Shown here: positions 1 to 64,000 of the stretch, one piece after another
Numbering within the stretch: the stretch's first letter is position 1
Layout of the letters: every line of letters starts with the position of its first letter
Assembly: GCA_964304625.1 (NCBI GenBank)
Contig: OZ199840.1
Span: forward strand, 9,284,882 to 9,348,881
DNA from: Kudoa neothunni
Taxonomy: Eukaryota > Animalia > Cnidaria
Reading direction: 5' to 3'
DNA length: 64,000 bases
The notes under the pieces: model-generated
Databases searched by the model: none
Told to the model about the DNA's origin: nothing
The model's input: only the letters and a program-made list of their open reading frames with translations
Program-made: the position numbers and the translations under genes

Positions 1-19
1 GCTGAATTTGACAGTATTT

Positions 20-200
20 ATTAGGCAGATTTTTTTTTAAATTTCCAAATCATCTTATAACAATTTTCTACATACATCAAATCAAAAAAAATCTGGGGTC
101 TTTTTTACCCCAAAGCCCGTTGGAAGATAAAAATTTTGTTCGATAAGAAATAATCAATATTCCACATAAAGATTTTTATAAATCTATTTATTAAAAAAAT
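20..200. mobile_element. Subterminal fragment of the piggyBac-type non-autonomous family also present at 59475-60795
   Basis: Aligns by eye with ~60505-60680 (ggcaga..ttccaaatc..aacaattttct..ttttgttcga..taatcaatattccacataaa..aatctatttattaaa). Includes the GGGGTC..ACCCC palindrome typical of piggyBac subtermini. Confidence 0.6.
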
Positions 201-299
201 TTTGTGTATACATTTTAAAAAATGATAAATATTCACGGTCAAATACCAAATGAGGTTGTAATAACATTAATCATTGTTTTAAGGCTATTACAAAATTTA

Positions 300-1150
300 A
301 AAATGAAATAATTGGAAAATATGATAAGAACTCGAAGTAAAATTTTTAATTATTATCAAAGCAAGCTAAAGTTAAACATGATATAAATACAGTATTTCAA
401 GATCAAAACCCAATCATCCGTAGCGTAGGAAAAACTCATAGAATTATGTCTCGAATTTTTCTTAATAAATGCTATAATTAAAGATACAATCCTAAAAATG
501 TATAATTGAGATAAACATAAAAAATCTAGCCATGGATCTGATCAATTTGTGCAATAATTAGCATCTTTTTAAACAAAATATATACAACAAATTTTCCAAT
601 TTAAATTCTAGTCGTTTATATAGACGAATCGGGGGGTTTTGTTTCAACGAGAAGATCGTTTGGTAGAGCGATTTCTGAGATTGGAGCGAATTTCATAATT
701 TAAAAAGTCCAATTTAACAATATAACATTGATTTCAGTCGTAAACTGAGAAAGAATCTAGATCATTAAGATGGAACGTGAATCTGTAAACCAACATATAT
801 TTTATGTTTTCACCAGTAAATTATTAAATAATTATTTACTGATGAATAAATCAAAACAACTATCATTGTTATAGACAATTCTAGATTCCATCACACCAAT
901 TTAATTATGGAACTAATTCAGACGAACAATCATAAGCATCCGTTTTTTCCATTATATTCGTCATTTCTTAATCCTACCAAGGAGTTATCTCATCAATTAA
1001 AAACAACTTAAACGAATAAGTCGCCAAAAAATTAATAAGAAATGCTAAACATTATTATGGCGAGTCCCTAGAAGTTATCTCACCGAACTGTCTTAATTAT
1101 TCGAACCACGCTGAATCCTATTTCAAAGATGTTTCAATAAATAATTAAAA
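300..1150 (+). mobile_element. Decayed Tc1/IS630 (DDE_3) transposase
   Basis: Broken frames contain VYIDESG (~614-633), IIVIDNSRFHH (~862-894) and FPLYSSFLNPTKE (~946-984), matching the three catalytic motifs DE / DN / LPPYSPxLNPIE. Many stops. Confidence 0.75.
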
Positions 1151-2339
1151 TAATTCATTTACTAAGAGAGTTGCATTTAGATCTTGAAATACTGTATAAT
1201 AAAAGCTATTAGAACCGATACTTCATTACTCTTATTTAATGACAACTTTAATTAAATTATGTATATATAAGGACGGAGACACTATTGTTTGGATAATATT
1301 AAAAAAATGATGTGATGTAAATAATTTAATATTTTTAGGTTACTTCTAGGCTGTTGCTTTGTTGCAAAGAAATTTAATAGTGAATTGTGTGTACGTCATT
1401 TTAAAATCGCATAAAATGCTATTTATAAATAATATACATGTCTCATTTTTTAGAATACGCTATAGTTAATTATTTCCGGTCAACAGTAATTAAATATAGT
1501 TGAAGCTGTTGATACCTGATTACTATGGTACATAACAATAATTACTTCGTAAATTTAAATCTACCGTAGTTAGCTTCAGAATGCTGAATTTTATTATTAT
1601 ATATGATAATAAACATCATCAATAAATTCATAACTAAATTGATGAAGCTTAATACTTCAAAAGAATCCAAGCTAAGAACTAATGGTTTAGTTATTTTTAG
1701 AGAGTAATATTTGATGTCAGCTTTCAAAACGTGATAAATAAACTGTAAGCCCGAAACGAAGTATTTTGTCTTAGTTTTCACTGATTATTAATTACTATTT
1801 AATCATGCGATTTTTTGATTTTTTTACTACCATAGGATTATTAATCATTCAAATTATCATCACCTCATAGCTTACTCAGAATCGAATTCTTCACTATATC
1901 GTTTTTCTCATCACTGCTGAATTTCCGTAATAGAGAATCTACAATGAAAATTAAAAAAAGTACCATAACATGAGTTAAAATTCTTAAATTTGGATTCTAA
2001 CTACATTTAATCAGAAAAGAGGCTAACTCTCTAAAATTCCTCTAATTATATCTTTAACATATTAACAATAGGAGAGAATAATGCGACTAAATTGGAAGTT
2101 TGATTTCACACCTATCTCCAAAATTGGAACCAACTTATCACCAATATAAAATTACATAAGACAGCCTACAATAGAACCTACATTCATCACAAACAATCTG
2201 TTATTTAACGCATGCAAAATATCACTAGAGTTTTCAAGAGGAAAACAAACTTAGCGAATAAATTAAAACTTCAAAATCTATGAAAAATTTTGTGTATATA
2301 TATAAAAACATGGTTATAAACGGAGTGGTATGGCAGTCA

Positions 2340-3424
2340 CTAAGAAGTGGAATAATCTGATTGTGATCGAGGGCACATAGTTTTGAGTTTATCATCCGAC
2401 TCATCGCTCATCAGTTCCATTTCTGTTTTCTGTTTCAACCTATAGATTTCATCCCATAGCTGATCACTGGAGGCGGTTCTTTTAACCTCCAAAAGTTTCC
2501 TTAGTAGTTTGTTCTCAGAGAACAATTGAGATATCCATTCGAGTTCATTTTTCGATGTTTCACTATCCAAACTGATAGCGGTTCTTATCACATTAATCAT
2601 TTCGGACAGTTTATCATCTTTTTCTGCAATTTTCTAAAAATGTTCGAGTCAAAGATTTTTAGAAAATTATAAATTTCATTCGCAAACAACTACTCTTTCC
2701 AGTTCTTCAATCACTTTACGAGCTTCCATTACAAATTTTCCGTCTTTACTGTTCAACAGTTCCATCACCTAATTTGCGAATTATTCGATGATTTGAAAGC
2801 ACCAACGAAACCAATCCAACAACTGTGGCAGTATTTACATGGGCTCTATATTTCTCCATAGCATACTGTAACACAGTACTGTGTTCAACGAGTAATGAAG
2901 CCAGATGCTCATTTTCTTTGATTAGCCGCCGATTTTCGTTTTGCAACCCATCCACTTCATTCACCAGAGTTGTATTGCATTTCTTCATATCAATCGCATT
3001 GTCTGAATCCAGCATAACTCTATCATTAATGGATTTGTTTTGGCTGTATTTGAATATGGATGAATTCTGCAGACTACACAATTTCTATTTGAAACCACAC
3101 CCCCAGAATTAACTACTTCTCAGTCAATTCATATGCAGGATTTGTTGTTGTTAGACGATCAATAGTTTCCAATTTGTTATTGGCCTTAAGAATGTATTAA
3201 ACAAGCACTTTTGTGAGTTGGAAAGCAATTGTGCCAAATATTACCCAGTTGAGCTGCTTCACTTTTTCTGTTATATTTTTGGCATCGCCTGACAACTTTT
3301 CTATACTGTCGTCATTCTTTTTTAGCGCTTCCAAAACTTCTTTCACTCTTATAAGCAGTGATTCCATTTTCCGATTGATGGCGCAGCCATCCGAATACAT
3401 AATTCTACATGATTCTTTCATCAT
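2340..3424 (-). CDS. FGFR1OP2: SIKE/FGFR1OP2 family coiled-coil protein (STRIPAK), ~5 exons
   Basis: LIKENEHLASLLVEHSTVLQYAMEKYR resembles LQQENKELRTSLEEHQSALELIMSKYR, and MINVIRTAISLD...ISQLFSENKLLRKLL resembles MAAVMRKAIEID...IFQLEQENKGLREIL. GT-AG introns link ORFs 3197-3424, 2746-3081 and 2340-2600. Confidence 0.8.
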
Positions 3425-3760
3425 GAGTTTAAATTATTTTTCATCATTTACATCAGTTTTGGCTGTGCTTTAGATGTTTTTAATTGGTTGTTATTTTTTG
3501 TGTAGCTTACGGTGGTTTTATATCCCTGTAGAGTTAGATTATTCGAACTCTCTGGAAACATTGAAAATATCGTTATTTCTATCTGGAATAATTTTTTAAA
3601 AGTTTTTTGTTACTCTTTATGTAATTTGTAATTTTTTATTTATAAATTTAAAAATGAAAATAATGGTGTGAATATATAAAATAATATTGAGTGAAGTTCT
3701 ATTTGATATATTTTTTGGATGAGAATTAATTTTATGTTGAGGTATAAAAATCTAAATTAA

Positions 3761-5220
3761 CCCTCAAATATCTGGATACTTGGCCCGGAGTGGAGTGGAG
3801 TGAAGTAAAGTGGTTCAGTGTGGTCCACTAGAGAAAAATCGTAAATAAGTTATTTTCATTCATGCGGTTTACCATTCCAATGTATTGAAGAAAATATTAG
3901 ATTTATAAACTTAGTAAGTATGCGGATAAACGAAAAAACACAAAAGTCACGTAAATAAATATCTAAATAGATATTTAGGACTACAAAGGGCCACATGAAA
4001 CTAATGAATTTCACAAATGGCGGTGTATAAACTATTTTATATATACGGGAGTATTTTTAATAAATTATACTTTAATATACGAGTATTAAAGCGTATAAAT
4101 GAAATTTATAATGATGGCCATTGCGGTAGAAACCGTCCGAAATGATTTCTGATAGAAAATTAATTTTCTTGACGCCTTATTATTTGAAGAAGGCATCAGC
4201 TGAGGATTATTGTGATATAAATGGCATCGACGAAAGTATCCGAAGTTTCTTCAGAAATCTCTTGTGTCGTGTCAAAAGATGGGAAAATGATACAAAACTC
4301 CAAGAATGGCTGAAAAGGAGAGTGACATAGGAAAAATTATTCAATGGAAATTAGAATTATTAAAAAAGAAAGAAGTACAGGCAAACTCCATTGAGCCATT
4401 GAGAGTAGTTGGTAATTTCTTGAGCCCTTTTGTACTTGATGAGATCGTATACTGCATCGATATGTTAATCCAAATTTTATCAGACTAAGAGAAAGAAAAT
4501 TTACTTGGTTGAAATCATACTTATTTAAGTGATGAAAACATTATAAAATTCTGGGATAAAAATGTGGTCTATCACCTGTAATAAAAAAGATTTTAGAAAT
4601 CGCGATGACAAATTAACTTCGATTAGATAAATTTTTGACTCTTTCACATAAACGTACAAGGAAAGTTACAACCCTTACTCTCAGTTAACTGATGATGAAC
4701 ATCCGGTTACATGTAGAGAATAATACCCCTTCAAAATGTTTATCCCATTAAAGCCTGTTAAACATGGAATAAAAATCTGGGCTTTGTGTGACGCAATAAA
4801 AACGTATCTCCACAATGCAAAAGTATACGTTGACAAAGATAATGGAGTGAACGAAAATGTTGTGAAAGGTCTAATGCAACTATACTCAAACGAAGGTCTA
4901 AATGTAGCGACAGATAATTTTTTCAACATCATGTCGTTTGCAAGACACTTAATTTCACGACTATTAATATTGGAAAAATGACATAAAATAAAAAATTTAA
5001 TGTACTCCAATTCCAGTCGGAAAAGGGAAAAGAAAATGAAATCAATTTCTTCTTCATGATAAATATAAATATATCCTTGTGAAATTCAACCGAAAGAAAA
5101 ACAAATCTGCAGTTCTTTTAAGCTCTCAACATCGAAACATTGAAATAAACAAGGAAAAACAAATCTGAAGTTGTAATATATTACAATTCAACCAAAGATG
5201 GTGTAGATACTCTAGATCAG
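3761..5220 (+). mobile_element. Decayed piggyBac element (left end plus transposase to YNxTKxGVD), interrupted by hAT insertions
   Basis: TTAA|CCCTC left end at 3757-3765. Translated remnants RDDKL..YNPYSQLTDDE, FIPLKPVKHGIKIWALCD, NVATDNFF and YYNSTKDGVDTLDQ are piggyBac DDD motifs. Confidence 0.85.
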
Positions 5221-5396
5221 CGCGGCCCAGCCCAACCGGGGTTCGATAGAACTCTGGTTGTTCGAAAAGTCAATGCTAGATACATTGATGATTGATTGAT
5301 GATGATGATGATGATGAAACTATCAAATATATATGAAAGTCTGCAAGAAAATTATAAAAGATATTTATATGTTTATTTTTCTTGTATATTTATATC

Positions 5397-7253
5397 TAGG
5401 CATTGCCGTTTATTTTTAATCCTGCATTGCGCAGAAAGTTGAAAAAACAAGCATCAAAATCAAAATATGTTAGATTAAACAGTTAATTTTCTATTAAATT
5501 ATAATATTGACAACATGCGAGAGCGATCTGGCGACAGTTTCCCTCTATCCATAGTCAATGTCAATATATGCTTTAATTTTGAAAAGCTACATTCAACTAT
5601 GATCGAAGACAGCGGAATTGAAGATAAATCTAAAGCAACTTTTGAAAGTATGGGACACTTTCTAGTGTACTCTTCTTTCGACGTAATTTCAAAATTTTCT
5701 CCTTGATCGTCACATTTAAGGAAGTTAATATATTCACTCTTGAGTCCATTAAGGTCCTTGCTTTCAACATAAGGAGAAATTAACATTTTTAAAACTAGGA
5801 CTGCATAGATCAAGACCATCCATCGTTTTTAAGAAATCAAGTGAAAGAAAACAATCTTTAGTCTGCATTGTCACTATTATTGATATTTCCAAAATCAAAG
5901 AATCGATGAATTGTGTCATATTCTCAAGGATCTTTTGTCGACGACCAAGTGGAAATATTGAAATAACATTTTCATAATTGCGTAGTATTTCTTCTTTAGG
6001 AATATTATATTTATTGTTTATCCAATTGTAAAGTTGTGAAAGTCCAAAAGAATTATCAGATTCAATTAAGGATGAGAATTTGTATAATGGATCAAGGGTA
6101 GATATTATAAATTGTATATCAATAGACATTTCGTTAAAGATTCTTCGGAGAGTTCAATGTATTCAATAAATTTGGAGAGAGATTTGTGTCTGGATTCCAG
6201 AAAAAAGTTCTTTTATTGCTGAGAAATAATATCTACATCTACAGCAAAGAAAAGAAAAGAAAACACTTGTAAAAGCTGTACCACCTAATGTCGATTGGAA
6301 TTTCTTTACGATATTCGATTTATTGTATATCCAAATAATGCAAAAATCTAGTTTTTACTTAGCAATGCAGAAAATTTTCATACAGAAATGTTTGACAACG
6401 TGGAATACAGTATCTATTGATTTTTTCGCGGACAAATATGGATAAGATGTGAAAACCACGGTATCCTAATAATATTATGATACATGGTAGATATACTTCT
6501 GTAATATTTTTTCATGTATGGTGCAGAATCAGATACAATTGCCATACATTGTTTCCACATAATTTCGTAATTATTTAAGGATTCCGACACTTCAATGGCA
6601 ATTATAATGGCATTGCATTCACGGAGAATTTTCGAATCAAACATAAGTATTCTCCTCGTCGATGTCTCATGATCGTGGCAACAAGCCAAAATATTTAGCA
6701 AAGTCCTATTTCTAAGATTTGGCGATTCATCGATAATGAAAGAAAATCAATTATTTTTTAACAATAATTTCACACATTCATTATTTTGTTGAAATAAAGA
6801 TGGCAATTGCTTTTCAACCAAGGCTCGACTATTAGGTAATGATCTGGAAGGTATCTAGTATTCAGCCAAAAACTTATGTAAGGTACTTTTTTATCCTTGG
6901 AAGACCATCATATACAACCATGCAAACTAAATCTATTTCGACATCAATGTTATTCTTATCTCTAAAAAGGAGATTAAGAACTGGTTGGGAATTTTCATGA
7001 GAAATTTCGTAGATATATGTTTATTCGAGTTGACGTGTTCTACAACTCTATTTTGTTGCATAGGTAGTTTTTATTTTGCAATATTCGCAAACAAAATTTT
7101 CATCGATGATTTCCAAATCAACCCATTCTGTCGAAAAACTGTCAATTGATCTTCGCTTTCTACCCATTTTAAATTTAAACTTGCTAGCGAAATGGCCGAA
7201 AAATTCGCCAAAAAATAAACGTCCAAAATTTTTTAAAAATTCGACAATGCCTA
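5397..7253 (-). mobile_element. Decayed full-length hAT element with CGGBP1-like N-terminal zinc finger
   Basis: TIRs TAGGCATTGCCGTTTATTTTTAA / TAGGCATTGTCGAATTTTTAA and 8-bp TSD tttatatc/tctataac (6/8). Transposase fragments MGRKRR..FVCEYCK..RVVEHVNSNKH, FIIDES, IVSDSAPYMKK and the dimerisation motif PILSKVALDLSSIPLSSIIVECSFS. Confidence 0.88.
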
Positions 7254-7639
7254 TCTATAACTATTTTCACCATGATATCTCAAGTAACGTCTTAAATTAT
7301 ATTGTTGAGGGAGGAAATTTTTGAAAGGCTAGATTTTGTCTTCATCGTCGTCAAATTTATGAAAATTTTCATTTCCGTTACGGTTACCATCATTTAAAAA
7401 TAAAAACACTAATATTTTCGTCATTTTTCGTCATTTTTCAATATTTTCAATATTTTTTTCGCTCCATTCCTTAGCTGAATTTCGAAAAATATTATAATTT
7501 CATATTTCTCTTTTAAAATTACAATTCGATCTTAATTTTTCCCCCCATTTCGCCATTAATCTAAAACAAAATCTCAGCGAGCCGAAAAGTTACTAACCCC
7601 ACGTCACCACAAAATAATCCATAAAAAATATAGTTAATT

Positions 7640-8100
7640 CATTCAAAAAATTTTATCAATATTCTCAGTGGTTAAATAAAAATTTTTAACTTGTTTGAGA
7701 AATAAATAACTTATTTTAATCTTACGTGTACGGTAATTTTCAACGATTTCTCATATTAAGAGCTACACGTCAGCAACTGTGTTTTTATATAAACGATTAA
7801 TTTTACTCTGACAATACCTTGTAATATTTGAGGACGATGCATTTGTGATATTCTCCCCATCCGGATATGATCGTTAAGTTGTCCGGTTTTTGGTGCAACA
7901 TCCCCTAATAATATAAAATTTTTCGCTTTTTTAAGTGTTCGTAACTCTCTCGTATGAAATCAATAAGATATTATTATATTTATAATTTGGGTTTTAATCG
8001 GCTCATTTTATTGGTAATTCTTGGGTTCTCGTTACATTTAATGTACAGGCTTTATAAATCTTAGATTAACAGTTCTTGATACTCTTAATTATATTATATA
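7640..8100 (-). mobile_element. Possible Tc1-like transposase N-terminal remnant
   Basis: Coding-like, stop-ridden stretch resembling the HTH region of Tc1/IS630 transposases. No catalytic motif seen. Confidence 0.3.
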
Positions 8101-8854
8101 ATTTTTATCATATTTAAAAATTAAAGTATAAATTATACATGGTAAAATTAAAAATATGATGCCCTACATTGTTCAGTTAAATACCTGGTCAAACATAAGG
8201 AACGCATTAGCTTCGATTAGGGGTATAAGGGATTATAAGCAAGTAAATTGAATTGATAACATTCGAGAATAGGCATTTACTGAGCATCAAAGCAGTTACG
8301 GCCGCTATTCTTAAAAATAACATTGCTTAAAAGTTTGACGATTATGATTTCTAATGCAGATATGTAACATTATGGTTAGTTTTACTTGCCATTAACCAAA
8401 AGCTACCTTAATGTACGGTATTTAGTTTATCCATCTTAAAGGTGGTTATTATACTCAAGAGAATAATGAAAATGTTTTTTAACATGACTACAATCTTTTT
8501 TCGTATTCCTTTTTTAATTGATTAAAGTTGTTCTTCCCAGCTTACACGAAAATTAAACAATCCCAAATCACGTTACAGTTGAAATTCATCAATATATTCA
8601 GTAGGTAATAATCGGATAATTTATGGATTTAGTTAATAACTTTATTAAACAAAAAAATATATAGCAACCTCTAATCTCCATCAATTTCTTCATTCCACTA
8701 GGTTTACCTGTAGAGTGGTTTTTTCCGTTGCACACATATTGCACAGAATATCAACGGGAGTATTATAGTAATAATGATATTCCGGTCCAAAATATCTGAA
8801 CCTAGCAATACGTTTGTTTTTGTAAACTTCAATTTTATAACTCACACACTATAG

Positions 8855-10259
8855 AAACGATATTGTGACTATCTCCAATGAATCACTTGACCTTTTATTC
8901 CAAAATATCGAATCCATAGAATCCAAAATGTTCGATTGTAATTATTTTGTTGTTGTCTGTGGTTTTTTGTATTTTGCTGCTAATTTTTGTTTGTTTGTTT
9001 GTTTGTTTAAATAAAACTATTTGGATACTCCTAATATTACAATATAGGTCTCAAATATCGGTATTATCGATATTATGTTAAATTATCAAAAGGCGTGCGT
9101 ATATGGACTATAACCAATGTCGAACCTACTACAGATAATGTGGTTTACACCAACAATAAAATTCCCGCCGAAATTGATCCTTCCAAAGAACCTTTACTAT
9201 TATTACATGGGTTTATGGCATCGGCTGGATTTTGGGTTTTGAATTTGGACAGCTTAACCCAATCCAAACACCCCGTTTATGCTATCGATCTGCCTGGTTA
9301 TTCACGCAGCTCTAGAATAGATTTGGGTTCCAACCCAATAGAATGTGAAAAAAATTATAACGATGTGATAGAAGAATTTATATCCACTTTAAATATCAAA
9401 AAACTAACATTTATAGGTAACTCAATTTCATCTACACGAGTAATAGTTCATTATTAATGAACCCAACTTTAGGTCATAGTATGGGTGGCTTTTTAGCTTC
9501 AGCATATGCACTTCAACATCCACACCAAATGAATAATCTTTTACTCATCGATCCATGGGGATATGAAGATATCAAAGAATTAATCGTGAACAACCTTAGG
9601 GATGGCGACTGGGTCGACTATCGTTAAAGAAGTGTTCAACTGGCGACATTATTTCCGTTTCATTGGGCTGGTCATTTCACCATACTCCTATTTCTCACTT
9701 TTCCGTACCTTTGGAGAATCTTTTACTGTTACATTTTTAAAATGGACCCACCCTTCATTTCAAAAATGCTATAGCAATATATTAACAGTACCCGCGATGA
9801 TCTCATAATTTACAAATACATACATCATTGTAGTTCCTGCGAATACAACAAGTACTGTTGTTGGTATAATGATTTCTTTTAGTGATTTTTTGTTGTTAGT
9901 GGCGAATTGTTTATGCCCCTGATGTGTGTTTCCCTTGGATGGTCGTTAAGACCAATGCTTTCCAGATTTCTATCAGTAAAGTTCAATAGGTTGGACCATG
10001 TGGAGACACAATCCAAAAGTTCAAATGATTTAAACTCAATGAGAATGCTGTTTGTATACGGCGAAAAATCGTGGGTTAGGAAATACCCGGGTTACATGGT
10101 AAATCTAGGTTCATGTTATTGTTTAATACCTTGAAAATTTAGATTAAACAAGAAAGGCCAGATTTAGATGTAAAAATAAAAATAATTAAAAACGTCGGCC
10201 ATCAAGTTGTTTTCGAGGATCCCGAAGAATTTCTGTTGGCAATAGAAGAATATTTATAA
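8855..10259 (+). CDS. ABHD4: ABHD4/ABHD5-family alpha/beta hydrolase (5' end uncertain; two apparent 1-nt indels)
   Basis: Motifs IESKMFDCL..VRIWT, PLLLLHGF..GFWVLNLDSL..VYAIDLPGYSRSSR, GHSMGGFLASAYAL..LLLIDPWG, YIHHC, GWSLRPML, VYGEKSW and GHQVVFEDPEEF. The nucleophile is Ser (ABHD4-type), not Asn (ABHD5-type). Confidence 0.85.
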
Positions 10260-10738
10260 TCGCGATCCTAATATTTTTATTCTATACTTTTTTAATTCAT
10301 ATTTTATTAAAATCGTTGCTTAAACCGTACCTAAAGTCTCATTCAAGTACACCCATTTTTATGTGTATAATACATTTATATTAAAATTATTAATATTTAT
10401 GTATTTTAACTTTGAACAGTACAATTGTGAATCTTTAAAAAATCTGATAAAACAACAAATATCTTTTCCTGTGTGTATGGAAGTTTTACCAAAGAAAATT
10501 TATGCCACACATAAAACCAATGTAATTCATCCTTCGCATCCATGGTTGTAATAATTTTAAAAATACTATGTGGAGATTTTTAACACATCTTAGACCTTAA
10601 AAATTCTATTAAGAGAACTATAAATAATTTAGAATTAAATTAATAAATTATTTTTTGAATTTTTCAAAGTGTCATACAAACAATTTTTAATTATTTTTAA
10701 TATCTATGTAACAGAAGGAATAAAAACACTTACACTTT

Positions 10739-11410
10739 AAGTATTTCCAAAGCTTCTGTCTTTCGCGCCCATTTTTTCCAGCTAAAAATTTTCTTGCCCT
10801 AACTATTTTCAAAAGTATTCGTCTCCTAACTTAACCCACGTATAATTTCGAATCAAGCTTCACATCACATTAGAATTTATAAATGATTAATATTTATTTC
10901 CAATCTCGTTAAAATAAGAATGCATTCGATCCGATCTTATTTTATTTATCGATAGAGCTTAAAAATTAACATCTTCAGTTCTTTGCTGCATCAAAAACCG
11001 CGTTAAGTGAAACTAATGGCAATCCAACCCGCATTGGGAAAGAATTTCTTGTATGCGTGGTTTATAAGCCGAAAATAAATAACATGTATAGAAAATTACT
11101 AATTATTATATTAGGGTAAATCAAATCAGAGAGCACGACTTTAAATGAGTCAAGGTTGGGGCGAAAATCATTCCAATTATATTTGGGGTATAAATCAAGT
11201 TAAATGTTATTACTTATATGTATAACTTAGTCATTGTTTTATAATATTGATAGTCATTCAAAAATAATCAAGGTCAAAAATCGAATTATAGATCTAATAA
11301 TACGTTACATTGTCTAATTGGTGCGCCATTATCCTGCTACACCAATGATCAGGAATTCCCACGTCCCACCCGAAGTGATCATTTAACTTTCAAAAATTTT
11401 CAAGAACCAT
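10739..11410. mobile_element. Internally deleted hAT (Charlie/Buster-like) element, related to 55968-56827
   Basis: Colinear similarity to the 55968 copy (gcgccca, ttcgaatcaagct, attaacatctt, gttaagtgaaact, cattggg, aaggttgg, aaatcattccaatt, atttggggta). Confidence 0.7.
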
Positions 11411-11614
11411 CGCTTATATATTATTATTTACCATGTAAATAGTAAATAGCTACTTTTTAATATATATGTTTATAAATGACACTTGGATAATATCAAGGAA
11501 ATCGATACACCGATTGACTCAAAATAATCTAAAAATATATTTTTCAAATTGATTATTGACTTAAATATTTTGTTTTTATGCGAATGACAAATGTGATTGA
11601 TGTGTTTGTGTATC

Positions 11615-12075
11615 TTTTTTGTCTTTATACGGGGCAAAACCATTGGTGCAACTTATTAAATTGTGGAATTGTGGCTGATTCGACCACTCTCACTAACGTT
11701 GTAGGCTCCACAGGGCGAGGAACATCCGCCACCTTATCTTACCGCGGTAGTGTAGGTGTTCTATTCATTAAACATCCTCTTTTGTGGCGAAATCACCGCC
11801 AAAACCCTATCCATAAGGACCTTGTCCTACAGAGATTTCAAGCAAATTAGTGCATCCTGGAAGATTAAAATGTCTCAGCTCAGTCAACCTCCTCCACCGG
11901 ATCGAACTATAACTGCAGTTGAGATTATGCTTATAATGCAATCACACTCTAACAGCTGCCCCATTATGGGATTGAGACACACTCGTACGGCAGCAATCGA
12001 CTGATCTGAGGTGGGAATCGAACTCTCTACCTCCAGATACTGAGTGTAGTCAGCACACTACTGGGCTATAAGTAC
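11615..12075 (-). mobile_element. tRNA-derived SINE, copy 1
   Basis: Minus-strand head TAGCCCAGTAG (A box) ... GGAGGTAGAGAGTTCGATTCCC (B box). Body and A-rich tail are shared with 43208-43622. Confidence 0.75.
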
Positions 12076-12438
12076 TCGACTATTTGTGTATCTAAGCGAA
12101 AGCGCCAATATTGTAAGCAAAGCTCAAAATTTGGAAATATAATGCAAAATTTGAATACATCATATTAAAATAAATATTCTTTCATCCAATAAATTTAATA
12201 AAGGAACTTGGGCATAAAATGACTATCGTAACACAGAGAAAATGCCCATGTATAATTTACACGAAGTAAATATAAAAAAAACTCTATAAATATTCTATCT
12301 TGATTTTAAGTTAATCAATAATTAGTAAAAAAATATTATACAACTTTCAAACGTCTGCTGAAATAATGGAAAAATTAGCGCCAATAAAATGACCTCATCA
12401 GATTATAGACAATATAATTGTAGAACTAATGTTTATTT

Positions 12439-14816
12439 TTATTGTGGTTGGGATTTAAATTGTTTTATTTTCTTCTTTAGGTATTTGTTATATTTTTTTA
12501 ATTTTTTAACTTGTTCCTCCAGCAAATTTATCCTTTCTTGTGAGATCTGAAAAAAATAGTTGACATATTTTATAACTAGGTAAAAAGACCTGGAATTTTT
12601 TTAAAGAACTTATAATTTCACCATGTAGATTCCGTAATCCTCTATGAATATCTTCCCTATCAGTGCACACACAATGGTTATCTATTAGAATCAGCGAAGT
12701 GAATATTACCTTAAAAAATCTGTACTACTTGTGAGATTATTTGAGATGGTATTTGAGATAGTATTTTGAATGGATTGTTCAAGATAGGTGAGAAAGTTTA
12801 TTTTCTGATTCTCCATCCTGTTAATATCATCGTTGTCAAGAAACATATCCATATCGAAGGAGTATGGCTTGTTGCTGACGTTGAGGCAGGTTTTAAAACT
12901 ATCAGAGAGATTTTTACTGCTACCCGACAAAGAAACGTCGGATAGATCGTTATTTGTTTCCTTTTCAAATAGAAAATTATTGTGTTATTATCTGTAAACG
13001 AATCCTACTTTGACATAAACAGGTGAAACACTGCAGGTGTGATTCATCGTTGGTTGTTTGTGTTGAACAGTGAACCAACTTTTACATTTTTCTATCATCA
13101 TAAAATTAGGTTTATTGATATTTAAGTCCAATCTAATATTTTACTATAAAAATTTTTCGACTTATCTGAGTGGAAGGTAATATTGGAATGGGAACCCACT
13201 GATGTTCTTCCGTAGGCAATGTGGTAATCACTATTACTGCACTTTTGTTGAAGAGGGTTAGCCTGAATTTTAATATATAAAAAATCATTTCACTTAATTT
13301 AAAGTAATGGTATGTGCATATAAAATATTAATTATTGGATGAAAAATAAAGCAGTACCTCGTTTTTTATTTGGTAGTCTTCCGATGTTTTCTCTTGGTGT
13401 TCATTACTCAAATTCTACACAAGAAATACATATTAAAGCATCAAAAGTTAACTCATTCTTTCCTTAATATTAAGTATTATTTACGATTATTTAATTTATA
13501 GAGAACATATCAATTAGTGAGGCGTAAGACTAAATATTTTACCTCAAAACATTCAAAGCGATTATCAACTCTGAGGTCTTTCACAGCACTAGGATGAGCT
13601 TTGATAACTTTTAGCGGTTCCTCCATATTTCTCATATCGAAGAATATTATTTTACCGCTCTTTGTACCAACAACCAATTGCTTGCCATCTTTAGTCTGCT
13701 CAATGCAAGTCAGATTCTCGTGGATGTCAATTGTGTTGATCGCTCTAAACTCTTGATGTCAACATACTTCATTACTATTATGAGTCCTACGTTTTTTCGT
13801 TAATGTCATAGAATGTAATTTTGCCATTTTGATGAGCTCCCATCATTAGTAGGTTGTTTGCATGGGAAAATGTCATATCGACAGTGTTGGAATTAGTCTC
13901 CGAGCTGAGACAGCGAGCATTCGAGGTTTCAATGTCGATCTCATAGAGGTTTCCTCCAGAGGTACAGCAGGCCAGTAGGTTTTTGGAAAATTTAGATGCA
14001 TCTATCTTTGCCACACCCTCAATCTAACCAAAATATTAATATATCACGCTATTATTTGTATAAAGAAAATCGTTATAATTAGTAATCATAATAATACTAG
14101 ATGAAGCAAATAATAACTCTTAACAATATTTAGTTTAAAAAATTACTTGGTTTACATTAGGAAGGGATATCTGTTTGATGGCTTTCTTGTTAGCAACAAG
14201 GGCAAGATCAAATATAGAAATCACTTTTGACTGGGGTTGTTTCGCTTCACAACCAATACACAAATATTGATCGTTGTTTGTGAACGAAAGACACATTGGG
14301 GACAACTCCAATGGCTAAAAATATAATATTTTTCAGAAAATTTATAATGAATCACTTCAAATGCTTGAAGTGGACAATGCGAAGCCGCATCCCACAATAT
14401 AACCATTTTGTCGTTACCACAAGAAGCCAGCAATTGGGATGATTTGTTAGAAAATTCAGCTAACTCAAGCATTATTCCCTGTGATTTACAGAGTTATTAT
14501 GTAGATTGTTTATCAGTGTATTAATAAACAAGATAAAAACCTTATAACCTAACTCATAGCCGCTTTCATTGTTGGTAGGATTAGAATGGATTCTTACACA
14601 CCCATCACCGCCTGTACTTGCTATTAGAGTATCTGGTGTGATTAGTATTAAACAACAAAAGTAAATTTAGAAAAATGTTATACTGTCACAATTCCACGAG
14701 CACGAATTTGTCCAATTACAATGAGGCGCAAACGAATTCACAATTTCGAAAGAATTTATAGAAACCACTTTGATGTCATTGGAACACGATGTAAGATAGG
14801 TGTCGTTATTGTACAT
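12439..14816 (-). CDS. NEDD1: NEDD1 (GCP-WD; gamma-tubulin ring complex recruiter), multi-exon
   Basis: N-terminus YLTSCSNDIKVV..FAPH..SWN, WD40 repeats, VGTKSGKIIFFDMRNMEEPLKVIKAHPSAV, and C-terminal coiled coil FLREDIHRGLRNLHGEII resembling NEDD1 FREACHRDIVNLQVEMI. Confidence 0.8.
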
Positions 14817-15869
14817 TCGAAAATAGTGTCACCTAACAGAAAACTTTCAACAATAATGTCGTAAAAGCGAGTTGTGTCACCAATCTAACACTTACCTAGT
14901 AATCCATGGTAATCTTATTTTCATGTATACAAACAAAATTATTTGTTAATGTACTGTATTCGATTCTTTGCAGACGCGGTAACAGAGTGTCGATAAAAAT
15001 ATTTTTTACGTGTATAATTTTCCAAAAGGTAAACATGATGAGTGACTTTAAGATCTTCGAAGAATAAGACACCTAATTTAGAATAAATTGAAATGTGATT
15101 AAGCTAATTCTTATTCAATTAATACCACCCTAAAAATTCATCCAATGAAGTGCCATTATATTGAATACGCGCTTAAATAAACATTTTATAAAATTATGTG
15201 CAAAAGTCATCATCATAGAAATAAAATTTTCAATCAGCCTTTACTAAATTTAAAGTCGTTTTCACCCCTTAATATAGTTTAGTTTATATTTATAATCAAA
15301 CGCTTAAATTAATAAGGACTTAAAAACAACCCATTTCCAAATAATTGTAAATATAGGATATTAAAGTATGCGTCGTATGTTGGTTTAATTTTAAACTACA
15401 ATTTAATGTTTAATTTTTTGAGTTGGATGTAAAATAAGTTATCAATGAATAAATATATTTCGAAATTTATAATAAAGGAATTCCTGTATTGTTAAATCAT
15501 TCTATGAGGGCAATAGTGATAAAAACGTCTCCAATGAATAAAAATTTATACAATGTTTTAAAAAAACACCACATGTTTGATCAATATTTAATTAGCATTA
15601 ATTTCATTTAAATGTAATTTTAATATTTTGTCAATTGTTAGGTGGCACTTTTGTACTAATTAGTATTATTTATTATTAATTATTGATCAAAGTAAATCAA
15701 TAGGCAGGTATAATACCAATAAATATAAAATAATAATATGTTAAAATAGGGTTTCCTTTTGAATGGAAAAAACTATTATTATATCGCTATTTACAAGAAA
15801 ACGAGGAATTATATAAGAATCTTCAATGTGAATTGTTTAAATTGTTCTAAAGAGTTTAATTAAGAGCGA

Positions 15870-16260
15870 ATATGGGTATTTTGGAGCAACACATTTATAA
15901 TCTTTTGGATCGATGAAGGCGCCGCAAAAAAATAAAATGAGAAATAAATGAAATAGTATTAAAATAATGGATATTTTAAACCTAAATAAATAATTTGTTC
16001 TTTGGAACAAAAAGATGCAATATAAAGAAAATAAATGTTTATACCAAGGGTAATTGTAAATTCTGTGACACCTGCGATAAACGTCACTTTCCGCGCATTT
16101 TTCTTGCATTCTTTTTTACGATTTTGTCACTATTAAAAAAATAATATGCATAATACGAATTAACATTAAAAAGTAACTTCTAAATTTTGATCAAATCCTA
16201 TTTCGAAAAAAGTGGAGGCCATGTTGACTCTGTTATGTGGTAATATACCACTGAAATCCC
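15870..16260 (-). mobile_element. piggyBac transposase C-terminal remnant
   Basis: TWPPLF (RRWP-like) followed by RRCHR..C..C-type cysteine-rich tail fragments. Confidence 0.45.
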
Positions 16261-16779
16261 TATTTCTTCTAAGTTAACTACTTCAACTCATTGTTCCAAT
16301 GGTTTAAAAATTATAATATTCTTAAGATTCGTATTATTGAAAAATATGAGTGAGTAAGCAATTTACAACATCTTATAGTTGTTCACCGGCATAATTTAAT
16401 TCAATATTTACATAATGGATGAAATAATTTGTATAATTCGAATTTAACTTTCAGATACATTTTTTTAGTTTATATATTTTTTTAATTAGTTTATTTCTAC
16501 GACAAACAAAGATATGCTCATTTTATTATAAAATTGCCATTATGAAATATTTTTAACCATATGAATTCACTATATTTTAAATTTGAGAAAAAAAAAATTT
16601 CAACAATTAATCATTATAAACTTTTTAAAAATAGAAAATAAAACTCGTATTATAAACTTTAATATTTTGGGCTTAATTTTTTTCATACACGTGGTTAACA
16701 AAATTGGATGTCTAATTTTTTTTAATACTTTTAAAAATAGCGATTATATTTTAATTATTTTAATGTGTTTGATCTAAAT

Positions 16780-17792
16780 ACGTGTTTCTATGGGTTAATT
16801 TAAAGAATTAATGTATTTTTTAATCGTTTATTGAGATTTTCCAATGAAGGATATTCCCGAGAAGATATAATATGCTGAGAAGTACGTTTTCGTATTCATA
16901 GTATATGTAAACATACACCCTTTTAGCCGATTCTCCAAGAATTTCAGGTAATTCACTAAATCCCTAAATTTTGCGTAATATCAGAAATTTGGGAGTATTT
17001 ATTTTTACACAATGAATTGTTCATAGCATTGACCTTAATGATGAAGATATACTAAGATCATGCGTATTGTAAGGAATCTAACGTTTATGAACATAAAAAT
17101 GGTGCAATACTAATTGATTCTGATGATTCACTCATCGAAAAAAGAGAAAGTATTTGCAGCTTGGCCAAACCCAAAACGTCTTCAGAAATATGATGAATTT
17201 TATACAAGGCGTGACTGTTTGCGAAACGCAAAGAATTAATTATAAAAGACTGTTTTCATTTTTTTATTAATGTCAAGTTGAATTATCTTTAAAATTGATA
17301 TAATAAATTTTATTATAATTTTTGGTTTATGTTTCTAAATACATAATCAACTCTTATTAGTAACTATTATTTAAAATTCATAATTAAAGAATATTTCTGT
17401 AATTATAATTTATTTTTTAGAGAATAAAACGACGTACATTAGATATAATGGCAGAATTGCGAATCATTTCATTTCATTTTGAATATACCGTTTTACAGAT
17501 ATTTAATTTGATATATTCTTCAAAATAACAAAATATCCATTTTTATAAAAATAATCTTTATTATCGTCCGTTATAATTTCATCATATTATCAAAAGTTAT
17601 CAAAATTAGTCGTATAAAAGTAGGCGATTAAAATTATAAACGGACATTTTATACACATAAAAAGGTGTAACAAATAATTTTGATACAGAATTAATGAGGT
17701 TGTTTATTTTTACATGAATTTTTTGAATTAACATAAAATAGGTTAATTAAAAATCTTGGATCTATTTTGACCCCAATTTGACTCCGAAGAGA
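16780..17792 (+). mobile_element. Deleted piggyBac copy related to 36790-37960
   Basis: 17175-17240 resembles 37125-37190 (atgaatttt..caag..gtgact..caaag.at). Right-end sequence gaccccaatttgactccgaagag resembles aaccccagttatactccgagggg. Confidence 0.5.
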
Positions 17793-19140
17793 TGTGAATC
17801 AATGTGCATAAAAATATATAATTACTAAATTATAATTGAATTATTTTATGAGTTACTTCACCAAGAATAATGTAAAAGTTAAATTGATCAATTTAATCGT
17901 AGTTTACTTATTTTTAATATTCAGCGTGAGTATAAAATGGCGTTATTCGCAATTACAGTAAAATCCATTAAAATTTTAGTTTCTTTATTTGTTATATTAT
18001 AGTTTTTAAAATTTATTTAATAAATACAACAGATTACAGAATTTAAACTTCTCATACTGAGCATTTTTATAACACCTTTTAGTAATAAAGAAATTAGGGT
18101 TTAAAAATTTTAAAAGCCATCACGTGAATCATCATTCAAGTCACCGAAATCAAGAAAATTTTAAAGTTTGATTTGTAGCCTTTAAATGTTTTTATTGTGG
18201 AGGTTATCCGATTAGTAGGTGCATTTTTATTTTCTACAGAGACAGTTATTTAAATGATTGCGAAACTTAAACCCTACTGAGGTAATGTGATCACGTTTTA
18301 ACAAATTTTATTGATCGTTCCAAATATTCGTAGCCTTTATAAATAACTTTCAGAAGAAATAATTAATTGTTCCGCCGTTTCAATGACAACTCTGTAAGCT
18401 GTAGCAGCTAATTATTCTAAATTACATTAATTAATGACTTCCTCGGGGAATTAGACGGTTGAGTGTGAGAGCATTTTTATTACGTAACCGATAGGAAATA
18501 ATTCGGAGGCTTTCTTAAAAATTTCACACAAGCGAACCCCATTCATAAAAAATGGTTATACGAGTGAGTGAGGTTCACCTAAAAACTTGGATCTACCAGC
18601 AAAAAACCCAAAAGTGACTTTTCCTTGACTTTGAATTTAATATTTTATCATCTACAGAGCTCCTCCCAAATGAATCAGAAATTGGATGTGGTAACTCTGT
18701 TTTATAGCTGACATTAACTAGAAGGAACATACTGAAGGTGAATTTATCCTCGGAATTAGAATAGGATTAACTGAAAACTTTCCTAGCGTCTGCTTCTGCA
18801 TCATTACAGAAAAATCTTGATCTCACAAGAACTGATCATAGTTAGTCTAGTTTTTGGAACCAGAATTGGATGTGCATCGAATTAGATTTATGTTATTATA
18901 TTGTAAAAGGTCTAGTTGGAATTATATGTTTCGTAAATTAGTTATTTTTATTTTTGCCGTTGCTCTTTGAACACGAAAAATCAAACGAATGTGAATTAAC
19001 GTAATTTTGAAACTAGTATCGAGAGTTAAGTGAGTTAAATAATAATCTTCGGAGCATGTATGATGGAACAACATATGTCGATAATTGCGAAGGTGTCAAT
19101 GGAGTTATTATATATTCTAATTATATAAACCCAAATTCTT

Positions 19141-21389
19141 TTATTGCATGTCTTTTGAATCTGACGAATTTCGATTTTGATTTTTTCGTTGGGGAGAATT
19201 TACAGTCGCTTTGCCAACCCTGACAGTGAGTTGAGGATTTCCAGATGAGTTCGACTGGGGTGACAATTGGGTTTCGAGGGGTAGATCGGATAAATCAAGA
19301 TAAGTTACATTATTATTGTTGTTGTTGTTGTTGTCGTTAGTGGTGTTTTGAATAGTATTAGTAGTAGTGTCAGTAATGATGGGGTTGGTGATAAAATCAC
19401 CGTCAGTGGTGGTGTTGCTCTCGTTGAGGGCGGAGAAAACGACATCAACCTCGGACTCACTGACTCTTACTTTTCGGTTTTCTCTCGAATCAGAGCTTTA
19501 AGAGAATTTAACTCTAAATGATAAAAGTCATAGGATTACCGGTGATTTCTCGATCTGTCTTGAGTAAGAAAACCTTTAGCGTAGGGATTGCGTTCGATCT
19601 TCAATCTAGTGATCTATTCATAATGGAAATATTATTGTAAAACAACCCGATATTACAACAAATACCAGCTTATTTTGGTAGGCCGTTACCGCAAAAAAAC
19701 AGGTTTGATCAAACGAGTTGTTATACACCACGCAGAAGATATTGCCGGGCATTTGAGCTGCCACAATCAATCGAAAATTGTAAAGATGCATCGACTTTAG
19801 GAGGAAATGGTTATCTCTGCAGGCTTGATGGTTGGTCAATTTGATGTATTTGAAGGTGAGAGTTCTTCCCTCTAGATACTCACCTACTTTGCCGGAATCA
19901 GGATGTTCAATGAAGTTGGTGGGTGTGTCGTAGACCTCATGTTTGCTTGGTGACCATCCTTTTCCCTCCATGTATTTCCATCGGATTGGATTGATCTGCT
20001 CGATGCCAACTTGAATCGAATATTTCATATGAGGAATAAGTCCAGTGACTCGCACCGCGAAGTAGGGAAATGTGCGTCGTCCGCACTTGGTGATGATCAT
20101 TTCATTGCCAACGTCGTAGAAAGCTTTCCAGCTGTTAGGGTCGACCAACTCCACATTGAAGTATGGTCCACAGTAGCTTTGTGGTATGTTGGAACCATGG
20201 TGCATTCCATGAAGGTGTTGTACGTTATTCGATTGGTCAATAAGGATGGCGTTAGTTGGCACACTATGTGATATGTATTCCATTGGTAGTGTTCTTGAAG
20301 TGCCATTTTCTTGAATGGGATTGACGTTTTGGGTTTGCATTTGTTGCTGGTCACAGATATAACCACCACTTTCCAATGACACAAACTTGTTATTCACTAG
20401 ATATTTCGATTACAAAAAACAAATACAAAAAATAATCAAATGAGCGTGTATAGTTGCATTGAAACTTTATTCTAGATTCACTAACGTAAACATTTAACCT
20501 GCCCATGAGAATAGTAGACCATTCATACACATTCCCCAGATAGATAGTCTCAACTTGTGAAAATTGATATTTTAATAATAAAAATTACTTGTTGGATTTG
20601 GAGGTTCTAATAAACGTTAAAAGTGCCTATCTATAATTGTATTTACCGTATGGAGGGCCAGCTAGAATGAATGTACCAACTGCTGGCTGTTGATTAGCCA
20701 TACCATTTGCTGGAGCAACTTGATGGTAGTTGGTACCATTCGGTAACACTGAGTGTACAACATTTTCAGATTTGGAGAGGTCGTGAGTGATATCGTTTGT
20801 GATGTACAGTTTGTCGAGGTTGGTTTCTAGATAGGGAGCATAATTCACACCCATCATTTGTGCAGGTATGTTCGTGCAGGAGAATGCATTGGGAGTGATT
20901 TCATTGTTACCGTTGCTGTTGTTGTTGTGATTGTGATTGTAATTGTTAGAGTTGTTGGTGCATAACAAATTTGTACTATTTTCAAGCAAATGAGCCCCAA
21001 TGTTCTCAAGAACATTTGATGGAGATGAATTAAATGTGTTCAGGGCATTATCTAGATTTAAATTTCTCGTAACACCGTTATTCTCAACTGAATTGCTGGT
21101 TAATGCTGAAGTTTGGGTGTTTGTCATGCTCATATAATTAGAGGCCATATTAAGAGAAATCAAATCAGAATTTCTCAGGTTGTTTGTTACAGATGGAGGG
21201 GACACTTTAGACTGGATATTTTTCGACAAATCTATGTAAAGATATTTATCGAATGTTCCTCACATACATACATCTAACCAACTTACTTTTTAGGTAGTGG
21301 GATGTATTTTGACCTCCATTTACTCCATTTTCTGAAGGTCTTCCATTGTTATTGATGCCATTTATGTTGTTATTGAAATTTTGCTCCAT
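19141..21389 (-). CDS. T-box transcription factor (divergent; Brachyury-like RWKY motif), ~7 exons
   Basis: Motifs WKAF..NEMIITKCGRRTFP, RWKY, HPDS, KLTN, LKSMHLY, FFAVTAYQN and ITRLKIERNPYAKGF. Asn-rich N-terminal exons (20627-21229 ORF) and a C-terminal exon ending TAA at 19141. Confidence 0.9.
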
Positions 21390-22429
21390 TTTTCTCTTAA
21401 CGATTGTCAATGTCAAGTTTTTGTAACGTGTTTGAAAAAATTTCTAGGGTGGTAAATTTATTACTTTTTCTCGCCTAACTTTTGTCAAATAATGAACTAG
21501 GGAAGATCCTTTAAATCTTTTTCTAACTAAATTGGCTACAAGTTCTTTGAATGAACTTTGGCGTTGGGTCGAAATTTTCAAATCATTCATAAAACAAAAC
21601 TCTATAGCTATAAATCTGAGATCTCACACTCTACAATCATTTCAACGTTTACCATTGTATCTATCATTAATTGGTTTTAGTTTTATCTCACTCTAGTTAG
21701 CGATTTGCTATAGAAACATTGTTTCGGCGTCAAAAAATTCATTGCAAATAATAATGTTAGCCTACTTGGTTTTAAATTGCCGATTAAATATTAAAAAAGA
21801 GTTATTAAATTGGCACTTTTATATGCATCTTAAAACAAGGTTTATCACCCAATTTAATATGCCTAATTTTTGGTGTTACGTTTCTACCAATAAAGATGAG
21901 TATATTGACCTTTAAAGGTATTGCTGTGAGTGTGGTCAATTCAAAATTAAGAATGCATTGAATTTCCCATCAACTTATTAACAACTATAAATGTAACCAT
22001 GCTGATTAACTAAAACACTAAAACTTCGATTCACAATATAATAAATGGCCGGTTACAATTCAGTCCATGTATACAATGAACAATTTATTCAATACCTTAT
22101 CTTAGAGTTTAGGACTTATAATTTAGACCTTAGAATCGTTGCTAAAACAATTATACCCTAAATTTGTTCCCGATATTTTGTGTGGATTTACTTTCTTCCT
22201 ATAATTATATGGAGCGAGGAAAATTCTGATATCATTTCAACTATTAGACTGGAAGGTTCTCATGATTTCTAGGCATGAACATCCTGAAAACCAACCATTT
22301 ACCTAGGGAGTCACCAACAGAAATTAAATCTAACTTTAAGAGTTAACGCCATATCAAATCCTTCTGCTTATTAGCTTATAATTGTTCACACTTCAATAAG
22401 AGTGTTAAAAATATATGAAGAATTTTAGT

Positions 22430-23167
22430 TTAGGCGTCATCATCTTCGTCGTTGGCGACGCCGTTATCGGGTGGCAGAATCTGGTCTGGCCTAGGGCTTG
22501 CTTCTAAATGGCGCAAAATCGAAAAAAACTGCTTGTATAAAGATAATAGCTATTACTTTCTTCTAATGGGGAGGCTTTTGCCACTTTTTCTTTAACTAAA
22601 CGTCCATAATTTGTATCAGCCATGGCAAAAGTTCGGTTACTCATCAATAAAGTTTTGATAATTCTGTTGTAACCTTCATCGTCATCATCATCATCCTCAT
22701 CCTCATCATCATTTTCGTCATCATCTACCTTCATACCTTTGAAAATTTCGGCATACGCACGCCCTTTTTGTTCATCCAATATTGCTAATACTTTTGCAGC
22801 ACTATTCAATCCAATTCAAGATTAACAACAACTTCAAACGATAAATTACGTTTCTAGAGGAATGTTTGATTCGACCAATTTGTGAAGCTGATCATTAGTA
22901 AGGGTGGGGACGTTTGCTTCTAAATCTATTTGGTTCTAAAATTAGAGATGAACACCCAGGTCACCTCTTTCTGAAATATCTTCATTTACGTTCGTTTTTC
23001 TCAAACTAAACTTTATATATAAATTCCGAACGCGTGAGCACATACCTCTTTGGTGGTGCAGCTGGTTTAGTTTTTATGCCTAAACCTCCAAATAACGTTC
23101 CAAGTCGTTTACTTGCTTCTGCAATCGAGGGCCAAGGAAATGCAACGCCATCCTTACCGATTGCCAT
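22430..23167 (-). CDS. Uncharacterised spliced protein with poly-Asp/Glu tract
   Basis: ATG at 23167 (MAIGKDGVAFPWPSIAEASKRLG..). GT-AG exons join in compatible phase through DDDENDDEDEDDDDDDEG to ..NDEDDDA*. No family recognised. Confidence 0.65.
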
Positions 23168-23279
23168 TTTTATTCCTTTGGTGACTAAACTTTATATAAA
23201 ATATAATATTTTTGTTTATAACTCTCGAAAAATACTGAAATTTAATGGGTTGATCCCCTTTGTCTTTGTTAACTAAAGA

Positions 23280-26200
23280 TTTAGCTTCATAATCGGAACT
23301 ATTTTCATGTAAAATAGTCAAGCCACCATATTCCTATTCACTTTAAAACTTTCGCTTCGATATCCTTGTTCCAGATAAACATAGACACCAACCAGATCTT
23401 GCATATATGTTCCCACATATTTCCAATTTGATTATATCCGATGAATTTTTCAAGTTTTTATATTGCTTGGTAAACAATTAACCTTCAATCGCTTGAATAT
23501 AAAACAACAAGACTTATTTACAACTAAAAGTGTATTCAGTAATATCTGTTACTTTTGTAGCAATATCTAAAACCCTCTTGAGTTATCTCAATTTTTATTA
23601 TATGAATTACTGCCATTGATTTGGTATTAAAACTAAAATTAGTAAGTTTATAATTGGTTAACAGTTCGAAAAATACATTATATAGCATCAGCTATTATTC
23701 TTTTTTAAATCGTCAGATAAACAGGAGTTGTTTACAGTAAATGTCATTAAGGGGCATTTTGCAATTACATCCTAAACATTCTACCAACAATATCATTGAA
23801 GTGAACTTATATGTATACAATGATTCACTCATTTAATGTCTATTTCTTCTATTAAACTTGCTAAACTCAATTGATATATATATCTTTTATTGTTGTCGTG
23901 GTTTTACTAATATTCTATAAATAAACAGATATATAACGAAAACCAAACATTACATCTGAGCAGAAAAATAAATAGATTTTATTTTTTTAAGTTAGAAAAA
24001 TATCTCAGGAAATGAATTAAACAAACTTGCTCAATTATTGGGCACTAATAATTAAGCGCGCCTGGAGTCCAATAGATTCCAGGTCATATTAGAATTCAAT
24101 TATTTAGCATTAAAAAAATAATCACAGCACTAAGTATAACCATAAAAAGTATTACTGTTTAATTTTATGTAATAATTTTTGTATTCAATCCAATATTACA
24201 ACAAATAAATGATATTTACAAATATTGTTCCTTTGGCGATATATTAGAGCCAAGCAATCGAATCATTGAAACAATAAACAAAAATGTTAGGAATTTTGTA
24301 GTTAATTTATTAGAATGTCCGTCGAAGAGATTTTGAGAAAAATAATGGTGATAATTTTCCATGAGTTGTTATGAAAATACGATTTTTTTCAGATACTTTT
24401 ATTGAGAAATCATAATCTAATCTCGAAAATAATTATCAAATATTGAAAATCATTAGATGTGAGGTTTCTTCAATTAATTCAGCCTATCTTTTACGACGAC
24501 ATTACTCCAGTAATTTATGTTGTGAAAAAAAACATTATTAGAATGGAGGAATTTCGAATATTACCAAACATTTGAGTAAACATGCGATTCATAGGAATTC
24601 TTTTGATCGGATAATTATAAAAAGGTCAAATAAATGATCAAAATAAATGACTTTATGTTACAAAATAAATACTACTCGGTCAACTAAGCAAAAAAAATGC
24701 ATAATAATGATGAGACGTTGGAAGAAAACGAGTTCTTTCTGAGACTGGTTGCCAGGTCTTCCATCGTACCTAGGTGTTTTCATAGAATTACTGCCACTCT
24801 TTCTCCTCCTATGATATAAGATGTTTTCAAATATGCACTGGTTCTCCAAAATGAAATATGTAATATATTTGATAGGCTCGCCATCAACACCACTAAAATT
24901 ATCGATAATACACGCCAAGCCAATCTAAAAGAGAACTTTGTCAACAAAACGCTATACTTGTACGATAAGAGTTTAGATAAAACTCAAAATCGATTTTTTT
25001 CGAACCAATGTCATCCGAACCATATTCACTTCTCCAAAGAAACATCCATACAAGCTTACACGCCAGTTGAAAAAATAATAAAATTTCAGTCTTAAAATGT
25101 GTTCGCTCAACTCAATAAATTTTCTTCCTCCGTTGTTTTCACCCATAATAAAATAACAAATGTCTCAAATAAGGCTTTTGAGTTGAAAATATTCTATACC
25201 AAGGTAGTTTGGTGAGTAGAAACATCGGATTTCTGTCTGTAATGTATTATTAAGGTTTCTAAAAAAATATCTACTTCAAATTAAGTATTGGAAAATTTGT
25301 TGCTATCGTATAAAAAGAATACCAAAGAAGAAACGTTGCGAATCATACTGATGATGTGCCACTATATAATCTCGTAATGATAAACAAAAGTAGTATATAT
25401 ACTGCTGAAAACGCCAATCTATGTGAATGCATCAATAAAAGAATCAAGGCTGCTCTGTGAATTGAAAAAAGTTTATTTAATGTGTGTTGTCTAACAGTTA
25501 TAAAGATTTTTTGTAGGAACGATCTAGAGTTTTCCTTTTTTTCACTGGTGGATATCAAAGCTGCACTCAATGTTGGTGAAAACAATGGAGACTTGTATTC
25601 TAATTTCTAAAAATAGATATGGCCAAACGAGAGGTTTCTGTGTTTTTTTTAAGTAATGAGTTTTAATTTTCCTCAAACTATAGTGTATAAAACATTTTTA
25701 GTACGGGATTAATCTCGCCATTACCTACTCTATGTTATTTGAGAAATATGTTTATGATTGAATTTTCATATCCTATCAAAATATCTTTTCTTAAATACAC
25801 TGATATCTCTAAGCAGGTATATAAGTCATATGCAATCTCATATATTGGATTCTCGAAAAAATTTAAAGGAAAACTTTCAAATCTATCTCATTAATCATCC
25901 GATTTTTATGAGAACCCTAAATTTTTAGAAAAATTATTTAACCATGCAAAAAACGATTCCAGCAAGTTTATCATCAGATACATCGACAAAGACTTGATTG
26001 AAGGTTAAATACTTGCGCAAATCATAGATATCTACGAAAATAAAACGGACACAAAAATCATTCAAGGTATTTCCATCCAAAAATTCCCCTCTCCTAGGAT
26101 CCAGATCAATTATATTAAACAACACATTGATAATGATTCAGGCCTTGTTGAATGTACAACCTCTAAGCATTTGGGGTCCCTACATTCATGGCTTAAAAAG

Positions 26201-26400
26201 GAAATCTATAATAGTTTCTGGCTAGAGTTTCCTCTGCAAATTGTTTCAACCAGAAAAACAAAATGGTAGTTTCACCCACTCTTTTTATAATCTTCTATTA
26301 ATCGTTTAATAACCCATACTACTTAAATATCGATTTAAAAATAATTCTGTCTTCCTTTTTTCATATATTCTAAGATTGTATAATTATTCATTGAGATTTA
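23280..26400 (-). pseudogene. Possible decayed or divergent multi-exon gene(s), unidentified
   Basis: Several exon-sized coding-like blocks (24658-24918, 25343-25585, 25934-26125) with splice-like ends and hydrophobic segments, but frequent stops. Confidence 0.25.
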
Positions 26401-26711
26401 CAAATAAAATTTTGCTTAAATTAATAGAAAATTCAATAACTTTTTTATATTTACTTCTTAATAGAAGAAATGGCAATAACTAAACAAAGTTAAAAATAAT
26501 ATAAATCGAGTAGTTTAACATCTAACGTTTAATGCGGTACATGTGTGTTCAATTGTATTTTTTCTGAATAATATCAATTTTTATAAAATTCCTATTATGG
26601 TCGTAAAATGCGAAAAAATAATTAAACGATGTATCAAATAACATTAAAATAAATATATTTTATTCTTAATTCTTTATTCTTTATTATTGGAGATTATTCT
26701 TTAATTATAAA

Positions 26712-28239
26712 TTAAGATTGAACAACGCCGCCTTGCTGATCAATACCAGGAGATGTTTGACCGGTAGCTGCGGCTCCTGAATGTTCAACTACAGTTTGGG
26801 ACCCTACTCCAGATGTCACCACATGACCTGTAACTCCATTTACAACAGGTTGAGTTGATTGCACAGACACAGTTTTCAATGGTTCTGTACAAATATTGTT
26901 GCAAGCTGTTTCAGATTTGAAGTTATTCAAGTTCATCTCTTTTCCATTGAAATTAAAGGGTTTGCAAGTGTTAGGAGTGGCGCCCGTTGTATCGTAGTAA
27001 TGTCGAGGTAGTTCATATTTATCATCTGTGGTAGACTCTCCAACTTTCTCTTGTTTGCAAGCTTCAACAGCGTTGAGATCACCAAGATGGGCAGCTAAAT
27101 TATAATTAAATAAGAAAAACAAGATTAAGTAATATTATTATTGTAAATTACTCGCAGGACAAAAACTTGCACAGAGCTCCGCTGAACTAAAAATATTGTG
27201 AGAACCATCATTAATTTGTATGGGGGCTTCAGGAGTTTGAGAAACAAACGGAAGACAAGCTTTTCTTTCTTTGTGGAAGTAAAAGTAGTCGATTACTTGG
27301 TTATTATTAGTAATTTTTGTGTTAGGTATAACTTGATATGGGACAGTTGAATCGCAGGCAGCCACTGGCTCAGCTATTTTTGGTTAGCAAACAATTATCA
27401 CATAATTGAATACTTATGCATGTTTCTACGCATTTAGGTAATTCCTCAAAATATCCTCTTTGTGCATTTTCTCCAACAGCAGCATACACACATCTCTTTT
27501 TATTTTTATGAAGAACAACCCCCATTTTAGGGGTAGCATTGTCCACTTCAGCTGCGAAACCGCAGTCAAATTTATTAGGAGTCGGTGTTAGTTTTCCATC
27601 GTCAAAACTCTCATCAACTTTGCCATTTTTCTTATCTAATATAAATTTTATGAAATAATTGGTTTAAAACTCTACAAAATGGTACTTACTTTGACAAGCA
27701 TTTTTGCATTCGATTTCTGACTCGAAATTATTTGCGTTTCCACCACAACCTGTGTATTTGAACTCATGACACGAGTTAACAGCGGTGCCACCATCAACAG
27801 CACCCTTCGAAAAATACCACCTTTGTTTTTTTTTCTCGTCTGGTACTTTGCAGATTCCGTCTGATTTAGGTTGCGCACAAGCGTTCGATTTCTCCTCAGG
27901 TGTAAAAGTAACTAATTCCAACATTAAATAAAATGTAGAATGATTGTATTTTACGGTGATATTGACAAACCGCTTTTGACACAAAGTTATTAAAGTTTCC
28001 AAGCGAACCTTTATATTTGAATGGTTTGCATGTAGCGGTCATTATGTCAACATACCATCTATCAACTACAGCTTTTTCTCGTTCAGCCGCGTTCATCCAA
28101 GAAGGAGGTTCACCGGCATCTAAGGCGTAATCGGTTAAAGCCTTTTCTAAAATAATATTATGACTAACATAGACTAATTCAATTTACCAGTCGATATGAT
28201 TTCTAACAACAATAATAATAAAAATTGAAAAGTCAACAT
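26712..28239 (-). CDS. Secreted five-Kunitz-domain protein, paralogue A
   Basis: Signal peptide exon MLTFQFLLLLLLEIIST followed by five exons, each with a Kunitz-like module (e.g. CAQPKSDGIC..RWYF..CHEFKYTGCGGNANNFESEIECKNAC). Confidence 0.88.
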
Positions 28240-28589
28240 TAATTCTTGAATCACGTAGACTATTAGATCCCGTATTTGAGCGAGACATAAGTTACATTTA
28301 TTATACCGATAATTCGTACATCAATCGATTCATTATATAGTGCAGGGTAACTTAAAATTAAATATTTAAAAAATTTTATTAGTAATACTAATTTCACGGT
28401 ATAAATCTATAACCCCCACAGCATAACTATGCACCAACGTAATTTTTATTTCAAGTTTTGATATCTATAAAACCATAGACGATGCCAAAATATTTACAAT
28501 TGAATTCATTAAAATAACGATCATATATAATATTTTAATTAAATAAAAACCTTGTTTGTCTTTAGAATATATTATGATCTATATATAGT

Positions 28590-29000
28590 ATCTAGAACTA
28601 ATACCACATGGAATTGAGTAATGGGCTAATGGTTTTATCTCTACTGAATTTTTTAAATTCAAATTATATAATATATAAAGTTTCTCCATCAGAATTGACA
28701 ATTAATAGCTAATCGGCTCAAATCTAATAATATTACTTTACAAAAAAATTTTACAAAGTTAATTTATATATGTTATATTACCCGGTTTTTATCCTAGTGT
28801 ATACATAATATACACTAACAAATTTGAATTCTTATGACGCTCTATTTGGAATATTCAACCTAAAATATTTTTAATATATTTTAATTTCCATATTTTTCCA
28901 AAAAATATTCCGTGATTCTAGTAAACCTAGGTAGGAAGATATTAATACAAATTTTCTAAACAGCATCGTTTAAATGTAGGATAATTATTCAATTAATATA
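28590..29000 (+). mobile_element. Possible non-LTR (CR1-like) 3' remnant
   Basis: Weak PHxE/WA-like and 3'-terminal ORF2-like wording, heavily decayed. Confidence 0.25.
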
Positions 29001-30697
29001 ATAAAAAAAGAATTTCCTCATTTCAGGAATTATAATATAAAGCGATTATCATTTTACTGTATACAACGAAAATTAATACATTTAAAAATTGATGCACATC
29101 TTGCATAATAATTCAACTGTTTCGTAGTATTCTTTGATTTGACCACTGACACAAGAAAGATTCGTTTTAATGAAATGCGTAATCATGAAGATGCTAGCTA
29201 AAAAACCTGTCAATATTTACACTATTATACTCAATTGCTAATTAGGTGACCTTAGGCACGTATATTTTAGACAATTCGCTATTAGCATATTTCACATGAG
29301 TAGATTCCGTAACACTGTCAACTAATCAAAAATCACCATGGATATTTTGTCTCTTAAACTGAACCTAAATTTAAGTTCTATAAAGTTTAAGCCCTCCGTG
29401 TGTCGATGAATCCACCCAAGAGCTATTGAGGCCAGTTCTTTCTTTTATTGGTAATATCAACAGCAGTTAAATCTGTTCTTCCTCAATCGCATCAAATTAA
29501 CCCACTTAAAAATTTCAGAACCAAATCCTTGCTCATACCATGTTTCAAATTTATCTCTTAGAAGAAGTATAAAAAATATCATGAGCAGTCACAATTTCTT
29601 CCTTCTTATTACAAACACAATCCACGTTTAAATTGTAGGAAGTTGAAAATATCGAAAAGTTGCAGTCTTTTCGATATTTTGGGGGGCAAGTGTCAAAACA
29701 TTGGATTATTTTAAATTTTTCCTTAACAGTTTTTCGCTGTCATCTGGACAATTTCAAAAAATCCACAAGTGTCTTCGAAAAATTCCAAACAAGTGCGAAA
29801 AATATTCAATGATGAGTTTTTTTTGTAGTTTTAAATTGTTTAAGCCAAATTTTAATATAATATGCTAACCCTTAATTCTTGACTTTAGAGTAAGTCTCAG
29901 AGTAAACCAAAACAAGAGGATGAAAAGTAGGATAATTCCGTGACCAATTTACTGTACTTAAATACACTTTAAATCACATCCGATAAGCATAAAGATGTCA
30001 TTCCGGAGGGAATTTAACAGAGGATAATTCATGTTCCAATAACAGGGTAGATTAATAAACGTGGACACTTTAAATATATGGGTGCTAAATTCCGTACCAA
30101 TTATTAGCATCTTAATGGCAAAATTTCAGTCATTTAAACAAAAACAACCTCTAAAGTATTTGATAAGAACCCGAAGCAACTCTTATAATATATGGATTGT
30201 TCTTATACAATTTCCCTCTGATTAAAATATTGAGAGTTTAATATTTTCACATTAGTCGTTTACTGACAAAACGTTTTCATTCTAACAGCCTCGAAAGAAG
30301 TTAAAGACGCCAGCATAAAGAGGTTCAGAATAAAAACACTAATTATGCAGGCTTAAACAGCAGATTAGTTTTATCAATGTTGGTGTGAACGAATTTATCT
30401 ACATGCAGTAGAGATAAAAAATAAGACATGAATAAACAAAACAACTATTATATCAAAATTCAATCAAAAATTTCAGCTTAACCGTCAGATTTTGATAAAT
30501 ATTCCACCCTCATTCTAATATGGTTATAATCCTCATTCCAACACAACAAAACGTCACCAACGTTATTTAAAGGTTAATCGCGTGATCCGACATAATCTGG
30601 TAAAGTGTTTTGTTAGCATGGATAGTAATTTAAATTGTCGAAAATTACCAATAACTATTCGAATCCAGAGCTTGTCACTCGATTCGCAGGAATTCCA

Positions 30698-32357
30698 ATG
30701 TTTTCCCACACCATAAAGCACCACACTCGCTCAATGTTATCCACCAGTAGAAGGAACATTCACGGCAATAATTCAGCACCATTGAAAGTGCTTGTTTCAG
30801 GAGCAGCTGGTCAAATTGGATCATACATTTTGCAGTTGATTGCATGTGGTCGTCTAGCTGGAGAGAGGGTAATAATGGGATTGGTTATTCAATAAATATG
30901 TCAAAATTAAAAATAATTATTTCTGTGTTTTAAATATTGGAATACTTTTTGAATTTAGAGAGTTGAAATAAATATGCTTGATATTGGTGGGGTTGAAAAG
31001 ATAATGCATGGAATTCGTATGGAGATTGAAGATTGTTGTCATCCTTCATTCTACAAAGTGAATGTGTTCACCAAATCGGACGAAGCACTCAAAGATATTG
31101 ATTGTGCCATTTTGCTGGCCAACAAAATGGTCCTCACTGATGATATTAAACGCATCGATCTGTTGTCAGCGAACAAGGATCTTTACACTGAAATTGGGGA
31201 GCAATTCCAAAAATATGCGAAACCGGATGCACTAGTACGTTTCTTTATTCTGCAGCCAGCCTACATTGGAATGTCTTAATAACATCAGGATTTCTGTCGA
31301 TTGTTAGTTGTGCTAAATGTAATTCTTCAGTGGAATATTCATTCCATTGAATTAACAAATTTGCCCCAACACTAAGGCTGCATGTTCCAGTTTGAGAATC
31401 ATGCCTCATTGCTTTATAGGCACTCGTGGTGGCAAATCCATGCAATACGAACTGTTTGGTGATGATGAAAAGTGCGCCTAAACGCAATCCGAAGTCGTTC
31501 TCATCCCTTAGCCGTCTCGATCACAATCGCCTGACAGCCCTCGTTGCTGCAAAACTTCATACATCCAATGGTTTGGTTCGAAAGTGCATTGTTTGGGGCA
31601 ATCATTCTAACTCAATGCATCCTGATTTGAGATTCGCAGAGTTTTAAAATGTCAGATCGCCCTAGCTCGCCTTATGAGAAGGTGACCAACGCGATCAGCG
31701 ACTACAAATGGATCACCGAAACAATGCCCTGGGTAGGTGATTATTTTTCGTTATTTTCTGTGCATTACACAAAATGCTGATTGTTTAATATATTTTATAG
31801 TTGTTCGACATTTTTTTAATTGATATTTGAAAACTTTCAATCAGATCGACTATTTGTCCATTTGATTGTTTACAATCGGCTCACCACTTAATATTTGTAA
31901 CCAGCCGGCGTTGTCACTGCTGTTGTTGAATCGAATATGATTGATCTAATTTTGTGTAGGAATTGAAAGATCGAGTGAATGCAATTATCAGAAATCGGGG
32001 CAGATCTAGTGCACTCTCGGCGGGAAATGCCGCTGTCGATCATATGAGCGATTGGTTGAGAGGAACCAAAGATGTAAGCCGTTAATGTCTTGTGTCTCAT
32101 TCAGTCATTTTTAACTAATTTTGATACAGGGAGATTGGGTATCTATGGGTGTGTATTCGGATGGCACCAAGTATGGTATTCCTGCTGGTATCTTCTATGC
32201 CATGCCTGTGGTTTGTCACGACGGCAAATACTCAGTAGTAGAAGACTTGCCAATAGATAAAAATACCCAGGAAAAAATGATGATTTCTGCGGAGGAGTTG
32301 TTAGAGGAGAAAAAATTGGCGGGAAATAAATTAATTTCTATCACTCATATTTATTAA
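30698..32357 (+). CDS. MDH1: MDH1 (cytosolic-type) malate/lactate dehydrogenase family protein with N-terminal presequence and altered substrate loop, ~5 exons
   Basis: Motifs [65 protein letters not shown] and [14 protein letters not shown]. Exons ~30698-30868, 30959-31234, ~31420-31732, ~31960-32073, ~32130-32357. One extra T at ~31643. Confidence 0.92.
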
Positions 32358-34260
32358 TATTATCTTGTTTTTGTGGATCCTATTTGATTGAATGAGAGGA
32401 TAATCTCGTATTGTTATGTTTTGAAAAAAGTTAGCGGGGTCTTCCTGCGTTGTGTTGCATGGAAACCACAAAATGTGATAGGATTGTGGGACAATAATAT
32501 ATGAGTTAATTTGTTTCGTGGAAAAAGATATAGTGGGTGATGTGTAATTCCTTTGGAGGTGGGGAAAAAGTACGCATTACTTACCCAGAATTGAGGGTTT
32601 AATTCGCGCGTGCGTATATTCAAAATTCGATTATCATTAAATATTTTATTTCAGGAAACCTTGATTATTTTTATTTGTTTCTTGCACTCTACATATACAG
32701 TCGATCACCGTTTATCCGAAAATGTTTGGGACCTCGCATTTTTCTTTCGGATACTAAAATTTTTGTTAAACAAAGTTCGGCGCACGCGCATGTGGGAAAT
32801 TGTAGGTTGTTCGCACACTTTATTTGTCATTATTCAATGTTTATTTTATATTTTTAAACAAAACTCTACTGTATATAAGTTACACTAGTGAATACAATGT
32901 GAAACACATTAGTTTAAAGCACAGTAATTCTAGATCCAATGTAATGGACGCATGCGTAGTATAGATATGTGCGACCTTAACGCCGCTGCACCACATTAGT
33001 AATAGAATGATACATTCTAGATTCTAAAAAAATGAACATTTATTATTGTCATTAATTTTTCATAAATTTTTTATAATTTACTCTCAATATGGATATTGTG
33101 AGCTGTACTAATAATGATGGTAAAAATAATTAAATTAACAATGAGGAGTATTTTCCCAGAATTCTCCATAAAGATATTTAGAATTTCCTCATTAATTAAA
33201 ATATGACATATTTTTATTAATTAATTAATTAATTTTGATTAATGATTGTTAAAACTCAATAAGACTTAAAAATGGAAGTGTTATGGAAAAAAACTGTTGT
33301 GAGAATATTGTTTAATTCAATATAATTCAGTGGATAAGTTGGTCTTATGAAGTCACTGATAGTTTGTGATTAAGCCATCCAATAAATTCCATTTTTTATA
33401 TTTTATTTTATATTTATTTTATTTTATATTTCATTTTATTACTCATGAAAAGATAAGATATAAGGGAGTTAGTCTTTAGCCAACATTAATTCGTTCATCA
33501 TGAACATAGTTGTATTTTGAAAATAAAATACTATATTATCCACAATATGATATTTCTATTAATCAAACATAACTTAAATTGAATAAATAACGAATATATG
33601 TATCAAGAAAAAAAATGTAGGTATCATTTTGAGCAGGCATTAATCTAGACTTCAAGACATTTTTATCCGAAAATTCAAAAAAAAAGTTGTTTCGGATTGT
33701 GATATCTTTTCAAGATTTCGAATAATTCTAATACTCTCTATTACTAAAACAATAAATATGATTATTTTACCTAATTCAAAAACTTATTAATAATAAAATG
33801 ATTTAACAGAACTCAATAATCTACACGGTTTTTAGATAAACAAAAAACCCAATGTCAATAGAAAAATCTCAGAATCTTGGGGAAAACCCCAACGTTTAAA
33901 AGACTCGTAACAGGTATGTTGTACGCGTGCGCTGACCAATTCTATATTAGGAACATTCAAAGTTGATGACGTCTTGTCAAATAGTGTAATTTATTGTCGC
34001 GGTGAATTCGTGATTTATGGTCAGACTACATATTGTAAGGGATTATAATTGGTTAAGTAATTATCCAAGAACACTGTACTACGAATTCTTCCAGCGTGAT
34101 ATATCCGACTTATTTTAATCAACAAAAATTAAACTATAATACAGAAAAGCAGTATGAAATAATTCTCCGAACAAATGTTAGAATCCTTAGAGTTGTGCAA
34201 AGCACGAAAACAATTCGCCCAATGTCGTGGGTTATCGTGTCACGCTTGTAGGCGAGTGCA

Positions 34261-34783
34261 ATGGAGAAACAAGTATGTCGATATGTTATAGATAGGTTGT
34301 TTGTGATACCTATTCTAGTCTGGAAGAAGCATCTACAACAAGGATAGAGTTGTTATTATACTCTCTGGCAAATATGCTGGAAGAAAAGCCATCATCCTTA
34401 AATCTCATGAAGATGGAACCAAAGAACGACCATACTCTCATTTGATTGTGGGTGGTGTTAACCGATACCCGAAGAAAATCACAAAAGATATGGGAAAAAC
34501 TAAGGTTGAGAAAAAATCCAGATTTTCCGTGTTTGTTAAAACCGTCAACAGTAACCACGTTCTACCAACTCGTTATTGTACCAAGCTTGATGTTGATATG
34601 AGAAAAGTTGACAGCAAATCGTTGATGTCGTTGAGAAGCAGAAGAAAGCTTAAGGCCCATATCAAAACCAGCATGAATAAGAAGTAGGTTTTATTCACGT
34701 GTTGTAGGTTCGGTTATTTTATTATTACTTGTAGATTCAATTCGACCCAATCCAAGTACATATTTAGAAAGCTTAGATTCTAA
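34261..34783 (+). CDS. RPL27: 60S ribosomal protein L27 (eL27), 3 exons
   Basis: MEKQ|SGRSIYNKDRVVIILSGKYAGRKAII..DGTKERPYSHLIVGGVNRYPKKITKDMGK..FVKTVNSNHVLPTRY..|FNSTQSKYIFRKLRF*. Confidence 0.95.
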
Positions 34784-35686
34784 CTTGGCTCTTTGCTTAT
34801 TATATGATATTTAGTGGAGAGGTTGTGGTGCTTTTTCTTTCGCGCATTTTCTCGGATAAATTATTTCGCTAGCTGTAGGATACGAGTTAAGTTGTGTTGG
34901 GGGTTTACCAAGCTAACTGTCGATATGCTGGTGTGTAACTAAGATTGATGACAAAAATTTTTGTCCTTGAGAGTGTTAATCCTTTACTTTCACGTATCCT
35001 ATCCGTTGTTTGTTGCGTGTTGTTCGGAGAATGGCCTATTGCTTATTACGTTGGTTGCTTTGCAATATGGTTCTTGAATGTATGGACTCTATAGAGATGC
35101 CATAATTTAAATAACTATGACAGCATGCATTGGATTCTTAATTGTAGATGCAATATGCCTGTGAGATTATGTTAATGGATAGTGATTTATGCTTTGAAAT
35201 GTAGCTTTCTGCGAAAGTGTATGGTAAGAAGGTCGTTCCTTGGAAAAGAATTAGATACGCGTAACGTACCACATAAGAAACATTAAATGCTCCTCCTATA
35301 ACACACTGAGGATTAGCCACCCATCCTTTGTATGGTAGAGAGCAGTTAACGTTTATTTTTGTGATCATATAATTATTATAAGAAGGCACCATTTAGGCAG
35401 TGTCTAATTGAAACGATAGTCATCTTCCTATTCATCACTAGAACTGTATTCGGATAAAATGATAGTGTCTCTTTCCGCCAGGGCTGCCAGCGGGGTTTTA
35501 GAAAAAAGCTAGTCTAAAGTAAACAACGAATAGAATCGTATCTATCAAAGTTTTAAATCATCTTCCGATCCTTTAATTACGTCTACAGATATTAAATTTA
35601 AATTTATCGTTGTATTATGGCATTTTTTGCGGGAATACTAACTCGTACTTAATTTAATGTTTAGTATAGATCAATATATTCACAAT

Positions 35687-35733
35687 TAATTAATTAATTA
35701 ATTAATTAACCAATTCATTCATTCATTCATTCA
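35687..35733. repeat. Compound microsatellite (TTAA)n-(TTCA)n
   Basis: Directly visible tandem tetranucleotides. Confidence 0.8.
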
Positions 35734-36789
35734 AATTTCAAGATATATTTCGAGATAACGTTAAATTTCCTAATAATGTGCGACTGTGTTAACTGAACAA
35801 TTTTGTAATTGTGTCACGTTAAACAATCCAAAGTTTTGTCATTCAATATCGTAAATGTGTAAACCTTGCATGATATAATCTGAATTGGATACATCATTAA
35901 AAATGTAAATATTAATCTCGCACATAATAAAATTTGTGTTATTATTCGATGTTTGCAGGTTTTCAATAAAACCCCAAGATTTTGAAAAAAATGAAAAAAA
36001 CAGGAATTAAAGTTGACCATAAAAAGCCAAAGATCTTGGGGAATAACCCTAGCCTTGACAGCACTGTTTTCCACTACACCGGTGCATGCGCATAGGATTA
36101 TAGGATTATGTTTATTTCGCTTTTTCTACAGGTTATAGCGCTTTCACCAATAAAATAACTTATAACTATGATAAAATATATTTTCTAGTATTAGAAAAAC
36201 TAATCAGAACGTTAGTTAGAAAATTTCAAATAATTTTTTGGGATTCTAAGTCTAACTTTTGATGTAACCTTTTTCAAATGGAATGTCATTATATTTGGCG
36301 CATTTTTTTCATGAACGCTATGAATGATAGTAATTTCAAAAGTTTGAAGTGAGTTGGATATCTTTAGTAAAAATACCGATACTCCTCTCCATCCAATGAA
36401 GTTAATATGTGTAGCACTCTTTGAGTTAACCCATTATTTTCTCGAAAACTTCAAGTTTACATTTTCATCATTGGAAGGAGAATGTTATAGTAACATTGCG
36501 TTGTCAACATATGAATTCGACAATGGTGAATTATCATCATGAATTTCAGGAAATATATCAGGTGATTTTCCATTCAATATTATTTTTGGTCCATCTTGTT
36601 GTAACGATTGATTCAATGCTTATTTTAGATAATTTTAACAGATTGATCAGATGATTGCCATCCTGTTTTCTCAGTCGTTATACAATAATTAGAATCCAAA
36701 CTTCTTCTAAAACACACTTATCTTTAGAGGAATAGATTTAATGGAATTTTCATGTGTCAACAAATTTTATAAGTAAAACATTTTCAGAG

Positions 36790-37960
36790 TATAATTAGGG
36801 TTCAATTGGACCTCATAAATTTTTTTAAAAATATATTATTATTTAAATCAATTTTTAAATGGAAATTGAATTTAAACTTATTTTACATACCAAAATCCAA
36901 CAAATAAATTTGTGGCGCCCATGTGCAAGTTTCTACGCTGTGTAAGCTAGGCATGCATTTCTTTTGGAAAAATAGCGAGGATAATATTGACATTAATGAA
37001 AAAGAAAGAGCAAACCTAATGCATTTGAAAGAAACTGTTGAAAATTCAGGCTGTGATGAAAATGATGATTCGCTTCTAGACAAAAACAACGACTTATGGA
37101 GTGCAATCAAACCAAAGAAAACCAAGATGGCGACAGAAAATAAAATGAATTTTCTTCAAGATGTGACTACTTACGTCACACAAAGGATCTTTTTTAGTAT
37201 TGCAAGATGTTTTAATCATTTCTACCCAATGGGAATAGTGGAACGAACAATTAAATATACCAATCAGTGCGACAAGAATCATTGTGTAGATAATAAATAA
37301 CTGGAGGATGTTTACGTTGATGGAATGCATGGTTTATTGTAATTAACTATCCATAAGAATAACCAAGAGCCTATTTTTGAAATGTTTAGTTGTGACAAGG
37401 GTAGAAGGATATACAAAGATCTTTTTTCCTTGTACAAATTCACAGATTCACAGATTCAAACAACTAACAAGAGCGCTCCGCTTTGATAATGCAGAAACTA
37501 CGGAGGAATGACAACTAAATGATAAATTTTCCCGAATTAATGAAATATGGGGCATTTGTGTTAACGTGGCAAATAAAAATTATAACCACGGAGAAAATAT
37601 ATTCTGTGATGAACAATTTGGTTTCTTTTAAAAGAAATTGATTTTTTAGATAATATATATAATATATGCCAACAACGTATCGCTTAAAATTTTTCCTTTT
37701 TGTATATTCATCATCTATATTATGTGTTTGTGGAGTTACTAACGAATTCCAGTATCAGTCTTTAAAATAATCACTCATCCTATTTATATAGGAACATTGC
37801 ATATAGGCGGATGCGTTAGGATGAACAAAACGAAAAATTATTAACGAAAAAAACATTTCTTAAAATTTTAATGTAGTAAATTTATAAAAAACATAATTAT
37901 TAAACGAAATCACAAAAAATCTCTGGGGTACGAGTGAACCCCAGTTATACTCCGAGGGGA
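36790..37960 (+). mobile_element. Decayed piggyBac element (5' half of transposase plus right end)
   Basis: Acidic N-terminus, IVERTIKYTN, LRFDN..DKFSRINEIW..NYNHGENIFCDEQ. Subterminal GGGGTAC..AACCCC palindrome and GAGGG end. Confidence 0.75.
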
Positions 37961-38929
37961 CCTGATCAATTGTCACTTAGAAGGCTAATAGTAAATGTGT
38001 ATATTTTTTTAATTTTACTGAAACCTCAAAATTCCAAGTTCAATTGTTGGGTAGTTTTAGCCGTTTTTATATTTGCCGTGGAGTTAGATATTCATCCGTA
38101 TTGCATTTGATATAAAACAAACAAATTTTCATAATTCATTTTTATAACATAAAACAAACGTTAACTATGTTATTATAATCAAGATAGATTTAAAAAATGT
38201 AATTAAATGATTAAAACACTCACAAAATTAAAATGTCGACATTTGGCAACATTGGAATTCAAAGCGTTAAAGATGACTGTTCCTAAATAATGATAAAACG
38301 TTATCTTAGGTATAGTTGTTTTATTCCAAAACCTAATGGTTTGTTTAAAAAAAAAGTTACTTTAAATTAATAGAATTGAAAAAACTGACTCAACCAAAAT
38401 TGGATAATTTGAATGTACAATAATTGTTTTTTTAGGTTGAACTATAACAATTTTGTTAGATATGGGTTTGTTTGAGCTGTTGTTATGGCAGAAAAATATG
38501 AAAATGTTTTCTTGAATAATTGATAAGAAAATTATCATTCATTTTCCTTGTATTTGTTATTTACTGGAGGATACTTAAAAGTATTTTCTATTTTACCAAA
38601 TTTTATGAATACTAGTTGAAAAAGGTTATAAAATGATCAGAAGAAGCAATAAGGGCCTTTAACCTAACTAAAACCTTTTAAAAATTTTATAACTAATAAA
38701 CAATGAGTTGTAATATGTAAATCTTACCTTAATGTTAAATAATAGAACGTCATGACATTCCATAGGTGATATACTTGAGATTTTATTCAATATTTTATAG
38801 TTAATTTTCAATGTTTTATCAACTATTAAAATATAAATTTAAATTAATTTTTTTTCTTATAAAATAGAATAAAAGTTGTGTTTGATTGATATATCCTGAA
38901 ATAAAGCTCGTTAAGGAAAACACTCATTC

Positions 38930-39730
38930 TATATGGACGTTATTGACTCCTTGATTTCAATAGAGGAAATAAATCTATAATAAAATATTTTAATATTCGA
39001 GTGTATAAAATTTAAATTTATGTATAAATATTAATTTCATTACTATCAAATATTTATTCCGTCAATTCCTGATTTTGTTTATATAATTATAGCCGGCATT
39101 TACTTCAATTTGTTGACTGAATTTTAAGCTAGACGGTAAAATCTATGTATGTTCATCACACAGATTACTATCCCTAAGTAGAGTATTATTACTGATCTGG
39201 ATTTGAAAATCAGTATTCTCAGTGTTGTAAGAGAACTAGTTTAAATCTGAGAATGCTGGACAAGATTGATGCTTATTACAAGACATTGAATAAACCGGAT
39301 ACACCAGATATGATATCACATATATAGATTCAATCACATTGTGTAGGGTTGTTTATGAACAAAATAATTTTCACCCTATCGGAAATTATTAAGGATTTCT
39401 ACTTAAATTGACTCTGATTAACTTTATGCAGGAAAGAGTGTTTTTAGGCGGATAAGATCAAATAGAATAGAAGAGATAGAATGTTGTGGTGTACATAACT
39501 CAATCTTTTTCGAAAGAAGGAATATTTCAATACATCGACCAAATGATGTCAAAACTTAGAAGTTCACGAGTCGACTATAAAATTAAATAAAATAATATTT
39601 TAGCTTTTGCAAAAAATGGAGATTTGTCCAATGTTTCGGGGAAAAAATTTATCCAGATGTCCGATTTGGATTGGTAACGCAGCAGGGGATCCGCAGATGT
39701 ATGTGTGAATGTATTAAAATAAATTTCGGA
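38930..39730 (+). mobile_element. Decayed non-LTR retrotransposon (RT C-terminal/3' part)
   Basis: Fragments like KLDGK..LDL/FENQYSQCCKRTSLNLRML resemble CR1/Jockey thumb-region text. Many stops. Confidence 0.35.
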
Positions 39731-40829
39731 TAAAGGGACGTTAATTTTAGAAATAAATATTATTTTTTGTTAAGTTTCCTCTAGCTCTATAGTTTTTATT
39801 ATTTTTATGATCTTCCTAAAAAAGTGGTAAAATAACTTTTTGAGTTAGGGAGAGTAAAAAACTTCCCTGATTACACTTTATTTAATATTTTAAAATCGTG
39901 AAACAAACGAAATATGGTCCCACCCTTCAAATATTTAGGATTGGTTGCGGAGCAGGAAATTGTTCTCTTGTGGCCGAGATTGAGTCAACCCTTCCCAGAT
40001 ATGATCATAATTTTAATTTTTCTAATTATAATAGTTAAAAGAACAAATTAAAACGTTTTTGTTTAATTATTCCCTTAGGTTGACTGAAAGAATTCATATA
40101 TTTTTAGAATATTTAAAAATGATCTTTTATGGTAAATAATCCCCCCCCAATTGAATTAATGTAAACGTGGATAATAAATATTTTAATTCCATTTAATATG
40201 ATTGTTCAAATGAACGATATTGTAAAAATGCTATGATTTAGTCTTTTCATGGGCGTTTTAACTTCAATTTTTTTAAATAAAAAATAACGGGCATTTTTTT
40301 GTATGAATTAAACAAGAACCTAAACAATTTTCCTTCACGAATTAATTTCCCGATCAAAAACATTTCTATGAATTCAGCGTTTTTCCAACCTAAGAAAACA
40401 AACAATTTCGCAGGAACTGAAGAGCCACTTAACTAGGTTCTAAGATTAAAATCACGTAGTTAGACTTATACATAAGACTAAAAATGGAATTTACCTATGT
40501 TAGTCATCGTATTCTAGAGACATCATATGCTCTGGTAATAGTATTGCCAGTACTATTCTTTTTACAGTTAGTTTACACTCTCAATTCACCGTTTAACGAG
40601 CAACCTTGGATCCACGTTTTATTATTGTTACCAATAATTTTTTAACGTTTGCTTATCAGTTCAAGCATTAAAATAGTGTTTATGACGAGAGTATTTGTGG
40701 GCACACACAATAAAACTATTGTATTATATATAGTTATTGATTTTTGTAGCATGTTGGACAATATATTAATTTTAAAATCTAATAAACAGTATATAATTAT
40801 TGATAGTTTTATTTTGGAAGCAAAGGTTT

Positions 40830-42306
40830 CTATGTTCCTTCTTCCTCAATTTCTACGGTAGTTTCGATAGTGACCGTGGTGTCTTCGTTGTAGTGGCCTT
40901 CACAGATCGTTTTACACTCCGTGCCTGATTTAAAATTGTTCGAATTCCCACCGTACCCTTTGTAATTGAACGCCTGGCATTTCTTGCTTGCGTGGTTATA
41001 ATAGTATCTTGTTACTATAAAATCCCCGGTACCAGAATTTCCGGCTTTACTCATTTTGCATGTTTCCTCGATCTTTATTTCTTTCTTGTACCCCCCTAAA
41101 CTTATTTAAAATAATTTTATTCTGGAAGTATCAGTTATACTCTCAAATTTTTATAAACATTAATATTGTTGATTAAATCAAATAAAGTTCGTACCTGCAC
41201 CACAATAACTATGACACATTTCCATCGTAGGAAAACTATTTTTTTCTTTATTGAAATCGGATTCATCAGTTGGAAGAGGACCAGTTTCCATTTGTTTGCA
41301 TACATCATCTTTTTCATCGTAATAGTATCTTTTTATATCCGTTCCACCATTCTTAGAAGCATGTTGAGAGGGGCCTCCTTCACAAGCAGGAACTTTTTTT
41401 TTCTTCTCGATAACACCGTCCTTGGTTTCTTCTGAATTTTTATACGCTAAGAAAATTAAAATTCTTATATCAAATAATTATTATACGAAAACATTTTTTA
41501 ACGCATTCAGAGAACGAGCTAAATATTCCTCTTGTATCTGTATCTATTGAGACAGCAGCAAAAGCGCACTTTTTGTTGTCGACATCAGCTATAATTGCAG
41601 TGCCCGGATCTTTATCTTTAACATCCGGTTTTAGTGTGCAATCCAAATAATTCGGTGACAAATATTTTTCCTTATCCTTCTGTTTATTTATAATGGTATC
41701 ATCAGCGTTGGTGAGACCTCCATTCTTTTTATCTAATATGTGTAATTTAGTTATTTTTTATCGCTAAGATAGTTTAATTACTAAAACAATACAAGTAACA
41801 TTCCTCATCACTTTCATATCTGTTAAAACTACCACCACACCCATTATAATTGAATGTTTTGCATGATGCAGTTGTTTGATCAAAGTAATGCTTTTCATCT
41901 GTACTTGAATTTTTAACACAGTGTCCGGGATGCATAGGTTTTTTGCATCCTCGGAGTTTTTCCCTTATAGTCAACTTACCTCGAAATAATCTTAATATTT
42001 AAGTTTTAAATAAAACTGTACCGTGCATTTCGCAAAGTCCTTTAGATGCGAAATTATTATAATTTCCTTTAATACCTCTGTATTCTAGTGGTTTGCATTT
42101 GGCATCATTAATGTCAATGAACCAACGGTCGATGACATTATCCATGGTTTTATCCACCCCAATAGGCCAATCACCTTCATCTCGTTCATAGGAGGGTAAT
42201 ATTGGATCTATCGAGCATATTGAAGAAATACCAAAATATGTTAATTACCGGTCCAACAATAATACCAATAAATAATGAAGATTATTAGATTAAATGAAGA
42301 GCGCAT
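40830..42306 (-). CDS. Secreted five-Kunitz-domain protein, paralogue B
   Basis: Signal peptide exon MRSSFNLIIFIIIGIIVGP followed by five Kunitz-like exons colinear with paralogue A (e.g. CKKPMHPGHC..HYFD..CKTFNYNGCGGSFNRYESDEECYLYC). Confidence 0.88.
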
Positions 42307-43207
42307 TCTTTTTCTAGCAAAATAAACAAGCTACGAATGCTGGAAAGTAGAATTATAATCAGATGCACAATAGGAAAACTATTCAATACATCCATAAGAT
42401 TAAGTAAAATTTAATTAGTATTATTATTCGTGTATGTTATTCAATAGTATTATTAGATTTCCGATTTAATTATACTTATTTCATCGACTAACTACATTAT
42501 GTTTTAATTTTGATTAAATTTTATGGTATTGGACGTCATCGTTTCATCGAGTAAAACTTTTTTATTCAAGTACCTAGATTAAGCAAAATACAGTGTGATC
42601 CGTAGTGACGTGTAGTTCGTAATTTGAGAAAATGTTACAAAATCAACGTACATATAAGGTTATAATAAGTTATTTATTTCTCAAACTATTTAAAAACATT
42701 TATTTGATCATTAAAAGTATAAATGAAATATTTTTAACTTAATTAATTATGTTTTTATGGATTTTTTTGTAGTGACGTGTTGTTCGTAATTTTCGGAGGG
42801 TGTTAAAATATTAGTTTTCGATCGTAGACGAAATGGGAGTCAGAAATAAAAATTGAGTTAGGGTCTTAAATGAGAAATATGAAACAATTAATTTTTTCCA
42901 AAACCAGCGAAGACATGGAGCGGAAACAATGTTGAAAATGACGCCAATATTAGTGACTCCATAAGTGATGGTAACTGTCATAGAAATGACAAGTTTCATA
43001 AATTTGATGATAGAGAACGAAAAATTATTCCATTCAAAATTACCTCTCTCATTTTCTTATTTAAGACATTACGTGGAATATCATGGTTTAAATAGTTATA
43101 AACATCTAACGGATATTGGACGAGATTTACACAATATAATTGTCATAAAACTTAAAAATATTAATACAACTGAGAAATTTTCTTCAAAATAATTTATCAT
43201 TACGCAG

Positions 43208-43622
43208 TTTTTTTTGTTTTTTCTACAAGGTAAAACCCCTGGCACAACTTATTAGGTTATGGAATTCTGGTTGGTCAGACCTCTTACATTAACTGTTTAA
43301 GCACCGCAGGACGTAACATGAACCCCCTTATCTTTATGCGGTAGTGTGGGACTTAACCCATTAAACATCCTCGTCTCAGGACGACCACCATCCCAAACCT
43401 TATTCCTTTAAGGAAGTTGGCTCTGTGAAGGCTGCAAATTACTTGTCGTTCGATGGGTTCCAGAGATTCAAACTCCTATTCATACTCACCCCACTTCACA
43501 GCGAGCGTACATTTTAACCACAGCTCCTAAGTAAGTAAGGGATAGAGACCCACCGGCGGATTCGAACCCATTACCTCAAGGTTCTGAGTTCGAGTGTCAC
43601 ACCGATGTGCTATCTGTCCTCG
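43208..43622 (-). mobile_element. tRNA-derived SINE, copy 2
   Basis: Head TAGCACATCGG..CTCAGAA..GAGGTAATGGGTTCGAATCC. Shares caacttatta, ggaatt.tgg, ccttatctt..gcggtagtgt and ttaaacatcctc with copy 1. A-rich tail. Confidence 0.75.
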
Positions 43623-43999
43623 GCTCATATTTACCTATGATAATCAGGTATGGTGCAAGCTTAGGTAAAACATCAAATCAGATAATAAAATCGCGTAAAA
43701 TTAACTTTTACAAATCCACAATATTCATCAAAATGTTGTTTATTTATTTGTTTATGGAAGAGAAATGCTGTCTTGGCGTTATTAGATTTTGAAAATACGT
43801 ACATGATCGCGCAATTTTTCAGCCTTATAAACCCGTCCGCGAGCCGCACTATGCCCACCACTGGGTTAAAATACAGTTCTTCCCCCGTCAGGGGAAGTCG
43901 CTCGACGAGGTAAACCGATGTTGGCATACACGGTGCCTCTATCAATTCCTAAAGGAAGCACTCTTTCTCGTTATTAACTAATCGTATTTACTCTGATAA

Positions 44000-45115
44000 A
44001 TATAGATATCTATCCAAGAATACATAATTTAATTAAAGTTTCCATTAAATGACGTTAACGTGTCATCAACTATTATTGCTTTTATCACACGTACACCACG
44101 TTTAATTTTGGTTTTCTTCGTTCAATAATTATAAACATTGTATTTTGAGTTCATATCGCCTTTTTAAATTGGAAGTGCCATTAATGCTACTTTGAGTATT
44201 GCTTTCCTGAGTTTCTACGTAGCTGATTTTTCTTTGTTTGCACATTCGAGACGAATGCCCCAATTGTTTGTTTGCATGTGAAACAATTTTTATTTGCAAA
44301 GTAATATTTACTTTCCGGGTGGTTATTCTTGCCACATCGTCGGCATTTCTTATAACCTTTCAACACTACGTTCGTCATCAAGTCCTGGCTATTCGTTTTT
44401 ACTTTGGCGATATCATAAGAGCTCGTCATTGTTTCTTCCATAGCGATAGCTATTTCTTGAGTTCTTTCCCAGGTTAAGTTCACACCTTCAGACAGCAACC
44501 TATCTTGAATAGGTTTGAATTTGTGAGCTAGACCACACACCAATTTATCCCGTAGGGAATCGCGCGGAAATTGTCCAAAGTTACAATCTTTGGATTCTCT
44601 TCTCAGTCGAATGGTAAAGTCCCTTATCGACTCTTATTCCTTCTGATGGGTTTTGTGAAATTTGAATCTTTCAATAATGGAAGATATTTTGTATTTAAAA
44701 TGAGTATTCAAAACATCCATGATGTCATCGAGTGTAACCTCCTCCATTATTTTTGGTTGGACAAGGCTGTTGATTAGCTGAATTGTTTTATTTCCTATCA
44801 CTGAAACAAACATTGTTTTTGCTATCGATGACATTGCGTCATGGGCCACTAGCAACACTTTAAATCTCTGATGGTATATCTCCCAAGATTCTCCTTGCTT
44901 GAATTCTCCAAAGTTATTCAACATTCTCGTCGCCAATTGTTATGATTGATGCGCAAGAAATAACCAGTATGAGGCACACAAGAATCCTCTGCAATCTGGT
45001 CACACAATATGTTGGATATAAATATTAATGAAATCAGTTTTGTAATATCTTAGCTATTCCTTACCGTAAGAATAGCCTGTGCCGTAGGAGGGATTATACG
45101 GATCCGTAAGCATAG
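44000..45115 (-). mobile_element. Truncated Ty3/gypsy (Mag-type) LTR retrotransposon: partial LTR, PBS and decayed gag
   Basis: LTR end ..AACA then PBS TGGCGACGAG (44926-44935). Gag text GEF..ESWEIYHQRF..IG..LINSLVQP..ERFKFH..Q, RDKLVCGL..IQDRLL and CRRCGK/CFTC zinc knuckles. Confidence 0.85.
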
Positions 45116-46404
45116 CTAACTCCAATTTTTAATTATATCAATATAATTTTTATCTCAAATCAAAAATTATTTTAAACCTTAAAATTATGTTAGTTCTGAT
45201 TTGTATTATGAAAGATCCTTATAAATCCATTCATACCAATACCAATATATTATTTCTAATAATATTAATTTCATCTTATATAAATTATATGCTCATTAAT
45301 CTCATTTTTAATCATTAAAACTATCTACAACAATGTTTGCTATAGTTCCAAATCTCCCTGTCTTCATATTTATACCTTTTCATTTTAATTAGAAATTTAA
45401 TTCAATGCTTTAACAAAATTAATTTCATTTTTATTATTTATTCTAATTTTTTTGATGTTTTTGATTATAAAAAATCACCTAAAGTTACATAAAGTTATTA
45501 TTTATTATTGTAATTTTGCAGTAAATCATCTATAAACAGAATAATCTCGGTAATATAAAAAACTTTTTAGGTTAATAAAAAATTCATAAGCAAGCTTATT
45601 CTTTTTAATACATCCATGAATACGTAAGAAGGTGTATTTTACGAAGATTTATATTAATGTTGCGGAATAAATATATAATCATTTTAAATTTAAAAAAATT
45701 GTGCTGAAAATTGATATTCTCTCCTTAACAAAATTATTTACTACAGTTATGCAGTGATCTCATAAGCATAACTGGGATTTCATAGAAATAGTTTTGATAA
45801 AATTACTATTAGTAACAGGAATTAATTCGACATTTTATCTTGTTATTCTCAATTAAATGTGGATAAATTTTCTTACTGCCATGATAAAATAACGTATTCC
45901 TAGTACTAATAAATTTAAACTGAGATTAACGTTCATAATTTAAGTATATCAAATCATTGGATTGAGAAATGGTTGGAAATTTATCTTTAACACAACTGAG
46001 GAAGGTGGGGTCGAATGCAATGATGATCTTTAATTTAACCTTTTCTGGCATTATTTTCTTATCATTCAATATTTAAAAAATATACTAAGTTTAATTAAAT
46101 TATAATATAAAATCTGGAGTATGCACAACATGACCAATTTTTGAGCCATCTGCTCTATTATTGATCACGTGCAGAACTAACCATATTTCAATAAAAATAT
46201 ATAAAAATCAAGACTTTAAAGCCAAACAATAATTTATTTGAAGTGGAATTTTCTATTTAAATTTATTCGTGTTATAAAGAAAAAATAATTGAAAAGTATT
46301 CAACAAATATGATAAAACTCACACATCATAAATTTTAATGATTACAATATATTTATCGAATATATCAAATAATATCGTTTTCTCCACACTGATTTTATCA
46401 ATGG

Positions 46405-49400
46405 TTAATTTTCTTCAATTTCATTGTGAATTTCAATCTCTTCAGTTTCATTAGTCATTTCGACCAAATTAGGATTTGATTCGACAGTAGGTTGGTCCAC
46501 CCAAGATCGTTGGGCTGCCAGAGCAAGATCCTAATAAAATTTAAAATTGGCATCAAATTAAATTTAAAAATAATAAATACACGATCGTGTTGTTCTTGCA
46601 TTTGTTCATATTTTCGCATATACATACTGTGGGATAGGTCGAACATATCTTTAGCGGTGGCGATGGGTGTGGCAGAAGTTGAGCGTTTGGCGGTTCTAGC
46701 TATGAGTTCATTGCTACCGTAATATTCATTTGGATAGAGCATTAATTCGGTGGGATTGTTTTTAAACTAAAAATCATATTAAATCATTGGAGATATAGAA
46801 AAATCATTACCAAATGCAGAATGTTTTTGAATTCATCATATTTTTCGAATAAAGGAAGATGACCCAACACATACAATCCAAGTCGACCTCTGGATAAAGC
46901 AACAACTAATCTTCTCAAGTCTCTCAGGTAACCGATGGATTTGGTTCTTGTCATCGAGACAATCACATAGTCATTCTGTTGTCCTTGGTATCGATCAACG
47001 GTGGTTATTTTGAATGGGGCTCCAAGTAGGGGATTGTTGGCGCAACGTTTCTCAACAATATCTCTGATGAGATGTTTTTGGCCATTATACATTGCAAGGA
47101 TCGTTATTTTATCGGAGGGGTAACCAACCAATCTCATATAAATGTACAACGAGACAGCAAACTCAGCTTCCGTCTGATTTTGGTAGTAGAAAGGGATGGG
47201 TTCGGACTCGGTGACTGCTTCCATGTCGTTGTTTGAGGTGGTTTTAGTTCTGCGTTTTTTCGGTTCAGAAACCGACTGAGCACTTGTTTGGTTATCACAT
47301 TTTCGATTATATTGGATGTTAATGAATTGGTAGTTGAACGCAAAACCAGCATTATCCGGTCATTCCATCAAAAGTGTACACATGAGGAAGATGTTTGATT
47401 GTATTCTCATATTGGAATCCAATTAGTTCATAGATAGCAGGTCTGCATCTGCCTTGATAATCCAGTTGAATGCATTTCACACCCAACCTGCAGAATCTTT
47501 GGAACATTGATTGGTCAACGTTGGAAAATAGACGCAACGGAATGTTTTTTATAACTGGCGGTAGTTGATGATGATCTCCAATGAGTATAAGACGTTGAAG
47601 TCGTTTAGCAGAATCTTTCTGGAGAGTAAATGGGATGAAGGTTTCAATTTCGAGCATTTGAGCGGATTCCTCCATCAGTACACTGTCATATTGTAGGCCC
47701 ATTTGGATGAGATCGTCGCGTCTTAAGGATGCATAAGTGCAAGTCATTGCAATAATTTTGGCCATTTTCACAAGAATATAATTGCTTCTTCCCTGAGCTA
47801 TAAATATTTTAGAAAAGCAGAGTTAACCAACTACGAGAAGAACAGTAGGAATATTCTATTAGTTGGTTCGACATGTGGAATTCAATTTACCTGTGGTTAT
47901 GAGTTCAAAAGCGCGATATTCTTTCAACTCCTCAAACATGTTTTCTATACTTTGGAAATATTGCTAAACAGCAATTAATAAGTGAAGATGCACAAATTAA
48001 ACCAACTTGAACATCATCCATGGATAACACAAGTTGAGAGTCATTCCAATCGACCTAAGTAAAGTTTGTGATTACGCTTATTGACCACTGTAACAAACTA
48101 CATTGGAAAAATATTTTTTAAACGGGAAATGAGTTCTGATAGTTGAAGGATCGTTCTATAAAATAGTTCAAGTTATTAGCCAAACTAATTAGAAATTTTA
48201 TTATCAACTTTAGTGGCGAGAAGTTGATGGAATTCGTTTATAAGCTTGGTTACCTAAATCAAAACACATTAATTTAGACTCAAACTCAAAAAAATAACAT
48301 GATATTGATAAAAGTTGTATGCAGTTTCGCAAGTGTGTTCAGCTTGAGGGAAATCTAACGACTGTTCCAATCGACCAAGCATCTCTAGCAATTCTAGTCG
48401 TCTATTGAGGATGAAATTTATTCGGCCAGTTCTAAAAAATACTCACATTAGACAAAGCTCTACAATCACTGTCATTGTAAAGTAGATGTGGCATATTTTT
48501 TAAAGGCAATCAGCTATAAAAACTAATATTCGACTACCTACCTACTAAAGTCTTTTTGGGTGTCTAAAGATTCTTCGCCATGACCAAGTCTTAGCAGGTG
48601 TTGCTCACTGACACCACAAACTATGAGTTTCTCAAAAATTTGGTTGAGAGCCTGATTCGAGTGAGCAAGAACCAATATTTGATGTTGCCCATCGTGATGT
48701 AGTAGATTGGTGAGTATTTTGGCGGCCACATCAGTTTTACCGGTTCCAGGCGGACCAACAATCTAGAAATACAATTAAGTCGAAATTTTTTTGTTGGAAA
48801 TTTATAGTATCAAAAATACCATCGTTAGGCCGCGTAAACTTCCAGATTTAATGGCTTCAACTTGCATTTCGGTATAACGTATATGTTGAGGAAGATGTTG
48901 GGATAGATTGGAACAGTGCACGACAATTTCGTCTTCATTCACAAACTCCACACTATTTTATTTACAAGTGTCAAAATATGAACAAGCATAAACTTAAATA
49001 TTTATTTAAACAATTGTCGCTAATATTATTATGATAGAAAATAGATAACAATTACCATGAGTAATTATCACCATCACCTTCAAACTAAAGAAACCACATT
49101 TAGACGACTGATGTGCACAATAAAAACACTACTCTAATATTGGACACTCCATTGAAACATTCTTTAAGATGTTCTCGATCTTGAAATGTGTCGGGGAATT
49201 TACAGTGTATGGATATGTTTCAAGTCTTAAGGTGGATTTAAATACAAAAACAATAAAGTCCGCAAATAACTTTGAATAATGAGTGTTCTCAACATTACCA
49301 CAGCCAACAACAACCCCCTTCAACCAATCGGGAACTAACTCATTGTCTTTGCGAGAACGATATGACTCAATTATAAGATTTTTAATGGTTGCTAAGCATT

Positions 49401-52400
49401 GTCGAAATGTGTTTTCCTTTGGCTTCTTTCTAACAACCACACACACGCTTTTGTATATATCCTACAAAGATTCCAAATAAAACTAAAACTGAAACCGCTG
49501 CAACAGTAGGTTTATTTGTATACCAATTTGCCATCATTTGAATCGATTTGATATTGGATTGGATCCAACTGTACATTCATTGTGAGTTGATTATCAATAT
49601 TTCCGCCAAATTCATTTTTAGAATCGAAGTTGATACTCTCCACAGTACAACCTCTCACGGCGACCACCCCATACTAAAAAAATTAGCCAAAATAATAAAT
49701 AGTCAACAACAAATTTTCATTTGAAACTATGTATAATTAATGCTAAATTGAGAAATTACGTAATTACATTATTGTAAAATAAATTATTATTAACCTTCCG
49801 AGCGCCGCCCCAAAATCGACAACACACTCTCCTTCTTTCGGGGTCAATATGACCCTAGATATTTATTTCTTAAAATTGTGTAAAAAAATATTTTATGACG
49901 TTTTATGATGACTAAAATTAAATCTAATCATTAATTTTGGAGTAAGGAGTAAAAATAGTGACTGCGAGATTGTGCAAATAATGCTGAAACCAATAAATTG
50001 TGTATATAAATCATTATTCGACTAATTTAAGTCGTATGACCATTCCCATTTATGAAGTTTCAAATATTTGATAAAATAAGATATATTTTTGAGAGTTAAA
50101 AAAATCAATCGTCTATCAAGAAAAATGAGGATTTTAATATATTTTTTTGAAACCTAATAATTGATTCATTTGGATAATTTTGAACAGGTAAATTTTTGAG
50201 TGGTTCTCACAATGTGATTGTCCATCAGTACTGAATGTTTTTATTTTTTTGGCTCGAACATAGTCAAACGGATCACATCTATTTCTACTAGAACGAGGCT
50301 CGCTAGTTGCAACGTTTTGTTCAACTTATTTAATGTTATCACGACTCAATTTTTGGCTAGACTATCAGCTAACTGTTCTAAAAATTTGAATCTGAGAAAA
50401 TATTCTTATAAACGTGAAATGTGTTAATTAAGTTAATATCAATGATATTGTGGAAAACAGCTGTTGGTCATCGATTTGTGTATCATTAGACAACTGTTGC
50501 AGATATAATCCTACCGACTATGTCTACACCACCAATGTATTGATTATGATTATAATTGAGTCAAACTTCCGGTTATCGCTATTCTAGGCTTTTCAATCGA
50601 CCATTTATCAATACAACAATCATCATAATAATCGGATTCAGATAAAAAATTAAATTATTGAATTTCGTCATAAATTTCACCGCCCTCAGTATCATCATTT
50701 GACAATAAATCGTGGTCAAAATCGCTCATCGTTAAAAATTTAATTTTTAGTTTTTCTCTGTGTCCACTTAACAAAATTTCATTTTCAATTAATTAAATTG
50801 TTTAAAAATATTTAATCTATAGTTCAGAAATGTATAAAATAGCTTTTATGAGAAAAATGAATGGGTTCATATCGACCCCAAAAGAGGGGGAGTGAAGTAC
50901 TTTTTGTGCAAAGCTTATTTTCTTACAAATAACATTCAGAACCTTTAATTTTGGAGTTTTAAGTATAAATTTGACTTCTAAGTTGGTTTAGAATACGACT
51001 GAATGCGTCTGAGGTCATATTGTTACCAGAGTCGCTCGAAAGGTTAAACACAACTATAGACTTATAGACTATGAATGAGATTTGTTAAATAATAATGTGA
51101 TTGTTCGTTTTTACATAATATTAATTTCCCTCTTATTTTAAGTTTAAAATTTATAAATTTTTCAGCAACTGAACTTGGTAATCACTCTTTCGATCGAAAT
51201 CGCTAGATGAGTCAATTGATTGGATTCTGGATAAGGATATAATAAAGCAAGAGTCATCAGGCTTCAAACCTTAATTTTGGTATTATAGTCAGAATATAAG
51301 AGAATTGAAAACTGAGTATTACTATTCTTCCACTCTTCCACATATTGTCTTCTAAGGTTTAACGGTATAATAAAAGAAGCTTTAACTGAAGATGGATAAT
51401 GTTGGCCGATATTATTTTGTCCAATCTATATTAAATAAATGTAAAAATTAATTTAAAGAGTTGATTAATTCACTGAGTAATTTGAAAGTGTTCCACAGGC
51501 TAAAAAACATAGGGATTAGACATATGGATAATAATTATAAGTATAAAATACTTGGGCCATTCGCGACCATCCACCAAATTCCAATTCACCGTACATATCA
51601 AGTTTTGGTTTCATTCGACTGAGTGCATCTTCAACGTCGTATTTGATTTGAGCTAACAAACAAATGTCTCTTAGTTGTTAACAGTAAAATTAAACTCACA
51701 TGCAATTTCAAGGAAATAAAGATAATAATTTCTTAGAAGATAGTCGGTGATAGAAAGAAACTGCACATTAATACGAGGATGAGCAACGATATTATCTATT
51801 CGTTACAATTTAAAATTCGAATAGAAATTCTAGTTCTAAATAAATTACCACAGCCGAACACATAGTCAGCATTCCAGATGATCTAAAAAATTTAGTTTCA
51901 TCACAGCAGCTATAAATCACTTTTTCAGTAGGGAAAACTGGCGAATTCATAAACTGCTCCATAAACTTAATAAAAACGAAATGGCAATCAAATCCATCCT
52001 CAGAGAATTTATTTCGGATTAGGTTTTGTAGGTAAGAATTTGTGAGATTGCAGGCTCTATGAGGATCAACGAGCTGCATTTTTTGACACACATCGTCGAT
52101 ATCGACCATTGTGAGAGCATTCAACGGTTGATCAATGTCCGATCGTGCTAAATGTGCCCATGCAAAATTCTCTCACCGACTCGTTATCTGGGAAAAGTTG
52201 GAACAAGATTTTCTATAAATAATTGTTCGAAGTAGACAAATAGAAAAAAAGATTAATAAATATGGATAATTTCGACTACCACATCAACAGTCTCTTGGTC
52301 ATTATTTATTATATTCTTAGTTATTATTTTCTTAATTATTATTAGATAAGTTATTATTTGGATAATAAAGTTTCTAAAAATTGTTTAAAATACAAAATTA

Positions 52401-54502
52401 ATTATTACAACTGAATATTTGGATATATTTTAAAGAGTGATTAAATATAAAAACCGAGAGATTGGTAATACCGAACCATCACCCACTCAGCCTCAAAATT
52501 TACCTGCAATTTGAGCACTTTTTCACTGTACAGTTGTATCACCTCGTTTTCCGACAGAATATGGCCTACGAAAGAAAATGATAAATCGTTAGTAAACGTT
52601 GACACTGCCATAATTACATAAAATATGACTTGTTAATATTATAAAAAATTATTTTTTACACAAAATAAAAAAGTTTAAGCGAATGACAATAAAGAATGGC
52701 TGCAATGGCTGCATCAACAATTTCAACTCAAAACAATAGTTACCATCTTTCCAATCAATATTCATATGGATATAAGTAGCTAACACATTGAAAATCTGAT
52801 ACAAAGATCATATAATTTAAAATAAAAAAAAAACAACCTTTTTAAAATGTGCATTCAATCCGGAATTGTTAAATTTTTCGTCGTTATAAAATTCAGAAAT
52901 TTTGCAACAGTTCTACAAAAAACAAAATCATATCTCGTTGCCACAAATATAGGCCTCTATTCTTCCACTAGGAGTAACTAACTAAAAACCTACAATAATG
53001 TGGAAATTGTCAACCAACACAATCACAAATCTTCTAGTCCACAAGCACACTCTAATAAAACAATACACGATAATTTTAATTATATATCATTTCTATTACC
53101 ATAATATCAACAAAGAATATTAACACATTGCTCTAACAATGATACTTTTTCATTCAACAACGTATCATCTTGTCCATATTGAATAGAGTTGAGTAATGAA
53201 ATGAATTGTTGTGTTAGGAGTGCGAAAAAGCCATATTTTCGTTCCAGTCTAACAAAATCTGTTGTCAACAAAACCGAATCACAATAAACATACCTCGCAT
53301 TTTGTAATGCATCATCGGAATTTAACTTATTCAAGTTATTCTCGTACACTGTTTTTCTAACGGGAACTTCTAACGCGAAATTCTTGATCTCGTCTAGCCT
53401 ATTTCAATATTAATCTCGCTCCATTACGCATCTATGAATTTATTGAAGAATTTCTGCAATAATCGAATTGTACACAAAGTCTAATCGCTAAGTTCAGACT
53501 GCAGTTGATTAAGTTTGAATCACTCGCCCATTTTAAAATGTTAACATATTGGGTTTTTAAGAGCGCGAAAATGAATACCTCAATTATATTCTTCCACGTT
53601 GCTATTGAAACGAATGGCATAAGAACTTGATTAAGTGTCGGAATTTCCTAGAGAGAAAGTAGAATCAAACACAAAAATATCCAACGAAATTTGCACGATT
53701 ACCATAGAATTAAACAGGTTATTCATAAGTTTAATCAGCTGAATCCTCTCCTTCAATAATAAACTATCATTGTCTGTTTCGATCATTGTGATGACTTGAT
53801 CCACCAACAGTTCAAGTTGATCAACATTGCCAGTGATGCACTATATAATATTTAACGTTGGCTATCGCGCCAAAAAAATACATGCACTGGATTGTGACAT
53901 TTAACGCGAAACTTCTCATTGATCATAACCACAACAGACCATAATAAATGGATGAGGATGGTCTTGGATGAGCCAATTGCGTTGGATTCGACAAAATTTG
54001 GCCACAAGTAATTCTCAAGATATTTACTACAAAAACCAATCAAAGTTAAGACTCCAGCATCAAATAAAAACGATTCTCTACATATATTCAAGAATTGAAA
54101 CAGTCTTGCATGGAAACCTAAATATTAACGTTAAAGTAATTGAGTATGGCTGTAAATCAAGCAATCAAGTTACGTTTGAGTTATGATATCGTCTTGATAT
54201 ATTTGTTTCACCCAACTACATTCATAGTTGTTAGTATAGAAATAGTTGAAATTTATCGAAATCACGTTTTAGATTAAACTTTTGAGATTTGGCTGATTTT
54301 GAAGGGCGTTTTCTCGAAGAAATCACATTTTTTGCTGGATCTGGGGGTAACCAGTGTTCACTCGCCAACTAAAATAATTTTCAGTAATTTATACTATTTC
54401 TTATGTCATCACTTTGTACAGAGACGAATTACAAAGATCTTCGACAGAAGGTGTGGTGAAAAAACCAGCGGACTCCATCTTCGGGGTTTGCTGCGTGCGC
54501 AT
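46405..54502 (-). CDS. AQR: RNA helicase Aquarius (intron-binding spliceosomal SF1 helicase), many exons
   Basis: Motifs [123 protein letters not shown] and [12 protein letters not shown]. Start at 54502 or 54478. Confidence 0.95.
49794..51043 (-). mobile_element. Internally deleted piggyBac element inside an AQR intron
   Basis: TTAA on both sides (49790-93, 51044-47) and TIR CCTTCCGAGCGCC / CCTTTCGAGCGAC. Remnants of the acidic N-terminus and [27 protein letters not shown]. Confidence 0.85.
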
Positions 54503-55967
54503 GTTTCGTTCTACCACATTGCTCAAAAGGGATAGGTGGAAAGTTTTATTCGAGATGAATTTTCTATGAATAATATAAAAAATCTATTTTATTGTGAATT
54601 ACATTAAAAATAAAGTTCTACAAATTTATCTAAGTAGTTTAAAGTTATTTTTGTAAATTTTTTTATTAATAAATAAAATTACATATTATTAATTTAAATA
54701 TATGTATTATATTGAAGTTTATTATTAATACACATTTTTGAGAGATAATTTCTATCAGATTAGTTATTACAATAATAAAATATATTATTTAAAAATATCA
54801 ATTAAATATAGTTAACAAATTAATTCAAATGAAACTAATAGTCATTCGGTTTTATGATTAATTAATGTGACGATAAATTGTGGGGCTTCTTGTTGTCTTT
54901 CGATCATAACTGTAGCGTGGTGGGAGGGATTTTAGGTTTATACATAGAATTATGGAAGAAAAGTAAATTATAGAGTAGGAGGCGGCAATTTACCACCCGT
55001 AAGTTATCTCTATCCGGCCCACCATACATTGACTGACGTACAAATTTTTCTTAATATCTAAAATGCCTAAATAATTTTTATGTTTTTTCTAGATCGTTTT
55101 TCTAAATGTTAATATGTTGTCGATATAAACATTTTGGCTGACTAAAATTCATTTTCAATTTAATGGAAATGAATTTATATCAAAGTTAAATAAGGTTAAA
55201 ATTATTTCTATAAAAGTATAAACTATTTTTAAATCAGAATATGGCTATATCATGTTTTTGACTTTGTCCAATCAATCGTACTTTCACTAGTTAAACACGA
55301 GTTGATTATATTGGACGTGAAAATTATTAGAATTTAATACTTTTGGTTTGGCGTATTATTATTACTATTCTACATCAAAAGGACTATGTAAATTCTTTTT
55401 ATATCTTTAAACCCAAAATCAGAGTTAAGAATAATTCAAAATTTTGATAGATTATTTTAATACGTCCCGCATTAGAATTGGGGTTAGTCCGTCATGTCCG
55501 TTACTCGAAAAGGTTGAGGACCTTTGTTATGGAGTAGTATTCCAGGCTTCGTTTTTTAAAGAAGCTAAAGTTGCCACTATTAAGCAATTTAAGCATTTTA
55601 ATATATTATCCAACTCCTATTTAAAGGGAATTCTAGGATGTAAAGATGGGATAATTTCATTTGAAGTAAAACTAACAAAACAAGTATGAGAACGTTAAAA
55701 TCAGGGAAAATACATTCTTGGATTACGTTTTTTATAATTTGGTGTACTAAATTCGATAAAAAACGTAGAATCAAGTTCTTTTTGACATAATAAATTAGAG
55801 AGACAAAAATTTAAATAAGAATGTGACATATGTATAGTTACGAGGTTTCAAAAGTAGAGTTGAAATAAAAAGAATGAATCTCCATAGTGAATCAATTGGA
55901 GTTGACGCAGCTATTGTCATCGAGCTTTTTATACGGTTTAAGAAGTTTCGTGAAAGTTATTCTAAAA

Positions 55968-56827
55968 CAATGTTTCCCAATCTTTTATCCATTGCGCCCA
56001 CTTTTTTCTTGAAACAAGTTCTTTCCCCCAATACTCATTAAACGCTTTCACGTCTGAATTTCTATTTATTGAGGAAAAAATATATAAATTTAAATAAACA
56101 ATTTTAACTTTAAACCTATATTGATTTTCTTAAAATACCTTTTAGCATTTCATAAAAATTGGTATTAAATGTTGTCCGTATATCGGACATCCGGCAAGAA
56201 AGGGTTATAGTATTGATTTTTTAATTTAAACCACTATCAACTTCGAATCAAGCTCTTTATCACATTCAAATTAGAAAGCGATTAATATATACTTTTTTCT
56301 TATTAAAATTAAAATGAATTCTATACGATCTAATTTAATTTATTGATGGACCCTATAAATTAACATCTTTGGTCTTCACTCCGTCAATAACAACGTTAAG
56401 TGAAACTCGTTGTAACCCAACCCCCATTGGGCAAGACTTTTATGTGTATGTGGCTTATAACACGAGAATAAGTAATAAAGATTTAAAATGAGCAACATTA
56501 TATTTTATAGATCGAAAACCGAGGAGATCACGATTATAAATATGACAAGGTTGGAATTCAAATCATTCCAATTCTATTTGGGGTAAAGATATTTTTATTT
56601 ATTTTTGTATAATTAATCATTGCTTTAGTACTCCTCTATTATTATAATAGTCACTTAATAATGAACCACATCAATAATCGAGGAATTGATTTCAAACTGT
56701 GCCACATTGCCCAATTATCTCATCATTATCCATGTCCAGGTTTTTCACATCCTACAAAAGCCGGTTATTAAACGCTCAAAAATTTTCATGTCCCACCAAA
56801 ATTCTTCCACGACATTGGGAAACACTG
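55968..56827. mobile_element. Internally deleted hAT (Charlie/Buster-like) element
   Basis: TIR CAATGTTTCCCAAT / CAGTGTTTCCCAAT and TSD ttctaaaa/ctctaaag (NTCTARAN-like target). Homologous to 10739-11410. Confidence 0.85.
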
Positions 56828-57119
56828 CTCTAAAGATTTCACATACATCATTGATGTGACCGCCTTATTCTATCAAGAATAGCACAATAATTATTACATT
56901 TGTTAAAAAATTCATTTTTTAATATGGAGTTTGTTTGTTCTGTTAAAATCACTTCGAAGAAAACAAAAATCAAGAAAACTTGTAAATTTCCATTTTGAGC
57001 TTCTCTATCCAGCAAAATGATAATAAATTTAATAGTTAAGCCAAATAAGAAGCTCCTTGCTTTAAAATGAAAGTAAACCCCCTTGTAAATAGGAAAGACC
57101 AAAAAAATGCGTCGATAAC

Positions 57120-57120
57120 T

Positions 57121-57146
<26 letters not shown>
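57120..57146. repeat. (TA)n microsatellite
   Basis: Directly visible. Confidence 0.9.
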
Positions 57147-57151
<5 letters not shown>

Positions 57152-58292
57152 GAATATATTGAGTTATATAAATAAGATAATTTATTGATTTACTTTTTAA
57201 CGTATGTATTAATTGTCAAGCTCATATCTAAATTTAAATTAACTAGTAACCCAAAATTTTCATTCCTTAATTTTTTCGAATTAAACGCGTCTCGAAAACA
57301 TTTCCACGTTATATTACAATAAAAAACGAAAACAGTTTAAACTATGGGAAATAATGATGTGTTTATTAAATGTTTACGATTTACTTGAAAAAATATTAAA
57401 AATATTATTTCCAGTTTATAGTTTACAGCTGTTATTTAATCTCGAACCCCCAACTCTTGGTGCGCCCCTAGTTGAGATTCGTTGCCTTATTTACATTATG
57501 GCAAAATGTCTTATCATATTTCAATTAATATATTTCACCGCGATTTAAAAAATAATGGCATACATTGAAACATTAAGATATAGGAATAAATTATTTTTGG
57601 CAGTTTAAAACTATTTATTCAAATAGATTTAAATATTAGTTAATTCTTAAAAAATAATTAAAATCCTCACCAAGCAAATCTGTGATTTTTTTCTTCTGCA
57701 ATAAACAATAAAAATATTTCAAAGAATCTTATATTTTAGTATTTTTATAAATAATTTTTTTACAGCACATCTAATTTTCTCATTAGGTCATAATACTTGC
57801 CAGAAAATTCCTGCTCAAACCCTTGAAGAATATTTTAATGACTAAACAACTTTAAAAAGAGACGAAAATTTCATCGATGTTTTAAAACCCACTAAATTTG
57901 TACCGAATCTAAAATGGTCAAAGTAATCCAAAATAAAATCATTCAAATAACACCCACCGTATATTTTTGCAAGTATACTTATAGGAAATATTGGTTTAAT
58001 GAATTTTGCAATTTTTATCAAATTAGAACTATTTAATCATCGAAAAGTCTACCATACGCTCAACCAAACCTGTTTTTCGTGAGTCGATTGGAATATGTGA
58101 TTAATTTCAGATAATTAATTAACGTACCTAAATTTTTATATTCCACGCAGAAGTAATATCCATAACTGGACCGCAAAATAAAAATCAACGTTAGTCGTGC
58201 GCGATCGATTGGTTTCGGACAGCATTGCGAAAGAGCCCAGCGCGACATTTCTGTTGTGTGGTCGTCCGAGTGTGGTGCTGTGCTTGAACTGA

Positions 58293-58902
58293 ATGTTTTT
58301 TTTGGTCAATCTCAACAAGGAGATACATGTTCATCCGAAGTATTTCGGTACCGATCTACTTGAGGTGGTTCGGTCACGATTGATGCAAGAAGTGAGGGAT
58401 CGTGTGATGGGAAGTACGGTTTTATTGTGGCAGTGAAAAATATCACAAAACTTGGGTTCGGCGAATTGGAAGCTGGAATCGGTTTCCGTCTCCTATCACA
58501 TCGACTATGAGGCTGTTGTGTTTAGACCGATCAAAGGGCAGGTGATCGATGTGTTAGTTACCGAAGTATTATCAATCACACACTACACATATACTTTACT
58601 GATGAAAATTAAGTGGCTTGCATTTTTAGATTTTTTGTTCGTTCTAGATCAATAAAGTTGGAATTTTTGCAGAAGCAGGGCCACTGTCCATTTTCATATC
58701 TAGTCATTGTATACCTAGTCACATGAATTTTGATGCAGAATCTGAAAATCCCTAGATTTTCTGCAAAATCCGAACAAAAATACATTCAAAAAGATGACAA
58801 AAATCGTGTTCGACTTATCGGTATCCGCGTTGATAATAGAGAATTGTTTGCTGTGGCTCGATCATCGAAGATTATCTAGGAAAACTACAGGACACTAACT
58901 AA
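58293..58902 (+). CDS. POLR2G: RNA polymerase II subunit RPB7 (2 exons; four apparent 1-nt indels)
   Basis: [21 protein letters not shown](E)[33 protein letters not shown]|[36 protein letters not shown](G)SIIEDYLG matches RPB7. Confidence 0.92.
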
Positions 58903-59474
58903 CACCAACTGTTGTATATTTTGTATATTGGTCGCCTAACCACGTCGGTTAGGATATGACTTTTTAGTTATTCGAGATTTAATCCCAGCCAAGTTTTTGT
59001 ATTCACTGTTTCCGACGTTGCTTTATCAGTCGTGGAACTTATTTATTAACATAATAACAGTTACATTGGTTATTTCAAATAGTACGCGTTTCTAGGTGGG
59101 GTTCGAATGGATTCGATAGAGCAGCTAAGTTTCACTCGAATATAATCTTAATCTCTGACATTTGTTCATCGTTAGAACTCATTTTTAAATGAAATTTACT
59201 TCGATATTCCCGGTGATAGTAGGTCACTTAAAATGCAACGAATGTGCTGAAAGTTGTTTACTTGAAAATATTGTCAATAATGATTAAACACGTAAAATTT
59301 AAGGTGTAATCCGCGTGGTATTTGATTGTATGTGTTTGTTTAGCTGCTTTGAAGTCGTGTTTTTTATTTATTACTTAGTATGATAGAACTGGTGGTAATA
59401 TTTTCGAGTTATTCGATATCTATATTAGATTTTAGTTGGTTAATGTTAGAAGGTTGGGTGGGTTAATTTTTTAA

Positions 59475-60795
59475 CCCTCTAACAGGTGAAAAAACAACCA
59501 CTCTCTAAAGAGTTCTGGGGAAAAAAAGACCGTACAATTTTGTTCTTTTAGCGTATTCAACAAATTATTATAAAGTTTTGAGAAGAATATGGGAAGATTT
59601 TGCCCAAGGAATAATGAGAAAACAATCAATTTTTACATAATTGATCCTCGGTGATCTGCTTCGGTAGGATTAGGTGTTATTTCGTAATAACTCGTGGTGA
59701 GAATGTATAGTATGTTTAACCTCATTTGAAATAACGACAAGCAAAATTCTTACTGCAAATAAAATTTAAATTCTATTAAAGACTCTCTATGCAGTAAACA
59801 TGCGGAATAATGAACGTAATCAAAAACAGCCATAGATAACCAAATCGGCCATGATGAATAATTAATTTTTGTTTATTTTTTAGTTTGATTCAACATGAAT
59901 TTACATTTAATATTATCTTTCAGATATATACGATAGTTGTTGTAATTTATTATGTATCTCCTGGTCCCTCGTGATCATTTGTACAGGCCATAACACTCAA
60001 TTGAGGAAAGCATCGTTTATGTATTCTAAAATTTGAGTGTGGAAACTGATTTCTATGCCTTCTCACAATTTCTCCTTGGCGACTACCTATTATTAAATAC
60101 GAGAATTTCATATTTAGTACAAACATTAGATAATCAGTTGTTGCAAATGTTTGATGTCAGCATCAAAAATAAATTATTTGACGAAATTCAGGCATTCCTA
60201 CTATAAACTGTTTAATAAATATCACAATTCGAATTTATATTTGTAGGATTAATTATCGATCTAACTATAATCTTTTCACCGGTGAATGCCGCCATTGTTC
60301 TGCAATTTTACCTCTAAATTATTAGAAGCTTATTTATTAGGAGATATTTATCGTTGGTAGGGTTAGTAACATGGATAATTTGGTTTGTTTTTGGTAATAA
60401 ACCTTGGCGTCATAATACTTGTTGAAACGACGGCTTACGATATATACGCTCCCGCATAATTAATCGGATTATTTCGAATAATAATTATTCAATTTCTCAG
60501 TATTCCTTCGGCAGAATTTTTCAAAATCTTCCAAATCGTTTTGTAACAATTTTCTGCATCCATTGAACTAAAAAATCCTGGAGTCTTTATTATCCCAAAA
60601 TCTGTTTGAATAAAAAAATTTTGTTCGAGAAGATATAATCAATATTCCACATAAAATTTTGTATGAATCTATTTATTAAATAATCTAGGAGAACAGACGA
60701 AATTTTAAGTAGTTCAGATAATTATTAAATATTCTATGAACAAATTAAAATCCTTTTGGGGTCTAGTTGATCCCAAGCCCGTTTACGTTAGAGGG
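59475..60795. mobile_element. piggyBac-type non-autonomous element
   Basis: TTAA|CCCTCTAAC ... GTTAGAGGG|TTAA: perfect 9-bp TIR with TTAA TSD, plus subterminal GGGG..CCC palindromes. Confidence 0.85.
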
Positions 60796-62899
60796 TTAAT
60801 TCCAAAATTAGATTCAGTGTTTTTAAAATTATTTATTTGTTTTACAGTATGTAACCGATAGTATTTAGTCCACTCAGGACCGTCAAAAAAGTGGGTATTA
60901 AACGTCGCGTCCGATTGTATGATTGTATGCAGTTAAAATGCACGCGCGATTATTTTTATTTTTCAGCATGAGTAATACCATTTGTTTTTAAATGAAAATA
61001 ACTAAAAATACATTATAAGTTAATTTGGCTACAAAATATTTATATCTACACTGGGATAAAATTTAGTAAATAATCGATTCTACGAGGTTTTAAATGTTAT
61101 TTTAATTCTTATTTATTTTTAGCGCCATATTAAAAATAAATTTTTATATTTTGACCTTACATATTTTAATATAGTTCACCATACTATTTAATTTAGATAC
61201 AGCGTAAACTGTAAAATGTCTAATGACGAATATTATTGCGTTTTTAGATACGTTATGAAATGTGGTTCCGTTTTTTCTAATATTCCTGAAAAGCTCAACT
61301 GTTTAAATTTAAATTGTACCCTCGGAGACAATAAACAAAAACAAAATCTGCGTATTTTGACCCAAAAAGTGCATACCATCGCTTAGTCACGTGATATAAC
61401 AGATTGGTAATTTCGTAGTTTGATTCAAAAATATTTTAGACTTTAATTTTTTTACAATCATAAAAATATTATAAAACCCACCATCTAATATAAACGTTGA
61501 ATACATCGTATTGATGGCGTGCGTACTATCGATTACCTATTGTATTTGTTTCAAAACGGCGCAAAGGTCGCCAAAAATTTAGGACATTACATTATTTCAG
61601 GATCAAAATGCTATCTGCGTGCGATATCATTCAAGGTGTCTGAATCCAAGTGCAATGAATCTTTTAAAATGAAATAAATTTTTTTTTGAACATTTTCTAA
61701 ATTAAAAGTACATTATTTTATATCAACAAGCGATTTTTACGCGAGCTCAACAATACGCCTGGTCTAAACGCACCCTCACCCAATCAAAATTTCATTAACA
61801 CAAATAATCGGAAATATGTGGCATTGCACATAAAAATGCGACATAGAGTTATTCTGTTAGTAGAAATAATTAATGCTGCTGGTTAGATTTTTTTATGAAA
61901 TTCCTCAAAAATATACAAACGAATAAATTTCCGAGTGTATGGATGTGGATATTCACAAATCAATGACTAGGTGAATTTTAAGACCAAATCAAGATGGTAT
62001 TTGTTCAATCAGTAAAAATGTGGTAACCACTGATAAAAACTTCCCAATATGCAAAAATCAGTCATTCAAAGTTCAGTCGATGATGACTGCATAACAAGTT
62101 TTGCGAAAATTGTCCAAAAAATACATGTCCCATCACCTTATTTATGGTCTTTTTTTAAACCCAAGTGAGATATTTTCCATTATTTGATATCAACTGTGAG
62201 AAATAAAAATCATGCCCACAATAAGAATTATCTAATGCTATTACGAAGGACCAACTAAAATTACGCCTAAACAATACTTTAACGACTTCAACTATTCAGA
62301 CTCAGTTTAATCGTTGTTTAAACTTAGAAACTATTGATAATCGAAAATATGTTGCATTTTGATCTTGAAATATTGTAATAAAGAACCTTGATTTATGTGT
62401 CATCCCTGATCGAAAACTTTGCCCATCTAACATTTAACAATTGTCCTTATAGTTTTTACACCGTTATTTTTTAATTTAATCTACCCTGAAATAAATATTC
62501 CAAATGTATTTACAAACAGCCTACACATGTCCCATGCTTTATTTTACGTCTTCAATAATTCATATCATAGTTGTATGGATAATTGAGAAAATGTGAAAAT
62601 TAAACTCTCACTTGATTTATTTAAAACTATTTTTACTCCTAATTTTTTATTATATGTTATACTAAAATTATTCCCGTTAATTTTTCTGTTATTTAAGCAA
62701 TTCAAATTGATAAAGTTAAAGACATATAAAATAACGACAATTATTTTTATTTTTTATAATTATCAACTTATCACTCTAAATTTTAAATATTTCAACATAA
62801 AAAGATATTTTGCTTATCATTCCAATCAACAAAAATTAACTCTTACATTTTAATGAAAACGAACTAATAATCACACTTTCTCGAATTATAAAAGTATTT

Positions 62900-63400
62900 A
62901 TTTAAACCCCAGAATGTTTATATTGGTATTATTCACTAAAATTAACTCGTCAATTACTCCGATTTAATAATTTTAAAAATAATTGAAAAGGAAGTAAAAT
63001 ATGCAATCATACATTTCTATATATTCGAAAATAAAACTAATTTATTAATAGAGAATTTAAAAACAAATGAATTCACACGTAGAAACAGTACTTTAATATT
63101 TTTAATTGCCTTCGCTGTATTTCGTATGTGTACGGTTGACGAGTCAGTTAATTCGACCAATTGCTTTGTTGTTGTCATTTTCTTTCAATGGATATCATAA
63201 TCCAGTCCATAAAAAGTAATTCTATTATATTAGTGGATAAAAGGTGACATGTACAACTGCCTAATGTTGCATTTTATTGTTTGTTTTTGATACATCTAAC
63301 TCCTGCATCTCATTCACCTTTTATTTTATCTCTATTAATCCATAACGATTATTTCTATAGGTATCCAGCATGAAATTAGAAAAAAAGATGATCTAAGTAT
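62900..63400 (-). mobile_element. piggyBac transposase C-terminal remnant
   Basis: NFMLDT..NRY (FMLD..NAY-like) and a Cys-containing tail, plus a ctggggttt subterminal motif. Confidence 0.4.
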
Positions 63401-63478
63401 ATTATATGTGTTTATATTGGATCATATGTTTGGTTGCTGATGTTTATATTGAACCGATTTTCGCCCTCACCGTTCGTC

Positions 63479-63551
63479 GCTTGCGTGGCTCAATGGTGAG
63501 AGCGTCGGTCTCCTAAATCGAAGGTTGGGGGTTCGAGTCCCCCCGTAGGCG
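63479..63551 (+). tRNA. tRNA-Arg(CCT)
   Basis: 73-nt cloverleaf with acceptor GCTTGCG/CGTAGGC, D arm with TGGCTCAATGG, anticodon stem TCGGT/ATCGA with loop CT-CCT-AA, and T arm GGGGGTTCGAGTCCCCC. Confidence 0.93.
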
Positions 63552-63623
63552 GGCGTACTTATTGCACTGCTTTGTATTCCTAAAAATGCAGCAATGCAGG
63601 CGTTGCGTTACTTACTTAAACCT

Positions 63624-63656
63624 TTAGTTAGTCAGTTAGTTAGTTAGTTAGTTAGT
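63624..63656. repeat. (TTAG)n microsatellite
   Basis: Directly visible. Confidence 0.75.
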
Positions 63657-64000
63657 GTTGTATTATATTTGATCAGTTTACTAACGTCGCACCAATACCG
63701 GCTAGATCTAGATTTGAATAATTAACCACTATTACACACTTTTATATATTTAATCAAGTCAGCTTTTTATCTATTTTCTCGTAGGCAATTATAGAAGCTT
63801 GTCCTCAAGGCGTGACGTTGATAAGACCACAGTTATCCAGAATGTATTTTCTTAATGTAAATTAGTTAATCGATCAGTTAAAATCATTTGTAGATCAAGC
63901 AAATGGGTGCACATAGTGTTCCAATCTACAAATGTCGCGATATTTTGATGGCACTATTGTATCTAGTCTATCAAGTAATTTCCTACATTATGCTATTCAA

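What the first reader, a model, noticed from the sequence alone, without database searches (positions are those of the whole stretch)
31100..31165. MDH1-type enzyme has lost its oxaloacetate-specificity Arg (Arg to Leu): candidate convergent MDH-to-LDH/2-hydroxyacid dehydrogenase
Seen: the mobile loop reads [25 protein letters not shown] where MDH1 has [24 protein letters not shown]. M-P-R becomes M-V-L (Leu codon 31133-31135) with a 1-residue insertion, and no alignment puts an Arg at the specificity site. The second loop Arg, NP.NTN, LDHNR, catalytic His (WGNHS) and the NAD-selecting Asp are intact, so the enzyme looks active. The QQRGAAV pocket segment reads KDRVNAI (Gly to Val). Known: Trichomonas LDH arose from cytosolic MDH with Leu at this Arg91 site, and trypanosomatid aromatic 2-hydroxyacid dehydrogenase also lost this Arg. 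Inference: an independent neofunctionalisation of MDH1 in an animal lineage.
Basis: partly seen in the sequence, partly recalled or inferred. Interest (0 to 1): 0.82.

Follow-up and report, generated by a model that had tools for sequence, protein, structure and literature searches.

The report
MDH1-derived dehydrogenase lacking specificity arginine
An animal with a tiny 40-Mb genome and no ordinary lactate dehydrogenase carries two conserved copies of a cytosolic-type malate dehydrogenase, one in this window, in which leucine replaces the arginine that recognises oxaloacetate, so they probably act on pyruvate-like acids, though no assay has tested this.

Summary
Window 31100-31165 encodes [22 protein letters not shown], and Leu (31133-31135) sits where MDHs have the specificity Arg (LDH numbering 102). 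It aligns with Leu91 of Trichomonas LDH.

The suspected frameshift is an assembly error. An independent contig of the same species lacks one T at 31642 and one A at 32324. Both changes restore frame and homology.

The gene has six coding exons, all with GT-AG introns. An orthologue in another species keeps the loop and every splice site that its 998-base contig covers, with dN/dS of 0.046. The catalytic and NAD-binding residues are intact.

The Arg-to-Leu change is not private to this gene. It defines a clade that shares a one-residue insertion, Gln-to-Met after the catalytic His, and Gly-to-Ala/Val in the pocket. The clade has two old subtypes. Type A is an intact intronless gene elsewhere in this genome. 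Type B is this gene, which carries a presequence-like N-terminus.

The genome also has canonical MDH1 and MDH2 but no canonical L-LDH.

The substrate is unknown and no RNA evidence was available. An AU test did not reject a common origin with trichomonad-type LDHs, so "convergent" stays unproven.

Verdict: a real, functional, non-MDH paralogue and a plausible animal case of MDH-derived LDH. Interest is moderate to high.

The parts
30618..30624 (+). Proposed first coding mini-exon ATGGATA (Met-Asp plus 1 nt), followed by a 44-nt GT-AG intron (30625-30668)
   Evidence: The orthologue contig L015 has ATGGAAA followed by gtaag and a 46-nt intron. Only this start gives an AUG-initiated open frame in both species, because the window's Met codons at 30698 and 30734 read Leu and Val in L015. 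This is an inference with no RNA support.
30669..30868 (+). Exon 1: a presequence-like extension (…[38 protein letters not shown]) followed by the NAD-binding start [13 protein letters not shown]
   Evidence: The extension is rich in Arg, Lys, His, Ser and Thr, has one acidic residue, and is conserved in kind in L015. Ldh_1_N matches from window 30785. Type A has no such extension.
30959..31234 (+). Exon 2: NAD-selecting Asp (MLDI) and the mobile specificity loop [18 protein letters not shown]
   Evidence: PF00056. The orthologue P0121 is 89% identical.
31133..31135 (+). Leu codon (CTC) at the specificity position (Arg102 in LDH numbering; Arg91/92 of cytosolic MDH)
   Evidence: Aligns with Leu91 of T. 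vaginalis LDH and with Arg of human MDH1. Conserved in P0121, L001, P0001, P0122, P0123 and P0124.
31420..31732 (+). Exon 3: NPCNTN, LDHNR (Asp168, Arg171), and WGNHSNSM (catalytic His, with Gln replaced by Met). It contains one spurious extra T in the run 31642-31645
   Evidence: With TTT the frame reads ...[13 protein letters not shown]... without a stop.
31642..31645 (+). T4 homopolymer where the assembly has one base too many, producing a false TAA and frameshift
   Evidence: The X1 contig (depth 6.7, 0 substitutions over 2001 bases) leaves out one base at 31642. Homologues run straight through this point.
31960..32073 (+). Exon 4: pocket helix [22 protein letters not shown] (Gly replaced by Val at the position of LDH Ala236)
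   Evidence: P0124 shares R-V-x-A-I-I.
32130..32334 (+). Exon 5 to the corrected stop codon. There is a spurious extra A in 32324-32326. The corrected C-terminus is ...EEKKLAGIN*
   Evidence: The corrected end matches the length of type A (…EEKKLALA*) and P0001 (…EEKKMAFE*). This exon is 70% identical to type A but only 46% identical to P0124.

Best explanation
The window holds an intact, expressed-type gene of six coding exons, about 370 codons once two homopolymer errors are corrected. It encodes an NAD-dependent L-2-hydroxyacid dehydrogenase descended from cytosolic-type malate dehydrogenase. It keeps the full hydride-transfer machinery: catalytic His-Asp pair, Arg171 for the substrate's C1 carboxylate, loop Arg109, and the Rossmann motif with its NAD-selecting Asp. 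[quoted passage not shown] A Leu stands there, and a Val replaces the pocket Gly. The pocket is therefore uncharged, hydrophobic and tighter, so oxaloacetate should be a poor substrate and small monocarboxylic 2-oxo acids (pyruvate first) the likely ones.

The change is old. It defines a clade with two subtypes. Type A in this genome is intronless, has no N-terminal extension and is probably cytosolic. Type B is this gene, with a roughly 40-residue basic, hydroxylated presequence-like extension, so it is possibly mitochondrial. Because the genome has canonical MDH1 and MDH2 but no canonical L-LDH, the clade most likely supplies the pyruvate/lactate (or related) redox step.

Shown: sequence, intactness, conservation, clade membership, and absence of canonical LDH. 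Inferred: loss of MDH activity, the substrate, the location, and the first mini-exon.
For: - Loop and catalytic residues are read directly from the sequence.
- The Leu aligns with Leu91 of TvLDH 4uum and with Arg of human MDH1 7rm9.
- The frameshift and the odd C-terminus disappear in the independent X1 contig.
- The orthologue P0121/L015 has an identical loop core, conserves all four splice sites it covers, and gives dN/dS 0.046 over 147 codons at dS of about 1.2.
- Clade signature: +1 residue, Leu102, Gln to Met, Gly to Ala/Val. It is present in L001, P0001, P0122, P0123, P0124 and this gene.
- The clade has SH-aLRT 98, and 95 with the loop columns removed.
- The whole genome has only four Ldh_1_N/Ldh_1_C loci: MDH2, canonical MDH1 with PRK, type A, and type B.
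- TIGR01771 (L-LDH) finds nothing above its cut-off.
- The presequence-like extension is conserved in kind in L015.
Against: - There is no biochemical data.
- There is no RNA evidence. The two RNA runs tried held no reads of this organism.
- In other MDHs, replacing Arg102 alone gave weak pyruvate activity (PMC4109310), so Leu102 alone does not make an LDH.
- The type B loop has also lost the usual Gly-Met (it reads D-D-I), which could lower catalytic rate.
- The first mini-exon and the targeting function are inferred from two sequences only.
- The X1 contig may come from the same sample as the assembly, so it is independent in technology but perhaps not in individual.
Confidence: 0.65

Rival explanations
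1. It is a dehydrogenase for bulkier 2-oxo acids (aromatic or branched-chain), like the Trypanosoma cruzi aromatic 2-hydroxyacid dehydrogenase that also descends from cytosolic MDH. It would not be a lactate dehydrogenase.
For: T. cruzi has an MDH-like protein, annotated as cytoplasmic MDH, with no MDH activity and aromatic hydroxyacid activity (PMC11461325). Two diverged subtypes in one genome suggest different substrates. The type B loop is very different from that of type A.
Against: Gly to Val, and Leu at position 102, fill the pocket rather than enlarge it. That is an inference from homology with LDH Ala236 and Gln102, and no structure was examined. The genome lacks any other L-LDH.
Confidence: 0.15
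2. It is a catalytically weak or inactive paralogue kept for a non-enzymatic role (a pseudoenzyme), comparable to MDH1B, which is built into axonemal complexes.
For: The loop motif E-G-M has degenerated to D-D-I. MDH1 and MDH1B appear as chains of large assemblies in PDB entries 9fqr and 9d2f. Strong purifying selection alone does not prove catalysis.
Against: Every catalytic and cofactor residue is kept in both this gene and P0124, even though exon-wise identity between them is only about 42-57%. Pseudoenzymes usually lose some of these residues.
Confidence: 0.08
3. It is still a malate dehydrogenase, with another basic residue (for example the Lys of A-N-K-M) compensating for the lost Arg.
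For: A Lys lies three residues before the Leu in this gene. The protein scores best against MDH family models.
Against: That Lys is absent from P0124 and from all type A members. The genome already has canonical MDH1 and MDH2. The literature states that all known MDHs have Arg102 (PMC4109310). Clade members fail the MDH_euk_cyt equivalog cut-off.
Confidence: 0.07
4. It is a decaying pseudogene. The stop at 31645 and the odd C-terminus would be real lesions.
For: The window sequence as assembled has an in-frame TAA and a +1 shift.
Against: The X1 contig removes both lesions with single-base homopolymer changes. dN/dS is 0.046 against an orthologue with saturated synonymous sites, and the splice sites are conserved.
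Confidence: 0.04

Closest known systems
Trichomonas vaginalis L-lactate dehydrogenase (PDB 4uum/4uun/5a1t; NCBIfam TIGR01756 LDH_protist)
   Same: It descends from cytosolic-type MDH, has Leu at the specificity position (aligned residue for residue), and its host lineage lacks a canonical LDH (PMC4109310). It was the best PDB match of exon 2.
   Different: TvLDH has no one-residue insertion before the loop. This clade scores only 240-259 bits on TIGR01756 (cut-off 486), whereas trichomonad-like representatives score 320-436. The host here is an animal, and there are two old subtypes, one with a presequence-like extension. Common ancestry with the trichomonad-like group is neither shown nor rejected (AU p 0.645).
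Cytosolic malate dehydrogenase MDH1 (human 7rm9, pig 4mdh/5mdh; TIGR01758 MDH_euk_cyt)
   Same: It shares the fold family (PF00056 + PF02866), length, catalytic residues and NAD preference. Type A is about 50% identical to vertebrate MDH1 (E 1e-98 against PDB).
   Different: Arg92 is Leu and Arg93 is Thr (Lys in type A). There is a +1 residue. Gly is replaced by Val or Ala in QQRGAAV, and Gln by Met after the catalytic His. Clade members fall below the equivalog cut-off (346-420 against 470.4; frog control 545). The genome has a separate canonical MDH1.
Trypanosoma cruzi aromatic 2-hydroxyacid dehydrogenase (AHADH)
   Same: It is a member of the cytosolic-MDH group that has no MDH activity (PMC11461325).
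   Different: No AHADH sequence was available here for comparison. The pocket substitutions in this gene point to a smaller rather than a larger substrate (inference).
Apicomplexan LDHs (Plasmodium, Cryptosporidium)
   Same: They are LDHs that arose from MDHs by changes in the specificity loop, including an insertion (PMC4109310).
   Different: They derive from alpha-proteobacterial 'LDH-like' MDH rather than from cytosolic-type MDH. In Plasmodium-type LDHs a six-residue insertion moves the specificity role to Trp107f; Cryptosporidium LDH has Gly at position 102. Here the insertion is a single residue upstream and the Leu stays at position 102.

Membership tests
LDH/MDH superfamily (Pfam PF00056 Ldh_1_N + PF02866 Ldh_1_C) | Both domains match above the gathering score | tested here: met
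   Exon 2 scores 29.3 bits on PF00056 (cut-off 27). Exons 3, 4 and 5 score 27.5, 22.8 and 47.8 bits on PF02866 (cut-off 22.6). The genome-wide scans hit the same exons.
LDH/MDH superfamily | Catalytic His195-Asp168 pair, Arg171, loop Arg109, GxxGxxG and the NAD-selecting Asp | tested here: met
   WGNHS, LDHNR, IKR, GAAGQIG and MLDI are read and aligned.
MalateDH-SF1 subfamily (TIGR01759; cytosolic-type and Thermus-type MDH) | Whole-protein score above 345.65 bits | tested here: inconclusive
   Full-length clade members pass (L001 423, P0001 426, P0123 404, P0122 378, P0124 376). The window gene could only be scored exon by exon. TIGR01759 is the best family for exons 2 and 3 and second for exon 5. 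The joined model was not scored.
Eukaryotic cytosolic malate dehydrogenase (TIGR01758 MDH_euk_cyt, equivalog) | Score above 470.4 bits | tested here: not met
   L001 420, P0001 412, P0123 366, P0122 364, P0124 346. The frog MDH1 control scores 545.
Malate dehydrogenase (any class) | Arg at the specificity position 102, which binds the C4 carboxylate of oxaloacetate | tested here: not met
   Leu stands at that position in this gene and in all clade members. PMC4109310 states that all known MDHs have Arg102.
Protist (trichomonad) LDH (TIGR01756 LDH_protist, equivalog) | Score above 486.25 bits | tested here: not met
   Clade members score 240-259 bits. Trichomonad-like representatives score 320-436 bits.
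Protist (trichomonad) LDH | Leu at position 102 in a cytosolic-MDH scaffold | tested here: met
   alignment to 4uum. This feature describes how the enzyme works and is not proof of membership.
Canonical L-lactate dehydrogenase (TIGR01771; Gln102) | Score above 303.55 bits, and Gln at position 102 | tested here: not met
   L001 scores 75 bits and P0124 44 bits. Nothing in the whole genome exceeds the cut-off. The residue at 102 is Leu.
Lactate dehydrogenase activity (functional class) | kcat/Km for pyruvate far above that for oxaloacetate | not testable with these tools
   This needs the recombinant enzyme.
Mitochondrially targeted protein | Cleavable N-terminal amphipathic, basic presequence, and import | tested here: inconclusive
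   The roughly 40-residue extension has 4 Arg, 2 Lys, 4 His, 9 Ser/Thr and 1 Asp. The L015 orthologue has a similar composition. No predictor or experiment was available.

The most novel reading that the evidence does not exclude
This would be a further origin (or spread) of lactate dehydrogenase from cytosolic malate dehydrogenase and the first in animals. In this reading, a small-genome metazoan lineage lost the canonical Gln102 LDH and replaced it with a Leu102 MDH1 paralogue, which then split into a cytosolic form (type A) and a presequence-bearing, possibly mitochondrial form (type B, this gene).
Probability: 0.3. Interest if true: 0.8.

Novelty: new variant of a known kind. Interest (0 to 1): 0.6.

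Why it matters
The LDH/MDH pair is a textbook model of how enzyme specificity evolves. The literature read here counts only four MDH-to-LDH shifts outside the canonical LDH clade (Plasmodium, Cryptosporidium, Trichomonas, Selenomonas; PMC10583557), and none is in animals.

This case is a metazoan clade that lacks the canonical LDH. It shows the same Arg-to-Leu solution as trichomonads, plus its own insertion and two co-varying pocket changes, and it has two diverged isoforms. That gives a fresh natural replicate for testing how repeatable and how epistatic this switch is. It also raises the question of how this animal balances glycolytic NADH.

There is a practical point too. The result shows that frameshifts in this assembly can be homopolymer errors.

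Tried and rejected
- **Pseudogene reading.** Rejected after read laying and dN/dS.
- **RNA evidence.** The two metatranscriptomic runs and one WGS run carrying the same species label held no reads of this stretch. This is not a test of expression.
- **Organism identification.** All attempts failed:
  - The nematode SL1 is absent.
  - HSC70 is at most 78% identical to any named animal.
  - The mitochondrial contig (18.2 kb, 44% GC, very divergent COX1) was uninformative.
  - Only 'an animal' can be said, from the T-box gene and animal-type HSC70.
- **More orthologues in JGI metagenomes.** A DNA pattern search and a peptide scan were both empty.
- **ESM Atlas look-up of P0124.** It returned only generic MDH clusters.
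- **Cluster look-up.** It gave no names for the clade members.
- **Octopine dehydrogenase family scan.** No hit, but the control genomes did not ring either, so it is uninformative.
- **Steindel et al. 2016 (PMC4918429).** The paper is not held in the library.
- **Proof of independence from trichomonad-type LDH.** The AU test was inconclusive.
- **Structure prediction.** Not run. The tools return no coordinates, so pocket geometry could not have been measured.
- **Joined spliced model.** Exons were searched and placed in trees separately, by reference.

Full report
**1. What is in the sequence**

The + strand between 30618 and 32334 carries a split gene of the lactate/malate dehydrogenase family. 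Every intron has GT-AG ends. The exons I settled on are:
- 30618-30624, a proposed 7-nt first coding exon
- 30669-30868
- 30959-31234
- 31420-31732
- 31960-32073
- 32130-32334

Pfam places exon 2 in Ldh_1_N and exons 3-5 in Ldh_1_C, all above the gathering scores. The whole-genome scans hit the same exons.

Window 31100-31165 encodes [22 protein letters not shown], and CTC at 31133-31135 encodes the Leu.

**2. Register of the Leu**

HMMER aligns exon 2 best to Trichomonas vaginalis L-LDH (4uum). The window's M-V-L lies over the 4uum M-P-L. The L91R mutant (4uul) and human MDH1 (7rm9) show Arg at that column. The window protein has one extra residue upstream.

MAFFT with 39 full-length relatives gives the same register. 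It is anchored by the conserved (E/D)-x-(M/I)-x-Arg109 to the right of the Leu. So no reasonable alignment puts an Arg at position 102.

**3. The 'frameshift'**

As assembled, exon 3 has a TAA at 31645-31647 and continues in the +1 frame. A Logan contig of run X1 has the same species label and word depth 6.7. It covers 30500-32500 with no substitutions and exactly two differences:
- One base fewer in the T4 run at 31642-31645.
- One base fewer in the A3 run at 32324-32326.

The first change yields ...[13 protein letters not shown]... in a single frame. The second moves the stop so that the protein ends ...EEKKLAGIN. That matches the length of its relatives (...EEKKLALA...EEKKMAFE).

Two out of two differences restore frame and homology, which points to homopolymer errors in the assembly. 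One caveat applies: X1 may be from the same sample as the assembly. The RNA runs X10 and X11 and the DNA run X8 contained no reads of this stretch, so expression remains untested.

**4. Is the gene maintained?**

A word search with exon 2 found one protein, P0121, at 89% identity, on two ENA metagenome contigs (L015 and L016). Its loop reads [18 protein letters not shown].

L015 spans the 5' region through the start of exon 3. Its introns are unalignable, but all four splice sites it covers are conserved. Over 147 aligned codons, pS is 0.60 (dS about 1.2), dN is 0.054 and dN/dS is 0.046. That indicates strong purifying selection.

Upstream, protein-level similarity continues past the window's first in-frame Met codon (…[11 protein letters not shown]… against …SRLVGVPLLTH…). 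That Met codon and the next one are Leu and Val in L015. Both species, however, have ATGGA(T/A)A followed by a GT donor, and a 44- or 46-nt intron that joins it in frame.

I therefore propose a 7-nt first coding exon and an N-terminal extension of about 40 residues. The extension is rich in Arg, Lys, His, Ser and Thr, with one acidic residue in this species and two in L015. This step is inference.

**5. The change is not private to this gene**

The genome is 40.26 Mb: three chromosome-sized contigs plus an 18.2-kb mitochondrial contig. It has only four Ldh_1_N/Ldh_1_C loci:
- A mitochondrial-type MDH2 (C3:822 kb; IAAGIPRKPG).
- A canonical MDH1 (C1:14.78 Mb; GAAPRKAGMDRADLL, WGNHSGTQYPD, KRGEAII).
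- An intronless, intact 334-codon gene (C2:9.64 Mb, L001) whose loop reads LVAGALNLKEGMKRSDLL.
- The window gene.

L001 therefore also has the one-residue insertion and the Leu. Its orthologue P0001 (74% identity, run SRR31175926) reads LVAGAMALKEGMKRSDLL.

I searched 1.84 billion cluster representatives with L001. The three best hits are P0122 and P0124, both from run ERR9890981, and P0123 from SRR33006160. All three have the insertion and the Leu.

All members also share two further changes:
- Gln to Met four residues after the catalytic His (GNHxx(S/T)M).
- Gly to Ala or Val in the pocket helix (R-G-A-A becomes R-A/V-x-x). By my own alignment knowledge, this is the position of Ala236 in canonical LDH.

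**6. Two subtypes**

In an ML tree the insertion/Leu group is one clade, with SH-aLRT 98 and 95 when the loop columns are removed.

Exons 2 and 3 of the window gene, placed as separate fragments, fall with P0124 (SH-aLRT 96). They share with it IMHG-RME-EDC, VFT, DC--LAN-M-L, DLRF-E, W-TET and R-V-x-A-I-I. I call this subtype B.

L001 and P0001 form subtype A; P0122, from the same run as P0124, has the same A-G-A-x-x-L loop, but the tree left it and P0123 unresolved within the clade. Because P0122 and P0124 come from one run, both loop forms seem to coexist in a second, distant organism.

Exon 5 of the window gene instead groups with type A of its own lineage. It is 70% identical to L001 and 46% identical to P0124 (SH-aLRT 90). 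This suggests an old 3' gene conversion, and I leave it unexplained. The fragments do not overlap each other, so their apparent grouping with one another in the tree carries no meaning.

**7. Family membership**

Full-length clade members give these NCBIfam results:
- They pass the subfamily model TIGR01759 (376-426 bits; cut-off 345.65).
- They fail the cytosolic-MDH equivalog TIGR01758 (346-420 bits; cut-off 470.4; frog MDH1 control 545).
- They fail the protist-LDH equivalog TIGR01756 (240-259 bits; cut-off 486).
- They fail canonical L-LDH TIGR01771.

Other Leu-bearing representatives without the insertion (P0153, P0219, P0182, P0248) score 320-436 bits on the protist-LDH model and form their own clade.

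However, an AU test does not reject a tree that unites that group with this clade (p 0.645). The one-residue insertion, the model scores and the animal host argue for a separate event. The tree alone cannot exclude a shared origin or a transfer.

**8. No canonical LDH**

Neither Pfam domain nor TIGR01771 finds any further locus in this chromosome-level assembly. The best TIGR01771 score is 74.8 bits, on type A, against a cut-off of 303.55, and the control genomes rang. An octopine-dehydrogenase scan was empty, but its controls were silent too, so it is uninformative.

**9. Host**

The window holds a T-box gene. The genome's HSC70 is animal-type but at most 78% identical to any named sequence. 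I could not identify the organism further.

**10. Mechanism**

[quoted passage not shown] Gln (canonical LDH), Leu (trichomonads), Gly (Cryptosporidium) or a displaced Trp (Plasmodium) packs against the methyl group of pyruvate (PMC4109310). The catalytic set is intact here and in P0124, despite exon-wise identity of only 42-57% between them. I therefore expect an active NADH-dependent 2-oxoacid reductase that has given up oxaloacetate.

Leu102 together with Val (Ala in type A) at the pocket Gly makes the site hydrophobic and smaller. That favours pyruvate-sized substrates. Type A, with Ala as in canonical LDH and an E-G-M-x-R loop, looks the more LDH-like of the two. Type B has a more altered loop (D-D-I-K-R) and a presequence-like extension, and it may work in mitochondria or on a related substrate. 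The same paper warns that single Arg102 replacements give poor LDHs, so these predictions need an assay.

**11. Novelty**

The papers read here list MDH-to-LDH shifts only in Plasmodium, Cryptosporidium, Trichomonas and Selenomonas (PMC10583557; PMC4109310), plus an MDH-derived aromatic hydroxyacid dehydrogenase in T. cruzi (PMC11461325). I found no report of such a clade in animals. My search was limited and the organism is unidentified.

I rate this a new variant of a known kind.

**12. Procedure note**

The spliced protein was never joined and never sent to a search tool. Exons were used one by one, by reference.

Noticed in passing
window 31642-31645 and 32324-32326: The assembly differs from a contig of run X1 by single-base homopolymer length errors, two in 2 kb and both inside this coding sequence. 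Other 'frameshifts' or 'pseudogenes' noted in this genome may be the same artefact.
   Followed up: partly
G000:C2:9637930-9638934 (L001:1498-2502, minus strand): An intronless, intact 334-codon MDH1-like gene (type A) also has the one-residue insertion and Leu at the specificity site (LVAGALNLKEGMKRSDLL). It has Ala at the pocket Gly and no N-terminal extension. It is the more LDH-like of the two copies.
   Followed up: partly
window 32130-32321 (exon 5): Mosaic ancestry. Exon 5 is 70% identical to type A of the same genome but 46% identical to the type B relative P0124, while exons 2-4 are closest to P0124. This may be an old 3' gene conversion between the paralogues.
   Followed up: partly
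window 30578-30628; L015 68-119: A short block upstream of the proposed start codon (TCGCGTGATCC … CATGGA(T/A)AGTAA) is conserved between two species whose introns are unalignable. It may be a core promoter or 5'UTR element together with the 7-nt first coding exon.
   Followed up: partly
alignment of cytosolic-type MDH representatives: Gln to Met four residues after the catalytic His (GNHxxTQ becomes GNHxx(S/T)M) recurs in several separate groups that have lost Arg102 (this clade, P0182, P0219, P0172, P0179). It also occurs in one Arg-bearing sequence (P0125). It may be a co-adaptive change.
   Followed up: no
window 19621-20397 (-): An open frame with a T-box DNA-binding domain (131 bits). 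A second 200-codon open frame lies just upstream of it (20630-21229) and has no Pfam match.
   Followed up: no
G000:C4 (18,219 bases; L020 + L021): A presumed mitochondrial genome with 44% G+C against about 31% in the nuclear window. It has a very divergent COX1 that uses TGA as Trp, and ARAGORN found only 14 tRNA-like calls, mostly doubtful.
   Followed up: partly
G000:C1:5121614-5123425, C2:624257-626074, C1:2234013-2235785, C3:6617350-6619341: All four HSP70-family genes match in single uninterrupted open frames (662-820 codons) without internal stops, like the type A dehydrogenase, in a genome where the window gene has five introns.
   Followed up: no
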